A stretch of 39,300 nucleotides of DNA from sequence record NC_047808.1; one strand, written 5' to 3'. Shown in pieces: positions 1 through 39,300 of the stretch. The translations under genes were made by a program, and so were the position numbers. Origin of the DNA: Escherichia phage vB_EcoP_F. How positions within the stretch are numbered: the stretch's first letter is position 1; each line of letters begins with the position of its first letter. The notes under the pieces are model-generated. The model did not search any database, was not told the origin of the DNA, and saw only the letters and a list, made by a program, of their open reading frames with translations.

Positions 1-581
1 ATAACGCCACGAAGAACAACCGAGCGATGGACGCTGCCCTGTCCACTGTGATCTCTATGGGTCTTGCTGGTATCTACTACATGGCTCAGGCTCATGTCAA
101 GGCTTACGCTATGCAGGATGGTCGAGACCGTGACTACCTCAAGCAAGCTCTAGACCCGACGATGATTGGATATGCAGCTCTATCACGTAGTTCACACCTT
201 GGTGGACCACTTGGGGTAGCTAACATTCTGGGTGGCATCGCTGGGTATGAGGACACTAAGATGCTCCGTTCGTCTATCCTACCTCGTTCGCCTACAGAGA
301 AGCCTGAACGTGCCATCGCGTATGGTGCAGCTACAAGTGACCCTGTGATGAATGTTGTTGGTAACTTCTTGGAGCAGGTTCCAGCTTTCGGATATGCTGC
401 TAACGTTGGCGCTTCGGCTTACAACTTGGCTGGCTACCTCAAGGCTGATACTCGTGTCAACGAGCGTGACTACATGACCGGGATGTATAATACGTTCCGT
501 GAACTGGTTCCGAACGACCCAATTACCCAGAAGCTGTTGCTTGGGATGTTTGAGGAGCAAGGTATCCACATCAAGGACTAA
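1..581 (+). CDS. internal virion (core) protein gp16, C-terminal part; 5' truncated by window start, same gene as 35995..39300
   Basis: Track ORF 27..581 is open in frame back to nt 3; translation (..NATKNNRAMDAALSTVISMGLAG..VPNDPITQKLLLGMFEEQGIHIKD) matches recalled T7 gp16 C-terminus; gene order 15-16-17. Confidence 0.85.
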   Translation, partial: NATKNNRAMDAALSTVISMGLAGIYYMAQAHVKAYAMQDGRDRDYLKQALDPTMIGYAALSRSSHLGGPLGVANILGGIAGYEDTKMLRSSILPRSPTEKPERAIAYGAATSDPVMNVVGNFLEQVPAFGYAANVGASAYNLAGYLKADTRVNERDYMTGMYNTFRELVPNDPITQKLLLGMFEEQGIHIKD

Positions 582-599
582 ACTATCACTATAGGAAAC
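577..599 (+). promoter_or_regulatory. phage RNA polymerase promoter (phi17 position), ACTAAACTATCACTATAGGAAAC, +1 G at 594
   Basis: Matches the 11-copy consensus in this window; CACTATAGG core as in T7 -7..+2; upstream gene's TAA stop lies inside promoter. Confidence 0.75.
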
Positions 600-645
600 T
601 GGAGGCGCTACCATAGGTCTCCGTTTAAATAACAAAGGAGGCATA

Positions 646-3600
646 ATGTCCACGATTACACAATTCCCTTCAGGAAACACTCAGTACAGGATTGAGTTCG
701 ACTACCTAGCCAGAACGTTTGTTGTTGTTACGCTGGTGAATAGCTCTAACCCTACCCTGAACCGTGTACTGGAAGTTGGTCGAGATTACCGATTCCTTAA
801 TCCAACGATGATTGAGATGTTGGTTGACCAATCAGGTTTCGACATCGTTCGTATTCACCGTCAGACTGGAACTGACTTAGTGGTAGACTTCAGGAATGGC
901 TCAGTGTTGACAGCTAGTGACCTGACCAATTCAGAGCTTCAGGCTATCCATATTGCAGAAGAAGGTCGAGACCAAACGGTTGACTTAGCGAAGGAATATG
1001 CCGATGCTGCTGGTAGCTCTGCTGGCAACGCTAAGGATAGCGAGGACGAAGCACGCCGAATCGCTGCGAGTATCAGGGCAGCTGGTCTAATTGGCTATAT
1101 TACCCGTCGCTCCTTCGAGAAAGGCTACAACGTTACAACATGGAGCGAGGTCCTGCTATGGGAAGAGGATGGTGATTATTACCGCTGGGATGGTACGCTT
1201 CCAAAGAACGTTCCTGCTGGTTCAACTCCTGAAACTTCCGGTGGGATTGGATTAGGTGCGTGGGTTAGTGTTGGTGATGCGGCTTTAAGAAGTCAGATTT
1301 CAAACCCGGAAGGGGCAATACTCTACCCTGAATTACATAGAGCACGCTGGCTTGATGAAAAAGATGTTCGTGGTTGGGGTGCTAAAGGGGATGGTGTCAC
1401 TGATGATACAGCAGCGTTAACGAGCGCATTAAACGACACACCGGTTGGACAAAAGATTAATGGCAATGGGAAGACATATAAGGTCACATCCCTGCCTGAC
1501 ATTAGCCGCTTCATCAACACTCGTTTCGTTTATGAGCGCATTCCCGGACAACCTCTTTATTATGCCTCTGAAGAATTTGTTCAGGGTGAGCTGTTCAAAA
1601 TAACGGACACCCCTTATTATAATGCGTGGCCTCAGGATAAAGCGTTCGTATATGAGAATGTGATATATGCACCTTACATGGGTAGCGATCGTCATGGTGT
1701 TAGTCGTCTGCATGTATCATGGGTTAAGTCTGGTGATGATGGTCAAACATGGTCTACTCCAGAGTGGTTAACTGATCTGCATCCAGATTACCCTACAGTG
1801 AACTATCATTGTATGAGTATGGGTGTATGTCGCAACCGTCTGTTTGCCATGATTGAAACACGTACTTTAGCCAAGAACGCATTAACCAATTGTGCATTGT
1901 GGGATCGCCCCATGTCTCGTAGCCTGCATCTTACTGGCGGTATCACTAAAGCTGCAAATCAGCGATATGCAACAATACATGTACCAGACCACGGACTATT
2001 CGTGGGTGATTTTGTTAACTTCTCTAATTCTGCGGTAACAGGTGTATCCGGTGATATGACTGTTGCAACCGTAATAGATAAGGACAACTTCACGGTTCTT
2101 ACACCCAACCAGCAGACTTCAGATTTGAATAACGCTGGAACGAATTGGCACATGGGTACTTCTTTCCATAAGTCTCCATGGCGTAAGACGGATCTTGGTC
2201 TAATCCCTAGTGTCACAGAGGTGCACAGCTTTGCTACTATTGATAACAATGGCTTTGTTATGGGCTATCATCAAGGTGATGTAGCTCCACGAGAAGTTGG
2301 GCTTTTCTACTTCCCTGATGCTTTCAATAGCCCATCTAATTATGTTCGTCGTCGGATACCATCTGAGTATGAACCAGATGCGGCAGAGCCATGCATCAAG
2401 TACTATGACGGTGTATTATACCTTATCACTCGTGGCACTCGTGGGGATAGACTAGGTAGCTCTTTGCACCGTAGTAGAGACATAGGTCAGACTTGGGAGT
2501 CACTGAGATTTCCACATAATGTTCATCATACTACATTACCTTTTGCTAAAGTAGGGGATGACCTTATTATGTTTGGTTCAGAACGTGCAGAAAATGAATG
2601 GGAAGCAGGTGCACCAGATGATCGTTACAAGGCATCTTATCCTCGCACCTTCTATGCACGCTTGAATGTAAACAATTGGAATGCAGATGATATTGAATGG
2701 GTTAACATCACTGACCAGATTTATCAGGGCGGAATAGTTAACTCAGGTGTAGGTGTTGGTTCGGTAGTTGTGAAGGATAATTACATCTACTACATGTTTG
2801 GTGGAGAGGACCATTTTAACCCATGGACATATGGAGATAACTCAGCGAAGGATCCATTCAAAGCAGATGGTCATCCCTCAGATTTGTATTGCTACAAAAT
2901 GAAGATTGGCCCAAGCAATCATGTTTCCCGTGATTTCAGGTATGGTGCTGTACCTAACAGAGCTGTTCCCGTGTTTTTTGATACGAATGGGATTCGCACT
3001 GTTCCTGCGCCAATGGAATTTACAGGGGATTTGGGTTTAGGTCATGTGACCATTAGAGCCAGCACCAGTAGTAACATTCGCTCTGAAGTTTTAATGGAAG
3101 GTGAATATGGGTTTATCGGGAAATCTATACCGACTGATAACCCGGCAGGGCAGCGCATCATATTTTGCGGGGGTGAAGGCACCAGTTCAACGACTGGCGC
3201 ACAGATTACGCTTTATGGTGCAAATAACACCGACTCAAGGCGAATAGTTTACAATGGTGCTGAGCATCTGTTCCAGACTGCTGACGTTAAGCCTTATAAC
3301 GATAACGTCACTGCGCTTGGTGGGCCTAGCAACCGTTTCACCACTGCATACCTCGGAAGTAACCCTATTGTTACTTCTAACGGGGAGAAGAAAACAGAGC
3401 CGGTAGTTTTTGATGATGCTTTCCTGGATGCCTGGGGTGACGTTCGCTACATCATGTACCAGTGGTTAGATGCTGTTCAACTGAAAGGCAATGATGCTCG
3501 TATTCACTTCGGGGTTATTGCACAGCAAATTCGTGATGTATTCATTGCACATGGTCTGATGGATGAAAACAGTACGAATTGTCGTTATGCTGTTCTGTGC

Positions 3601-3840
3601 TATGACAAGTATCAACGGATGACCGATACGGTATTTTCGCACAATGAAATCGTTGAACACACTGACGAGGAGGGTAATGTCACTACTACGGAAGAACCTG
3701 TATACACCGAGGTGGTTATTCACGAAGAGGGTGAGGAGTGGGGTGTTCGGCCTGACGGAATTTTCTTTGCTGAAGCCGCTTATCAGAGAAGAAAACTGGA
3801 AAGAATCGAAGCCAGACTTTCTGCTCTTGAACAGAAGTAA
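646..3840 (+). CDS. tailspike protein gp17 with endosialidase (endo-N-acetylneuraminidase) domain and C-terminal intramolecular chaperone domain
   Basis: 1064 aa; N-terminus like T7 gp17 adaptor (FDYLARTFVVVTL..); Asp-boxes SGDDGQTW (1729..1752) and SRDIGQTW (2473..2496); C-terminus GVIAQQIRD..RRKLERIEARLSALEQK typical of self-cleaving chaperone domain; AGGAGG RBS. Confidence 0.85.
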   Translation: MSTITQFPSGNTQYRIEFDYLARTFVVVTLVNSSNPTLNRVLEVGRDYRFLNPTMIEMLVDQSGFDIVRIHRQTGTDLVVDFRNGSVLTASDLTNSELQAIHIAEEGRDQTVDLAKEYADAAGSSAGNAKDSEDEARRIAASIRAAGLIGYITRRSFEKGYNVTTWSEVLLWEEDGDYYRWDGTLPKNVPAGSTPETSGGIGLGAWVSVGDAALRSQISNPEGAILYPELHRARWLDEKDVRGWGAKGDGVTDDTAALTSALNDTPVGQKINGNGKTYKVTSLPDISRFINTRFVYERIPGQPLYYASEEFVQGELFKITDTPYYNAWPQDKAFVYENVIYAPYMGSDRHGVSRLHVSWVKSGDDGQTWSTPEWLTDLHPDYPTVNYHCMSMGVCRNRLFAMIETRTLAKNALTNCALWDRPMSRSLHLTGGITKAANQRYATIHVPDHGLFVGDFVNFSNSAVTGVSGDMTVATVIDKDNFTVLTPNQQTSDLNNAGTNWHMGTSFHKSPWRKTDLGLIPSVTEVHSFATIDNNGFVMGYHQGDVAPREVGLFYFPDAFNSPSNYVRRRIPSEYEPDAAEPCIKYYDGVLYLITRGTRGDRLGSSLHRSRDIGQTWESLRFPHNVHHTTLPFAKVGDDLIMFGSERAENEWEAGAPDDRYKASYPRTFYARLNVNNWNADDIEWVNITDQIYQGGIVNSGVGVGSVVVKDNYIYYMFGGEDHFNPWTYGDNSAKDPFKADGHPSDLYCYKMKIGPSNHVSRDFRYGAVPNRAVPVFFDTNGIRTVPAPMEFTGDLGLGHVTIRASTSSNIRSEVLMEGEYGFIGKSIPTDNPAGQRIIFCGGEGTSSTTGAQITLYGANNTDSRRIVYNGAEHLFQTADVKPYNDNVTALGGPSNRFTTAYLGSNPIVTSNGEKKTEPVVFDDAFLDAWGDVRYIMYQWLDAVQLKGNDARIHFGVIAQQIRDVFIAHGLMDENSTNCRYAVLCYDKYQRMTDTVFSHNEIVEHTDEEGNVTTTEEPVYTEVVIHEEGEEWGVRPDGIFFAEAAYQRRKLERIEARLSALEQK

Positions 3841-3973
3841 TAAACAAAACCCTTTTGCCATTAAGTTGGTGGGGTAGATGTTAGAAGGTTGTGGAGGTAG
3901 AGGCTAACTACACGCTAACCAACGTAGGTAACAACTTTGGGTCACGGACGACCCGCTTTAAACTGGAGGTTTT

Positions 3974-4168
3974 ATGATTGAGTTAGACTTCAAGAATGAG
4001 GTCCTTAAAGCCTCTCCTATCGTCGGGACCGCTGCGGCTGATGGTGCCAGTCGGTTCTTCTTCGGACTTACACTGAACGAATGGTTCTACGTTGCAGCTA
4101 TCGCGTACACCGTTGTCCAGATTGGTGTGCTAGTCTACAAAACGATTAAAGGAGGTGGTAAAACATGA
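3974..4168 (+). CDS. class II holin gp17.5
   Basis: 64 aa; FFFGLTLNEWFYVAAIAYTVVQIG matches recalled T7 gp17.5; GGAGG RBS; position after tailspike. Confidence 0.8.
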   Translation: MIELDFKNEVLKASPIVGTAAADGASRFFFGLTLNEWFYVAAIAYTVVQIGVLVYKTIKGGGKT

Positions 4169-4428
4169 CGCAGATGGACTTAGAGAAGTTCCTCTTGATG
4201 CTTGATACTGAGCGTGCTCGACTTATGCTTCAAGACTTGCGGGATGACACTAAGCGTTCACCTCAGCTCTACAACGCCATTGAGAAGCTGCTTGCTCGTC
4301 ACAACTTTGTGTTAAGTAAGGTGTCTGTGGACGAGAAGACGCTGGCTGATATGGAGGCCCTGAACGCAGAGTATGATAAGGTGCTTTCAGCGACTGAGGA
4401 TAATGACACAGGGTATGGTGTTCAATAA
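4165..4428 (+). CDS. terminase small subunit gp18
   Basis: 87 aa, size and position as T7 gp18; ATGA overlap with holin stop. Confidence 0.75.
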   Translation: MTQMDLEKFLLMLDTERARLMLQDLRDDTKRSPQLYNAIEKLLARHNFVLSKVSVDEKTLADMEALNAEYDKVLSATEDNDTGYGVQ

Positions 4429-4480
4429 GTGTTAGACTCAAGGTCATTACTATATGTAGTGGCCTTTATGGTTAACACTA
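4429..4480 (+). promoter_or_regulatory. candidate RNase III processing hairpin (R18.5 position) containing motif TAGACTCAAGGTCAT
   Basis: Imperfect inverted repeat GTGTTA..TAACAC enclosing the recurrent motif; intergenic, same relative position as T7 R18.5. Confidence 0.3.
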
Positions 4481-4529
4481 ACTAGTGGAGGCGACTCTAC
4501 GTGAAATCTGATAAACCGGGAGGGCAACT

Positions 4530-4979
4530 ATGCTCGAATTTTTAAAGAGAGCGGCTCCGTGGTTACTTGCAGCAGTGATGTTTGCTGGTGGCTACCACAC
4601 CGCTAACAATAAGTGGGAGGCTAAGGTCAATGCAGAATACACCTCGAATCTTAAGGCATCGGAGGATACAAGGCTTGCTGTCCAAGCTGAAGTCAACAAA
4701 GTGTCCAAACGGTTCCAGGACGAAATGTCCTCGTTGGAAGGCAGCACTGATAGGATTATTGCTGACCTTAAGTCTGACAATAAGCGGCTGCTCATCCGAG
4801 TCAAACCTACGAGTGGAACCACGCAAAGTGACGGTCGATGCTTCATTGATGGTTACGCCGAACTTGACGAACGAGATGCTAAACGTCTTATCGCCATCGG
4901 AGTGAAAGGAGACAAGTGGATTAAGGCCCTTCAAGACACTGTGAGAGCCTTACAGCAAGAGAAGGAGGTGACGCATTGA
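4530..4979 (+). CDS. Rz-like i-spanin gp18.5
   Basis: 149 aa; N-terminal TM segment ([12 protein letters not shown]) then coiled-coil-like region; GGGAGG RBS; position before large terminase. Confidence 0.75.
4630..4905 (+). CDS. Rz1-like o-spanin lipoprotein embedded in +1 frame of Rz
   Basis: Embedded ORF with signal/lipobox LTISGC (Cys codon 4789..4791), proline-rich C-terminus; ATG 4630 preceded by GGGAGG at 4615..4620; start uncertain (track uses TTG at 4582). Confidence 0.45.
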   Translation: MQNTPRILRHRRIQGLLSKLKSTKCPNGSRTKCPRWKAALIGLLLTLSLTISGCSSESNLRVEPRKVTVDASLMVTPNLTNEMLNVLSPSE

Positions 4980-6739
4980 GTAAAGACTTAGTGGCGCGTC
5001 AGGCGCTAATGACTGCCCGTATGAAGGCAGACTTCGTGTTCTTCCTGTTCGTCCTGTGGAAAGCTCTGTCACTCCCGGTCCCGACTCGCTGTCAGATTGA
5101 CATGGCGAAGAAACTATCGGCTGGCGACAACAGGCGTTTCATCCTACAGGCGTTCCGTGGTATCGGGAAGTCCTTCATTACGTGTGCATTCGTGGTCTGG
5201 AAACTATGGAACAACCCAGACTTGAAGTTCATGATTGTGTCGGCCTCAAAGGAACGAGCCGATGCGAACTCCATCTTCATCAAGCGAATCATCGACCTCA
5301 TGCCTCAGCTTAAGGAACTCAAACCTAAGCAGGGACAGCGAGATGCGGTTATCAGCTTCGACGTTGGACCAGCCAAGCCGGACCACTCACCTTCGGTTAA
5401 GTCCGTTGGTATCACTGGTCAGTTGACTGGTAGTCGTGCTGACATCCTGATTGCCGATGACGTGGAGGTTCCGAACAACTCAGCGACTCAGGCTGCACGA
5501 GACCGTCTGTCAGAGCTTGTGAAAGAGTTCGATGCTATCCTGAAGCCCGGAGGCACAATCATCTATCTGGGTACTCCTCAGAACGAGATGACCCTGTATC
5601 GTGAGCTGGAAGGTCGTGGGTACACCACTACTATCTGGCCTGCTCGTTATCCACGCGACAGGAAGGACTGGCAGTCTTACGGCGACCGTCTGGCTCCTAT
5701 GCTTCAGGCAGAACTGGAAGAGGACCCTGAGTCCTTCTACTGGCGTCCGACCGACGAGGTACGCTTCGATGATACGGACCTGAAGGAACGTGAGTTGTCA
5801 TATGGCAAGGCTGGCTTCGCTCTACAGTTCATGCTTAACCCGAACCTGAGTGATGCTGAGAAGTACCCTCTGAAGCTCCGTGACCTTATCGTAGCTGACT
5901 TGGACCCAGCGTCTAGCCCAATGGTCTACCAATGGCTTCCTAACCCTCAGAACAAGCGTGAGGACGTTCCTAACGTTGGACTCATGGGGGACTCATACCA
6001 CACGTATCAGACTGTAGGTTCTGCCTTCAGTTCGTACACCCAGAAGATTCTAGTCATTGACCCTAGTGGTCGTGGTAAGGATGAAACTGGTTATGCGGTA
6101 CTGTACCAGCTAAACGGCTACATCTTCGCTATGGAAGTTGGCGGTATGCGGGGCGGCTATGAAGACTCTACGCTGGAAGCCCTGGCTAAGATTGGTCGTA
6201 AGTGGAAGGTCAACGAATACGTAATTGAGGGTAACTTCGGTGATGGTATGTACCTTGAGCTATTCAAGCCTGTAGCTTCCCGTATTCATCCTGCTGCTGT
6301 AACTGAAGTGAAGAGTAAGGGTCAGAAGGAACTCCGCATCTGTGACGTTCTGGAGCCTATCATGGGGTCTCACCGACTTATCATCAACGCTGCTGCTATC
6401 GTCCAAGATTACCAGTCTGCCTCTGATAAGGATGGTGTTCGTAATCCTATCTACTCTCTCTTCTACCAGATGACACGTATCTCTCGTGAACGTGGAGCAT
6501 TGGCACACGATGACCGACTTGATGCGCTGGCTATCGGTGTACAGTTCTTCGTTGAGTCTATGGCGAAGGATGCCAACAAAGGCGAACGTGAAGTCACTGA
6601 GGAGTGGCTGGAAGAACAGATGGAGAACCCACGGAAAGGCTTCGAGTCCATCCACACTGAGTTCTGGGACAATGGGGTCCGGGTAACTCACGATACGGAC
6701 GACGAGCTTGGACTAGGGTCCTACGTTACGTTCCACTAG
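4976..6739 (+). CDS. terminase large subunit gp19
   Basis: 587 aa; strong similarity to recalled T7 gp19 from the first residues ([33 protein letters not shown]); apparent TTG start 4976 overlapping Rz stop, GAAGGAGG RBS upstream. Confidence 0.9.
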
Positions 6740-6781
6740 CTGAATGAATAACTATAGGCGAAAACTGAATTAATAAGCAGT

Positions 6782-6800
6782 TAGTAACCTATGGTTACTA
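6782..6800 (+). promoter_or_regulatory. tight hairpin TAGTAACC-TAT-GGTTACTA (8-bp perfect stem, 3-nt loop)
   Basis: Perfect inverted repeat between terminase stop and phiOR-like promoter; no adjacent U-tract. Confidence 0.25.
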
Positions 6801-6833
6801 CCAGTCTAACCTACTGTTTTACAAGGAGTTTGG

Positions 6834-6856
6834 ACTTAACTATCACTATAGGGAAG
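6834..6856 (+). promoter_or_regulatory. phage RNA polymerase promoter (phiOR position), ACTTAACTATCACTATAGGGAAG
   Basis: Consensus match; located after gene 19 as T7 phiOR. Confidence 0.75.
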
Positions 6857-7035
6857 ACCCCCGGTTACTTATAGTATTACTGTAGTGAATATACATATGC
6901 AGACTTTATGCAAGACCTTAGGAGGCAGACTCCGAGTTCTTACCTAAGGCTTGCACCGATGGAAGGAGGGTGATATTAATCATAATCCCTCCAATACAGA
7001 TAGTAAAGACCATAGATACAGGAGGTATGTAGCAT

Positions 7036-7194
7036 ATGGCAAAGACCAAAGCTGTACTTAAAGCTCTGGCTACCAATCGAGCTACATACAGGTTTCTTGC
7101 TGCTGTTCTACTTGCTGCTGGCGTTACTGCTGGAAGTAAGTGGGTCGGGTGGGTCGAGACTCTCGTATGTTCTCTGGTGTCTCAGTGCAATTAA
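7036..7194 (+). CDS. gp19.5-like small membrane protein
   Basis: 52 aa (MAKTKAVLKALATNRATYRFLAAVLLAAGV..); GGAGG RBS at 7021..7025; resembles recalled T7 gp19.5 (RVTYRFL motif); last gene before genome end. Confidence 0.5.
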   Translation: MAKTKAVLKALATNRATYRFLAAVLLAAGVTAGSKWVGWVETLVCSLVSQCN

Positions 7195-7309
7195 CGCAAT
7201 CATGGTAACGATTCATGAAAGGAGGTAGGTAGGTGTGAACGAAGATGACTACGTGTCGTTCTCAGAAGAGGACTACCAGACAGAGTGGGAATACGCACAT
7301 GGGAGGAAG

Positions 7310-7356
7310 AGCTAAGGTCAGTACGTGGATAAAGACTCACTCTACTGACCTTAGCT
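7310..7356 (+). promoter_or_regulatory. perfect 14-bp stem hairpin AGCTAAGGTCAGTA ... TACTGACCTTAGCT with 19-nt loop
   Basis: Exact inverted repeat 7310..7323 / 7343..7356 in the non-coding right-end region. Confidence 0.35.
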
Positions 7357-7447
7357 ACTGTAGTCAAGGACTTTAGGTAACACCTTAATAGAAGCTCACT
7401 TAGGGTCATCCTACTTATTGGTCCATCCTAGTGTCGCCTGACCTACG

Positions 7448-7490
7448 GTCCTTGACCTACAGTGGCTGTGGCCTACAGTAGTGACGATGA
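7448..7490 (+). repeat. short imperfect direct repeats (GACCTACGG / GACCTACAGTGG / GGCCTACAGTAG), right-end array
   Basis: Three CCTACAG-like units at about 14-bp spacing immediately before predicted terminus; analogous to T7 short-repeat array adjacent to terminal repeat. Confidence 0.3.
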
Positions 7491-7517
7491 GTTTTGGACC
7501 AAAAGTTTGAGACCACA

Positions 7518-7715
7518 TCTCACAGTTCAAGAACCTCAAGTCTCCCCATAGGCCCTCTTTAAGTCCAGACCAAAGGCCCTACCCAGTCTATCATAAGGCT
7601 GGACCGATGGTCGACGATAGGTCTAGGCTATGGCTGGAGGTCAGGACGATAGGTAGGGACTATTGGTCTGTCTCTGAGTCTCTATCTGTATAGTGATATA
7701 GTATAACATTACGTC
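7518..7715 (+). other. predicted physical genome terminus and terminal-repeat region (single collapsed copy); left end predicted at 7518
   Basis: TCTCACAGTTCAAGAACC..CCCCATAGG at 7518 resembles recalled T7/T3 left-terminal sequence (TCTCACAG..); non-coding; flanked by short-repeat arrays; right boundary not determinable. Confidence 0.3.
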
Positions 7716-7815
7716 CTACACCTACAGTCCTACACCTACAGTCCTACAACCTACAGTCCTACAACCTACAGTCACAACCATAAGACACCAACACCTACAG
7801 TCATAGACCTACAGT
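7716..7815 (+). repeat. array of imperfect short tandem repeats (unit approx CCTACA[A]CCTACAGT, 14-15 bp period)
   Basis: cctacacctacagtcctacacctacagtcctacaacctacagtcctacaacctacagtc.. seen directly; position equals T7 left-end short-repeat array. Confidence 0.5.
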
Positions 7816-7926
7816 TAATAGACACACAGCTATAGACTTAAGGTCAAAGACATGTTAGTCAAAGACTATATCCTCTTACACCATGAGGCCGACGATAGCT
7901 CAATCAATATTATTTCGAATTACCTA

Positions 7927-7956
7927 TTGACTATAGGTCTAGACTATGGCTTAATA
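7927..7956 (+). promoter_or_regulatory. candidate host sigma70 early promoter (A1-like): TTGACT-17 bp-CTTAAT
   Basis: -35 TTGACT at 7927..7932; spacer contains CTAGACTATGG resembling T7 A1 spacer; weak -10. Confidence 0.3.
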
Positions 7957-8067
7957 GCTTCCGTCAACACGACACGGCAACAACCGGATAGTGAAGACGC
8001 CTGGTCATCCCGGTTAAGTAGACAGCCTGATAAGTCATACGAACAACAGGCAGATGACAGAAAGTAG

Positions 8068-8105
8068 TTGACAAGATGTAACGATAAGATGTAAGCTGTA
8101 CCACA
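8068..8105 (+). promoter_or_regulatory. candidate host sigma70 early promoter (A2/A3-like): TTGACA-18 bp-TAAGCT followed by GTACCACAT
   Basis: Consensus -35 TTGACA at 8068..8073; architecture and downstream GTACCACAT resemble recalled T7 A2/A3 promoters. Confidence 0.45.
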
Positions 8106-8204
8106 TCGAAACAACGGTGATGACCAACACTGAAATGGTCTACCTGAAGTCCTCTGACTGAAGGGAATGCTCTTTAACAATCTGGATAAACTCTTAATGT
8201 GCGC

Positions 8205-8262
8205 CGACAGTGATTAACTACAGGGTCTTTGAGTCTACATCTGAAGGCCCTGACTGATAGTC
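8205..8262 (+). promoter_or_regulatory. candidate RNase III site/hairpin (AGTGATTAACTACAGG ... CCTGACTGATAGTCACTAAC), copy 1
   Basis: Imperfect inverted repeat; a near-identical copy precedes the ocr gene (8532..8590). Confidence 0.35.
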
Positions 8263-8284
8263 ACTAACTTAACGGATGGACACT

Positions 8285-8530
8285 ATGAAACACTTAAGCA
8301 CAATCACTAATCGCAATGAAGTATTCGTGAACACTAAAGGTTATGCGTGGATTCAGCTTAAAGAGATGACAGGAGCGCGTCACCGTGTGGTAGTGCGCAA
8401 GGTCTCAAGCAAGCCATTCAGCAACTACAGCGTAGATACTGTGCGTATAGACAACGAGACCTACCTGATAGACTCGCAGATAACCGTGAGTCTTACAGCG
8501 GGCGTCTCAGCTCCTTATTTCGCTAACTGA
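8285..8530 (+). CDS. hypothetical early protein (first gene downstream of host promoters)
   Basis: Track ORF 8276..8530; start moved to ATG 8285 with GGATGG RBS; no recognisable homolog. Confidence 0.45.
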   Translation: MKHLSTITNRNEVFVNTKGYAWIQLKEMTGARHRVVVRKVSSKPFSNYSVDTVRIDNETYLIDSQITVSLTAGVSAPYFAN

Positions 8531-8531
8531 G

Positions 8532-8590
8532 AGTGATTAACTACAGGTCGTTAGACTCATAGCGGCCTGACTGATAGTCACTAACATACA
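8532..8590 (+). promoter_or_regulatory. candidate RNase III site/hairpin, copy 2 (R0.3-like), upstream of ocr
   Basis: Repeat of the 8205..8262 element (AGTGATTAACTACAGG..GCCTGACTGATAGTCACTAAC). Confidence 0.35.
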
Positions 8591-8617
8591 CACAAACAAC
8601 TTTGAGAGGATATAACT

Positions 8618-8962
8618 ATGGAACGTAACGCTAACGCATACTATGAGCTGCTGGCTGCAACCGTTGAGCTGTTCAATGAGCGTATTCAGTACGACGAAAT
8701 AACTGAAGGCGATGATTATTATGATGCGCTGCATGAGGTCGTAGACGGTCAGGTTCCGCACTATTACCACGAGATTTTTACGGTGATGGCTGCTGATGGT
8801 ATAGACCACGAGTTCGAAGACTCTGGGCTGATGCCTGAGACCAAGGACGTAATGCGTATACTACAAGCTCGCATCTATGAGGCTCTGTATAACGATGTGT
8901 ATGATAGCTCGGATGTAGTCTGGTTCGAGGCTGAAGAGAGTGACGAGGAGGACTGCGAGTGA
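8618..8962 (+). CDS. ocr: Ocr-like DNA-mimic anti-restriction protein gp0.3
   Basis: 114 aa, acidic; strong match to recalled T7 gp0.3 (VPHYY..IF.VMA..GID.EFEDSGLMP.TKDV.RILQARIYE). Confidence 0.85.
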   Translation: MERNANAYYELLAATVELFNERIQYDEITEGDDYYDALHEVVDGQVPHYYHEIFTVMAADGIDHEFEDSGLMPETKDVMRILQARIYEALYNDVYDSSDVVWFEAEESDEEDCE

Positions 8963-9111
8963 TGGTAACTTATGGTCTCTGCCAGCACCACGTCACCAAC
9001 GCCCGGCTTATGGTCAAGACCGGGCAGTTAAACCACGATGCGACTATGCGCCACCTGAAAGCGGTCTACGAGGGCCGCAAGCGTATACACGACAGCTTAC
9101 ACACTGAGTGA
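8962..9111 (+). CDS. hypothetical early protein, 49 aa
   Basis: ATGA overlap with ocr stop, GAGGAGGA upstream; own translation MVTYGLCQHHVTNARLMVKTGQLNHDATMRHLKAVYEGRKRIHDSLHTE. Confidence 0.4.
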   Translation: MVTYGLCQHHVTNARLMVKTGQLNHDATMRHLKAVYEGRKRIHDSLHTE

Positions 9112-9177
9112 TAGACGAGAGGTCATCGACTGATAGGTGGCCTCAAAGATTACCACTTACATTGATAGGAGTTAACT

Positions 9178-9267
9178 ATGAACATCGGTTACTGGGTATG
9201 CCTGTCTCCAGTTATCTGGATGATAGGCTATGGGTTATACGACTGTATTAAACGGAAATCACTATGA
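9178..9267 (+). CDS. hypothetical small hydrophobic peptide, 29 aa
   Basis: GGAG RBS at 9166..9169; MNIGYWVCLSPVIWMIGYGLYDCIKRKSL; stop overlaps next start (ATGA). Confidence 0.35.
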   Translation: MNIGYWVCLSPVIWMIGYGLYDCIKRKSL

Positions 9268-9461
9268 GTAGCGCAATATTGATAGCCATAGGCTATGGAC
9301 TTATCGCCTACGTGCTGGTGAGAGACATCGACAAAGCGCGTAAAGTCTACAAATTCAACTATGTACGTCTGGGCCGCTGGACTGTACGTCAACCTAACGG
9401 ACGATTCATGCGCAACTTAGCGAACGTCTGGGATATAGCAACTATTGGGAGCAAACTGTAA
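9264..9461 (+). CDS. hypothetical early membrane protein, 65 aa
   Basis: Track ORF; N-terminal TM helix (AILIAIGYGLIAYVLV); translationally coupled. Confidence 0.45.
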   Translation: MSSAILIAIGYGLIAYVLVRDIDKARKVYKFNYVRLGRWTVRQPNGRFMRNLANVWDIATIGSKL

Positions 9462-9721
9462 TGAAAACCGTATACATTAACAAACCATCTATCCGTAGCC
9501 GTGTAGAGCAAATACAGCGTGACGTGTTCTTACATCGCCGCATGGAGGCTGAGGGCCATAAGTCCGAACTGATGTGTCTGGCGTATGGTGGACGACCGAT
9601 CACTGAAGATGGTAAACTTTTAGTCTCAGGCTGGAAGGCGATAGACCAACGGTCAACCATCAAGCACACGACTAATGGTGACTTCAGCCATCTCCACGCT
9701 AACCCACTGATATGCAAGTGA
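9461..9721 (+). CDS. hypothetical early protein, 86 aa
   Basis: Track ORF; GGGAG RBS; ATGA overlap with upstream ORF. Confidence 0.5.
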   Translation: MKTVYINKPSIRSRVEQIQRDVFLHRRMEAEGHKSELMCLAYGGRPITEDGKLLVSGWKAIDQRSTIKHTTNGDFSHLHANPLICK

Positions 9722-9726
9722 TTATG

Positions 9727-9749
9727 ACTTAACTATCACTATAGGACTC
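9727..9749 (+). promoter_or_regulatory. phage RNA polymerase promoter immediately upstream of the RNA polymerase gene, ACTTAACTATCACTATAGGACTC
   Basis: Full consensus match; +1 G at 9744, 75 nt upstream of gene 1 ATG. Confidence 0.7.
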
Positions 9750-9815
9750 AAGGTCTAAGACTACAAGTGAAAGACCAAAGAGACTTTAAGTGAAAGACTA
9801 ATAACAAGGACTTTA
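9745..9815 (+). promoter_or_regulatory. candidate RNase III processing region (R1 position) with repeated AAGTGAAAGAC / GACTTTAAGT units
   Basis: GACTCAAGGTC motif plus internal direct repeats in leader of gene 1. Confidence 0.3.
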
Positions 9816-9818
9816 AGT

Positions 9819-12500
9819 ATGAGCGTCATCTCTATTGACAAACACGACTTCTCTGATGTGTCGAACGCCATTGAGCCGTTTAACCTGCTGGCCGACCACT
9901 ACGGGCAAGACCTTGCAGTCAAACAGCTTCAGCTTGAGCATGAGGCATACACTGAAGGCGAGCGACGTTTCATCAAAAACCTTGAGCGACAGACTGAGCG
10001 CGGGGAACTGGCAGACAATCAGGTCGCCAAGCCTTTGATGCAGACTCTGGTCCCTAAGATTGCGCAAGCCGTCAGGGAGTGGCATGAAGGTCCAGACGGG
10101 AAGCTGTCAACCTCTCGTCCTAGCGTAGCGTTCACCATGTTAAGCACTGAAGAGAAGGCCGTCAAGGACCGCTCTCTGCGTATCTCTTGCGAGTCTGCTG
10201 CGGTCATCATACTGAAGGTCATACTCTCCAAGCTGGTCAAGCCTGAAGGGATACCGATTACACCGATGGCCTCCGCGATAGGCCGCACACTTGAGGACGA
10301 AATCCGCTTCGGTCGCATCCGTGACAAAGAGAAAGAGCACTTCAAGAAGGCGATAGCTGATAACCTGAATAAGCGGGCCGGGGCGTCCTACAAGAAAGCC
10401 TACATGCAAGCGGTCGAGGCGTCCATGCTGGAGCAAGGCCAACTGGAAGATGCGTGGGGGACTTGGAGTCCTACAGAGGCTGTCCACGTTGGCATCAAGA
10501 TGCTTGAGATTGTCATCCAGTCAACACAACTGGTCGAGCTTAAGCGGTACGGTGCTGGCAATGCAGCGGCTGACGTAGAGATGGTCCACCTGTCGGACTT
10601 CTGGGTCAAGAAGATGGCACAACGAGGATTCAGCCTTGCGGGTATCGCTCCAGTCTACCAGCCTTGCGTCGTTCCACCTAAGCCGTGGACTGGTGTCGTA
10701 GGTGGTGGGTACTGGGCCAAAGGTCGCAGACCGTTACCATTGATTCGCTTAGGGTCTAAGTCTGCGGTAGCACGTTATGAAGACGTGTACATGCCTGAAG
10801 TCTATGACGCTGTGAACATCATCCAAAATACACCTTGGAAAGTGAACAAGGAGGTATTGGACGTGGTGAACATGGTCGAGAAGCTGAACAACACGCCTAT
10901 TGATGACATCCCTCAGATGGAACCGCTGAAGCCTGAGGACTATGCTGGTGAGACCGAGGAGGAACTCAAGGCATGGAAGAAGGCTGCTGCTGGTATCTAT
11001 CGCCGCGAGAAGGCCAGACAGTCACGCAGATTATCACTGAGCTTTATCGTTAACCAAGCAAACAAGTTCTCTCAGTTCAAGGCCATCTGGTTCCCGTACA
11101 ACATGGATTGGCGAGGTCGTGTCTACGCTGTCCCGATGTTCAACCCTCAGGGTAACGACATGCAGAAGGGTCTCCTGACTCTGGCAGTCGGCAAGCCTAT
11201 TGGTGCTGACGGTTTCAAATGGCTGAAGGTCCACGGTGCAAACTGTGCGGGTGTCGATAAAGTCACCTTCGAGGAGCGCATCAAGTGGGTGGAAGACAAC
11301 CACGAAAACATCATGGCTGCTGCTAAGGCACCGATGGATAGTATTGAGTGGTGGGGCAAGTTAGACTCTCCGTTCTGTTTCCTCGCGTTCTGCTTCGAGT
11401 ATGCTGGCGTAATGCACCACGGCCTGTCTTACTCCTGCTCGCTGCCGATAGCGTTCGATGGGTCCTGCTCTGGTATTCAGCACTTCAGTGCGATGCTTCG
11501 TGACCACATCGGTGGACATGCAGTAAACCTGACGCCATCCGGTAAGGTACAAGACATCTACCGCATTGTGTCTGACCGCATTGAGGAGGAGCTTAAAGTC
11601 CTGCTGATTAACGGTACTGACAACGAGATGGTCACTCACGAGGATAAGAAAACTGGTGAGATTACCGAACGTATCAAGCTGGGGACACGAGAGCTGGCCC
11701 GTCAGTGGCTGACATACGGTATGTCACGCAAGGTCACTAAGCGTTCAGTCATGACTCTGGCATACGGGTCGAAAGAGTACGGCTTCGCAGACCAAGTTTA
11801 CGAGGACATCGTGATGCCAGCGATTGACTCAGGGTCTGGCGCTATGTTCACCGAGCCGAGCCAAGCGTCTCGCTTCATGGCTAAGATGATTTGGGAAGCT
11901 GTGAGCGTGACCGTAGTTGCTGCGGTTGACGCGATGAAGTGGCTTCAGGGTGCTGCCAAGCTGCTGGCTGCTGAAGTGAAGGACAAGAAGACTGGAGAAA
12001 TCCTGAAGCCTTGCCTTCCGGTACACTGGGTAACACCTGATGGTTTCCCGGTCTGGCAGGAATACCGCAAGAAGGATACCACTCGTCTGAATCTGATGTT
12101 CTTAGGGTCATTCAACCTTCAACCTACGGTCAACAAAGGCATGAAGAAAGAGCTGGACAAGCACAAGCAGGAGTCAGGCATTAGCCCGAACTTCGTCCAC
12201 TCACAAGATGGTAGCCACCTACGCAAGACTGTAGTCCACACGCATCGCAAGTATGGCGTGATGTCATTCGCAGTGATTCATGATAGCTTCGGGACCATCC
12301 CGGCTGACGCTGAATATCTGTTCCGTGGTGTCCGTGAGACGATGGTCGAGACCTACCGCGACAACGATGTGCTGCTTGACTTCTACGAGCAGTTTGAATA
12401 CCAGCTTCACGAGAGCCAGCGCGATAAGTTGCCTGAGCTTCCGAAGAAAGGTAAACTGAATATCGAAGACATCTTGTCTTCAGACTTTGCATTCGCTTAA
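9819..12500 (+). CDS. single-subunit DNA-directed RNA polymerase gp1
   Basis: 893 aa vs T7 RNAP 883 aa; conserved motifs e.g. HDSFGT, YGVMSFAVIHDSFGTIP, C-terminal FAFA. Confidence 0.95.
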   Translation: MSVISIDKHDFSDVSNAIEPFNLLADHYGQDLAVKQLQLEHEAYTEGERRFIKNLERQTERGELADNQVAKPLMQTLVPKIAQAVREWHEGPDGKLSTSRPSVAFTMLSTEEKAVKDRSLRISCESAAVIILKVILSKLVKPEGIPITPMASAIGRTLEDEIRFGRIRDKEKEHFKKAIADNLNKRAGASYKKAYMQAVEASMLEQGQLEDAWGTWSPTEAVHVGIKMLEIVIQSTQLVELKRYGAGNAAADVEMVHLSDFWVKKMAQRGFSLAGIAPVYQPCVVPPKPWTGVVGGGYWAKGRRPLPLIRLGSKSAVARYEDVYMPEVYDAVNIIQNTPWKVNKEVLDVVNMVEKLNNTPIDDIPQMEPLKPEDYAGETEEELKAWKKAAAGIYRREKARQSRRLSLSFIVNQANKFSQFKAIWFPYNMDWRGRVYAVPMFNPQGNDMQKGLLTLAVGKPIGADGFKWLKVHGANCAGVDKVTFEERIKWVEDNHENIMAAAKAPMDSIEWWGKLDSPFCFLAFCFEYAGVMHHGLSYSCSLPIAFDGSCSGIQHFSAMLRDHIGGHAVNLTPSGKVQDIYRIVSDRIEEELKVLLINGTDNEMVTHEDKKTGEITERIKLGTRELARQWLTYGMSRKVTKRSVMTLAYGSKEYGFADQVYEDIVMPAIDSGSGAMFTEPSQASRFMAKMIWEAVSVTVVAAVDAMKWLQGAAKLLAAEVKDKKTGEILKPCLPVHWVTPDGFPVWQEYRKKDTTRLNLMFLGSFNLQPTVNKGMKKELDKHKQESGISPNFVHSQDGSHLRKTVVHTHRKYGVMSFAVIHDSFGTIPADAEYLFRGVRETMVETYRDNDVLLDFYEQFEYQLHESQRDKLPELPKKGKLNIEDILSSDFAFA

Positions 12501-12518
12501 TAACATAGGAGAGACAAC

Positions 12519-12719
12519 ATGCAGTTCGCACACCGTGTATCAAACGTATCTGGCGGCAACAAGGTAGTAACCGTAACCACTGTGGCTGGCAAGGGTCTGG
12601 TCAAGGTTACTATGGTCCCGACCGGAACGGCTAAGGCCAAGGGTATCAGCCAGAAGGAGCTGATTCAGGTAATCAAGTGGTCCCACGAGAAGTCCCTACG
12701 GGAAGAGGCAACCAAATGA
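12519..12719 (+). CDS. hypothetical protein, 66 aa
   Basis: Track ORF; GGAGAG RBS. Confidence 0.45.
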   Translation: MQFAHRVSNVSGGNKVVTVTTVAGKGLVKVTMVPTGTAKAKGISQKELIQVIKWSHEKSLREEATK

Positions 12720-12793
12720 CATACCTACAGTTACTGGCCTTGTGGCTGGGAGTACTAGCAGTATTCACTTTAATCCAACGCAGAAGAGGTTAA
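12716..12793 (+). CDS. hypothetical small hydrophobic peptide, 25 aa
   Basis: ATGA coupling; MTYLQLLALWLGVLAVFTLIQRRRG; ends at promoter. Confidence 0.3.
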   Translation: MTYLQLLALWLGVLAVFTLIQRRRG

Positions 12794-12816
12794 CCTAAAC
12801 TATCACTATAGGATTA
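12794..12816 (+). promoter_or_regulatory. phage RNA polymerase promoter (phi1.1 position), CCTAAACTATCACTATAGGATTA
   Basis: Consensus match; by analogy with T7 this region may also be the primary replication origin. Confidence 0.75.
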
Positions 12817-12870
12817 GACTCAAGGTCATGACTCAGAGTCGTGGCCTTCATGATTAACCCTATAACCTAA
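12815..12870 (+). promoter_or_regulatory. candidate RNase III site (R1.1 position) with motif TAGACTCAAGGTCAT
   Basis: Recurrent motif at 12815..12829. Confidence 0.3.
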
Positions 12871-12888
12871 ACAACTGGAGCTACAACA

Positions 12889-13068
12889 ATGTATCAGAAC
12901 ACTATCAACTTCGAGCGCATCCGTGAACGTCAGCAGACTGAAGATTACATTCCGAAGGGCCGCAAGCTGAACAAGACCAAGCGTGGCGGTGGTGTCAAGG
13001 GTGCTTTCCGTAACGCTGAGGGCAAAGACTCTATGGTAAATCAAGAGAAATACTTCGTAGGAGCATAA
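12889..13068 (+). CDS. gp1.1-like small basic protein, 59 aa
   Basis: Own translation MYQNTINFERIRERQQTEDYIPKGRKLNKTKRGGGVKGAFRNAEGKDSMVNQEKYFVGA; KGRKLNKTKR matches recalled T7 gp1.1; GGAG RBS. Confidence 0.6.
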   Translation: MYQNTINFERIRERQQTEDYIPKGRKLNKTKRGGGVKGAFRNAEGKDSMVNQEKYFVGA

Positions 13069-13072
13069 CGCT

Positions 13073-13336
13073 ATGGGCCGACTTTATAGTGGCAACATTA
13101 ACGCTTTCAGAGCAGCGTGCAACCGACTATATCAGTTAGACTTCGCTGTCATATCTCAGGAGTCTCAAGACCTTGCGTCACGCCAAGAGTGCATGAGACT
13201 CAGGGTCGAGGACCGGGCTGGTAACATATTCGCTCTTGAGTCCTTCGCACACTACGATGAAGACGTACTGTACAATACTGCAACCGACTTCCTTAATGGT
13301 CTCGCTGACCAACTCGACACATGGAGCAAATCCTAA
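13073..13336 (+). CDS. gp1.2-like protein (T7 gp1.2 is the host dGTPase inhibitor)
   Basis: 87 aa; MGRLYSGN..LRVEDRAGN..HYDEDVLYN matches recalled T7 gp1.2. Confidence 0.75.
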   Translation: MGRLYSGNINAFRAACNRLYQLDFAVISQESQDLASRQECMRLRVEDRAGNIFALESFAHYDEDVLYNTATDFLNGLADQLDTWSKS

Positions 13337-14388
13337 TGACAACGATTATCAAAACTAACCCACATCGCGCTGTATACTACTCTGAGTCTGGCGTTAAGAA
13401 AGCACTGGATGCCACTGGGTCTCTCGAAGCTGAAGTGAAGTACGATGGCGTCCGGTTGAATCTTCCGGTCTTCCCTACTGGTGAGACTCAATGGTTGAGC
13501 CGTGAGTCTAAACCTCTCCCAGCCCTTAGCTGGTTGAACACTTCCGGTCAGGACATAGGAGCTACCAAAGCGAGCGACTGGCGGTGGTTCCTGAAGCAAG
13601 CTGGCTATGAAGGGACTGGCCTGATGATTGATGGCGAGGTCATGGTGAAAGGGGTTGACTTCAACACGTCTTCGGGCCTCATCCGCACGAAGTATGTCAA
13701 GTCTAAAAACTACGACTTCCACGATGGCGATTGGGACCTCAAGTCCAAGACTACTCAGTTCCGGCTGGACCGAGACCATATCAAGGTGGTCGTCTATGGT
13801 ATCATAGACCTTAACGTCATCCTTGACCAGAAAGCCGAAGGTCCTATCCATAGCGTCACACGCCTGAAGGCCGAAGCTATCGTCCCTCTCCTCCAGAAAT
13901 ACTTCCCGGAAATCGACTGGGTTCTGTCTGAGTCACACACGGTCTATGACCTTGAGTCGCTCAACTCCCTGTACGAACAGAAGCGTCTGGAAGGACATGA
14001 GGGTCTGGTAGTCAAGGACCCGCTGGGTAAATACAAGCGTGGCAAGAAGTCAGGCATGTGGAAGATGAAGCCTGAGGAGACCATCGACGGGACAGTATGT
14101 GGCCTCGTGTGGGGGACTCCGGGTAAGGCTAACGAAGGTAAGGTGATTGGCTTTGAGGTGCTGCTTGAGGATGGCATGGTGGTTAATGCTTGTGGTCTGA
14201 CTGAAGAACAGAAGGATGAGTTTACGGAAGCCTGTAACACTGATACATATATTCTCGGTGGAATCAATCCATACGAAGGCTGGCAGTGTGAAGTCCTTTT
14301 CATGGAGCGGTTCCCTGATGGCTCACTCCGTCATCCCAGCTTCAAGTGTTGGCGTGGAACGGAAGACAATCCAACCGTTAAGAGCTAA
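13336..14388 (+). CDS. ATP-dependent DNA ligase gp1.3
   Basis: Adenylation motif KYDGVR; start set to ATG 13336 (TAATG overlap, GGAG RBS), giving MTTIIKTNP.. like T7 MMNIKTNP.. Confidence 0.9.
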   Translation: MTTIIKTNPHRAVYYSESGVKKALDATGSLEAEVKYDGVRLNLPVFPTGETQWLSRESKPLPALSWLNTSGQDIGATKASDWRWFLKQAGYEGTGLMIDGEVMVKGVDFNTSSGLIRTKYVKSKNYDFHDGDWDLKSKTTQFRLDRDHIKVVVYGIIDLNVILDQKAEGPIHSVTRLKAEAIVPLLQKYFPEIDWVLSESHTVYDLESLNSLYEQKRLEGHEGLVVKDPLGKYKRGKKSGMWKMKPEETIDGTVCGLVWGTPGKANEGKVIGFEVLLEDGMVVNACGLTEEQKDEFTEACNTDTYILGGINPYEGWQCEVLFMERFPDGSLRHPSFKCWRGTEDNPTVKS

Positions 14389-14399
14389 CTAAACGTCAA

Positions 14400-14430
14400 C
14401 CCAGTGGTCTTCGGACTGCTGGGTTTCTTT
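14400..14430 (+). terminator. intrinsic terminator (early terminator TE position): CCCAGTGGTC-UUCG-GACTGCTGGG + TTTCTTT
   Basis: 10-bp stem (two G-U pairs), UUCG tetraloop, U-rich tail; immediately after ligase gene, as T7 TE. Confidence 0.65.
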
Positions 14431-14452
14431 GCGTCTTGGCCACAAGCCTGAC

Positions 14453-14475
14453 CCTAAGCTATCACTATAGGACAA
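14453..14475 (+). promoter_or_regulatory. phage RNA polymerase promoter, CCTAAGCTATCACTATAGGACAA
   Basis: Consensus match with one upstream substitution. Confidence 0.7.
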
Positions 14476-14501
14476 CCATAACTCGACCTAAGGAGGCCGA
14501 C

Positions 14502-14765
14502 ATGTTTAAGAACTTAATGTTCAACCGTTATACCAGTACCTTCCACCTGTCCCACAACCCGTTCGCTTGCATTGAGCGCAACGAGAAGCTAGGATACTTC
14601 GGGAAGGCCGTTAAGCTGTCACCTACAGTCTTCGCTCTGATTACTCCGGGAAAAGCTGAAGAGGCTCGCCAAAAGCGTGAGACCAACGTACCTGTGGTCT
14701 ACACCAAGTGGCCTCGCGTTCGTCTGTTTGTTGAGTTCGTGAAGAAGGAGGTGAACAATGGTTAA
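14502..14765 (+). CDS. hypothetical protein at gene 1.6 position, 87 aa
   Basis: ATG 14502 with TAAGGAGG RBS; track ORF from TTG 14436 would run through the promoter. Confidence 0.5.
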   Translation: MFKNLMFNRYTSTFHLSHNPFACIERNEKLGYFGKAVKLSPTVFALITPGKAEEARQKRETNVPVVYTKWPRVRLFVEFVKKEVNNG

Positions 14766-15201
14766 GGTGGGGGATACAGTTGAATATGTTGGACCAGTTG
14801 AAGCCTACACGGGACGCTCCTGTGGCAAGGTGATAGTGGTTAAGAATGAGCATGTAGCTGTTGTTAAGTGGCCCGGTTTATCTGAACCACTCAGTCACTC
14901 CATTAGCTCCTTAAGTATTACCAATCAGGCTCAGTCCGAGCCGACAACCATAGGTCAGGGAGATAGCGTCCGTAAGCCGTCGCACTATCAGGTCTTTGAC
15001 GGTGTGGAATCCATTGAGATTATCGCCCGGTCCATGACTGTCAGTGAGTTCCGTGGTTTCTGCATGGGTAACGTCCTGAAGTATCGACTCCGAGCTGGTA
15101 AGAAGTCAGAGCTGGCTACTATGGAGAAGGACCTGAACAAAGCAGCCTTCTATCAGGAGTTGTTCGACCTGCATAAAGGTAAGTGCTATGACTCCAAGTA
15201 G
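14758..15201 (+). CDS. gp1.7-like nucleotide kinase (C-terminal domain conserved)
   Basis: 147 aa; KPSHYQVFDGVESIEIIARSMTVSEFRGFCMGNVLKYRLRAGKKSEL matches recalled T7 gp1.7 C-terminus; shorter N-terminus than T7. Confidence 0.7.
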   Translation: MVKVGDTVEYVGPVEAYTGRSCGKVIVVKNEHVAVVKWPGLSEPLSHSISSLSITNQAQSEPTTIGQGDSVRKPSHYQVFDGVESIEIIARSMTVSEFRGFCMGNVLKYRLRAGKKSELATMEKDLNKAAFYQELFDLHKGKCYDSK

Positions 15202-15279
15202 CTGGTGCTTTAGACAGTGGGTCTCAACCGGGAATGTGGACTACCTGTCCATGTACCATATGTGGAAGGAGAAAGGACT

Positions 15280-15438
15280 ATGAGCCTTGAAGAAAAGAAG
15301 TACATCGTGGAGCTTGAGGGACGCGTTCAGTCCTTCGAGGTTCCGTTGTACGCAAAGTCTCTTGAAGAGGCTACCCTGAAGTCCCAAGAGTATGAGGACG
15401 CTGGGTTTGTGGTCGGACGGATTCGTCCTGAGACCTAA
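15280..15438 (+). CDS. gp2-like inhibitor of host RNA polymerase
   Basis: [24 protein letters not shown] matches recalled T7 gp2; start ATG 15280 with GGAAGGAG RBS (track ORF starts 15217). Confidence 0.7.
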
Positions 15439-15456
15439 ACTATCACTGTAGGACAG
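15434..15456 (+). promoter_or_regulatory. phage RNA polymerase promoter variant (phi2.5 position), CCTAAACTATCACTGTAGGACAG (-3 A to G)
   Basis: Consensus match except one core substitution. Confidence 0.55.
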
Positions 15457-15495
15457 ACGTCCAGTTCGTAACTTTAAAATAGGAGATTTACACCG

Positions 15496-16194
15496 ATGGC
15501 TAAAGAGCAACTGAAGACTTTCACCACTCCGGTAGCTGGCATAGTTGAGCCTTACGCATGGCTGAACAAAGCAGACACCAAGTTTAACGAGCGTGGTGAG
15601 CATAAGGTTAACCTGACATTCGACCTGAGCAACCCGAAGGTCCGTAAGATGATTGATGTCTTACAGAAGATTCACGACGATGCGTATGCGAAAGCACTTG
15701 CAGACCACGAGAAGAACCCACCTCAGGTTCAGCGTGGCAAGAAGCCTATTGAACCACGAGAAGGCGACATGCCGTGGATTGAGAATGGTGACGGTACTGT
15801 TACCTTGAAGTTTAAATGCTTCGCGTCTTACCTGAAGGATGGTAAGTCTGAGCCTATCGTATTACGGTTCTACGACACCGATGCTAAGTTAATCCGTGAC
15901 GTCCCGAATATTGGCGCTGGCTCAAAGCTGAAGGTCAAGTTTAAAGTCCTGCCGTTTAAGTGGAACGCTGCGACTGGTGCAAGCGTTAAGCTCCAACTTG
16001 AGTCCTGCCTTCTGGTAGAACTGAAGGAGTGGAAAGGCGATGGTGCTGGTGGCGATGGTGGTTGGGGTGATGATGAAGACCTCGGTACTGGCTACAAAGC
16101 GTCAACCGATGGTGACTTCGGGTCTGATGACTTCGGTGACGATGGTTCCGAAGGTGGTTCCGAGTCCAACTCTGGTGGCGATTACGACTTCTAA
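15496..16194 (+). CDS. single-stranded DNA-binding protein gp2.5
   Basis: 232 aa, same length as T7 gp2.5; acidic C-terminal tail ending in F (..GGDYDF). Confidence 0.9.
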   Translation: MAKEQLKTFTTPVAGIVEPYAWLNKADTKFNERGEHKVNLTFDLSNPKVRKMIDVLQKIHDDAYAKALADHEKNPPQVQRGKKPIEPREGDMPWIENGDGTVTLKFKCFASYLKDGKSEPIVLRFYDTDAKLIRDVPNIGAGSKLKVKFKVLPFKWNAATGASVKLQLESCLLVELKEWKGDGAGGDGGWGDDEDLGTGYKASTDGDFGSDDFGDDGSEGGSESNSGGDYDF

Positions 16195-16646
16195 TGGCCC
16201 AATGGTCTGCAAAACGGGGGCACTCTGTGGGTGCCTACCGCTCTGGGCTTGAAGCCAAGAACCAGCAGTGGCTGGAACAGAACGGCGTCAAAGCGGAGTA
16301 CGAAAGCCATTATATCAACTATGTGATTCCGGCTTCCGACCACAAGTACACACCAGATTTTATTCTTCCTAACGGTATCATCGTGGAGACCAAAGGTATC
16401 TTCGATAGTGATGACCGTAAGAAGCACCTTCTGGTACGAGAACAGCACCCAGAGTTAGACATCCGGTTCGTGTTCTCAAGTTCCCGCTCCAAGTTATACA
16501 AAGGGTCTCCGACCACGTATGGCACATGGTGCGAAAAGAACGGCTTTAAGTATGCCGATAAGTTCATCCCGGTTGAGTGGCTGCGAGAGACGACTGTACG
16601 TCTGCCTTCGGGTATACTCATTCCAAAAAAGAAAGGAGTTAAGTGA
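16194..16646 (+). CDS. endonuclease I (Holliday junction resolvase) gp3
   Basis: 150 aa; YVIPASDHKYTPDF, HLLVREQHPELDIRFVFSSS match recalled T7 gp3. Confidence 0.9.
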   Translation: MAQWSAKRGHSVGAYRSGLEAKNQQWLEQNGVKAEYESHYINYVIPASDHKYTPDFILPNGIIVETKGIFDSDDRKKHLLVREQHPELDIRFVFSSSRSKLYKGSPTTYGTWCEKNGFKYADKFIPVEWLRETTVRLPSGILIPKKKGVK

Positions 16647-16870
16647 TGACCCAAGAAGTTAAGGTCGTTCGTCAGCGTCTGACCATTGATAAAATCCCGG
16701 TAGGCTATGCGTTTATCGTCCACGGTAAGCCTGGTGAAGTGTACGTGAAGATTAGTAACTCTCACGTCTTCAACCATAAGTTGCTCCAGATGCACACCAC
16801 GGATGCTAACCGCTTCCAACGTCATCTGAACCTCGTAGCTGTAGAGCTGGTGGTGTATGATGGTGAGTAA
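16646..16870 (+). CDS. hypothetical protein, 74 aa, between gene 3 and 3.5
   Basis: ATG 16646 with AAAGGAG RBS; overlaps both neighbours; no T7 counterpart recalled. Confidence 0.45.
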   Translation: MTQEVKVVRQRLTIDKIPVGYAFIVHGKPGEVYVKISNSHVFNHKLLQMHTTDANRFQRHLNLVAVELVVYDGE

Positions 16871-17318
16871 GGTGCAATTCAACCCACGGTCCCGGACTGA
16901 CGCTATCTTCGTTCACTGTTCGGCTACCAAGCCAGAGATGGACATCGGGGTAGAGACCATCCGTATGTGGCACAAGCAGCAAGGCTGGCTGGATGTAGGC
17001 TACCACTTTATCATCAAGCGTGATGGTACTGTGGAAGAGGGTCGCCCGGTAAATGTCGTAGGGTCACACGTTAAGGATTGGAACTCCCGGTCCGTAGGCG
17101 TCTGCCTTGTAGGGGGAATTGACGCTAAGGGTCAGTTTGAAGCTAACTTCACTCCAGCCCAGATGAACTCCCTGCGCAACAAGCTGGCTGACCTGAAGGT
17201 CCTGTATCCTCAGGCAGAAATAAAAGCACACCATGACGTAGCACCTAAGGCGTGTCCAAGTTTTGACTTGCAACGCTGGCTGTCTACCAATGAACTGGTC
17301 ACTTCCGACCGTGGTTAA
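16857..17318 (+). CDS. N-acetylmuramoyl-L-alanine amidase (T7 lysozyme) gp3.5
   Basis: DAIFVHCSATKP, GYHFIIKRDGTVEEGR, HHDVAPKACPSFDL..NELVTSDRG match recalled T7 gp3.5. Confidence 0.9.
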   Translation: MMVSKVQFNPRSRTDAIFVHCSATKPEMDIGVETIRMWHKQQGWLDVGYHFIIKRDGTVEEGRPVNVVGSHVKDWNSRSVGVCLVGGIDAKGQFEANFTPAQMNSLRNKLADLKVLYPQAEIKAHHDVAPKACPSFDLQRWLSTNELVTSDRG

Positions 17319-17342
17319 TAAACTCTAAGGGAGAACAACCCA

Positions 17343-17558
17343 ATGATTAAACTTATCGAATTTCTTGGTCGTCTGGTGGTGCGTGGTTATCGTCGTGCTG
17401 CGGTACTGGAACGAAAGGTAGAAAAGAAGACTGCGGACGGTGCGGCTGATGCTGCTGCTCTGGCTGACAAGCTGACCATCGCGTCACTGGAAGCTGGCAT
17501 GAAGGCTCGTCAGGCTGATACCAAAGCTGACCAATTGGCTCAGTTCTTCAAAGCCTAA
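17343..17558 (+). CDS. hypothetical protein, 71 aa
   Basis: AGGGAG RBS; predicted helical/basic; identity not established. Confidence 0.5.
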   Translation: MIKLIEFLGRLVVRGYRRAAVLERKVEKKTADGAADAAALADKLTIASLEAGMKARQADTKADQLAQFFKA

Positions 17559-17576
17559 ACTATCACCTTAGGGATG
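17554..17576 (+). promoter_or_regulatory. divergent phage-promoter-like sequence CCTAAACTATCACCTTAGGGATG (two core mismatches)
   Basis: Upstream half identical to consensus; -4/-3 differ. Confidence 0.35.
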
Positions 17577-17626
17577 GGACCATTAGTCCTGTCCCTTTGT
17601 TCGCATTATTGATTAAGGAGTGACCA

Positions 17627-17806
17627 ATGGTTACAGTTATTCTAGTTCTAACGCTGATCAGTGGTAGTGGGCAAACTATCAGCCAAGTACCTATAACAGC
17701 GCCAACATTACAGGACGCATTCACAATATGTGACCAGTCCGGCTCAAAGTGGGCCGATAAGTTTGGCGATGTCTCAAACGTTGCAGCAGGGTATGAGTGT
17801 ATTTAA
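17627..17806 (+). CDS. hypothetical small protein, 59 aa, hydrophobic N-terminus
   Basis: Own translation MVTVILVLTLISGSGQTISQVPITAPTLQDAFTICDQSGSKWADKFGDVSNVAAGYECI; RBS/start context TAAGGAGTGACCAATG identical to that of gene 4. Confidence 0.45.
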   Translation: MVTVILVLTLISGSGQTISQVPITAPTLQDAFTICDQSGSKWADKFGDVSNVAAGYECI

Positions 17807-17813
17807 GGAGTGA

Positions 17814-19517
<1,704 letters not shown>

Positions 19518-19550
19518 TTACGAGAAGTATAAATGGAGGGTTCCATTCTA

Positions 19551-19856
19551 ATGTTACGAAAACTTAAAGCTCGCTACCATCGGTTCATGTACAAATGGTG
19601 GAGTGACGAAGCAACCTGCCTGTCCAACATTCTGGGAGACCAAAGGTTCGAAGGCGTGGGGAGGGTAAAGCTCGCTACCATCGGTTCATGTACAAATGGT
19701 GGAGTGACGAAGCAACCTGCCTGTCCAACATTCTGGGAGACCAAAGGTTCGACTCCGAGGCGTGGAAGAGAGCTAACCGGAAGTTTATGTATCACTTCTT
19801 GCGTACAGACTTCTAGGTCTAGACTCAAGGTCATTCATAGCGAGTGGCCTGTATGA
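19551..19856 (+). CDS. hypothetical protein ORF altered by an internal 101-bp tandem duplication (gene 4.x region)
   Basis: GGAGGG RBS before ATG 19551; reading passes through repeat copy 1 in one frame and copy 2 in another. Confidence 0.3.
   Translation: MLRKLKARYHRFMYKWWSDEATCLSNILGDQRFEGVGRVKLATIGSCTNGGVTKQPACPTFWETKGSTPRRGRELTGSLCITSCVQTSRSRLKVIHSEWPV
19565..19766 (+). repeat. tandem direct duplication, period 101 bp, 87 bp identical (19565..19651 = 19666..19752)
   Basis: Seen directly: TAAAGCTCGCTACCATCGGTTCATGTACAAATGGTGGAGTGACGAAGCAACCTGCCTGTCCAACATTCTGGGAGACCAAAGGTTCGA twice. Confidence 0.85.
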
Positions 19857-19870
19857 TTAGACTAAAGCGG
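19814..19870 (+). promoter_or_regulatory. candidate RNase III site (R4.7 position) with motif TAGACTCAAGGTCAT
   Basis: Motif at 19820..19834 in intergenic leader of gene 5. Confidence 0.3.
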
Positions 19871-19880
19871 AGGATTAACC

Positions 19881-22052
19881 ATGTTTGACTTTAAGAGTAT
19901 CTGGGGTTCTGACATCGAGACCAACGGTCTCCTTGATACAGTCTCCCAGTTTCACTGTGGGGTCCTGATTAACGCCGAGTCGAATGAGACCCTTAAGTAT
20001 GGGGTAGCTCCGATGGTCGGTATCGTCGGCGGCTTCAAAGAGTATGTTCATAAAGTGGAAGAGATTGCCGCATCACCTGATGGTATGCTGGTATTCCATA
20101 ACGGTATCAACTATGACGTCCCGGCTATAGACAAGCTGAAGCGTTTGTACTTTGGGAAACGCTTTAACTTCCCGAAACATAAGATGATTGATACCTTGGT
20201 GCTGGGACGCTTGATGTATCCAAACATTAAGTTCTCAGACATGGGCGCAGTGAAAGCTGGTCGTCTGCCACCTAAGATGATGGGACGCCAGTCTCTTGAG
20301 GCTTGGGGCTATCGTCTCGGTGAGATGAAAGGTGAGTACAAACACGATTACGTTGCCAAGTGCAAGGCTGAAGGTATCGAATATAAGGCTGGGGACGAAT
20401 GGTTGTTCCCGTCTCAGGAGATGCTGGACTATAACGTTCAAGACGTTGTGGTCACACTGGCGTTGTTCAAGAAGTTCCTGACTGACAAGTATTACTTCCA
20501 GTCTGAACAGTTCGCTTTCGACCAGATTTATGCGTTGCGTCTGGAACATGATGCTGCGTGGACCTGTGCGAAGATGGAACGTAACGGCTATCCGATGAAC
20601 ACCGAGATGGTCGAAGGTTTATATCGTGAACTCACCGTCAAACGTGCAGAGCTGCTGGACAAGCTGCGTTCGACTTTCGGCAGCTGGTACGCACCAAAGG
20701 GAGGCAAGGAGTTCTTCAAGCACCCACGGACAGGCAAGGACCTTCCGAAGTATCCGCGCGTCGTGTATCCTAAGGTCGGGTCAGTATTCAAGAAGCCGAA
20801 GAACAAAGCTCAACGCTTAGGTCTGGAGCCTTGCGAGTTCGACTCACGAGACACGATGGAGGGAGCGCCGTTCACACCTATCACTTACGTTGAGTTTAAT
20901 CCGGGAAGCGGGGACCACTTAGCGAAAGTTCTGATGGAGCGTGGCTGGGAGCCTGTGGACTTCACTGACACCGGGAAACCTGTAGTCGATGACGAGACGT
21001 TGGAACACGTTAAGTTACCAGACGCAGAGGCTCAGGCTTGCGTAGAGCTGGTCCGTGAATATCTGGTGGTCCAGAAGCGCATCGGTCAGGCTGCTGAAGG
21101 TAAGAACGCATGGTTGAAACTTGTAGGTCCAGACGGGCGTATGCACGGTTCAATCAACCCATGCGGGGCAGTAACCGGACGTGCGACTCACAGTTCACCA
21201 AACATGGCTCAGGTCCCGGCTAACGGTGCTCCATACGGTGAGACTTGCCGTGGTGCTTTCGGTGCAGCGTGGAACAAGAAGGACGGTACGCCAGACCCTT
21301 GGATTCAAGTAGGCGTGGATGCTTCAGGTCTTGAGCTTCGTTGTCTGGGGAACCGAGCGGCTCCGTTTGATGGTGGCGCCTATGCGAAGACTGTGGTCGA
21401 AGGTGACATCCACTGGGCCAACGCAGTCAACGCTGGGTTAGCACCTAACGTCCCACGCAATAAGTCCAGCCACGACCATGATGCTTTCCGTAACAACGCT
21501 AAGACGTTCATCTATGCGTTCCTATATGGTGCAGGGGCCGCGAAGATTGGACTGATAGTTGGCGGTGGTAAGAAGGAAGGTGCTGCCCTGATGAAGAAAT
21601 TCATTGAGGGTACACCAGCTATTAAAGACCTCAGGGAAGCTGTGAGTAATACGTTAATCTCCGAATCCAAATGGGTAGATGGAGAGAACATCGTGAAGTG
21701 GAAACGTCGCTGGCTGAAAGGTCTGGATGGTCGCCGTATCCACATCCGGTCTCCACACTCAGCACTAAACGCATTACTTCAAGGCGATGGTGCGGTTGTC
21801 TGTAAGCACTGGATTGTAGAGACTGAACGTATGCTTGAAGAGGCAGGGTATGTTCACGGCTGGGAGGGGGACTTCGCGTACATGGCCTGGGTTCACGACG
21901 AATTGCAGATTGCGTGCCGTACTCAGGAGATTGCCGAAGAAGTCGTCAAGATTGCTCAACTTGCTATGCGTAAGGTGGGTGAGTTCTATAACTTTAAATG
22001 TGTCCTTGATACCGAAGGTAAGATTGGACCAACGTGGAAGGAGTGTCACTAA
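19881..22052 (+). CDS. DNA polymerase gp5 (family A, with 3'-5' exonuclease)
   Basis: 723 aa; position and size as T7 gp5; GGAGG RBS. Confidence 0.95.
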   Translation: MFDFKSIWGSDIETNGLLDTVSQFHCGVLINAESNETLKYGVAPMVGIVGGFKEYVHKVEEIAASPDGMLVFHNGINYDVPAIDKLKRLYFGKRFNFPKHKMIDTLVLGRLMYPNIKFSDMGAVKAGRLPPKMMGRQSLEAWGYRLGEMKGEYKHDYVAKCKAEGIEYKAGDEWLFPSQEMLDYNVQDVVVTLALFKKFLTDKYYFQSEQFAFDQIYALRLEHDAAWTCAKMERNGYPMNTEMVEGLYRELTVKRAELLDKLRSTFGSWYAPKGGKEFFKHPRTGKDLPKYPRVVYPKVGSVFKKPKNKAQRLGLEPCEFDSRDTMEGAPFTPITYVEFNPGSGDHLAKVLMERGWEPVDFTDTGKPVVDDETLEHVKLPDAEAQACVELVREYLVVQKRIGQAAEGKNAWLKLVGPDGRMHGSINPCGAVTGRATHSSPNMAQVPANGAPYGETCRGAFGAAWNKKDGTPDPWIQVGVDASGLELRCLGNRAAPFDGGAYAKTVVEGDIHWANAVNAGLAPNVPRNKSSHDHDAFRNNAKTFIYAFLYGAGAAKIGLIVGGGKKEGAALMKKFIEGTPAIKDLREAVSNTLISESKWVDGENIVKWKRRWLKGLDGRRIHIRSPHSALNALLQGDGAVVCKHWIVETERMLEEAGYVHGWEGDFAYMAWVHDELQIACRTQEIAEEVVKIAQLAMRKVGEFYNFKCVLDTEGKIGPTWKECH

Positions 22053-22210
22053 TGGCTAAAACTTATAGTGAGCAGGAGGTCAAAGACCTGATGCGGTCAG
22101 CTTGGTGGTGTGGACACGAGGAGTCTCGTTATAGTCCAAACCTCAGTGGTTCATGCAGTCAAGACATTCATGAAATCCTGAAAGAACATAACGAAGAAGG
22201 AGAAGGCTAA
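22052..22210 (+). CDS. hypothetical protein, 52 aa
   Basis: TAATG overlap with gene 5 stop; GGAAGGAG RBS; own translation MAKTYSEQEVKDLMRSAWWCGHEESRYSPNLSGSCSQDIHEILKEHNEEGEG. Confidence 0.45.
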   Translation: MAKTYSEQEVKDLMRSAWWCGHEESRYSPNLSGSCSQDIHEILKEHNEEGEG

Positions 22211-22500
22211 TGGCTATTACTAAACGTATGCGAGTTTCATTCTCGCTTGGCGCTGTACTGTCTACTGAAGAAGTTGAGCACTTCAAGAAGTCTCTCTGTG
22301 AGTTGAGCCGTAAGGTTCTCAATGGTGAGAAGACCACTGGCTTCGAGCGTAAGATGGTCGAGGTCGGCGTTACAGATGGTCTGGAAGCTGTGGTAGAGCT
22401 TGTCTTTAAGAAGGGTATTGTTGATGGTCTGAAAGAAGACCTGAGTCATTATGCTGACAAGCCCAGCTTCGGAGACTTCCGAGTGGAGTTCAAGCAATGA
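22210..22500 (+). CDS. gp5.5-like protein (T7 gp5.5 binds H-NS)
   Basis: 96 aa; N-terminus MAITKRMRVSF resembles recalled T7 gp5.5; TAATG coupling. Confidence 0.5.
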   Translation: MAITKRMRVSFSLGAVLSTEEVEHFKKSLCELSRKVLNGEKTTGFERKMVEVGVTDGLEAVVELVFKKGIVDGLKEDLSHYADKPSFGDFRVEFKQ

Positions 22501-22706
22501 GTGAATACTTACGGGTCCTAGCGGCCCTTAAGTCCTGCCCGAAGACCTTCCAGTCCAACTATGTGCGCAACAACGCTGCACTTGTGGCTGAGGCTGCGAG
22601 TCGTGGACATCTAAGCTGCCTGTCTATGGATGGGCGTAACAACGGTGCGTGGGAGATTACCGCTGAAGGCACCAAGTTCCTGAACCAACACGGAGGCTGT
22701 CTATGA
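22497..22706 (+). CDS. gp5.7-like protein
   Basis: 69 aa; LKSCPKTFQSNYVRNNAALVAEAASRGH matches recalled T7 gp5.7. Confidence 0.6.
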   Translation: MSEYLRVLAALKSCPKTFQSNYVRNNAALVAEAASRGHLSCLSMDGRNNGAWEITAEGTKFLNQHGGCL

Positions 22707-23152
22707 AGATACCTGAAAGTCTGAAAGAGCTGGTCCTTGAAATGGGTGAGTGCGAGATGACGCACCGTAAGTATGCTGAGTTCTACGCATCTTGGTCTTA
22801 CACCCTGACCGAGAAGGACGTTGAGTCCTACACCGAGTCTCCTTCTGAGGCTTATGAGTGGAGTCCGTTCATCGGACTGACCATCGTAGCTAGCGGTATG
22901 TGGGATGACAGCTACGGCTCAGAGGTAAACGACTGGGACGTGTACCGCCAAGTTGAGAAGGAGACCGAAATGTCTTCCAACTTCTGGAGCCTGATGTCCC
23001 ACCTCAACTCAGATGACAACGACATGGCCCATGAGTTCGCCAACAAATGGCTGAAGCCTGAGGTGACTCTGGAACGTATTGAGGAGCCTAAAGTTCCCTT
23101 GATGCCATATGCAGTCGCTATGGCTACAGGAGGTCTGGACGATGGGTGCTGA
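22703..23152 (+). CDS. hypothetical acidic Trp-rich protein, 149 aa, at gene 5.9 position
   Basis: Track ORF; ATGA coupling; no resemblance to the 52-aa T7 gp5.9. Confidence 0.5.
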   Translation: MKIPESLKELVLEMGECEMTHRKYAEFYASWSYTLTEKDVESYTESPSEAYEWSPFIGLTIVASGMWDDSYGSEVNDWDVYRQVEKETEMSSNFWSLMSHLNSDDNDMAHEFANKWLKPEVTLERIEEPKVPLMPYAVAMATGGLDDGC

Positions 23153-24011
23153 GAAGAAGATAGCTCTTGTTCTTGATGGCGATTACCTAGTATTCTCTTC
23201 TATGGCTGCTGCCGAGGACGAGACAGACTGGGGTGATGACATCTGGACCCTTATCTGCGACCACGAGAAGGCTCGCCGTATCCTTGAGAACACCATCGCT
23301 GAAATCGTTAAGAAGCGCAAGGCGTGGAAAGACGCTAAGATTGTGATGTGCTTTACTGATGATAACAACTGGCGTAAGGACGTTTTGCCTACCTATAAGG
23401 CTAACCGTAAGGGTTCTCGCAAGCCTGTAGGTTACAAGAAGTTCGTAGCCGAAGTGATGGCTGACCCACGGTTCAACAGCTTCCTGCGTCCAACGCTTGA
23501 GGGTGATGATTGTATGGGTATCATCGGGACCAGACCTCAGATTGTCGGATGCGACCATGCGGTGCTGGTGTCCTGCGATAAGGACTTCAAGACCATCCCG
23601 AACTGTGAGTTCTTCTGGTTAACCACTGGTGAAATCCTGAGTCATACGACTTCCGAGGCAGACTACTGGCACATGGAGCAGACCATCAAGGGTGACACTA
23701 CAGATGGCTACGGCGGTATTCCGGGGATGGGTGAGGACACCACTCGTGCATTCCTTGACGAACCGTATTACTTCGTGCAGGAGAGCCGCGAGCTTAAGAC
23801 TGGCAAGAACAAAGGCCAGATTAAGACTGAGTGGAAGAAGTATCCGAAGCGTGAAGACATGACGCTGTGGGACTGCATGGTTACACTGGCTGCTAAGGCT
23901 GGCATGACCGAGGAGGAACTTCTGGTCCAAGCTCAGGTCGCTCGTATTTGTCGAGCATCTGACTATGACCCTAAGTCCAAGGAGGTCATCCTATGGACAC
24001 CATCCATGTAA
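23142..24011 (+). CDS. 5'-3' exonuclease gp6
   Basis: Start set to ATG 23142 (AGGAGG RBS); LVLDGDYLVFSSMAAAE resembles T7 gp6 N-terminus. Confidence 0.9.
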   Translation: MGAEKKIALVLDGDYLVFSSMAAAEDETDWGDDIWTLICDHEKARRILENTIAEIVKKRKAWKDAKIVMCFTDDNNWRKDVLPTYKANRKGSRKPVGYKKFVAEVMADPRFNSFLRPTLEGDDCMGIIGTRPQIVGCDHAVLVSCDKDFKTIPNCEFFWLTTGEILSHTTSEADYWHMEQTIKGDTTDGYGGIPGMGEDTTRAFLDEPYYFVQESRELKTGKNKGQIKTEWKKYPKREDMTLWDCMVTLAAKAGMTEEELLVQAQVARICRASDYDPKSKEVILWTPSM

Positions 24012-24085
24012 TTTACTGGGTCGGACTTCTTGCCCTTTACTGCATGTACAAGGGGTTCGGGTCGAACAACCGCCCTAAACACTGA
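23993..24085 (+). CDS. hypothetical small membrane peptide, 30 aa (gene 6.3 position)
   Basis: AGGAGG at 23980..23985; MDTIHVIYWVGLLALYCMYKGFGSNNRPKH; overlaps end of gene 6 out of frame. Confidence 0.4.
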   Translation: MDTIHVIYWVGLLALYCMYKGFGSNNRPKH

Positions 24086-24137
24086 GTCTAGCCGATAGTC
24101 ATATCCTATCAATCCAACAGTCATCCATAGGTGAAAC

Positions 24138-24160
24138 ACTAAACTATCACTATAGGGACT
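24138..24160 (+). promoter_or_regulatory. phage RNA polymerase promoter (phi6.5 position), ACTAAACTATCACTATAGGGACT
   Basis: Full consensus, GGG start (late class). Confidence 0.75.
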
Positions 24161-24221
24161 TTAGGACCTAAGATATGACTATAAGATAGACTTTAGTCTT
24201 AACTTAAAGAGGAGATTCAAG

Positions 24222-24494
24222 ATGGCTCTTAATGCTATTGAAAACGTTGTTAAGCAGTTACAGGAAGAAAGACTCGATGTCCCTAACATCTCCCAGTCTG
24301 CCATCCAGTTCCTGCACGTATTGTTCAACGCAAGCTATGCTGAGAAGATGGGAGCTATCAGTCTCCTCAAGCAGCAAGGCTACAGCGATGCGTTCATTGC
24401 CGGGTTCATCAAGGGTCTCCAGTATTGTTCTGACACTCTCGACTCTGCGATTGCTATGCGTCGTGAGCTGAAAGATACCGTTCAGTTTGATTAA
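24222..24494 (+). CDS. hypothetical protein at gene 6.5 position, 90 aa
   Basis: Track ORF; GAGGAG RBS. Confidence 0.5.
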   Translation: MALNAIENVVKQLQEERLDVPNISQSAIQFLHVLFNASYAEKMGAISLLKQQGYSDAFIAGFIKGLQYCSDTLDSAIAMRRELKDTVQFD

Positions 24495-24508
24495 CTGTAG
24501 GAGGGACT

Positions 24509-24733
24509 ATGTGTTTCAGTCCAAAGATTAGCACTCCGAAGCCTTCGGTCCAAGCACCTGAACCAGCACCTCTGAGTGAGGAAGTTGCGTCAGTTGACAT
24601 CGGGGCTGAATCGGATGTTGACACCAACGAGACCAAAGGTATCAAAGACCTGAAGGTCAAGAAGGAGTCTGCACCTAAAGATAAATCGTCAGTTAGCCGC
24701 GCTATGCGAGCCTCTGGCGTCAACATGGGGTAA
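24509..24733 (+). CDS. gp6.7-like virion protein
   Basis: 74 aa; MCFSPKISTPK..EPAPLSEEV matches recalled T7 gp6.7. Confidence 0.65.
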   Translation: MCFSPKISTPKPSVQAPEPAPLSEEVASVDIGAESDVDTNETKGIKDLKVKKESAPKDKSSVSRAMRASGVNMG

Positions 24734-24737
24734 GACA

Positions 24738-25142
24738 ATGCTACCATATCTCAACTCACGCGAAGGTCGCCACATGTGCGCTTGTCGCCTCTGGGAAGAC
24801 GGGCAGTCTAACTTCAAGTCATTCGAGGACTTCAAGGCTCATACTTACCGTATGGCTGACGAGTTCGATGGTGAAGAGTACACAATCTACGATGTCTCAG
24901 GTCAACCAGTAGCGTATCTCTACATGCTGGCTACCGCATCTTGGCACCGACCGACTCCCGGTCTTGACCTTTCAATCGTCGCTATTCGTCGTGACTCGCA
25001 GTCCTCCCGTAAGGTTCTTGAGACTGTCAGGCACATCATAGACGAAGAGTGCAAGCGTTGGGGTCTTGGCTGGTATTCTCGTGTCAAGCATGTTTCCGGG
25101 TCGGTAGACATCGTAACAACTAAGGAGATTAATCATGGGTAA
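24738..25142 (+). CDS. hypothetical protein at gene 7 position, 134 aa
   Basis: Track ORF; start uncertain (alternative ATG 24774 has a better RBS). Confidence 0.5.
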   Translation: MLPYLNSREGRHMCACRLWEDGQSNFKSFEDFKAHTYRMADEFDGEEYTIYDVSGQPVAYLYMLATASWHRPTPGLDLSIVAIRRDSQSSRKVLETVRHIIDEECKRWGLGWYSRVKHVSGSVDIVTTKEINHG

Positions 25143-25383
25143 ATCAATCAGTAAGGCATTCAAGAAAGTGGTGAAAAGTACGCTAGGGACCGTTGGTCTT
25201 GGCTCTGATGACGCACCTAAGGTTGTTGAGGCTCAGACCCCAGCAGCACCAGTGGAAGTACCGAACGACAAAGTGGAGGATGTGGATACTGAAACAACCG
25301 CATCTGACGAGAAGAAAGTGAAGCGTTCCGGTAAGCGTAGCCTTCAGGTCTCTCGTACCTCTGGTGGCGGTATTTCTATTTAA
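25135..25383 (+). CDS. gp7.3-like tail/adsorption protein
   Basis: 82 aa; C-terminus SLQVSRTSGGGISI matches recalled T7 gp7.3. Confidence 0.65.
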   Translation: MGKSISKAFKKVVKSTLGTVGLGSDDAPKVVEAQTPAAPVEVPNDKVEDVDTETTASDEKKVKRSGKRSLQVSRTSGGGISI

Positions 25384-25394
25384 GGAGGTGACGA

Positions 25395-26963
25395 ATGGCT
25401 GAACGTGAAGGGTTCGCTGCTGAAGGAGCCAAAGCGGTCTATGACCGACTGAAGAACGGTAGACAGCCATATGAGACACGCGCTCAGAACTGTGCTGCTG
25501 TCACTATCCCGTCACTGTTTCCTAAGGAGTCCGACAACTCGTCTACTGAGTACACAACTCCGTGGCAAGCTGTAGGTGCTCGCTGTTTGAACAACTTGGC
25601 TGCAAAGCTGATGCTGGCATTATTCCCTCAGTCACCGTGGATGCGACTTACAGTCTCCGAATATGAGGCCAAGACCTTGAGTCAGGACTCAGAGGCTGCT
25701 GCTCGTGTTGACGAAGGGCTTGCTATGGTCGAGCGTGTGTTGATGGCCTACATGGAGACTAACAGTTTCCGTGTGCCATTGTTCGAAGCTCTGAAGCAGC
25801 TTATCGTCTCCGGTAACTGTCTGCTTTACATTCCAGAGCCTGAACAGGGTACTTACAGTCCTATGCGAATGTACCGCTTAGTGTCCTACGTTGTTCAACG
25901 TGATGCTTTCGGTAATATCTTGCAGATTGTGACTCTCGACAAGGTAGCGTTTAGTGCTCTACCGGAAGACGTTAAGTCACAACTCAACGCAGACGACTAT
26001 GAGCCTGACACAGAGCTGGAAGTATATACGCACATCTACCGTCAAGACGACGAGTATCTACGTTATGAGGAAGTGGAAGGCATTGAGGTGGCAGGGACCG
26101 AGGGTTCCTACCCACTGACTGCATGTCCATACATCCCGGTACGAATGGTTCGACTGGATGGTGAAGACTATGGTCGTTCTTACTGCGAGGAGTATCTGGG
26201 AGACCTGAACTCGCTGGAGACGATTACAGAAGCTATCACCAAAATGGCTAAGGTAGCCTCCAAGGTGGTGGGCCTCGTTAACCCGAACGGTATCACGCAA
26301 CCTCGTCGTCTGAACAAGGCGGCTACAGGTGAGTTCGTTGCCGGTCGCGTTGAGGACATCAACTTCCTGCAACTGACTAAGGGTCAGGACTTTACGATTG
26401 CCAAGTCGGTGGCTGATGCTATCGAGCAACGTTTAGGCTGGGCCTTCCTTCTTAATAGTGCTGTTCAGCGTAATGCCGAGCGAGTCACTGCTGAAGAGAT
26501 TCGTTATGTTGCTGGCGAACTGGAGGCGACCTTAGGTGGCGTGTACTCAGTACAATCCCAAGAGCTTCAGTTACCTATCGTCCGTGTGCTGATGAACCAA
26601 CTTCAGTCTGCTGGCATGATTCCTGACCTTCCGAAAGAAGCGGTAGAGCCTACTGTCTCCACTGGTCTGGAAGCGTTAGGTCGTGGTCAGGACTTGGAGA
26701 AGCTAACTCAGGCGGTTAACATGATGACTGGTCTTCAGCCGCTATCTCAGGACCCGGACATCAACTTGCCGACCCTTAAGCTACGACTCCTGAACGCTCT
26801 GGGCATCGACACCGCTGGCCTACTCCTGACGCAAGACGAGAAGATTCAGCGCATGGCTGAGCAGTCGTCTCAACAGGCAGTTGTCCAAGGTGCTAGTGCT
26901 GCTGGTGCTAACATGGGTGCTGCTGTAGGTCAGGGAGCTGGTGAGGACATGGCTCAAGCCTAA
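25395..26963 (+). CDS. head-tail connector (portal) protein gp8
   Basis: 522 aa; position and size as T7 gp8; AGGAGG RBS. Confidence 0.9.
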   Translation: MAEREGFAAEGAKAVYDRLKNGRQPYETRAQNCAAVTIPSLFPKESDNSSTEYTTPWQAVGARCLNNLAAKLMLALFPQSPWMRLTVSEYEAKTLSQDSEAAARVDEGLAMVERVLMAYMETNSFRVPLFEALKQLIVSGNCLLYIPEPEQGTYSPMRMYRLVSYVVQRDAFGNILQIVTLDKVAFSALPEDVKSQLNADDYEPDTELEVYTHIYRQDDEYLRYEEVEGIEVAGTEGSYPLTACPYIPVRMVRLDGEDYGRSYCEEYLGDLNSLETITEAITKMAKVASKVVGLVNPNGITQPRRLNKAATGEFVAGRVEDINFLQLTKGQDFTIAKSVADAIEQRLGWAFLLNSAVQRNAERVTAEEIRYVAGELEATLGGVYSVQSQELQLPIVRVLMNQLQSAGMIPDLPKEAVEPTVSTGLEALGRGQDLEKLTQAVNMMTGLQPLSQDPDINLPTLKLRLLNALGIDTAGLLLTQDEKIQRMAEQSSQQAVVQGASAAGANMGAAVGQGAGEDMAQA

Positions 26964-26981
26964 ACTATCACTATAGGAACA
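26959..26981 (+). promoter_or_regulatory. phage RNA polymerase promoter (phi9 position), CCTAAACTATCACTATAGGAACA
   Basis: Consensus match; gene 8 stop TAA inside promoter. Confidence 0.75.
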
Positions 26982-27071
26982 ACACAACTTGAGTGAGTGA
27001 ACGCATAGCCAGCCGTAACGGGAGGGCAGGTTGTTGTGTTTCCTATTAACGACTTAAAGGAGAATGACTTA

Positions 27072-27956
27072 ATGTCTCAATCAGTTTATGCCGAGTTCGG
27101 CGTTAGCTCTAATGCAATCACTGGTTCCGTTGAGGACCTGAACGAACACCAGAAGTCTATGCTTGAACAGGACGTAGCTGTTCGTGATGGCGATGACGCT
27201 ATTACCTTCAAGCAACTGGAAGCCGAAAACGAAGAGGCGACCGAAGAAGACGAGAACGTCGAAGAGACTGGGGGTGATGAAGACAACGAGTCCGATGACG
27301 AAGAGTCGGAGGACGATGGTGAGCAGCCTGAGTTCATCGAACTGGGTGATGCACCGAAAGATCTGACCGAAAGTGTCACCGCTCTGGATGAAAACGAAGC
27401 TGCATTTGACGACATGGTGTCTTCTGCTGTAGAAGCTGGCAAGGTCACTGCTGATGAAATTACCGCTATCAAGGCTGAATACGCCAAGGACGGTAAGCTG
27501 TCTGACGCATCCTACGCTAAGTTGCAGGAAGCAGGTTACACCAAGCGCTTCGTAGATTCGTTTGTCCGTGGTCAGGAAGCTCTGGCTGAACAGTATGCCG
27601 CTGGTGTGGTTCGCTACGCTGGTGGTGCTGAACAGTTTAATCGCATCCTGTCACACCTTGAGGCCAACGACCCGTCAACTCGTGAAGCACTGGAAGCTGC
27701 TATCGTTCGTAAGGACATTGCGACTACCAAAGCTCTGCTGAATCTGGCTGGCAAGACTCTGGGTAAAGCTGTGGGTGTTAAACCTCAGCGTACCATCACC
27801 ACTCAGGCTAAACCTGTGGTCGCACCTAAGGCTCCTCAGACCGAAGCATTCAGCTCCAAGGCTGACATGATTAAGGCTATGAGTGACCCGCGATACCTGC
27901 GTGACGCTAAGTACACGATGGAAGTTCGCGCTAAGGTAGCCGCCTCAAGCCTGTAG
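27072..27956 (+). CDS. capsid assembly (scaffolding) protein gp9
   Basis: Start set to ATG 27072 (AAAGGAG RBS); acidic; SYAKLQEAGYTKRFVDSFVRGQEAL and KAMSDPRY match recalled T7 gp9. Confidence 0.85.
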   Translation: MSQSVYAEFGVSSNAITGSVEDLNEHQKSMLEQDVAVRDGDDAITFKQLEAENEEATEEDENVEETGGDEDNESDDEESEDDGEQPEFIELGDAPKDLTESVTALDENEAAFDDMVSSAVEAGKVTADEITAIKAEYAKDGKLSDASYAKLQEAGYTKRFVDSFVRGQEALAEQYAAGVVRYAGGAEQFNRILSHLEANDPSTREALEAAIVRKDIATTKALLNLAGKTLGKAVGVKPQRTITTQAKPVVAPKAPQTEAFSSKADMIKAMSDPRYLRDAKYTMEVRAKVAASSL

Positions 27957-27957
27957 G

Positions 27958-27980
27958 ACTAAACTATCACTATAGGGAGA
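27958..27980 (+). promoter_or_regulatory. phage RNA polymerase promoter (phi10 position), ACTAAACTATCACTATAGGGAGA
   Basis: Best consensus copy; GGGAGA initiating region as in T7 phi10. Confidence 0.85.
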
Positions 27981-28082
27981 CCAAGAGATAGACTCAAGGT
28001 TTCCCTATTACTTCAGTCCATACGGATTGGGCATACAGTAAGTAATACACTTTATCTTTCAATTGAATAGGAGAATTATCAT

Positions 28083-29126
28083 ATGGCAAACGTTCCGGGT
28101 CAGAAAATTGGTACAGACCAAGGTAAAGGTGAATCCAGTTCCGACGCGCTGGCGTTGTTCCTGAAGGTCTTTGCTGGTGAAGTCCTGACCGCATTCACTC
28201 GCCGCTCTGTAACCGCTGACAAACATATTGTCCGTACCATTCAGAACGGTAAGTCTGCTCAGTTCCCGGTCATGGGTCGCACCTCTGGTGTGTATCTGGC
28301 TCCAGGTGAGCGACTGTCCGATAAGCGTAAAGGTATTAAACATACCGAGAAAGTGATTACCATTGATGGTCTGCTGACTGCCGATGTGATGATTTTCGAC
28401 ATTGAAGACGCGATGAACCACTATGACGTGGCTGGCGAGTATTCCAACCAGCTAGGTGAAGCTCTGGCTATCGCTGCCGATGGTGCGGTTTTAGCTGAAA
28501 TGGCTATCCTGTGCAACCTCCCGGCTGCATCCAACGAGAACATCGCTGGTCTGGGTACTGCGTCCGTCCTGCAAGTTGGTAAGAAAGCTGACCTCGACAC
28601 CCCGGCTAAACTGGGCGAAGCAATCATCGGTCAACTGACCATTGCTCGTGCGAAGCTGACCTCCAACTACGTTCCTGCTGGCGACCGTTACTTCTACACC
28701 ACGCCGGACAACTACTCTGCAATCCTCGCGGCTCTGATGCCTAACGCTGCTAACTATGCTGCGCTGATTGACCCAGAGACTGGTAACATCCGTAACGTGA
28801 TGGGCTTCGTTGTTGTTGAAGTTCCTCATCTGGCACAGGGTGGTGCTGGTGAGACTCGTGGTGAAGATGGTATCTCTATCTCTTCTGGTCAGAAACACGC
28901 ATTCCCGGCGGCTGCTACTGGAGACGTTAAAGTTGCTATGGACAACGTTGTTGGTCTGTTCTCTCACCGTTCTGCTGTGGGTACTGTGAAGCTGCGTGAC
29001 TTGGCGCTGGAACGTGACCGTGACGTAGATGCTCAGGGCGACCTGATTGTTGGTAAATACGCTATGGGTCACGGTGGTCTGCGTCCTGAAGCGGCTGGCG
29101 CACTGGTTTTCAGCCCAGCGGCGTAG
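28083..29126 (+). CDS. major capsid protein gp10A
   Basis: 347 aa; extensive identity to recalled T7 gp10A (KSAQFPVMGRT, IKHTEKVITIDGLLTADV, YAMGHGGLRPEAAG). Confidence 0.95.
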   Translation: MANVPGQKIGTDQGKGESSSDALALFLKVFAGEVLTAFTRRSVTADKHIVRTIQNGKSAQFPVMGRTSGVYLAPGERLSDKRKGIKHTEKVITIDGLLTADVMIFDIEDAMNHYDVAGEYSNQLGEALAIAADGAVLAEMAILCNLPAASNENIAGLGTASVLQVGKKADLDTPAKLGEAIIGQLTIARAKLTSNYVPAGDRYFYTTPDNYSAILAALMPNAANYAALIDPETGNIRNVMGFVVVEVPHLAQGGAGETRGEDGISISSGQKHAFPAAATGDVKVAMDNVVGLFSHRSAVGTVKLRDLALERDRDVDAQGDLIVGKYAMGHGGLRPEAAGALVFSPAA

Positions 29127-29256
29127 CACCTTTAGCCAACCTAACGTCGCTACAGTAGCGGCTGCACCTGAAGAGGAGACTCTAACTCCTCAACAGAAAG
29201 CTGCGCGTACTCGTGCTGCGAACAGGGCCGCTAAACTGGCTGAGACCAACAACTAA
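29110..29256 (+). other. 10B-like capsid C-terminal extension ORF in the +1 frame relative to 10A (frameshift-dependent)
   Basis: +1 frame open 29047..29256 encodes ..NVATVAAAPEEETLTPQQKAARTRAANRAAKLAETNN, resembling recalled T7 10B tail; slippery GGTTTTC at 29105..29111. Confidence 0.5.
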
Positions 29257-29262
29257 TTGAAA

Positions 29263-29299
29263 CCCCTTGGGTGCCTTCGGGTGCCTGAGGGGTTTTTTT
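29263..29299 (+). terminator. intrinsic terminator (Tphi position): CCCCTTGGGTGCC-UUCG-GGTGCCTGAGGGG + T7
   Basis: 13-bp stem (with G-U pairs), UUCG tetraloop, seven T residues; directly after capsid gene. Confidence 0.8.
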
Positions 29300-29318
29300 G
29301 CTTAAAGTGAGGATGATT

Positions 29319-29408
29319 ATGTTTTACTTACTTACAGCCTTGGGACTATTTGTTAGTTTCTGGGCGATTATATTATTAACCGGACCATGCAGTCCTTACG
29401 ACAGATAG
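29319..29408 (+). CDS. hypothetical small hydrophobic peptide, 29 aa, between terminator and gene 11
   Basis: GAGG RBS; MFYLLTALGLFVSFWAIILLTGPCSPYDR; low certainty. Confidence 0.3.
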   Translation: MFYLLTALGLFVSFWAIILLTGPCSPYDR

Positions 29409-29416
29409 GAGGGAGT

Positions 29417-29983
29417 ATGGCTCAATACATTCCACTGAATGCTAACGATGACTTAGACGCTATCAACGATATGTTAGCTGCTATCGGTGAACCGGCAGTC
29501 CTACAGCTTGACGAGGGGAACGCTGACGTCTCGAACGCCCAACGTATCCTGCATCGTGTCAATCGTCAGGTCCAAGCTAAAGGCTGGAACTTTAACATCA
29601 ATGAAGCTGCTGTCCTGACACCTGATGTCCAAGACAATAGGATTCGATTCTTGCCGTCATACCTTCGTGTAATGACCGCTGGGGCCACCAGCTACTACAG
29701 CAACATGGGTGGATACCTGTACGACCTGTCCACTCAGTCGACCACTTTCACCGACCCTATCACGGTAGAGCTTGTGGAGATGAAGCCATTCTCCGAGATG
29801 CCTGTGGTCTTCAGGGACTACATCGTCACTAAAGCTAGCCGTGAGTTCAACGCTAAGTTCTTCGGTAGCCCAGAGTCTGAACTGTACCTTCGTGAGCAGG
29901 AAGCAGAACTCTATCAGCAGGTCATGGAATACGAGATGGATACTGGTCGCTACAACATGATGTCTGACATCGGGAGAGACTAA
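29417..29983 (+). CDS. tail tubular protein A gp11
   Basis: Start ATG 29417 (GGAGGGAG RBS); AAIGEP, KGWNFNINE, FRDYIVTKASREFNAKFFG, MEYEMD match recalled T7 gp11. Confidence 0.9.
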   Translation: MAQYIPLNANDDLDAINDMLAAIGEPAVLQLDEGNADVSNAQRILHRVNRQVQAKGWNFNINEAAVLTPDVQDNRIRFLPSYLRVMTAGATSYYSNMGGYLYDLSTQSTTFTDPITVELVEMKPFSEMPVVFRDYIVTKASREFNAKFFGSPESELYLREQEAELYQQVMEYEMDTGRYNMMSDIGRD

Positions 29984-30210
29984 TGTCTAGTCACAACCTG
30001 AAGATTCGCCGCCAGCACTTTGGTCCGGTACAGCTAGGTCTAAAGACAGCAGAGCTGAGACTTAACGACCGGGACTTTAAGGTTGGAGATTGGCTTATCC
30101 TGAATGAGTGGGACAACGGGTATACTGGACAACAGGTAGCGCGTAAGGTTGTCCACATTGCTGACGTTGGTGACATCGCTGAAGGATACGTCCTAATGAG
30201 TATAATTTAA
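29983..30210 (+). CDS. small ASCH/PUA-like (DUF3850-like) protein inserted between tail tubular genes
   Basis: 75 aa; pattern LKI..QHFGPVQLGLKTAELRLNDRDFKVGDWLIL resembles DUF3850/ASCH family by motif; ATGA coupling to gene 11. Confidence 0.45.
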   Translation: MSSHNLKIRRQHFGPVQLGLKTAELRLNDRDFKVGDWLILNEWDNGYTGQQVARKVVHIADVGDIAEGYVLMSII

Positions 30211-30219
30211 GGAGGGCCT

Positions 30220-32577
30220 ATGCCACTAATTACTCAATCAATCAAGAACCTTAAAGGTGGCATTAGCCAACAGCCTGATATACTGAGGTTCTCAGACCAA
30301 GGCGAGGCACAGGTTAACTGCTGGTCATCCGAGAGTGATGGCCTCCAGAAGCGCCCACCTACAGTCTTCAAGCGACGTCTTAACATCGACGTTGGGAGCA
30401 ACCCTAAGTTCCACCTGATTAACCGTGACGAGCATGAGCAGTATTACATCGTGTTCAATGGGTCCAACATTCAGGTAGTTGACTTGAGTGGTAATCAATA
30501 CTCAGTGTCAGGTGCGGTAGACTACGTTAAGTCCTCCAACCCACGAGATGACATCCGTGTCGTTACCGTGGCAGACTATACGTTCGTCGTTAACCGTAAG
30601 GTTGTCGTCAAAGGTGGAAGCGAGAAGTCACACTCTGGTTATAACCGCAAAGCACGAGCTTTAATTAACCTGCGTGGTGGACAGTATGGTCGAACCCTTA
30701 AGGTGGGAATCAACGGTGGCGTTAAGGTCTCGCATAAGCTACCAGCAGGTAATGATGCCGAGAATGACCCGCCTAAGGTGGACGCTCAAGCCATTGGTGC
30801 AGCTCTGAGAGACCTTCTTGTTACTGCCTACCCTACCTTCACGTTTGACCTTGGGTCTGGATTCCTGCTAATCACAGCTCCTTCAGGGACCGATATTAAC
30901 TCAGTGGAGACGGAGGATGGCTACGCTAACCAGCTAATAAGCCCAGTCCTAGACACTGTGCAGACAATCTCTAAACTACCTCTTGCCGCTCCTAATGGGT
31001 ATATCATTAAGATTCAAGGTGAGACAAACAGTAGCGCCGATGAATACTACGTGATGTATGACTCCAACACTAAGACGTGGAAGGAGACAGTGGAGCCGGG
31101 AGTTGTCACTGGGTTCGATGTCACCACAATGCCACATGCTCTGGTAAGACAGTCTGACGGCTCCTTTGAGTTCAAGACTCTGGATTGGTCCAAGCGTGGT
31201 TCTGGTAACGATGACACAAACCCTATGCCTAGCTTCGTGGATGCTGCGATTAATGATGTGTTCTTCTACAGGAACAGACTTGGGTTCTTGTCGGGTGAGA
31301 ACGTAATCATGAGCCGTTCAGCCAGCTACTTTTCGTTCTTCCCTAAGAGTGTGGCGACACTGAGTGATGATGACCCTATTGATGTAGCTGTAAGTCACCC
31401 TCGAATCTCAATCCTTAAGTATGCCGTTCCGTTTAGCGAGCAGCTACTACTTTGGTCGGATGAGGTTCAGTTCGTGATGACAAGCTCTGGGGTCCTTACC
31501 TCGAAGTCTATCCAGCTTGATGTAGGCTCAGAGTTTGCCTTAGGCGACAATGCCAGACCGTTCGCTGTAGGACGCTCAGTCTTCTTCTCAGCTCCTCGTG
31601 GGTCATTCACCAGCATTAAGCGATACTTCGCTGTAGCTGATGTGTCTGATGTGAAGGATGCTGATGATACAACCGGTCACGTATTGTCCTACATCCCTAA
31701 CGGGGTGTTTGATATTCAAGGTACAGGGACTGAGAACTACATCTGCGTCAACTCTACAGGTGCATACAACCGTATCTACATCTACAAGTTCTTGTTTAAG
31801 GACGGCGTACAGCTTCAAGCCTCTTGGTCACACTGGGAGTTCCCTAAAGATGATAAGATTCTGGCGTCTGCTTCTATTGGCTCTACCATGTTCATCGTTC
31901 GTCAGCATCAAGGAGGGGTAGACATTGAGCACCTTAAGTTCATCAAGGAGGCAACTGACTTCCCGTCAGAGCCATATAGACTACACATTGACTCCAAGGT
32001 GTCTATGGTAATTCCAATTGGCTCATATAATGCTGACACCTATAAGACTACGGTTGACATTGGTGCTGCTTATGGTGGCAACGCTCCGTCTCCCGGTCGG
32101 TACTATCTGATTGACAGTCAGGGTGCTTATGTGGACCTTGGGGACTTGACCAGTATCTCTACTGTGATTACCCTCAACGGCGATTGGTCAGGACGTACAG
32201 TGTTCATCGGACGGCCCTATCTGATGTCCTACAAGTTCTCACGGTTCCTGATTAAGATTGAAGATGATAGGGGCACTCAGTCTGAAGACACTGGTCGTCT
32301 ACAGCTTCGTCGGGCCTGGGTCAACTACAAGGACACTGGCGCTCTGAGACTCATTGTCAGAAACGGTGAGCGAGAGTTCGTTAACACCTTTAATGGGTAC
32401 ACCCTTGGTCAGCAAACCATAGGGACTACTAACATTGGTGACGGGCAGTATCGCTTCGCTATGAATGGTAACGCATTAACCACGAGTCTAACCTTAGAGT
32501 CCGACTATCCTACCCCAGTGTCCATCGTTGGGTGTGGCTGGGAGGCATCATACGCTAAGAAAGCTCGTTCAGTCTAA
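30220..32577 (+). CDS. tail tubular protein B gp12
   Basis: 785 aa; position and size as T7 gp12; AGGAGGG RBS. Confidence 0.9.
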   Translation: MPLITQSIKNLKGGISQQPDILRFSDQGEAQVNCWSSESDGLQKRPPTVFKRRLNIDVGSNPKFHLINRDEHEQYYIVFNGSNIQVVDLSGNQYSVSGAVDYVKSSNPRDDIRVVTVADYTFVVNRKVVVKGGSEKSHSGYNRKARALINLRGGQYGRTLKVGINGGVKVSHKLPAGNDAENDPPKVDAQAIGAALRDLLVTAYPTFTFDLGSGFLLITAPSGTDINSVETEDGYANQLISPVLDTVQTISKLPLAAPNGYIIKIQGETNSSADEYYVMYDSNTKTWKETVEPGVVTGFDVTTMPHALVRQSDGSFEFKTLDWSKRGSGNDDTNPMPSFVDAAINDVFFYRNRLGFLSGENVIMSRSASYFSFFPKSVATLSDDDPIDVAVSHPRISILKYAVPFSEQLLLWSDEVQFVMTSSGVLTSKSIQLDVGSEFALGDNARPFAVGRSVFFSAPRGSFTSIKRYFAVADVSDVKDADDTTGHVLSYIPNGVFDIQGTGTENYICVNSTGAYNRIYIYKFLFKDGVQLQASWSHWEFPKDDKILASASIGSTMFIVRQHQGGVDIEHLKFIKEATDFPSEPYRLHIDSKVSMVIPIGSYNADTYKTTVDIGAAYGGNAPSPGRYYLIDSQGAYVDLGDLTSISTVITLNGDWSGRTVFIGRPYLMSYKFSRFLIKIEDDRGTQSEDTGRLQLRRAWVNYKDTGALRLIVRNGEREFVNTFNGYTLGQQTIGTTNIGDGQYRFAMNGNALTTSLTLESDYPTPVSIVGCGWEASYAKKARSV

Positions 32578-32584
32578 CTTATTG

Positions 32585-32634
32585 AAGGGCCTATAGATTT
32601 ACCTTAACTATCACTATAGGGACTATAGGCCCTT
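32585..32634 (+). promoter_or_regulatory. perfect 12-bp inverted repeat (AAGGGCCTATAG / CTATAGGCCCTT) enclosing the phi13 promoter; candidate RNase III site R13
   Basis: Arms at 32585..32596 and 32623..32634 seen directly. Confidence 0.4.
32602..32624 (+). promoter_or_regulatory. phage RNA polymerase promoter (phi13 position), CCTTAACTATCACTATAGGGACT
   Basis: Consensus match, GGG start. Confidence 0.75.
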
Positions 32635-32653
32635 AAGGTTATAAGGAGACTTT

Positions 32654-33124
32654 ATGTATATTCGCAAGGCTACGGAACCGGATGTCCACTACTTTCTGTG
32701 GCATCTTTCAGCAGATGATGTTAATGAGTGCAAAGCAAACTATGGGTCAACCGTTGGTCTCTCTGAAAGACTGCTTAAGCACCTATCTCCGTCATCTGTG
32801 GTTTTAACGAACGGTGTAGGCGAAGTGTTTGCCTATGGTGGAAACCAAGGGGATAACGTATGGTTCTTGACTTCCGGTCTGGTCTATAAGCTGAGACCTA
32901 AAGAGAAGCGAGAGTTCATAAAGCGTATCTCTGAGTACAGGGACTTAATGTTAGACCAATACGGGACCATCTGGAACTACGTGTGGTCAGGCAATAAGTC
33001 TCACATTAAATTCTTGAAGTTGCTTGGGGCTAAGTTCCATGATGATTGGACTATCAGCCCGGTAACTGGTGAGCGTTTTCAATTATTCACTATCTCTAAG
33101 GAGGACGTATGTGTGAACCCGTAA
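32654..33124 (+). CDS. internal virion protein gp13
   Basis: 156 aa; NYVWSGNKSHIKFLKLLGAKFHDD resembles recalled T7 gp13; AGGAG RBS. Confidence 0.7.
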   Translation: MYIRKATEPDVHYFLWHLSADDVNECKANYGSTVGLSERLLKHLSPSSVVLTNGVGEVFAYGGNQGDNVWFLTSGLVYKLRPKEKREFIKRISEYRDLMLDQYGTIWNYVWSGNKSHIKFLKLLGAKFHDDWTISPVTGERFQLFTISKEDVCVNP

Positions 33125-33696
33125 GTATCGGCATGGGTATCATGGCTGTAGCCGGGGCCACTATGTCCGCATCCCAGCAGGCCAAGGCCGAAGGTGCAGC
33201 AATTGACGCTCAGAACCGACAGGCTCAGGAAATGGTTAAGCAGATGAACTACTCTGACGCCAACCTGAAGATGCAGGAGCGAGACCTGAAGGAGCAGCAG
33301 ATGGCTGAACTGACAGAGACCACGCTCAACGGTATACGAAATCAGGGTATGGTCAGAGCTGCGGTAGCTGAGTCTGGTTTGGAAGGTAACTCTATGGACA
33401 GGATTGAACGTCAGGTCGAAGGAGATACAGTCAAGGAGCGAGCAGGGATTACCGAAAGTTACAACCGCGACTATGCGGCTATCTTCGGGAACCGTATCGC
33501 CAACATTGAGAACACCAAGTCTGCTATCCGTGGTCAAGGTAAAATCATCAAGACCAGTCCACTGGCCCATGCACTTAATGTTGCTAACGCCGGGATGCAA
33601 GGTTACGCCGCTGGTAAGTCAATCTCTGGAGCGTCAAGCTCTGGTGATGCTGCACCAATTAGTGCTGCTAAAGGCACACCTACAGGTCATAGCTAA
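33109..33696 (+). CDS. internal virion protein gp14
   Basis: 195 aa (T7 gp14 196 aa); SMDRIERQVEG, YNRDYAAIFG, AAKGT motifs. Confidence 0.8.
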   Translation: MCEPVSIGMGIMAVAGATMSASQQAKAEGAAIDAQNRQAQEMVKQMNYSDANLKMQERDLKEQQMAELTETTLNGIRNQGMVRAAVAESGLEGNSMDRIERQVEGDTVKERAGITESYNRDYAAIFGNRIANIENTKSAIRGQGKIIKTSPLAHALNVANAGMQGYAAGKSISGASSSGDAAPISAAKGTPTGHS

Positions 33697-33707
33697 GAGG
33701 AGGACTA

Positions 33708-35990
33708 ATGGCTAGTAATATTGAATCAGCTCTGGCTAATCGGACTATGGGTCGCGGCAGAGCGCCGGGTAAAACTATCGCCGTCAACTATCAAGCAGCC
33801 AACGTTCAGGCTCCGACTGGGGACTCCGGTCTGGCTCGTGCGTTAACCAACTTCGTTGAGTCTGGGACTGGATTGTACAAGCAGTTCAAGGACGAGGAGA
33901 AGACCAGAGCTGACGAGCGGTCTAACGAGATTATCCGTAAACTGACACCTCAGCAAAGACGTGAGGCTATCCAGAACGGCACATTGCTGTATCAGGATGA
34001 CCCTTACGCTATGGAAGCACTTCGAGTCAAGACTGGTCGTAATGCTGCCTTTGCTGTAGACGACGAGATTAACGTTAAGATTCAGAACGGTGAGTTCCGT
34101 ACACGTCAGGACATGGAAGAGTATCGCCACCAGCGACTTCAGGACGCCGCTAAGTCCTATGCTGAAGAGGCGGGTATTAACCCTACAGACGAGTTCTTCC
34201 AGCGTGGGTTCAACGATAACATCACAGACCGCAACATCGCTATCTATGGGTCTTTCAATAAGTATTTCAGCAAGCAGTCTGAAGAGACAGCAATGTTGAA
34301 CACTCGTATTGAGATGAACTCATTCCTGAACGATGGCGACCTGATGCGTTCACCTGAGTCTGGCAAGACATTCATGGCCTACCTTCGTGATGGACTGACT
34401 ACTGCTGCTATCCCCTCGGACCAGCGAGCGCGGGAGGTCATTACCCAGACGGTCCGTGACGCAATCCAGAAGTCAGGCGGCTCAAACTTCCTACAGCAAG
34501 TACGAGGCGAGCGAATCGCCCTTAACGGTGTTGACGCTACCATCGAAGAGATTGTAGGACCTGACGTCTTCAATGCTGCTATGGTTGAGGCCCAAGGTAC
34601 TGAGTATAAACTGGTGGCTAAGTATCAGGAAGACTTGTCGTTAGGCGTTCAGTCTGCGATTCTTCAGGATGACCCAACCATCGGTCTGGCCCAGATTCAG
34701 AAACTCAAGGAGCAGAACAACCTGCTTCAGCCGGGTGAAGAACTAACGCCTCAGCGTCAGATGCTTATTAATGCCGAAGCCAGCTTACTGGAAGCGGTCA
34801 AGCGTAAGTCCGCTGAACAGGCTAAGGAGAACACTAAGTTAATCCAGACCCAGAATAAGCAACTGGTCATTGACCAAGTTTATCAGCGACGTCTGGCTGG
34901 GGACAACGTGTCCACCAACTATGAGGACCTTCCGGTCTCTGAAGCTACAGGAGAGTTCAAGCGTTCAGACATGAACAACTATGCGTCTGCCAAGCTACAG
35001 CAGATTGACCAGATGGACATCCCTGAGGCTGCTAGAGACGCACAGAAGGTGGCATTGTTAAGGGCTGACACTAACAATGGTCCGTTCCGTAATGCCTTCC
35101 AGACGCTGACTCAGGACGCTGCTGGTGAGTGGCAAGCTGCGGTCATCCGTGGGCAGTACGACCCAGACAAGATGCAACGCTTCGAATCTCTTCGTCGTGC
35201 CTACACTCAGGACCCTTCAAGTTTTGCTGCTCTGTATCCTGACCAAGCTCAGTTGTTCTCTACGTTCGACCAGATGGACAAGATGGGTCTGGACCCTCAG
35301 ACGATGATTGAAGCTGATAAGCAAGCTGCAAGTCAAAGCCGTGAGATGCGCATGGAGTCAGACAAGGCGTGGCAGGAGTTGAAGAACGACTCTCGGAATA
35401 AGGACCTTTCGCGTCTTCCTACGTCTCTGGACGCAAGTGCTCGTAAGGTCTGGGACTCATGGTACTATCGTACAGGTAACGCTGACGCTGCAACTCAGCA
35501 GACTCAACGCTGGCTGAATGAGAACACCGTAACGTTCCAGTCTGAAGGTTCTGATGGCAAGTCCATCGGCATGGTGTCCAAGCACCAGCTTATGGTCGGG
35601 GATAACCCAGAGTCGTGGCAGGTTGGTCGAGACATTATCGACACCGCTCGTAAGCAGCTCATTAAGGCCAACCCTTGGGTAGTGAACTCTCAGTTGTCCG
35701 TTGTTGAACAGAACGGCTCTATCTTCCTCCAAGACGCTACAGGGACTATTCGTATTCGCTACGATAAAGAACTTGTAGGTAAACTCTACCGCGAACAACA
35801 GCAGAAGGCACAGGATGCCGCATATGCTCAGGCAGAACGTGACGCTAACAAGCGAGCGCGTATCGTCAGGACTAAAGCTGCTGGTGATAAACGTCGAGCT
35901 GACCGAGAGGCCAACATCGAGAAGCGCGGTGGGATGTACAATGACGTCTCACTGGAGGGTATCGCAAACGTACTAATCGGTAAGGAGTAA
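33708..35990 (+). CDS. internal virion (core) protein gp15
   Basis: 760 aa; position and size as T7 gp15; GAGGAGG RBS. Confidence 0.85.
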   Translation: MASNIESALANRTMGRGRAPGKTIAVNYQAANVQAPTGDSGLARALTNFVESGTGLYKQFKDEEKTRADERSNEIIRKLTPQQRREAIQNGTLLYQDDPYAMEALRVKTGRNAAFAVDDEINVKIQNGEFRTRQDMEEYRHQRLQDAAKSYAEEAGINPTDEFFQRGFNDNITDRNIAIYGSFNKYFSKQSEETAMLNTRIEMNSFLNDGDLMRSPESGKTFMAYLRDGLTTAAIPSDQRAREVITQTVRDAIQKSGGSNFLQQVRGERIALNGVDATIEEIVGPDVFNAAMVEAQGTEYKLVAKYQEDLSLGVQSAILQDDPTIGLAQIQKLKEQNNLLQPGEELTPQRQMLINAEASLLEAVKRKSAEQAKENTKLIQTQNKQLVIDQVYQRRLAGDNVSTNYEDLPVSEATGEFKRSDMNNYASAKLQQIDQMDIPEAARDAQKVALLRADTNNGPFRNAFQTLTQDAAGEWQAAVIRGQYDPDKMQRFESLRRAYTQDPSSFAALYPDQAQLFSTFDQMDKMGLDPQTMIEADKQAASQSREMRMESDKAWQELKNDSRNKDLSRLPTSLDASARKVWDSWYYRTGNADAATQQTQRWLNENTVTFQSEGSDGKSIGMVSKHQLMVGDNPESWQVGRDIIDTARKQLIKANPWVVNSQLSVVEQNGSIFLQDATGTIRIRYDKELVGKLYREQQQKAQDAAYAQAERDANKRARIVRTKAAGDKRRADREANIEKRGGMYNDVSLEGIANVLIGKE

Positions 35991-35994
35991 CATA

Positions 35995-38900
35995 ATGGCG
36001 ACTCGTGGTATTCGCAATAACAATCCGGGTAACATCCGGGTAAGTAAGGACCAATGGGAAGGAATGACTGGAGATGATGGCGCATTTGTCACCTTCGATA
36101 GTCCAGAGTCTGGCGTCCGAGCTTTAGGTAAAAACCTGCTGTCCTACGGTCGCCGAGGTTATGACTCCATCGAGAAGATTATCAACCGATGGGCACCTCC
36201 TAACGAGAACGACACTAAGGCTTATATCGACTCAGTGGTGGCTGCAACTGGTATTCCAGCTACCCAGAGTCTCGACCTATCGGACCCTGACACCCTGTCT
36301 TCTCTGGCTCAAGCTATCAGCTTCCATGAGACAGGCTCCCGGTACGACCCTGAAGTCTATCAGAAGGGAGTCGCACGAGCACTCAATGGCATTAGCCCAA
36401 AGACTCCACCAGTAAGCGCTAACGTATTTGACGCACTCACGGAAGGACTCAAGGCTAAACCTAAAGTAGCTCTGGGCGAGAACCTTCCGACCGCTGCTGG
36501 TCTAAACATTGAGGGTCAAGCACCTGAAGCTCCCAACGAATCGTTCGGTGAGATGTTCTATAAGTCTACTGGCGAGACCATGCAGGAACGAGAGGATCGC
36601 TCTACGTGGTTCGGTTTCGGCTCGGCTACAGAAGCTGAAGTGAAGAACTCTATGGTCGGCGTGGCTATCCGCGCTGGTCAGACCGAGGACTCACTTGATG
36701 TCATTGGCGATGTGTTCAACCCTACCCGCTGGAACAACCATAAGTGGACTCGTGAAGAGCTTGACCAGATTCGTAACGCTGGGGTTCTGCCTCAGTATTA
36801 CGGAGTAATTACTGGCGGTTCTCCTCAGAATCTGACAGAGCTGATCAACTTGGCGTTGGAGAACCAGAAGTTGGACCAAGAGAAGGCCAAGGCTGGGACT
36901 GGTGCTCAGTTAGCTGCTGGTGTGATTGGCGCTGGTGTGGATCCTCTGACCTACGTTCCTATCGCTGGACAGATTGGTAAGGGTGGCAAGCTGGTCAACA
37001 AGATGTTCACCGTTGCTGCTCAATCTGGAGCACTTGCTGGTGTATCAGAGATGGCCCGTACCTCAGTGGCTGGTGGTGATGCTCATGTGGCTGAGGCTAT
37101 CCTTGGCGGTGCTCTCTTCGGCGGAGGCATGACTGCTATCGCTGATGGTTTAGGCAGAGCCTTAGGTCGCAACACTAATGAGTTCGCTGGCCCAGCTACA
37201 CGTCTGGAAGCTCGTGAGACCGCTCGTAACATTGATGGTCAGGACCTGTCTCGTCTCCCTATTCAGGAAGGTGAGCAGACCTTTAGTCATCAAGGCGTTA
37301 AGTTCGCCGACGTTCCGAATGAGCCTGGTAGTGTGCGGCTGGAGGATGGTTCAATCCTGATTGGTGAGAACCCTCTGAACCCTAAGACACGTAAGGTCTT
37401 TGACGAAGTGATTGAGCCTGAACGGGCCGCTGCTGGTGTGAACCTTGGTGGTCTGACTGAGATTGGCCTGAAGCTGCTTCGGTCTGAGAACCCTGAGATT
37501 CGTGGAGTAGCTGCTGACTTAGTGCGTTCACCGACTGGTATGCAGTCTGGGGCCTCAGGTAAAATCGGGACCACTGCGTCTGACGTATTCGAGAGACTTC
37601 GTGCTGTGGACCATCGGTTCTACAATGACATCGACGATGCGGTTACTGAGGCCCTAAAGGACCCGTACTTCCAGACAGCATTCTGGCGAGACTCTGGAGC
37701 ATTCCGTCAGGACATCTACCAGCGTGTGTCTATGGCTATCGAAGATGGTAGCGGAAACCTGAAGGCTGAACTGACTCCGGGAGAACTGAAAGTCTATGAC
37801 CTGCTGAAGAACCAGTTTGACGCCAAGCGTGAGATGATGGAGAACCCGGCGATGTTTGGTCGTCCAGACGCTCAGTCTATCTTTCCGGGCAGCCGCTTCA
37901 AGGGAACCTACGTCCCGCATGTGTATAGCAACCAGATGAAGGAGCTGTACATCAAGGAGCTTGGGAGTCCAGAGGCACTACAGGAGGCCATCAAGAAGTC
38001 ATGGTTGACCAGCTATGCGTCTCGACCTGAGGTCAAGAAACGTGTGGACGAGGCACTCTTAGAGGCTGACCCTACGTTGACTCCAGAAGGACTTGCGGCT
38101 GCGGTCGATAAGTACGCCAACGATAAGGCTTATGGTATCTCTCACACCGAGCAGTTCGAGCGTTCATCCGTAATGGAAGAGAACATCAATGGTCTGGTGG
38201 GTCTGGAGAACAACAGCTTCCTTGAGGCTCGTAACCTGTTCGATAGCGATATGTCAATCGTCCTACCTAACGGTCAGACCTTCAGTGTCAACAACCTGCG
38301 TGAGTGGGACATGGACAAGATTGTCCCGGCCTACAACCGTCGAGTTAATGGCGATATTGCTATCATGGCTGGTACAGGCAAGACCACGAAGGACATGAAG
38401 GACTTGGTTGAGACCATGATGAACAAGGCTGGGGATGACGGTAAGTTGAAAGGTGAAGTATCTACCTTACGTGACACCTTGAAGATTCTAACTGGTCGTG
38501 CTCGACGTGATGGTGCTGATGATGCAGCCTTCGCTACCGTGATGCGCACAATGACAGACCTATCGTTCTTCGCTAAGAATGCCTACATGGGTGTTCAGAA
38601 CTTAACGGAGATTGGTGGTATGCTGGCTCGTGGCAACGTTCGTGCAATGCTGCATGGAGTCCCAATTTTCCGTGACCTAGCCTTCCGTAACAAGAAGGTT
38701 GGGGCCTCAGAGATTAAGGACCTGCACAATGTTATCTTCGGTAAGGAACTGGATGACTCAATCCGTCCGTCTAAACAGGATGTCATTGACCGTCTGCGAT
38801 CTTACAGTGACCTCGGTCGTGGTACAGCTACAGCTCTGGGGACTGCCAAGTATTACACTGGCGAACTTGCAGTACGCTCTCCGTTCACTAAAGTCCTCAA

Positions 38901-39300
38901 CGGTACGACCAACTACCTGTTAGATGCTGGACGTCAAGGCTTCCTGTCTGACATCGTGGAGCATAGCCTGACTGGTAGTAAGCGTAAGTTCGATGACCGC
39001 TGGCTTAAGACCGCTGGTATCTCTGACGAGCAGTGGAAGGGCATTAAGTCCCTCATCCGTGAGTCAGTGACTCGTGGTCCAGACGGGAAGTACACCATCA
39101 AGGATAAGAAGGCGTTCAGTCAGGACCCAAGGGCTATGGACCTATGGCGTATGGGTGATACCATCGCTGACGAAACGTTACTACGTCCTCATAAGCTGTC
39201 CAACATGGACGCAAAGGCTTATGGTCCTCTCGCTAAGACTGTCCTTCAGTTTAAGAACTTCGTCATCAAGTCCATCAATGGACGTACCATGCGAACCTTC
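35995..39300 (+). CDS. internal virion (core) protein gp16, N-terminal part; 3' truncated by window end, continues at window start
   Basis: Open frame from ATG 35995 to last base (1102 codons, no stop), which is why it is absent from the ORF track; end ..VLQFKNFVIKSINGRTMRTF aligns with recalled T7 gp16 just upstream of the residues at window start. Confidence 0.9.
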   Translation, partial: MATRGIRNNNPGNIRVSKDQWEGMTGDDGAFVTFDSPESGVRALGKNLLSYGRRGYDSIEKIINRWAPPNENDTKAYIDSVVAATGIPATQSLDLSDPDTLSSLAQAISFHETGSRYDPEVYQKGVARALNGISPKTPPVSANVFDALTEGLKAKPKVALGENLPTAAGLNIEGQAPEAPNESFGEMFYKSTGETMQEREDRSTWFGFGSATEAEVKNSMVGVAIRAGQTEDSLDVIGDVFNPTRWNNHKWTREELDQIRNAGVLPQYYGVITGGSPQNLTELINLALENQKLDQEKAKAGTGAQLAAGVIGAGVDPLTYVPIAGQIGKGGKLVNKMFTVAAQSGALAGVSEMARTSVAGGDAHVAEAILGGALFGGGMTAIADGLGRALGRNTNEFAGPATRLEARETARNIDGQDLSRLPIQEGEQTFSHQGVKFADVPNEPGSVRLEDGSILIGENPLNPKTRKVFDEVIEPERAAAGVNLGGLTEIGLKLLRSENPEIRGVAADLVRSPTGMQSGASGKIGTTASDVFERLRAVDHRFYNDIDDAVTEALKDPYFQTAFWRDSGAFRQDIYQRVSMAIEDGSGNLKAELTPGELKVYDLLKNQFDAKREMMENPAMFGRPDAQSIFPGSRFKGTYVPHVYSNQMKELYIKELGSPEALQEAIKKSWLTSYASRPEVKKRVDEALLEADPTLTPEGLAAAVDKYANDKAYGISHTEQFERSSVMEENINGLVGLENNSFLEARNLFDSDMSIVLPNGQTFSVNNLREWDMDKIVPAYNRRVNGDIAIMAGTGKTTKDMKDLVETMMNKAGDDGKLKGEVSTLRDTLKILTGRARRDGADDAAFATVMRTMTDLSFFAKNAYMGVQNLTEIGGMLARGNVRAMLHGVPIFRDLAFRNKKVGASEIKDLHNVIFGKELDDSIRPSKQDVIDRLRSYSDLGRGTATALGTAKYYTGELAVRSPFTKVLNGTTNYLLDAGRQGFLSDIVEHSLTGSKRKFDDRWLKTAGISDEQWKGIKSLIRESVTRGPDGKYTIKDKKAFSQDPRAMDLWRMGDTIADETLLRPHKLSNMDAKAYGPLAKTVLQFKNFVIKSINGRTMRTF

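Follow-up and report, generated by a model that had tools for sequence, protein, structure and literature searches.

A 101-bp tandem insertion interrupts a conserved 54-codon gene in the genome record of Escherichia phage vB_EcoP_F

In T7-type phages, spontaneous deletions and duplications have their joins at short direct repeats, with a few bases of microhomology. An 87-bp perfect direct repeat in a T7-like phage is expected to be recombinationally unstable, and a duplication of this kind can therefore only be young. Gene 10A/10B of T7-like phages is subject to programmed frameshifting. In the genus Kayfunavirus, K1F-like phages carry a small gene between gene 4 and gene 5; the homologues are 54 aa long, and some of them are named gp4.3 (for example, EcoDS1 ACF15803.1 and K1F YP_424937.1), a name that is positional as regards T7 gp4.3. 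The literature on T7 duplications yielded nothing directly usable for the present case. The assembler SPAdes operates by default with k values of 21, 33, 55, 77, 99, and 127.

The window analyzed in this study is the whole 39,300-nucleotide genome record of Escherichia phage vB_EcoP_F (hereafter F; GenBank KY295894, RefSeq NC_047808; reads, 617,472 pairs, under ENA sample ERS1810217). Megablast matches placed F among the T7-like phages of the genus Kayfunavirus, K1F group. The host names given in several near-identical Kayfunavirus records (Acinetobacter, Enterococcus, and Staphylococcus phages) look unreliable. Phage F belongs to the K1 phage collection of Smith and Huggins (1982) from the UK, and good growth with a burst size of 213 has been reported (PMC5582158). 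It was sequenced with Nextera XT on a MiSeq (2x250), and the reads were subsampled to approximately 250x and assembled de novo into one contig by using SPAdes 3.6.2; to close the contig, its ends were linked by Ns, and remapped reads supplied the bases in their place (PMC5582158).

Direct reading and a repeat search revealed two identical 87-bp copies at 19565-19651 and 19666-19752, with a period of 101 bp. Tandem Repeats Finder reported 19565..19752 as the one strong tandem array in the window (period 101, 1.9 copies, 100% matches, score 376), and a second repeat search recovered the same pair, with identity dropping only beyond base 87. The copies lie head-to-tail and agree at 87 of 87 positions, as in a tandem duplication, and an exact repeat of this length cannot have arisen by chance. 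The inserted material amounts to 101 bp, of which 87 bp are the exact duplicate and 14 bp a filler. The sequence spanning the duplication junction is GGTTCGAAGGCGTGGGGAGGGTAAAGCTCG; in the single-copy configuration, the left flank, ending in ACGAAAACT, is followed by one unit and then by CTCCGAGGCGTGGAAGAG. The features of the locus are as follows.

17817..19517, + strand: gene 4, primase-helicase, 566 aa (ORF; AQT25422.1 / YP_009789099.1)
19535..19540, + strand: Shine-Dalgarno sequence GGAGGG, 10 nt before the ATG at 19551 (direct reading)
19551..19856, + strand: chimeric ORF, 101 aa, stop TGA at 19854-19856 (ORF list)
19565..19651, + strand: copy 1 of the 87-bp exact repeat (Tandem Repeats Finder, repeat search)
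19652..19665, + strand: filler AGGCGTGGGGAGGG, 14 bp (direct reading)
19666..19752, + strand: copy 2 of the 87-bp exact repeat (Tandem Repeats Finder, repeat search)
19688..19816, + strand: native-frame remnant, 42 aa, from Met13 to TAG at 19814-19816 (ORF list)
19816..19863, + strand: conserved stem-loop (RNA fold, -21.4 kcal/mol, z -2.1)
19881..22052, + strand: gene 5, DNA polymerase, 723 aa (ORF; AQT25423.1), preceded by GGAGG at 19869-19873

The ORF list contains a frame of 107 aa at 19533..19856 (+), within which the internal ATG at 19551 gives the 101-aa form. Since 101 mod 3 is 2, translation passes through copy 2 in the +1 frame. Residues 1-33 of the chimera are native and gp4.3-like, and the last 66 or so derive from the filler, the +1 frame of copy 2, and the DNA beyond. 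When 19652-19752 was deleted from the sequence, a 54-aa protein ending at the TAG at 19814-19816 was obtained. The 42-aa remnant corresponds to residues 13-54 of this restored protein, and no Shine-Dalgarno sequence lies ahead of it at 19688..19816. The first-pass annotation had described an 87-bp repeat with a 101-bp period, a 101-aa chimera starting at ATG 19551 that reads the two copies in different frames and ends at 19856, a 54-aa ORF restored by removing one unit, and a small gene downstream of the primase-helicase. This description proved correct throughout: the repeat was confirmed, the ORF list bore out the chimera, the deletion reproduced exactly the proposed protein with its stop at 19814-19816, and the small gene does sit between 17817..19517 and 19881..22052.

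We compared the restored and the chimeric proteins with known protein families. The restored protein matched PHROG 13039 over positions 1-54 of 54 (E 4.9e-39), whereas the chimera matched positions 1-35 only (E 1.7e-23), short of the full profile. The position of the small gene between gene 4 and gene 5 is also that of PHROG 13039. The F gene is a disrupted member of this family. No CDS is annotated between gene 4 and gene 5 in the F record, since AQT25422.1 and AQT25423.1 are consecutive. The restored 54-aa sequence is identical to a protein of phage Esher2 and to that encoded by two metagenome/Logan contigs. The gene was extracted from 39 relatives (loci drawn from GenBank, IMG/VR, ENA, and Logan), and in all 39 it comprises exactly 54 codons, with ATG, GTG, or TTG as the start. 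Across these loci, the variable sites at codon positions 1, 2, and 3 number 14, 10, and 38, and this distribution indicates that the native frame is under purifying selection.

The 54-aa family has no Pfam family and no sequence relative in the PDB, and its helical-hairpin model had no Foldseek match in the PDB. The AlphaFold family model (pLDDT 80) comprises a basic two-helix hairpin, with helices at residues 2-28 and 36-51. According to this model, the frame break would land in the turn joining the helices, and the second helix would be lost. The homologue in phage LS3, also 54 aa long, is named 'protein suppressor of silencing', a label that looks unreliable.

The conserved stem-loop at 19816-19863 follows the native stop and precedes the ribosome-binding site of gene 5, and the chimeric ORF passes through it before stopping at 19854-19856. 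In phage ASO2B, the annotation calls the equivalent stem-loop a terminator. The position of the stem-loop would also suit an RNase III site of the T7 R5 kind, and it is conceivable that read-through of the structure affects the expression of the DNA polymerase. Phage F carries a private G at 19851, inside the stem-loop. Neither a sigma-70 promoter nor an intrinsic terminator was predicted in 19300-20100, and no Rfam family was found in the window. Ten sites resembling phage-RNA-polymerase promoters were identified.

583, 6840, 9733, 12800, and 14459, + strand: phage-RNA-polymerase promoter-like sites, CTATCACTATAGGA/G
15440, 24144, 26965, 27964, and 32608, + strand: further promoter-like sites of the ten, CTATCACTATAGGA/G

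Because no phage promoter or promoter-like site lies between 15440 and 24144, a single long class II unit seems to span genes 2.5 to 6. Elsewhere in the window, an imperfect 14-nt array (GTCCTACACCTACA, approximately 7 copies) occupies 7713-7823, in the region that separates the terminase gene from the early genes; a T7-like phage is expected to have its genome ends and terminal repeat there. In relatives, the interval between gp4.3 and gene 5, as well as gene 5 itself, is a recurrent landing site of HNH homing-endonuclease genes. Such insertions were observed in six relatives, L007 (CR44b), L040, L046, L048, L036, and L038, and F has none; examples are '7.7B' in CR44b and, in L036 and L038, an HNH ORF that comes after a DNA polymerase ORF of 672 aa.

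The distribution of the duplicated arrangement was examined among related genomes. In the first search, the top records other than vB_EcoP_FFK3 (hereafter FFK3; ON548433.1) all aligned in two pieces, covering approximately 330-370 bp versus 451 bp, which marks them as single-copy. A junction-centered blastn search of 50,697 phage records returned 125 records, among which the alignment was contiguous solely in FFK3, and 124 GenBank phage records are single-copy. The single-copy form was also found in the 31 loci that were fetched and in 13 more (approximately 44 in total), and the filler junction was absent from the IMG/VR and JGI metagenomes. The nearest sequences at the locus, ENA ERZ809152 NODE_200 and Logan SRR22877825_1792, are both single-copy and are 99.7% identical to F over 3184 nt, with 0 gaps after one unit is removed. 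Because contigs this similar are single-copy, the duplication would post-date a very shallow split, and the 100% identity of the copies agrees with a young event. The first-pass annotation had offered two options, a recent duplication in a probably non-essential class II gene and an assembly artefact, and had suggested a comparison with related genomes for single-copy versions. These versions exist in abundance, and the alternative that it posed is supported by the privacy of the arrangement, the identity of the copies, the single-copy state of the closest relatives, and the full-length fit of the restored ORF to a conserved family of 54-aa proteins.

The junction itself was read directly. The first 8 nt of the filler equal 19758-19765, a stretch separated from copy 2 by 5 nt, and its last 6 nt with the next T form GGAGGGT, which matches 19535-19541 in the Shine-Dalgarno region of the gene itself. 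The junction is therefore a patchwork in which CTCCG (5 nt) is skipped, AGGCGTGG is copied from 5 nt downstream, and GGAGGG(T) follows. A second filler match was not found elsewhere in the window with up to 3 mismatches allowed, direct reading revealed no microhomology at the junction, and a secondary-structure test revealed no DNA hairpin accounting for the duplication endpoints (z -0.19). Simple slippage would leave a bare short direct repeat, and the junction instead carries the 14-nt filler. The closest usable microhomology is AGCT at 19568 and 19771; a slip between these sites would give an in-frame duplication of 102 bp with a different junction.

Taken together, we lean with modest confidence towards a recent 101-bp tandem insertion that is private to F and real in the sequenced stock. 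For this reading, the repeat, the frameshift, the privacy, the 54-codon conservation, and the native-frame selection come directly from the data. We infer that the duplication was present in the DNA rather than in the assembly alone, that a template switch generated it, and that the gene is dispensable. A genuine replication or recombination accident most probably occurred in phage F, perhaps through serial template switching by the replisome DNA polymerase and not through a clean slip; template switching is favored because the filler is a patchwork of two short local copies. The duplicated form would then have become the majority genotype of the sequenced laboratory stock. The insertion would shift the frame after codon 33, so that helix 2 is replaced by approximately 66 unselected residues, and a small accessory class II gene would thereby be inactivated, a loss that the phage would tolerate.

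A possible but less probable explanation is that the second unit and its filler are spurious and that the phage has one intact 54-codon gene, with a chimeric or minority read path threaded in by SPAdes or with an error introduced during manual finishing. Among approximately 170 relatives, the arrangement is unique to the F record, FFK3 aside, and the depositors annotated nothing at the locus. The junction, with the pattern GA-----AGGCGTGG and a G-rich patch next, resembles degraded local sequence, and its untidiness could reflect chimeric or poor-quality sequence, which counts against a real insertion. The same record also has a demonstrable finishing error, which counts in the same direction. 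At the record join, where the ends had been joined with Ns and filled from remapped reads, between positions 39300 and 1 in gp16, the F record lacks one T that Esher2 and LNA3 both have. In circular reading, this 1-nt deletion splits gp16 into a 1124-aa ORF on the 35996-39300 side and a separate ORF at 27..581, and it looks like a circularization or trimming error.

Several points nevertheless speak against an artefact and for a real insertion. The contig is the product of a de novo assembly, and 19.6 kb separate the repeat from the record join. An end overlap left by the assembler would be located at the join and have the length of a k-mer, whereas neither the 87-bp length nor the 101-bp period is a SPAdes default k, a comparison that is limited to the default values as the k values used for F are absent from the paper. 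A de Bruijn assembler cannot invent a 14-nt filler, and junction-spanning reads must therefore exist. With k 127, which exceeds the 101-bp period, a duplicated path would be expected to enter the main SPAdes contig only if it is substantially covered, and at 250x a rare chimera would be expected to be pruned as a low-coverage edge. We also looked for the exact proteins of F in public collections. Its exact large proteins occurred in the GenBank contig alone and in no Logan contig; of the other F-exact look-ups, one small protein was too widespread to help and one was not on record.

The FFK3 record bears on both readings. FFK3 comes from Kazakhstan and was published in 2022; the paper describes a SPAdes assembly, with vB_EcoP_F as the reference for setting the genome ends, and reports 100% coverage and 98.76% identity to F (PMC9697832). 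The record has a junction and period identical to those of F. It differs from F by 486 substitutions and 0 indels, and the two are colinear, with the same arbitrary start in gp16 and the same length of 39,300; the published identity exactly matches 486/39,300. Comparisons of F with Esher2, LNA3, and L036 yielded 0.03-0.05 indels per SNP, even in low-divergence segments, from which approximately 14-34 indels would be expected between FFK3 and F (Poisson P < 1e-6 for none). Within 22,000-28,000, the two records differ at a single position. At the locus, the FFK3 alleles are relative-like on both flanks and in copy 2, where FFK3 departs from F at 19675, 19705, and 19726 (alleles A/C/G), and are identical to those of F in copy 1 and the filler. 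Such a distribution of alleles would result if single-copy FFK3 reads had been placed on an F scaffold, the 101-nt gap had been left-aligned, and nothing but the substitutions had been carried over. Indels of relatives flanked by alleles shared with FFK3 were sought, and no informative case was found. On the evidence of the two records, ON548433.1 looks like a consensus in which only substitutions were written onto the F scaffold. It does not count as independent evidence, and the sole apparent confirmation of the duplication would thereby be removed, in line with an artefact. The first-pass annotation had held that related phages with the same duplicated arrangement and a conserved long ORF would speak against its reading; the arrangement does formally recur, in the non-independent FFK3 record, and the conserved long ORF does not.

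An older duplication that is truly present in both F and FFK3 and has been kept in a natural lineage is improbable. It would account for the identical junction and period and would fit the SPAdes assembly reported by the FFK3 authors, and the 486 differences do look natural, with 180 of 227 in large genes falling at codon position 3 and the alleles being common to other phages. It does not account for the lack of indels or for the identical start and length, and it requires a crossover to have fallen in the 9 bp that separate the filler from 19675. Moreover, closer relatives (99.7% locally) lack the duplication, whereas FFK3 (98-99%) has it. Read in the native frame, none of the five F/FFK3 differences at 19675-19778 changes the protein; read in the chimeric frame, four of them are non-synonymous, which argues that the long ORF is not the selected unit. 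More improbable still is that the duplication is real, shared by F and FFK3, and an unstable repeat selected for decades. If this were true, the benefit could be the loss of gp4.3, or it could come from ribosomes crossing the hairpin at 19816-19863 and terminating 25 nt upstream of the start of gene 5, a crossing that could alter DNA-polymerase expression.

The +1 frame of the small gene (19603-19856 in F) was compared among the same 39 relatives. It is open to codon 67 in 31 of them and is interrupted by stops at codons 27-64 in the other 8, so that it is not conserved as an overlapping gene would be. The chimera reaches 101 aa because this frame is open. In phage CR44b, the frame carries the annotation '4.22'; a conserved overlapping +1-frame gene of this type was considered and rejected on account of the earlier stops, and the +1 frame is probably not a gene. 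The chimeric tail of approximately 66 residues is unselected and basic, with no Pfam or PHROG match, and exact look-ups revealed that the 101-aa chimera is absent from a collection of 15 billion proteins and from all public contigs and that the 107-aa form and the 42-aa remnant are absent from public assemblies. A selected new product, whether the 101-aa chimera or a two-frame recoding, can accordingly be dismissed as extremely unlikely: although the +1 frame is open for 66 codons and annotated in CR44b and the chimeric ORF retains its ribosome-binding site, the frame is closed early in 8 relatives, the fusion occurs in no relative, the F/FFK3 substitutions are non-synonymous in it, and its tail and exact protein find no counterpart.

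These findings have consequences for the records concerned. The RefSeq record of vB_EcoP_F (NC_047808 / KY295894) contains a damaged version of a small conserved gene, neither the F nor the FFK3 record has an annotation at this locus, and ON548433.1 seems to inherit the lesion from its scaffold and not from its own reads. Studies of the Kayfunavirus pangenome or gene content that draw on these records would wrongly call gp4.3 absent. If the duplication is real, F would be a natural knock-out, and gp4.3 would be dispensable for a therapeutic K1 phage on a laboratory host, since F grows well. The value of the present analysis thus lies in record curation and, should the insertion be real, in a natural knock-out of a gene lacking an assigned function.

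We finally compared the locus with the systems described at the outset. Similar to gp4.3 of the K1F-like Kayfunavirus phages, the F gene lies between gene 4 and gene 5, and its restored sequence fills the whole family profile; in contrast to them, it is interrupted after codon 33, and the N-terminal helix alone is native. Like gene 10A/10B of T7-like phages, the locus joins two frames in one product. However, the change of frame in F is encoded in the DNA by an insertion that occurs in no relative, and the second frame is unconserved. An exact direct repeat with a filler is also what a k-mer-overlap duplication from the circular closure of a SPAdes contig would leave, and F was closed in that way; the F repeat is nevertheless far from the join, and the error at the join is one missing base instead. 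The likeness to classical T7-type duplications lies in a head-to-tail repeat of approximately 100 bp in a presumably non-essential class II region, with copies that are 100% identical and hence young. Unlike those events, the F junction has a 14-nt filler composed of two local copies and no usable microhomology, and this difference suggests either serial template switching or an artefact. The feature in F is an ordinary private lesion or an assembly error and represents no new kind of element.

Follow-up and report, generated by a model that had tools for sequence, protein, structure and literature searches.

The acidic protein of 149 residues encoded at positions 22703-23152 (plus strand) of Escherichia phage vB_EcoP_FFK3 (ON548433.1) is the product of a real gene that is under purifying but relaxed selection and that forms a clean cassette between the gp5.7 gene and gene 6. 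The window that we analyzed is the whole stretch of 39,300 bp that makes up the FFK3 genome, which belongs to the Kayfunavirus group (K1F-like) within the Studiervirinae. Our preferred explanation, which we put forward tentatively and at a little below an even chance when taken as a whole, is that this open reading frame (hereafter ORF149) would be a genuine, non-essential accessory cassette in a hypervariable slot of a K1F-like phage of the T7 group, and that it would encode an acidic protein that inhibits, or serves as a decoy for, a host DNA-processing or defense protein in a stoichiometric manner. We consider this the most economical reading because the gene is under selection, because it is a cassette in a hotspot, because its product is acidic and lacks a catalytic motif, because its neighbors are nuclease and takeover genes, and because a homolog appears to be dispensable.

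ORF149 is annotated in GenBank as a ‘hypothetical protein’ (UTQ72534.1) and runs from an ATG start to a TGA stop at 23150-23152. An earlier note, made from the letters of the sequence alone, had described an acidic, Trp-rich ORF at the position of T7 gene 5.9 that is coupled to gp5.7 and overlaps the start of the exonuclease, and our analysis agrees with this description. The ORF is located between genes 5.7 and 6, and its product (17.2 kDa) has a computed pI of 4.26 and a net charge of -19 (-0.13 per residue), with 30 Asp and Glu residues versus 11 Lys and Arg residues. Only the Ocr-like protein and one 59-aa ORF have a lower pI in the FFK3 genome. Six Trp residues (4.0%) account for the reported Trp-richness, although this property (5–7 Trp) is specific to the Kayfunavirus clade, with members of other clades containing 1–5.

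The upstream junction (22692-22706, plus strand), as read from the sequence, comprises a GGAGG Shine-Dalgarno motif within the region encoding the gp5.7 C-terminus, a 6-nt spacer, and an ATGA in which the start codon of ORF149 overlaps the stop codon of gp5.7. The downstream junction (23129-23152, plus strand) is borne by the cassette itself and comprises a second GGAGG, an 8-nt spacer, and the annotated ATG of gene 6 at 23142, with the final 11 nt of ORF149 overlapping gene 6. Both flanks are conserved anchors of the hotspot. The upstream flank (22497-22706, plus strand) encodes a gp5.7 homolog with 77% identity to T7 gp5.7 (E = 3e-36; phrog_1334), and the downstream flank (23142-24011, plus strand) is gene 6, which encodes a FEN-type 5'-3' exonuclease (PF02739, E = 5.8e-9; phrog_107, E = 3e-80). 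The latter carries the label ‘DNA polymerase I’ in the sequence record.

A comparison of five Kayfunavirus orthologs yielded a dN/dS of ~0.18 for ORF149, with gp5.7 and the exonuclease at 0.07 and 0.045, respectively; dN was 0.044 for ORF149 versus 0.008 for gp5.7 and 0.018 for the exonuclease. The dN/dS of 0.18 indicates that ORF149 is subject to purifying selection and yet evolves faster than its neighbors. Homologs were identified in 172 phage records. Collectively, these records, the dN/dS value, and a fold that is confidently predicted for residues 1–128 indicate that ORF149 is more than a chance ORF.

The nearest upstream promoter for the phage RNA polymerase (17548-17572, plus strand; consensus CCTAAACTATCACTATAGG) belongs to an 11-copy repeat family (D1) and heads a DNA-metabolism unit of the class II type. 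This unit comprises the primase-helicase, DNA polymerase, 5.5, 5.7, ORF149, and gene 6, and its end is marked by the next phage promoter downstream of gene 6 (24132-24156, plus strand), which is a member of the same repeat family and the positional equivalent of T7 phi6.5. Between positions 21800 and 24400, no terminator and no excess of sigma-70-like promoters were detected. ORF149 would be co-transcribed and translationally coupled with the genes of DNA metabolism, and its product would act while phage DNA is undergoing replication and recombination. The takeover genes identified in FFK3 encode Ocr-like (8618-8962), gp1.2-like, gp2-like, gp5.5-like, and gp5.7-like proteins. A tblastn search of the whole window did not detect a homolog of gp5.9, with the best match at E = 3.1.

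In K1F, the gp5.7 gene is joined directly to gene 6 via the same GGAGG…ATGA junction and the ORF149 gene is absent, which points in the same direction as the dispensability of a distant homolog described below. The insert in FFK3 is precise: the start of ORF149 reuses the K1F-type junction, and a second copy of the junction is provided for gene 6. To describe the slot more broadly, we surveyed the 80 IMG/VR genomes that were nearest by gp5.7 sequence, comprising 21 Kayfuna-like genomes and 59 remaining genomes. The slot was empty in 23 of the 80 genomes and held a member of the ORF149 family in nine; otherwise it held one of four other, unrelated cassettes. Among the Kayfuna-like genomes, nine carried cassette C1, seven had an empty slot, and five carried the ORF149 family, while cassettes C2, C3, and C4 were each found in none of the 21. 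Among the remaining genomes, C1 was present in 22, the slot was empty in 16, and the ORF149 family was present in four; C2 (basic, 58–78 aa) was found in 13, C3 (very acidic, 53–73 aa, pI 4.05) in five, and C4 in two, with these counts exceeding 59 because three genomes hold two cassettes.

Such double occupancy is also evident in the Przondovirus record IME321, where a C2-type ORF (basic, 58 aa) comes directly after the ORF149-family gene. This suggests that the ORF caller probably under-counted C2 in genomes where the slot was scored as holding the ORF149 family only. In Citrobacter phages of the K1F-like group, the slot holds a 92-aa, K11-like ORF. Homologs of gp5.9 were identified in 187 records, and these were confined to phages with T7-, T3-, or Yersinia-type names and a few phages of Serratia, Salmonella, and Shigella. 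At least five alternative cassettes occupy the 5.7/6 junction, with T7 gp5.9 representing a sixth in its own clade. Since the slot is empty or variously occupied between conserved flanks in related genomes, we consider it a genuine accessory hotspot, with variable content between conserved core genes as understood by Silas et al. (2023).

ORF149 is a full-length match to phrog_4382 (E = 1.2e-48, 165.5 bits; residues 1–130 on profile positions 6–129 of 130), a PHROG without an assigned function. When 1.84 billion representative proteins were searched with a profile, only 47 representatives were recovered at E ≤ 1e-3, and the family was widened to relatives of 100–117 aa and to genes of Felixounavirus and Mooglevirus; a pattern scan for the short subfamily was built on eight sequences. 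The family is small and specific to phages, and a plasmid collection contained no homolog of ORF149. Homology to a protein of known, unrelated function, which the earlier note had named as evidence against its proposal, was not credibly detected in searches of Pfam, NCBIfam, PADLOC, PHROG, and the PDB. The best match in Pfam was to SLT_L (E = 0.21) and the NCBIfam search of ORF149 returned nothing, while PADLOC returned PDC-M02B (E = 0.004) for only one of three homologs; we treated the Pfam and PADLOC matches as chance. Sequence and fold searches of the PDB (copy to April 2026) yielded zero matches to the family, and matches among the predicted viral structures of BFVD were to uncharacterized members of the family only.

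Acidity is a property of all 66 family members (pI 4.15–4.92; net charge -7 to -19) and is maintained down to ~20% identity. Across these members, conservation extends to only ~8 positions (E13, an acidic position 20, K23, G58, G65, D69, G72, and E74), and the H21 and R22 residues that precede K23 are not kept in the Providencia, Jarilo, and Eluna clades. Given so few conserved positions and the loss of H21-R22 in some clades, we find no convincing catalytic signature. An interpretation of H21-R22-K23 as a catalytic or ligand-binding motif was dropped, with K23 being the only one of the three that is conserved across clades. Approximately five acidic columns are positionally conserved in the family, which is compatible with mimicry being either present or absent.

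Structural prediction was conducted on a single chain using AlphaFold2 and a 30-sequence alignment. The resulting model (overall pLDDT 79.8, pTM 0.62) is confident for residues 1–128, with the pLDDT of 10-residue blocks ranging from 80 to 94 up to residue 120 and falling to 69 for residues 121–130. The predicted layout comprises a helix (residues 5–14), two long beta-hairpins (16–34 and 59–86) with two short helices between them, a helical hairpin (89–116), and a strand (120–125). Three parts can be distinguished in the model and alignments. The N-terminal core (residues 1–88; 22703-22966, plus strand) was predicted with a pLDDT of 87–94 for residues 1–80 and 80 for residues 81–90, holds all of the conserved positions, and is common to every family member, with profile matches covering positions 1–90 only. 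Relatives of 100–117 aa comprise this core alone, with the helical hairpin swapped for a PE-x-(I/V)P-A-H-T segment. The second part (residues 89–128; 22967-23086, plus strand) comprises the helical hairpin and one beta-strand (helices 89–100 and 103–116, strand 120–125; pLDDT 80–83), carries the motif LMSHLN(S/A)EDN-MA-EF, and is present in alignments of the Studiervirinae and Ounavirinae clades.

The third part is a tail (residues 129–149; 23087-23149, plus strand) that is predicted to be disordered (pLDDT < 50) and is specific to the Kayfuna and Jarilo clades. The C-terminal residues ‘MATGGLDDG’ are apparently conserved; however, the nucleotides that specify the final T-G-G-L-D-D-G-C also form the ribosome-binding site and start codon of gene 6, which indicates that their conservation is at least partly attributable to a dual-coding constraint. 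We considered whether the acidic tail (GGLDDGC, with DDGF or DDDF in relatives) mimics the C-terminal tails with which gp2.5 and gp4 bind T7 DNA polymerase. This idea was rejected because the ribosome-binding site and start codon of gene 6 dictate these residues, because the terminal residue is variable, and because most clades lack the tail. Taken together, ORF149 is best explained as a small, soluble, strongly acidic protein with a predicted alpha+beta fold and no enzyme signature, a description that forms part of the same tentative whole.

Small acidic accessory proteins encoded in phage counter-defense hotspots are a known kind, and ORF149 fits among them. The closest counterpart by location is T7 gp5.9, a proven DNA mimic of RecBCD (PMC9836394). 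The two share an identical slot between 5.7 and 6, an overlap with the start of gene 6, the status of an accessory gene (putatively non-essential in the case of ORF149), and a similar charge density (-0.14 per residue for the ORF149 core versus -0.15 for gp5.9). In contrast, ORF149 comprises 149 aa and has neither the size (about 52–60 aa) nor the solved fold of gp5.9. So far, the two have been found in separate phage clades. The earlier note had further considered the ORF to be unrelated to gp5.9, and this was borne out by blastp (E = 4.4), by an hhalign comparison of the 30-sequence profile (probability of 0.27%), and by the score of gp5.9 against an HMM built from Studiervirinae only (-0.7 bits).

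Other known inhibitors are likewise separated from ORF149 by sequence or fold. Lambda Gam, an acidic and predominantly alpha-helical dimer that mimics DNA ends, and P22 Abc2, which acts on RecC with the host protein PpiB (PMC9836394), resemble ORF149 in being small accessory proteins encoded beside the phage’s own recombination exonuclease or recombinase, but neither is similar to it in sequence or fold. No significant structural match was obtained to Ocr, Ugi, Arn, ArdA, or acidic anti-CRISPRs. The Ocr-like protein of FFK3 is also more extreme in charge (-0.24 per residue) and is already encoded elsewhere in the genome. Alpha+beta roll proteins of the cystatin/NTF2-like type, which include inhibitors and immunity proteins, are among the closest known systems that can be named. 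ORF149 shares position, charge, and accessory status with gp5.9 and Gam and falls outside both families on the grounds of homology and fold. The suggestion in the earlier note that an acidic protein at this locus could be a DNA mimic or nuclease inhibitor was supported in part, and the small size and strong negative charge of ORF149 are features of the DNA-mimic class.

We infer that ORF149 would act stoichiometrically, binding and blocking a host DNA-processing or defense protein either in the manner of a DNA mimic or as a decoy. In lambda, gam adjoins exo. By analogy with this arrangement and with that of 5.9 and gene 6 in T7, the leading candidate for the target would be a DNA-end-processing nuclease of the RecBCD type, in which case ORF149 would be a functional analog, rather than a homolog, of gp5.9 or lambda Gam. 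This step is speculative, and we regard RecBCD as a rather unlikely target. Counted in support of an inhibitor are the placement of distant relatives directly before non-homologous nuclease genes, the gp4.5-like and gp5.7-like takeover genes that neighbor relatives of ORF149, and the absence of gp5.9 from FFK3, as well as the dispensability of the Bas63 homolog in two strains and its proximity to validated counter-defense genes. Counted against it are a fold that is unlike those of known mimics, an adjacency to gene 6 that partly reflects the location of the hotspot, and a context in the Ounavirinae of nucleotide metabolism rather than recombination.

The genomic context of distant relatives bears on the inhibitor reading and on whether ORF149 might act on the phage itself. 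Przondovirus, Jarilovirus, Elunavirus, a Providencia phage, and a metagenomic T7-like contig all have an ORF149-family gene directly upstream of the gene for a FEN-type exonuclease; in the contig, the two genes upstream of the ORF149-family gene encode a gp4.5-like protein (TA/Lon inhibitor) and a gp5.7-like protein. In environmental phages of ~85–105 kb, a T7-like family A DNA polymerase is encoded 4–5 kb upstream of the ORF149-family gene, which in turn lies 0–3 kb upstream of a nuclease gene and overlaps it in two loci (L012 and L014). The nuclease in these phages combines an N-terminal HTH, common to both types, with either an RNase-H-like domain (PF13482) or a metallophosphoesterase domain. 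Relatives of ORF149 are accordingly found upstream of three non-homologous nuclease types (FEN, RNase-H-like, and metallophosphoesterase). An HNH endonuclease (phrog_1985) adjoins the ORF149-family gene in nearly all of the ~90-kb phage loci, and in one contig (L038) the two are read through as an HNH-family ORF.

These arrangements are consistent with an alternative in which ORF149 is an accessory factor of the phage’s own DNA metabolism that modulates, chaperones, or temporarily inhibits the adjacent phage nuclease or acts on the replisome. Translational coupling to a downstream nuclease in many lineages, the nearly constant HNH neighbor together with the read-through ORF, and the location of the gene within the DNA-metabolism transcription unit all favor this possibility. 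However, the slot is empty in K1F and in at least seven of the 21 Kayfuna-like genomes, and in the four related genomes that were compared the exonucleases are 96–99% identical to that of FFK3. Since related genomes without ORF149 encode such similar exonucleases, the exonuclease does not need ORF149, which is therefore unlikely to serve gp6 as a dedicated partner. Furthermore, a specific protein partner is hard to square with nucleases drawn from at least three unrelated superfamilies, and an adjoining nuclease is lacking in the Ounavirinae. The fusion was observed in a single contig, where the ORF149-family ORF retains its own ribosome-binding site and ATG. We therefore consider an own-metabolism role to be improbable, at roughly one chance among several.

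In the Ounavirinae (Mooglevirus, Suspvirus, and Felixounavirus), the ORF149-family gene is located among small ORFs between nrdD and nrdG. The homolog in Bas63 is g71 (bas63_0071; E = 6e-13 against the Studiervirinae-only HMM), which lies upstream of g77, g79, and g80 at a distance of six to nine genes; these three were validated in PhageMaP as counters of retron Ec67 and NAD+-depleting systems. In the two strain tables of PhageMaP that were analyzed, the fitness of g71 knock-outs ranged from +0.5 to +1.0 in S17 and from +0.56 to +2.06 in the TerY-P strain, which suggests that g71 is dispensable to Bas63 in these two strains. The PhageMaP authors also reported a recombinant fraction of ~30% for Bas63 versus ~2% for T7 and proposed that this may stem from the lack of an inhibitor of RecBCD. 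Bas63 nevertheless carries a homolog of ORF149, which is a counter-point to RecBCD as the target.

The context in Bas63 raises another alternative, namely that ORF149 is a counter-defense or takeover protein that works by a different mechanism, acting on a non-nuclease system or host factor (such as an SMC complex, a nucleoid protein, or a restriction-like system) or as a sponge for a signaling nucleotide via K23 and aromatic residues. The hotspot location and accessory behavior of the gene are equally in keeping with this, as are the proximity of the Ounavirinae homologs to NAD+-reconstitution and anti-retron genes and the presence of conserved basic and aromatic residues (H21-R22-K23, F28, and W67) amid an otherwise acidic protein. 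T7 gp5.9 itself also inhibits MukBEF (PMC7617805). Against this alternative, H21 and R22 are not kept in the three clades named above, and the PDB fold search returned no chain that is similar to ORF149. Likewise, the supplements on accessory genes (Silas et al., 2023) and on anti-defense genes (EVADES) contained no peptide-motif match to the family, and the text of PhageMaP names neither g71 nor gp71 as a counter or trigger, with no phenotype given on the 12 defense strains analyzed. We judge this alternative to be doubtful.

A far less probable reading, to which we assign very little weight, is that ORF149 is a structural or enzymatic protein, as a few database labels would have it, or a non-functional, hitch-hiking ORF. 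Single homologs in Citrobacter phage HP1, Klebsiella phage SH-Kp 152410, and Shigella phage Henu12 carry the labels ‘tail tube protein’, ‘baseplate hub assembly protein’, and ‘putative DNA methylase’, and a PhageMaP table tags g71 of Bas63 as ‘tail tube protein*’. These three labels contradict one another, however, and almost all remaining records read ‘hypothetical’. Neither Pfam nor PHROG returned a structural or methylase match, and the gene is located in the DNA-metabolism region, outside of the virion module. In the two PhageMaP tables, knock-outs of g71 are fit whereas g103, which is likewise tagged ‘tail tube protein*’, comes out as essential, and the cryo-EM paper on the Bas63 virion makes no mention of g71 or gp71. 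Given the contradictory labels, the differing fitness of g71 and g103, and the absence of g71 from the cryo-EM paper, we regard these three database names as annotation errors. A non-functional ORF is countered by purifying selection and deep conservation.

Small accessory proteins of phage hotspots are a major source of novel inhibitors that act on bacterial immunity and DNA repair, with T7 gp5.9 being a textbook example at this junction. If ORF149 is such an inhibitor, it would represent a new structural class, it would show how Felix-O1-like phages and those T7-like phages that lack gp5.9 handle host nucleases or defenses, and it could trigger systems of the guard type, for example retron Ec48, which guards RecBCD. 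A bolder and, in our estimation, unlikely extension is that the family constitutes a previously unrecognized fold among the nuclease inhibitors or DNA decoys of phages. It would have accompanied the exonuclease of the replication module since ancient times, persisting while the exonuclease was swapped (FEN, RNase-H-like, or metallophosphoesterase), and would have spread horizontally to Felix-O1-like phages. Were this to be true, the family could supply the missing Gam/gp5.9 analog of Kayfuna-, Przondo-, Jarilo-, Eluna-, Moogle-, and Felixouna-viruses, and its target would be RecBCD or a different host DNA-end nuclease or defense hub that is conserved. If ORF149 has no such role, it would count as a further conserved ORFan, and this work would be of value mainly for its clean description of the 5.7/6 hotspot. 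The family occurs widely among phages of therapeutic type that infect E. coli K1, Klebsiella, Salmonella, Shigella, and Citrobacter, and the Felixounavirus cluster alone comprises 803 sequences at 90% identity.

The junction between the gp5.7 homologue and the gene 6 exonuclease was found to carry several unrelated alternative cassettes in addition to the phrog_4382-like family that is represented by the acidic 149-aa protein. Among the 80 genomes surveyed for the content of this slot (L055-L134), the most frequent occupant was cluster C1, which encodes proteins of 68-123 aa. A second cluster, C3, was identified in five of these genomes, all of them T7-like phages from IMG/VR, and encodes an extremely acidic protein (53-73 aa, pI 4.05) with the C-terminus GDEEEEDDE. 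Comparison by BLAST with gp5.9, the RecBCD inhibitor that occupies the slot in T7, indicated that the C3 protein is not gp5.9. It is a further candidate DNA mimic, encoded in the same hotspot as the phrog_4382-family cassette. Another small acidic ORF of FFK3 (22052-22210; 52 aa, pI 4.79, 3.8% Trp) follows the DNA polymerase gene and precedes the gp5.5 homologue, at roughly the position where T7 encodes the gene 5.3 homing endonuclease. It belongs to phrog_20928, a PHROG without assigned function, and is the poorest-aligning part of the region when compared to other Kayfunavirus records.

In environmental phage contigs of 85-105 kb (L012, L014, and L016-L038), one conserved nuclease slot was identified downstream of the family gene. 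The catalytic domain of the encoded nuclease is either RNase-H-like (PF13482) or a metallophosphoesterase, and both types keep an N-terminal HTH of ~70 aa that is 35-46% identical between them. This indicates that the catalytic domain has been swapped behind a common HTH. In one contig of this set (L038; IMGVR_UViG_3300018412_000021, 4395-5342), an HNH endonuclease ORF (phrog_1985) lacks a stop codon and continues into the family ORF, yielding a read-through product of 315 aa, while the family part retains its own AAGGAG and ATG. Because only one such case was found, the read-through may be due to loss of the stop codon and need not represent a genuine fusion.

Several annotations in and around the family look wrong. 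The FFK3 record names the gp5.7 homologue (22497-22706) 'HNS binding protein', but the Pfam and PHROG families of the H-NS inhibitor Gp5.5 match the adjoining ORF (22210-22500). The same record names the gene 6 exonuclease (23142-24011) 'DNA polymerase I', and 'tail tube protein' is applied to the family homologue in Citrobacter phage vB_CbrM_HP1 and, in the PhageMaP knock-out fitness table, to the Bas63 homologue g71. The record of Pantoea phage vB_PagP-SK1 (MN450150.1) leaves the family gene that precedes the exonuclease (L006, 2495-2872) unannotated, and a minus-strand CDS placed over the same DNA (QFR42368.1, 16386-16664) is probably a mis-call.

Upstream of the Ocr-like gene, an array built from 14-nt CCTACACCTACAGT-like units and two repeat pairs ~320 nt apart were detected at 7436-7815 and 8206-8588. 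Together with the starts of the RNA polymerase gene at 9819 and of a 1064-aa ORF at 646, these repeats suggest that the deposited FFK3 record is a circular permutation of the T7 gene order and that the physical genome ends probably lie near 7-8 kb. Elsewhere, part of the intergenic gap between the end of the primase-helicase gene (19517) and the start of the DNA polymerase gene (19881) is filled by a tandem repeat (19565-19765) comprising two copies of a 100-nt unit that are 94% identical and spaced 101 nt from start to start, which could be either a real duplication or an artefact of assembly.

Follow-up and report, generated by a model that had tools for sequence, protein, structure and literature searches.

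The gene 10 locus

The window, by which we mean the whole 39,300-nucleotide stretch of DNA that was analysed, belongs to the genus Kayfunavirus (K1F-like Studiervirinae), whose members match it at 94–97% identity over 93–97% of a 24.9-kb query. It is collinear with phiYIO1-1, and the taxonomy of the record ON548433.1 (phage FFK3) agrees with this placement. The features of its capsid locus are the following.

27958–27980, plus strand: phage-RNA-polymerase promoter ACTAAACTATCACTATAGGGAGA upstream of gene 10, identical to the annotated promoter of EcoDS1 at the homologous position
28083–29126, plus strand: gene 10A, major capsid protein of 347 aa (from the list of open reading frames), ending ..GALVFSPAA, with the stop codon TAG at 29124–29126
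29105–29111, plus strand: T7-type −1 slippery heptamer G_GUU_UUC (Val342-Phe343), in phase as G GTT TTC
29111–29158, plus strand: −1 frame product (from translation), QPSGV followed by the out-of-frame residues APLANLTSLQ and the stop codon TAG at 29156–29158
29125–29126, plus strand: site of a single-base deletion, GTAGC in the window and GTAAGC in relatives
29125–29256, plus strand: displaced 10B tail STFSQPNVATVAAAPEEETLTPQQKAARTRAANRAAKLAETNN (from translation), which counted from 10A lies in +1, with the stop codon TAA at 29254–29256
29259–29300, plus strand: late transcription terminator hairpin with a 17 bp stem plus a T run (from a terminator scan)

The 10A product matches the Pfam family Gp10A-like (PF21703) over profile positions 1–279 of 279 with E = 6e-105, and its gene shares 95–97% nucleotide identity with Kayfunavirus capsid genes; the homologue in ON548433.1 is annotated as "capsid protein". 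The heptamer sits 19 nt, or four codons, ahead of the 10A stop. From 29111 the −1 frame reads QPSGVAPLANLTSLQ and closes 15 codons on; the +1 frame stays open over 29047–29256, where it ends in ..NVATVAAAPEEETLTPQQKAARTRAANRAAKLAETNN. These positions, including the 10A end at 29126 and both downstream stops, were given in an initial annotation of this DNA, and all of them hold in the sequence, the list of open reading frames and the translation.

Downstream of the tail, the terminator hairpin (29259–29296) folds at −28 kcal/mol with z = −6.6 and is annotated at the same place in EcoDS1 and Penshu1. Its 5' arm contains a CCCC tract at 29263–29266, which was checked for presence rather than for function. 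Beyond the terminator lies an open reading frame of 36 aa with a hydrophobic core (29298–29408), the Pipis counterpart of which is annotated as a single-TM hypothetical protein. Further along, a 75-aa DUF3850 gene occupies 29983–30210 between the tail genes 11 and 12; phiYIO1-1 has no DUF3850 gene, its genes 11 and 12 abut, and Penshu1 carries a 228-nt hypothetical gene at that place. The gp16 gene is permuted in the window (~35995–39300 plus 1–581), and ON548433.1 annotates only 27–581 of it, as a "hypothetical protein", with nothing after 35990.

Homology of the displaced tail

The initial annotation described a T7 10B-like tail in the +1 frame, and this resemblance to 10B is, judged from sequence comparison, true homology and not chance. 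The window tail matches the T7 10B tail by BLASTP with E = 3e-11 and 23 identities in 36 positions, and its +1 reading is identical to the −1 tail of K1F-like relatives at 47 of 48 residues. Of the 43 tail residues encoded from 29125 on, a single amino acid differs from the relatives' −1 frame.

The arrangement in the relatives is the familiar one. Their −1 frame at the slippery site reads QPSGVSTFSQPNV... (also given as QPSGVSTFSQPNVATVAAAPEEETLTPQQKAARTRAANRA.KLAESNN), and in these phages and in K1F it runs as QPSGVSTFSQPNVATVAAAPEEE...SNN for 48 aa to complete a 391-aa 10B. This tail-bearing −1 frame opens just 34–73 nt ahead of the 10A stop, and the relatives' +1 frame closes after 8 codons, about 10 nt past that stop.

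A single missing base

Alignment of window positions 29080–29270 with Pipis, Penshu1 and EcoDS1 contains exactly one gap, located in the window at GCGGCGT-AGCAC. The context of the 10A stop reads GCGGCGTAAGCAC in the relatives and GCGGCGTAGCAC in the window (GCG GCG TAA GCA C versus GCG GCG TAG CAC), and because the two readings differ by that base, the window lacks one A at 29125/29126. A blastn comparison with phiYIO1-1 places a 1-nt deletion at window position 29125, and all Kayfunavirus examined, K1F included, have TAAG at the 10A stop where the window has TAG.

The frame that is homologous to 10B changes at this point. Before the deletion, the window's −1 frame corresponds to the relatives' 10B (QPSGV), and after it the +1 frame does (STFSQPNVATV...). 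Such a switch exactly at the missing base is, as read from the alignment, the signature of a 1-nt indel and not of another recoding mechanism. The deletion shifts all 3' sequence by one base and therefore moves the tail from −1 to +1; it also turns the 10A stop from TAA into TAG, and because TAA-G becomes TAG, the stop is kept and 10A is untouched. The alternative that the initial annotation set beside its headline was an indel of 1 nt against the T7 arrangement, and the missing A bears it out. A 1-nt indel, rather than a programmed −2/+1 shift, almost certainly accounts for the frame of the tail.

Conservation of the frame arrangement

A survey of capsid genes covered 78 loci from IMG/VR together with T7, K1F, Pipis, Penshu1, EcoDS1 and phiYIO1-1, and 31 of these genes have an in-phase G_GTT_TTC at most 40 nt from the stop. 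The in-phase heptamer is common to T7, K1F and 28 other relatives. In 30 of the 31 genes, T7 and K1F included, the long extension (45–94 aa) lies in the −1 frame, and the −2/+1 frame there runs for 7–28 aa. The window is the sole case in which this is reversed, with 15 in −1 versus 48 in +1. The GenBank matches agree with the survey. All 59 of the other (non-self) records listed span the query length plus one base; a 61-nt query with the window version, centred on the site, is 100% identical to FFK3 only, and a 62-nt query with the TAAG version is 100% identical to 29 records. In IMG/VR, the TAAG version has 4 exact matches and the window version has 0. The +1 arrangement is thus found in 0 of the 30 other capsid genes with the in-phase heptamer and in 0 of the 59 other GenBank records listed. 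The alignment that the initial annotation proposed as its check on frame conservation shows that the +1 arrangement is not kept: the relatives, T7 and K1F all use −1.

Annotation of the extension is uneven across these phages. Joins in the −1 frame are annotated in T7, T3 and Penshu1, and many Kayfunavirus records, such as K1F, phiYIO1-1 and Pipis, carry no 10B join. EcoDS1 (EU734172.1, locus L004) has no join either, the sole mark being a "region of similarity to gp10B", even though the −1 frame of EcoDS1 is unbroken and arranged identically to that of K1F.

The −1 extensions of T7-like capsid genes are modular, with four kinds across the surveyed loci (L017, L020–L030, L035, L042, L047, L050, L053, L055, L061 and others). 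The first is the K1F/T7-type charged tail of 45–56 aa, the second a module of about 94 aa (..TFKALSTEG..SYSRRTNSLYFKAT..), and the third a T3-type Ig-like extension, single or in tandem (L055). In the fourth, the −1 frame has not closed by the end of the locus, about 400 codons on (L047, L061). Several 10A relatives at 94% identity to the window bear the 94-aa module and not the K1F tail; finding this module in close 10A relatives suggests, at the level of sequence, that modules are swapped at the frameshift site. In the IMG/VR locus L021, the −1 capsid extension continues into the small open reading frame that follows the terminator (..TPEWFFLLKVRMIMFYLLTALGLFVSFWAIILLTGPCSPYDR), and this run-on apparently arose by deletion of the tail end together with the terminator.

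Proposed recoding in the +1 direction

The headline of the initial annotation was a −2 (equivalently +1) shift at the slippery run. A programmed or compensatory slip of this kind at G_GUU_UUC would yield a 391-aa 10B-like protein (..GALVF-SAQRRSTFSQPNV..), with ..GALVFSAQRRSTFSQPNV.. as its junction peptide. The initial annotation had put the fusion at about 397 aa, a figure that becomes 391 aa when the tail is joined at Phe343 (343 + 48). The arterivirus −2 shift site, G_GUU_UUU, is close to the one here, and the arterivirus shift requires a viral protein as trans-activator. Phage Mu and arteriviruses are established cases of −2 frameshifting (PMC5009743), and the +1 frame of the window, entered at 29047, contains no stop through the shift site. 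The initial annotation said that the four-U run lets Phe-tRNA re-pair, and the A-site tRNA-Phe does re-pair perfectly two bases back (UUC to UUU). The P-site tRNA-Val would face UGG in place of GUU, with no re-pairing.

Other evidence speaks against this slip as well. With the +1 arrangement confined to the window genome among the comparable capsid genes, there is no conservation that would suggest selection. Because the arrangement stems from one deletion downstream of the site, neither the shift site nor its context has changed in favour of −2. Folding of the stretch of 89 nt that follows the site, in search of a stimulator made or lost through the deletion, gave z = −2.4 for the window and −1.7 for a relative (Pipis); these values are not clearly significant and the two folds differ from each other, so that they say little either way. 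Furthermore, the −2 product would swap QPSGV for SAQRR, which matches no relative. The −2 slip is therefore very improbable as the origin of the arrangement. A compound reading is very improbable too: it combines a real deletion with tRNA-Phe slipping by −2 on the four-U run, at a low level that would leave the phage with some full-length 10B-like protein. If it were true, G_GUU_UUC, a site evolved for −1, would branch to −1 and −2 products in E. coli in vivo.

The +1 frame has also to be considered as a gene in its own right, since 29047–29256 appears as a free-standing entry in the mechanically generated list of open reading frames and could be initiated independently to give 69 aa from the TTG at 29047. 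Inspection of the sequence finds no Shine-Dalgarno ahead of 29047, however, and the first 26 codons of the frame are out-of-frame capsid sequence. The frame itself owes its existence to the deletion, the corresponding +1 frame of the relatives being closed shortly after the 10A stop. A small gene of this kind is scarcely credible.

Two further routes to the tail were considered and rejected. For a +1 shift elsewhere in the overlap of the 0 and +1 frames (29047–29126), inspection of the codons found no prone site, and re-pairing fails at GUU_UUC, CCA_GCG and GCG_UAG. Read-through of the new TAG leaves the tail out of reach, for the 0 frame next reads CAC CTT TAG.

A real mutation or a sequence error

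The missing base can be either a mutation of the phage or an error of its record, and anything more exotic than these two is hardly to be expected. We read the locus as a T7/K1F-type gene 10 cassette with a one-base lesion, and give a probability of roughly 0.6 to the view that the phage itself lost the base, very recently, and that the record is not in error.

It is conceivable, and should be taken seriously, that the A is missing only in the consensus and that the true FFK3 genome has TAAG and makes a normal 391-aa 10B (..GALVFQPSGVSTFSQPNV..) by −1 slippage. The deletion is a single-base difference inside a stretch that is 97–98% identical, and no other of about 70 close records has it. In its displaced frame the tail is undecayed, with no stop and one residue that differs from the relatives, which fits an artefact equally with a very recent mutation. 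In addition, ON548433.1 is loosely curated, being circularly permuted inside gp16 and leaving gp16 unannotated, and the 486 sites at which the window and this record differ are a hint of consensus-calling trouble or a mixed population.

Against an error stand the quality of the data and the position of the lesion. FFK3 was sequenced by Illumina MiSeq at more than 1000x and assembled with SPAdes (PMC9697832). The deletion falls in an AA dinucleotide, with no long homopolymer. There are few spots where a random error would leave every essential open reading frame unbroken, and it would have had to hit one of them by accident; 10A keeps a functional stop. Genome-wide blastn against phiYIO1-1 found no other uncompensated frame-breaking indels in well-aligned coding DNA, where the gap at 29125 is the sole isolated one, and all large genes have their expected lengths. 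Pervasive assembly indels were considered and set aside: blastn reports many frame-breaking gaps relative to phiYIO1-1, but in the divergent early region most of them are closely spaced, of opposite sign and largely cancel, and they were read as alignment artefacts.

The differences between the window and ON548433.1 can be described more closely. The two have the same length (39,300 bp) and the same start point, and are separated by 486 substitutions (1.24%) and 0 indels. Among the 227 substitutions in 11 large coding sequences, 180 fall in third codon positions; 177 are synonymous and 50 non-synonymous. Between 22 and 28 kb there is just one substitution. The window carries the phiYIO1-1 allele at 314 sites and the record does so at 132. 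This variation looks natural. The authors of the FFK3 report keep the raw data of their phage and name vB_EcoP_F (NC_047808.1) as its closest relative (PMC9697832).

Predicted products of the lesioned cassette

If the deletion is a real mutation, −1 slippage would still occur at 29105–29111 at the usual rate, because the shift site and the sequence ahead of it are as in the relatives; in T7 gene 10 the −1 rate is about 10% (PMC1635266). The slipped product would then have 358 aa, consisting of 10A residues 1–343 followed by the 15-codon −1 reading, and would replace the 391-aa 10B. A −1-only product of this length would be recognizable by the junction peptide ..GALVFQPSGVAPLANLTSLQ. The conserved tail would be left untranslated, save for an incidental trace. 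The phage presumably tolerates this loss since the 10B extension is an appendage on the surface that it can do without. T7 10B is non-essential (PMC5592923), and it ends in an unstructured C-terminal surface extension, which is swapped out in display vectors (PMC8923235); both points favour a real deletion.

The 10A/10B −1 frameshift of T7 and K1F is a textbook case, and the lesion carries little weight for biology and some for annotation. Should the deletion be real, FFK3 would be an isolate from nature without the conserved 10B tail and would provide field evidence for the dispensability of that tail in K1F-like phages; should it be an error, the GenBank record calls for correction. The lesson is that an odd frameshift direction calls for a check of the relatives before a mechanism is proposed.

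Comparison with known systems

A T7-type cassette is expected to yield two capsid species in virions at a ratio of about 9:1. The window shares its parts with T7 gene 10A/10B: a homologous capsid protein (PF21703), the same in-phase heptamer at the same place shortly ahead of the 10A stop, a homologous charged tail (..EETLTPxQxAARTRAAN..), and a CCCC-bearing phage-polymerase terminator hairpin after the tail. A review of recoding names G_GUU_UUC as the site of the T7 gene 10 shift and reports an effect of the CCCC in the T7 terminator on frameshifting in gene 10 (PMC5009743). The tail is 56 aa long in T7 and 48 aa in the K1F type. Unlike that of T7, the window tail stands one base off −1, and a slip into −1 therefore meets a stop after 15 codons.

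K1F is likewise a Kayfunavirus with a 347-aa 10A (..GALVFSPAE) and G_GTT_TTC, and its tail, QPSGVSTFSQPNVATVAAAPEEETLTPQQKAARTRAANRADKLAESNN, lies in −1. Use of this −1 tail has been shown experimentally with a K1F g10b::gfp phage, in which GFP at the end of the −1 tail gave stable fluorescent virions (PMC6277420). GFP on every major subunit confounds an inference that had been counted against the real-mutation reading.

T3 gene 10B departs further from this pattern. From a reading of the sequence, its apparent shift site is different, with CCCAAAG where the window has GGTTTTC. As its tail T3 10B carries an unrelated Ig-like domain (PMC5009743). The −2 systems of arterivirus nsp2TF and of phage Mu tail assembly have a conserved frame arrangement (PMC5009743), whereas that of the window occurs in a single genome and derives from a downstream 1-nt deletion. 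The window arrangement has no membership in any −2 frameshift class, because it is not conserved.

The likeness to the T7/K1F cassette can be followed element by element. The window has a capsid protein of the Gp10A family, the in-phase heptamer, a homologous extension that stands in the +1 frame, and a CCCC terminator hairpin present downstream. What it lacks is a −1 frame open for at least 45 aa, having 15 codons there versus 45–94 in the other 30 genes, and this open extension is absent because of the 1-nt deletion at 29125/29126. By descent, the element belongs to the T7/K1F gene 10A/10B −1 frameshift cassette. The system is one already known, and its sole new item is the lesion in a single genome.

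Follow-up and report, generated by a model that had tools for sequence, protein, structure and literature searches.

A short open reading frame between tail tubular genes 11 and 12

The window, by which we mean the whole stretch of 39,300 nucleotides from Escherichia phage vB_EcoP_F (NC_047808.1) that was analysed, contains a small open reading frame (ORF) between genes 11 and 12, both of which encode tail tubular proteins (Table 1). An initial annotation, made from the sequence alone, had described a 75-residue ASCH/DUF3850-like ORF in this place, and the ORF list returns it at the same coordinates and with the same protein sequence. It had also remarked that T7 has no gene between 11 and 12, and the T7 junction indeed consists of a 23-nucleotide spacer only. 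The proposed coupling of the ORF to gene 11 holds insofar as the stop codon of gene 11 and the start codon of the ORF overlap, but the overlap is TAATG, with one base in common, and not the ATGA that had been suggested. The same TAATG forms the junction between genes 11 and 12 in phages K1F and ZG49.

Table 1. Features in and around the DUF3850 locus (window coordinates)
Feature	Position	Strand	Remarks
Phage RNA polymerase promoter (φ10 equivalent)	27952..27976	+	Repeat family CCTAAACTATCACTATAGG; nearest phage promoter 5' of 10-11-DUF3850-12
Tφ-like terminator hairpin (strong) after gene 10	29259..29296	+	
Gene 11 (tail tubular protein A / adaptor), upstream coupled gene	29417..29983	+	gp11 100% identical to K1F over 188 aa
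Shine-Dalgarno-like GGGAGAG, from Gly-Arg codons near the 3' end of gene 11	29972..29978	+	4 nt 5' of the ORF ATG; sequence reading
TAATG stop/start overlap, putative translational coupling	29981..29985	+	Gene 11 TAA 29981-29983; ORF ATG 29983-29985
DUF3850/ASCH ORF	29983..30210	+	75 aa plus TAA stop; 8.5 kDa, pI 6.8; from the ORF list
Extra 237 nt relative to K1F, directly after the common ATG	29986..30222	+	ORF body, stop, spacer and new gene 12 ATG; pairwise alignment with K1F
ASCH octapeptide codons G19-L-K21-T-A-E24-L-R26 (GxKxxExR), putative catalytic/ligand pocket	30037..30060	+	
AAGGAGG Shine-Dalgarno for gene 12, overlapping the ORF stop codon	30209..30215	+	Sequence reading
Gene 12 (tail tubular protein B / nozzle), downstream gene	30220..32577	+	Allele co-varies with the DUF3850 allele

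Upstream of gene 11 its frame stays open for ten more codons, back to an ATG at 29387 (29387-29416). The annotated start at 29417 corresponds to the K1F-type N terminus MAQYIPLN, and the gene 11 annotation of ZG49 uses the longer form, which begins at the equivalent of 29387.

Fusion of the ORF product to either neighbour was considered and rejected. A gp11-DUF3850 fusion by -1 frameshifting would have to pass a TGA at 29965-29967, which closes the ORF frame five codons before its ATG, and a slippery heptamer is absent. As for read-through into gene 12, the ORF ends in TAA and in this phage has the same frame as gene 12 (237 nt apart). Other alleles separate the two by 229 or 241 nt, or have a junction with 2 nt more or 3 nt fewer than here (loci L010 and L022); these place the ORF and gene 12 out of frame, and read-through was rejected for this reason. 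A search for regulatory RNA gave no Rfam match at the gathering thresholds in the window, and the fold energy of positions 29940-30260 is ordinary (z = -0.6).

The gene is already known. In Escherichia phage vB_EcoP_FFK3 (ON548433, 39,300 bp, Kayfunavirus) the ORF is annotated as 'DUF3850 domain-containing protein', and the RefSeq and other records of its relatives carry the labels 'RNA-binding protein', 'activating signal cointegrator' or 'hypothetical protein'. Since it is annotated in the public records of FFK3 and about 150 relatives, and is a recognised member of the DUF3850 family, the novelty of the gene itself is low. The ORF is 100% identical between the window and ON548433. The two sequences as such differ, with 99.6% identity over 29300-30900, 99.3% over gene 11 and 98.3% over 19500-19900.

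Protein family and fold

The ORF product matches the Pfam family DUF3850 (PF12961) over nearly its whole length, with residues 4-74 aligned to profile positions 2-77 of 77 (E 9.5e-20; 71 bits against a gathering cut-off of 22.9). The ASCH family (PF04266) is matched above its cut-off as well (E 2.6e-5; 25.3 bits against 21.2), over profile positions 10-61 of 103 only, which is the N-terminal half of that domain. PHROG 986, named 'RNA-binding protein', matches with an E value of 1e-34, and among the NCBIfam models none matches. The sole solved relative found by sequence is PDB entry 3IUW (E 6.8e-11).

Structure prediction from the single sequence with AlphaFold gave a pLDDT of 49.5. When AF2 was supplied with an alignment of 63 sequences, drawn from a profile search that returned 1,794 clusters at E <= 1e-3, the pLDDT rose to 97.3. 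The resulting model shows five strands that form a barrel and a single short helix, and thus reproduces the fold of 3IUW, a β-barrel of about 80 residues with one short helix. The α-helical C-terminal part of a complete ASCH domain is missing: the protein ends at residue 75, and the aligned ASCH structures comprise 102-159 residues. DUF3850 is a truncated, minimal version of the ASCH domain. The PUA-like ASCH/DUF3850 identity proposed in the initial annotation is borne out by profile scores above threshold and by the match to 3IUW, and the predicted barrel agrees with it; together, the HMM matches, the structural relative and the high-confidence model confirm the fold assignment.

Distribution and selection

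The occurrence of the gene was compared in K1F and 23 IMG/VR genomes. A DUF3850 gene is present at 12 of these 24 loci and absent from the other 12. In GenBank, megablast finds 210 records that match gene 11 and 145 that match the insert, which leaves about one-third of the relatives without it. Genome-wide searches of K1F and ZG49 for a DUF3850 homologue gave chance matches only with tblastn and nothing at E <= 1 with hmmsearch, and yet their gp11 is 100% and their gp12 98-99% identical to the proteins of this phage. Because these two phages have no homologue of any kind, the DUF3850 gene is dispensable for an infectious phage. By the same absences, and those from T7 and from one-third of the relatives, it is not a conserved virion protein, which would be expected in every phage of the group with these tail proteins; we infer that it is not a part of the virion. 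The polymorphism among relatives supports the description of the ORF as an accessory gene.

Where the gene is present, its alleles are diverse and its frame is intact. Proteins encoded at the same site are 96, 84, 68, 61 and 44% identical to the ORF product, the 84% allele being that of L010, the 68% allele that of L031 and L032, the 61% allele that of Pectobacterium phage LET1 and the 44% allele the type found in Citrobacter phage CR44b. Against the 84%-identical allele, dN/dS is 0.10-0.13 at a dS of about 1. Judged by these substitution rates the ORF is under purifying selection, though it is cleanly lost in some lineages. The Pfam match, the dN/dS ratio and the 145 near-identical GenBank copies confirm, at the level of sequence, that the frame is not open merely by chance. 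We regard its DUF3850/ASCH identity together with its accessory status as practically certain.

The GC content of the ORF is 0.478, compared with 0.50 for the genome, and a recent foreign origin is not supported by this value.

Junction types and a proposed history of the insertion

In K1F, the type species of Kayfunavirus, genes 11 and 12 are joined directly. The 237 extra nucleotides of the window follow the ATG that is common to both sequences, and the ORF thus uses as its start the initiation codon of K1F gene 12.

Three types of junction occur among the 24 compared loci. Type (a), represented by K1F and ZG49, has no insert, and gene 11 ends in ggg agR gac TAATG. The insert-bearing type (c) has this same end. 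In the T7-like type (b), the final codons of gene 11 are ggt cga gac, and a spacer of 14-16 nt (TAATAGGAGGTGATatg) follows. The codons ggg agR are found in all 19 loci in which the next start codon overlaps the gene 11 stop (17 with the DUF3850 gene, K1F and ZG49) and in none of ten spacer loci, where the same Gly-Arg residues are coded by ggt cga or agc cga. It is this codon choice, GGGAGR, that creates a Shine-Dalgarno sequence four nucleotides upstream of the overlapping ATG. At the other end of the insert, alleles of DUF3850 other than that of the window have GGAGGTGAT as the Shine-Dalgarno sequence of gene 12, as in the insert-free T7-type junction.

The most economical history of the locus would run from gain through coupling to loss, an order derived from comparison of the present-day junctions. 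A T7-like 11/12 junction would have received the DUF3850 gene; such an ancestor is suggested because the L010 and L031 alleles retain the old GGAGGTGAT before gene 12. A coupling site would then have evolved inside gene 11. Finally, K1F and ZG49 would have lost the DUF3850 gene precisely, with the coupling site left behind as a scar.

Exchange at the locus appears to have a sharp limit. Compared with the window, L031 and L032 have a gp11 that is 99.5-100% identical, a DUF3850 protein that is 68% identical and a gp12 that is 74% identical. The DUF3850 allele therefore tracks gene 12 and not gene 11, which points to a recombination boundary at the gene 11 stop and DUF3850 start.

Other cargo is found at the same junction. 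Escherichia phage KM02 (L035) has an HNH endonuclease gene after the DUF3850 gene, at 1223-1663, and Hafnia phage yong1 and Enterobacter phage B1 (ORF41) apparently have the same arrangement. The endonuclease of these three phages has about 145-158 residues and is presumably of the HNH homing type; its gene separates the DUF3850 gene from gene 12, whose start it overlaps. Such insertions suggest that the 11/12 junction is a permissive site that takes up cargo recurrently.

Transcription and translation

Between position 27976 and the ORF there is no copy of the CCTAAACTATCACTATAGG promoter; the next copy after the φ10 equivalent precedes gene 13, at 32604-32620 (listed at about 32596). Eleven copies of this consensus occur in the window, at 571, 6828, 9721, 12788, 14447, 15428, 17548, 24132, 26953, 27952 and about 32596. 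A promoter belonging to the ORF itself was not found: the one promoter-like repeat nearby, at 29811-29835, is just 72% similar to the phage promoter consensus, and sigma-70 matches are at background level. Genes 11 and 12 of T7 are likewise reached by read-through past the terminator Tφ. Because it has no promoter of its own and lies downstream of both φ10 and the Tφ-like hairpin, the ORF is, on this reading, part of the late read-through message 10-11-12. Its protein should be made late and in amounts tied to those of gp11, since its start overlaps the gene 11 stop and its Shine-Dalgarno sequence is formed by the last codons of gene 11.

Other features of the genome and of related records

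A direct tandem duplication of 100/101 nt, with copies that are 94% identical, lies at 19565-19765 of the window. It sits in an unannotated gap between the end of the primase/helicase gene (19517) and the start of the DNA polymerase gene (19881), and a 107-residue ORF at 19533-19856 spans it. Among the relatives listed, those that cover the full 401-nt query match over just about 300 nt of it, and the duplication therefore looks specific to the window genome. Either it arose recently and interrupts a small ORF of the gene 4.x type, or it is an assembly artefact. In the early region, at 7436-7815, there are at least five copies of a 14-nt direct repeat (CCTACACCTACAGT and variants), which could be origin-like or regulatory.

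Three database records are at odds with their host names. The 11-12 region of Enterococcus phage EFA-1 (MT350292) is 96.5% identical at the DNA level, Acinetobacter phage vB_Aba_01KA (PV615262) is 96.9% identical over 19500-19900, and the DUF3850 protein of Staphylococcus phage MBBL139 (OR786095) is 82.7% identical. Since phages labelled as infecting Gram-positive bacteria or Acinetobacter match a coliphage so closely in the compared regions, these host labels are probably wrong, or the sequences are contaminants.

A conserved pocket and the activity it may support

The octapeptide of the ASCH superfamily is reportedly GxKxx[E/T/S]xR, as described by Iyer, Burroughs & Aravind in 2006, and the ORF product contains it. 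A profile alignment to the PDB sequence of YqfB, an N4-acetylcytidine amidohydrolase of Escherichia coli with an ASCH domain, places G19, K21, E24 and R26 of the ORF product on G19, K21, T24 and R26 of YqfB; BLASTP against an approximate YqfB sequence gave no match. In the alignment of 63 diverse homologues, K21, E24, R26, D29 and E42 are invariant, and H4, K7, G19, N28, R30, D36 and Y47 are nearly so. The pair K21 and E24 is the Lys and Glu dyad of the GKER subgroup of ASCH proteins. In a set of 120 homologues, the pattern K..[E/D].R is found in 119 and the full GxKxxExR in 109. The protein is likely to be more than a mere scaffold because it has too many fixed polar residues for one.

ASCH domains have recently been connected with N4-acetylcytidine (ac4C). 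In a preprint, all 19 ASCH proteins tested, including GKER members, removed ac4C from Escherichia coli tRNA in vitro (bioRxiv 10.64898/2026.02.27.708502). The 19 proteins assayed were longer ASCH proteins, with no DUF3850 or phage protein among them (bioRxiv 10.64898/2026.02.27.708502). Deacetylation of tRNA by the GKER subgroup required both the Lys and the Glu of the octapeptide, and EOLA1 tolerated a change of Glu to Asp (bioRxiv 10.64898/2026.02.27.708502). An earlier study, in the account that this preprint gives of it, saw no activity on free ac4C with ZmASCH, TRIP4 or EOLA1, all of the Glu type (via bioRxiv 10.64898/2026.02.27.708502). Exactly the Glu to Asp change tolerated in EOLA1 is seen in the CR44b-type allele of the phage gene.

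With the octapeptide intact and ac4C removed by other ASCH proteins, an N4-acylated cytidine is our best guess for the ligand. The ORF product would bind a cytidine that carries an N4-acyl group, in tRNA, in other RNA or as a free nucleoside, and would hydrolyse the acyl group, in other words act as an ac4C 'eraser'. Its obvious substrate in E. coli would be ac4C34 of elongator tRNA-Met, which is the known tRNA ac4C site of that organism.

Several observations count against such an activity. Enzymes of the YqfB type have a Thr in the octapeptide (GKTR) and a general acid, Glu74, whereas the ORF product has E24 in the position of Thr24 and no residue aligned with Glu74, the profile alignment ending near residue 54 of YqfB. 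The C-terminal helical half of the ASCH domain is absent from the ORF product, and removal of ac4C34 from tRNA-Met would bring a phage no obvious benefit. ZmASCH is reportedly a ribonuclease, so the substrate could differ. The same is indicated by a structure of the TRIP4 ASCH domain with double-stranded DNA (PDB 9kyl), and the early or replication-region position of the gene in other phages would agree equally well or better with a role connected with DNA.

On balance, and by analogy with other ASCH proteins, we lean slightly towards the view that the ORF product uses the K/E/R pocket to act on a nucleoside or nucleic acid. That it is specifically an N4-acylcytidine amidohydrolase is a tentative proposal and, taken singly, rather unlikely. 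A broader idea is more speculative still, and we think it improbable: DUF3850 proteins might be phage erasers of host RNA modification, the Kayfunavirus copy stripping ac4C or another N4-acyl mark from tRNA-Met or other RNA, late and in bulk. If this were true, late decoding might be retuned or a tRNA-directed host defence blunted, and erasure of modifications would be a widespread phage strategy, with the domain present in at least 557 sequenced phages.

Alternative roles of the DUF3850 protein

The barrel may merely bind RNA or DNA, possibly at a modified base, and in this way modulate late translation, RNA stability, or DNA replication or packaging. Binding is implied by the public label 'RNA-binding protein', and it fits both the PUA-like superfamily and the replication-region contexts of related genes. 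However, five invariant charged residues in a protein of 75 residues look more like an active site, and other ASCH proteins use the same Lys and Glu for catalysis; we consider a non-catalytic role unlikely. A function against host defence would be in keeping with a gene whose presence is polymorphic and whose alleles diverge fast (44-96% identity at one site), as is typical of host-interaction genes. The protein would remove or mask a nucleic acid mark that is sensed by host immunity, or repair or alter tRNA attacked by an anticodon nuclease or acetyltransferase toxin, and would be needed only on hosts with the corresponding system. DUF3850 is also a common small stand-alone gene in unrelated phages and prophages, and megablast finds the insert in 58 of 59 relatives named after Salmonella and in none named after Citrobacter, Shigella or Cronobacter. 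Phylogeny and the clonal make-up of phage collections confound this apparent host preference, and among the Citrobacter phages CR44b has a divergent allele after all. A late gene, moreover, cannot protect the incoming DNA unless its protein is packaged. PADLOC-DB gives just a partial match of 14 bits (E 0.007) to PDC-M07B, which does not mark the ORF product as a defence component, and no link between DUF3850 and defence was found in the literature. The anti-defence role, one of the possibilities named in the initial annotation, is speculative throughout and less probable than simple binding.

From its place between two tail-tube genes one might take the product for an assembly factor of the tail or a minor virion protein, but K1F and ZG49, with near-identical gp11 and gp12, and T7 do without the gene, its homologues in other phages lie outside structural modules, and the ASCH matches are far stronger than any match to tail proteins. 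Band-based mass spectrometry of phage B1 virions identified six structural proteins, and the 75-residue ORF40, which occupies the same position, is not among them (PMC12785254); this is weak evidence, because a protein of 8.5 kDa lies below the band range of 10-180 kDa (PMC12785254). We consider a structural role extremely unlikely. Hardly more probable is a passenger gene without function, left over from horizontal transfer at a junction that tolerates it. The gene is dispensable and the junction accepts other cargo, such as the HNH endonuclease in KM02 and apparently in yong1 and B1. Against a passenger stand a dN/dS of about 0.1 at a dS of about 1, a frame that no allele has lost, even at 44% identity, motif residues that are invariant, a dedicated Shine-Dalgarno sequence maintained by the codon choice of gene 11, and a GC content like that of the genome.

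The account that we prefer is that T7-like phages of the Kayfunavirus type carry in this ORF a true accessory gene that they can do without, that it encodes a stand-alone minimal ASCH (DUF3850) β-barrel of the PUA-like kind, and that this protein is made late, with N4-acylcytidine as the likeliest target of its activity. Taken as a whole, with all its parts, this account is plausible and has somewhat less than an even chance of being right.

The locus offers an experimental handle on DUF3850, with a protein of 75 residues and five invariant charged positions, and K1F and ZG49 serve as natural precise knock-outs with near-identical flanking genes. Together with the ac4C work on ASCH domains, the small size and these natural nulls would allow a cheap test of the eraser idea for hundreds of phage DUF3850 genes. 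The locus is also an example of how a T7-like phage may fit in an extra gene: the insert takes over the start codon of the next gene, and its ribosome-binding site is written in the codons of the previous gene, where it can stay as a scar after clean loss.

Comparison with known DUF3850 and ASCH proteins

A literature search on DUF3850, P2 orf91, the Kayfunavirus RNA-binding protein and ac4C with phage returned no functional study of the DUF3850 family. YqfB and other ASCH amidohydrolases have about 103-160 residues and C-terminal helices, which the 75-residue ORF product does not have, and the octapeptide has Thr in YqfB and Glu in the ORF product. Longer relatives of DUF3850 contain the domain in tandem copies or fused to a winged helix-turn-helix of the LexA type. 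A 2025 survey in PNAS lists DUF3850 among the commonest phage-enriched partners of the ParB-CTPase fold (PMC12704722), and one ParB-CTPase-DUF3850 fusion bound CTP (PMC12704722). These fusions of prophages share the DUF3850 domain with the ORF product and are multidomain, CTP-binding and usually encoded beside parA; the ORF product, in contrast, is the bare domain, with neither ParB nor ParA nearby. By analogy, the fusion partners would fit a theme of nucleic acids or cytidine nucleotides.

The closest structural counterpart is 3IUW, a protein of 83 residues from Enterococcus faecalis V583 (NP_814290.1) that was solved by structural genomics and named 'activating signal cointegrator'. No structural difference separates it from the ORF product; what differs is the genomic setting, since a T7-like phage here has the domain in its late tail operon, which is unusual. 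The domain is widespread in unrelated phages and prophages as a small gene of its own, and tblastn finds it in 557 of 50,697 phage records. Small homologues with 35-64% identity include P2 Orf91 and the genes of K1G, Rtp-like, T1-like, Listeria and Gordonia phages, the last labelled 'ASC-1 transcription coactivator'. Orf91 of P2 directly follows the replication nickase gene A, the gene of an Erwinia lambdoid phage lies between a helicase gene and ninX, that of an Rtp-like phage adjoins a DNA helicase gene, and that of a Listeria phage stands among small genes of unassigned role. Since the other phages inspected place the gene in early, replication or nin-type regions, the Kayfunavirus copy, which is late and coupled to a tail gene, occupies a position that is atypical for DUF3850.

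Follow-up and report, generated by a model that had tools for sequence, protein, structure and literature searches.

A phi13 promoter nested in an inverted repeat at the gene 12/13 junction of a K1F-type phage genome, a probable counterpart of the R13 processing signal of T7 and T3

The stretch of DNA analysed here (the window, 39,300 nucleotides) is a circularly permuted genome of a K1F-like Kayfunavirus, as established by comparison with phage K1F. A 2-kb query around the element described below matched 220 phage records, and the nearest of these is Escherichia phage vB_EcoP_FFK3 (Kayfunavirus, Studiervirinae). Positions 7518-7682 of the window are identical to both ends of K1F (positions 1-165 and 39540-39704), which puts the terminal repeat, and with it the physical ends of the genome, within the window. 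Two further records, MT350292 (Enterococcus phage EFA-1) and PV615262 (Acinetobacter phage vB_Aba_01KA), are 96-97% identical to the window over 2 kb; their host labels look doubtful.

The element lies in the short spacer between the genes for tail tubular protein B (gene 12) and internal virion protein A (gene 13), both identified from the list of open reading frames and from the annotation of the near-identical record ON548433. The features of the locus are as follows.

29260-29300, + strand: Tphi-type terminator downstream of gene 10 (17-bp G+C-rich hairpin, then UUUUUUU)
30220-32577, + strand: gene 12, tail tubular protein B, with the stop codon TAA at 32575-32577
32585-32596, + strand: 5' arm of the hairpin, AAGGGCCTATAG, at -34 to -23 from the phi13 start and outside the 23-bp promoter
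32602-32624, + strand: phage RNA polymerase promoter phi13 (-17 to +6), a full 23-bp copy, with +1 at the G in position 32619
32613-32630, + strand: tandem 9-nt duplication, ACTATAGGG followed by ACTATAGGC; copy 1 is the promoter core and copy 2 makes up most of the 3' arm
32623-32634, + strand: 3' arm of the hairpin, CTATAGGCCCTT, at +5 to +16 of phi13 transcripts
32654-33124, + strand: gene 13, internal virion protein A

A terminator is annotated in phage EcoDS1 at the place equivalent to 29260-29300. Genes 11 and 12 and the hairpin are reached solely by transcripts that read through this Tphi terminator.

The initial annotation described a perfect 12-bp inverted repeat at this position, and inspection of the sequence bears it out: the arms are 12 nt each, 100% complementary and spaced by 26 nt. 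The 39.3-kb window has just two perfect inverted repeats of 12 bp or more whose loop does not exceed 60 nt (32585-32634 and 7310-7323/7343-7356), against a chance level of 0.11 per genome on average; at least one such repeat was present in 9% of 300 dinucleotide-preserving shuffles. Folded as RNA, the 50-mer 32585-32634 reaches -20.4 kcal/mol (z = -3.8), and none of 200 shuffled sequences folds equally well. For the RNA of the gene 12/13 spacer z is -3.0 to -3.1, with 0-2 of 200 shuffles as good. A self-complementary hexamer of the promoter core, CTATAG, present three times here, accounts for six of the 12 stem pairs; the remaining six (AAGGGC/GCCCTT) are not self-complementary. The arm sequence has no second occurrence in the genome, and an Rfam scan of the whole window gave no matches at family gathering thresholds.

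The other perfect repeat of the window, at 7310-7356, is 14 bp long (starting AGCTAAGGTCAGTA) with a 19-nt loop, and its RNA folds at -35.9 kcal/mol (z -3.6). It is located 3' of a small gene 19.5-like open reading frame (7036-7194), about 160 nt ahead of the terminal repeat.

Being stable and placed where gene 12 ends, the hairpin might act as a transcription terminator or pause site that halts read-through polymerases before they reach phi13. We consider this extremely unlikely, as there is no U-run 3' of the stem (the next sequence is UUAAGGUUAUAAGG), a 26-nt loop is unlike those of known terminators, and the genuine Tphi of this genome has the longer G+C-rich stem and the U7 listed above. 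A consensus scan for terminators over 32000-33200 made no call at the hairpin.

The hairpin loop had also been said to contain a promoter core. It does: TTTACCTTAACTATCACTATAGGGA is present there and fits the consensus common to ten sites of the window. T7-type promoters extend from -17 to +6, and over this length phi13, CCTTAACTATCACTATAGGGACT, agrees with the 23-bp consensus of the genome itself, (A/C)CT(A/T)AACTATCACTATAGG. The motif CACTATAGG, allowing at most one mismatch, occurs 19 times against 8.1 expected. A sequence identical to phi13 is annotated as 'promoter phi13' in EcoDS1 (25367-25389). The nine remaining promoters of the window all lack a comparable continuous helix around them. 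The positions +5 to +16 are not conserved across these nine promoters, so promoter function does not explain the invariance of the 3' arm reported below.

Two of the promoters, at 6844 and 9737, have a common upstream motif, CTAACC(T/C)ACTG, about 40 nt before the start (at about 6805-6815 and 9698-9708), which is absent from the other promoters of the window.

The 3' arm originates from the tandem duplication of the promoter core: the second copy supplies the arm, and as a result the entire promoter is placed within the loop. In IMG/VR, the duplicated core motif is found once per genome and is confined to Kayfunavirus contigs, apart from four unrelated coding hits; this pattern scan returned the same Kayfunavirus contigs and thus added no stem variation. 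The start site at 32619 falls between the arms, so that RNA initiated at phi13 is without the 5' arm and the helix can form solely in RNA begun upstream of phi13. The proposal that the structure is limited to read-through transcripts therefore stands.

The conservation of the element was analysed within the genus. The 87-nt spacer was found in 219 records, 105 of them, K1F included, with at least 99% identity. Within Kayfunavirus the hairpin arms have diverged less than the coding DNA beside them: the 5' arm is 83-100% (mostly 92%) identical to that of the window, compared with 72-76% for the last 90 nt of gene 12 in the same sequences, and the 3' arm is 100% identical in 19 of 20 other Kayfunavirus-type sequences. 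The 9-bp core of the stem, GGCCUAUAG/CUAUAGGCC, is nearly invariant, and for this reason the counting of pairs within the genus gives no covariation. The perfect 12 bp are specific to the K1F sublineage. Most other Kayfunavirus relatives have the 9-bp core together with one mismatch and two A-U pairs, or a stem that is extended inward instead: to 13 bp in the divergent member Kc166A, and to 15 bp in the likewise divergent Ro103C3lw, where it reaches -3 of the promoter and one outer pair is lost. In one IMG/VR contig (L021) the layout is T7-like, with an upstream arm that pairs with the promoter core. A locus search with the C-terminus of gp12 yielded nothing beyond the same close relatives.

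These data bear on the simplest explanation, namely that the repeat has no function and arose as a by-product when 9 nt of the promoter core with its palindrome CTATAG were duplicated in tandem and the adjoining bases happened to match. In its favour, self-complementarity accounts for half of the stem, the tandem copy is evident, and the core shows no covariation inside the genus. This explanation is nevertheless very improbable in our view. The 5' arm is outside the promoter and yet more conserved than the neighbouring coding DNA, and the 3' arm is invariant although the corresponding positions vary among other promoters. Other Kayfunavirus lineages, moreover, rebuild the stem with different pairs, and hairpins with different sequences are present at the same junction in seven other genera (see below).

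The loop itself is variable in one respect. The arms are kept around three promoter specificity sequences, the K1F type, ACACCCTCACTATAGGGA (contigs L019, L022, L079 and L080) and TTTAACACTCACTATAGGGA (L025 and L039). The presence of three such sequences between identical arms points to differing polymerase specificities in the genus and to replacement of the -22 to -8 segment only. A second kind of exchange is suggested by EcoDS1, in which positions 310-413 of the extracted locus (L038) are identical to 32563-32666 of the window and span the gene 12/13 spacer. The gene 13 product of EcoDS1 has 67% protein identity to that of the window, and the first 90 nt of the gene 66% identity; an identical spacer next to a diverged gp13 places a mosaic boundary at or just after the promoter.

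The same junction was then compared between genera of the T7 group, the spacer being defined as the sequence from the gene 12 stop to the gene 13 start and each phage being folded separately rather than in one alignment. A sense-strand hairpin overlapping the promoter is found at this junction in T7, T3, K11, Berlinvirus, Jarilovirus, Ningirsuvirus and gh-1. The z scores of the spacer folds are -4.4 for T7, -5.2 for K11, -6.4 for Serratia phage KKP 3708, -3.6 for Berlinvirus PYPS50, -4.9 for Jarilo, -3.0 for NahiliMali and -2.0 for gh-1; the intergenic folds of T3 and of contig L021 are no better than those of shuffled sequences (z -1.0 and -0.7, respectively). The arms are unrelated between genera, for example UUCUCCCUGUGGUGG, AGGUUGGGUUAGUAGUG and ACCCUAUG.CUUUCCA, each being complementary to its own promoter core and start region. 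Such divergence of the arm sequences with retention of pairing, often by G-U pairs, argues for an RNA structure. In Pasteurella phage GXMP-H1, Providencia phage PSTRCR_120 and Vibrio phage ICP3 there is no usable spacer before gene 13 and no such element, which indicates that the element does not reach these distant relatives.

When the two strands are compared, the sense RNA has the greater stability in 13 of 14 phages, with a margin of up to 12.7 kcal/mol. This advantage is due to the G-U pairs of the stems and points to RNA on the transcribed strand and not to a DNA cruciform. A role at the level of DNA has to be weighed all the same. Under this explanation the repeat might form a cruciform or a hairpin in single-stranded DNA, be bound by a protein as a palindrome, belong to a secondary replication origin connected with phi13, or mark a junction at which promoter cassettes are exchanged by recombination. 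Some T7 promoters, phi13 included, have been reported as secondary replication origins. The stem of the window is entirely Watson-Crick and accordingly folds equally well on either DNA strand (-11.4 and -10.6 kcal/mol), and the promoter specificity cassettes do differ between identical flanks. On the other side, a 26-nt spacer is strongly unfavourable to cruciform extrusion, the G-U pairs in the stems of the relatives would turn into mismatches at the DNA level or in the opposite strand, the sense RNA is the more stable one in nearly all phages, and the arm sequence is not repeated elsewhere in the genome. One published observation favours a DNA-level role: the Lamassu system DdmABC recognizes, as DNA, palindromes derived from T7 RNase III sites (PMC11707656). 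Taken with the points against it, a DNA-level role seems to us very unlikely to be the main explanation.

In the RNA the 12-bp helix is predicted not to stand alone. The MFE and centroid folds of 32560-32660 place two additional short helices below it.

32571-32582, + strand: predicted 5' strand of the lower helices (AGUCU and CUUAU), covering the gene 12 stop
32641-32651, + strand: predicted 3' strand of the lower helices, holding the gene 13 Shine-Dalgarno sequence AAGGAG (32643-32648)

An alternative register is also predicted, in which 32576-32580 pair with 32636-32640. The helix as a whole would thus comprise 12 continuous bp and a predicted 5 + 5 bp (or the alternative 5 bp) across internal loops. 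The predicted lower helices are partly conserved in Kayfunavirus, with 80-92% of cells paired. The predicted probability that the Shine-Dalgarno sequence is unpaired is 0.18-0.22 in read-through RNA versus 0.47-0.61 in phi13-initiated RNA; for RNA cut inside the 3' arm or beyond it, the prediction is 0.31-0.72. RNA initiated at phi13 has a leader with unusually little structure (z +1.65). This difference in exposure, together with the open leader, makes an effect of the hairpin on the translation of gene 13 possible on the basis of the predicted folds.

A subset of the Kayfunavirus contigs (L012, L014, L016, L020, L022 and L024) carries a 10-nt insertion, ATACTTTAAG or a variant of it, directly upstream of the gene 13 ribosome-binding site. 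With it comes a repeat of the TAAG predicted to pair in the lower helix.

Two explanations invoke an RNA structure in read-through transcripts, and they differ in whether it is a substrate of RNase III. If it is not, the hairpin may block 3' exonucleases once the RNA has been cleaved in some other way, or it may be a switch that conceals the ribosome-binding site of gene 13 in read-through RNA; in the latter case translation of gene 13 would come chiefly from RNA started at phi13. The predicted pairing of the Shine-Dalgarno sequence in read-through RNA and the unusual openness of the phi13 leader are in line with this possibility, as are the weakness of R13 in T7 and the shortness of a 12-bp helix for RNase III (PMC1540722). 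Against it, the curated annotations at the same junction, in T3 and gh-1, name RNase III; the lower helices containing the Shine-Dalgarno sequence are the least conserved part of the structure, and T7 and K11 have no such pairing. We regard a structure unrelated to RNase III as unlikely, though less so than the explanations discussed above.

Our preferred explanation is that the repeat is a sense-strand RNA hairpin that corresponds, in Kayfunavirus, to the R13 RNase III signal of T7 and T3 and is built around the late promoter phi13. Judging from the sequence comparisons we consider this probable, short of certainty. Late transcripts from upstream promoters that pass Tphi and continue through genes 11 and 12 would contain both arms, and in this read-through RNA the 12-bp helix would form, probably stacked on the lower helices, which take in the stop codon of gene 12 and the ribosome-binding site of gene 13. 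A cut by host RNase III on the 3' side would follow. The gene 11-12 message would keep the hairpin as a protective 3' end, and the message from gene 13 onward would acquire a 5' end and an open leader similar to those of RNA started at phi13. RNA that starts at phi13 itself would have no 5' arm and would thus form no helix and undergo no processing.

What is known of the enzyme is in part favourable to this scheme. Substrates of E. coli RNase III typically span two helical turns, but stacked short helices can supply the length, and where there are internal loops a single strand is cut and a protective hairpin stays at the 3' end (PMC1540722). The uninterrupted helix of 12 bp corresponds to approximately one helical turn, versus about two in typical substrates (PMC1540722), and this counts against cleavage by RNase III. 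The weakness of R13 as an RNase III site in T7, the alternative register and imperfect conservation of the predicted lower helices, the lack of covariation in the 9-bp core, the use of separate folds in the comparison between genera and the unremarkable folds of T3 and L021 are likewise points against the R13-type explanation. No RNase III site is annotated here in the records of K1F and EcoDS1, the latter having none anywhere in its genome, and a literature search on RNase III sites, cleavage or transcript ends in K1F or Kayfunavirus, and on the overlap of phi13 and R13, found nothing specific.

The duplication may also have given the element a property of its own. By moving the 3' arm off the promoter core, the additional 9 nt could have converted the ancestral R13 hairpin into a sensor of transcript origin. 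The palindrome might also be read as DNA; we view both as speculative and rather unlikely. In a sensor of this type, read-through RNA would hide the gene 13 ribosome-binding site until it is cut by RNase III, and phi13-initiated RNA would always be open. Expression from gene 13 onward would then depend on the promoter of origin and on the activity of the host RNase III. Were the palindrome read as DNA, it would be a secondary replication origin or a trigger of palindrome-sensing defences such as Lamassu.

We judge the element to be real, conserved and functional, and most likely the K1F-type version of the known phi13/R13 pair of promoter and RNase III site. The concept of a promoter combined with a processing hairpin goes back to the first T7 and T3 genome analyses, and no new biological question is raised. 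The comparison shows that the design of a promoter within a putative processing hairpin at the gene 12/13 junction has been kept in at least eight T7-like genera despite differing sequences, and that Kayfunavirus, one large genus, has rebuilt it by duplicating nine promoter bases. There is also a practical aspect. In K1F-type phages used for therapy or display, the spacer should not be annotated or engineered as a plain promoter, as changes in the arms may alter the stability of the gene 11-12 RNA or the expression of gene 13.

Among the closest known systems is T3 (NC_003298), in which a stem_loop, 'RNase III recognition site R13' (25443-25480), encloses 'T3 promoter phi13' (25457-25479). The element of the window resembles it in its location from the stop codon of gene 12 to the start of gene 13, in the nested promoter, in the 5' arm upstream of +1 and in a hairpin that can be folded in read-through RNA alone. 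The T3 hairpin, which has a small loop, uses its promoter core and start region (about -8 to +7) as the 3' arm, and its arms are unrelated to those of the window. In the window, unlike T3, the 3' arm is a downstream duplicate at +5 to +16, and the 26-nt loop holds the entire promoter.

The T3 locus (L046) also has a run of 15 G, at about 1497-1511, between the R13/phi13 element and gene 13.

A comparison with R13 and phi13 of T7 had been proposed as a check, and it reveals the same position and the same logic. In T7, the upstream sequence UUCUCCCUGUGGUGG pairs with the promoter core and the first transcribed bases, CCACUAUAGGGAGAA, with +1 of phi13 at 27274. Dunn and Studier are said to have placed the R13 cut in 1983 a few bases downstream of the phi13 start, at about 27281. 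The T7 records NC_001604 and V01146 list phi13 and contain no RNase III features; among the RNase cleavage sites of T7, R13 is described as a weak RNase III site (PMC6938266, PMC5592923). The T7 stem is 15 bp with G-U pairs and uses the promoter core as an arm, and the core itself also forms an arm in K11, both unlike the window; in neither phage does the gene 13 Shine-Dalgarno sequence pair as predicted in the window.

In gh-1 (NC_004665), the stem_loop 'R11; putative RNase III recognition site' (24127-24187) overlaps the promoter phi15 (24146-24196). As in the window, the overlapping stem-loop and promoter lie between the genes for tail tube B and internal virion protein A. gh-1 differs in being a Pseudomonas phage with another promoter consensus, with the promoter core as an arm, and its site is a predicted annotation. 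Together with T3 and with the published weak site of T7, this record supports, by comparison, the suggestion of the initial annotation that the element may be a combined processing site and promoter.

The element can finally be compared with the early and late RNase III sites of T7, R1.1 for example, with which it shares the character of an intercistronic hairpin in polycistronic phage RNA. Its predicted arrangement of upper helix, internal loop and lower helix resembles that of substrates which receive a single cut and keep a hairpin at the 3' end (PMC1540722). Unlike the window element, these T7 sites are not wrapped around a promoter and extend over about two helical turns. The idea of a promoter paired with an RNase III site is thus known in the T7 group, and what differs here is the arm sequence and the use of a duplicated core as the 3' arm. 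We read this duplicated-core layout as a derived version of the design found in T7, T3 and K11.
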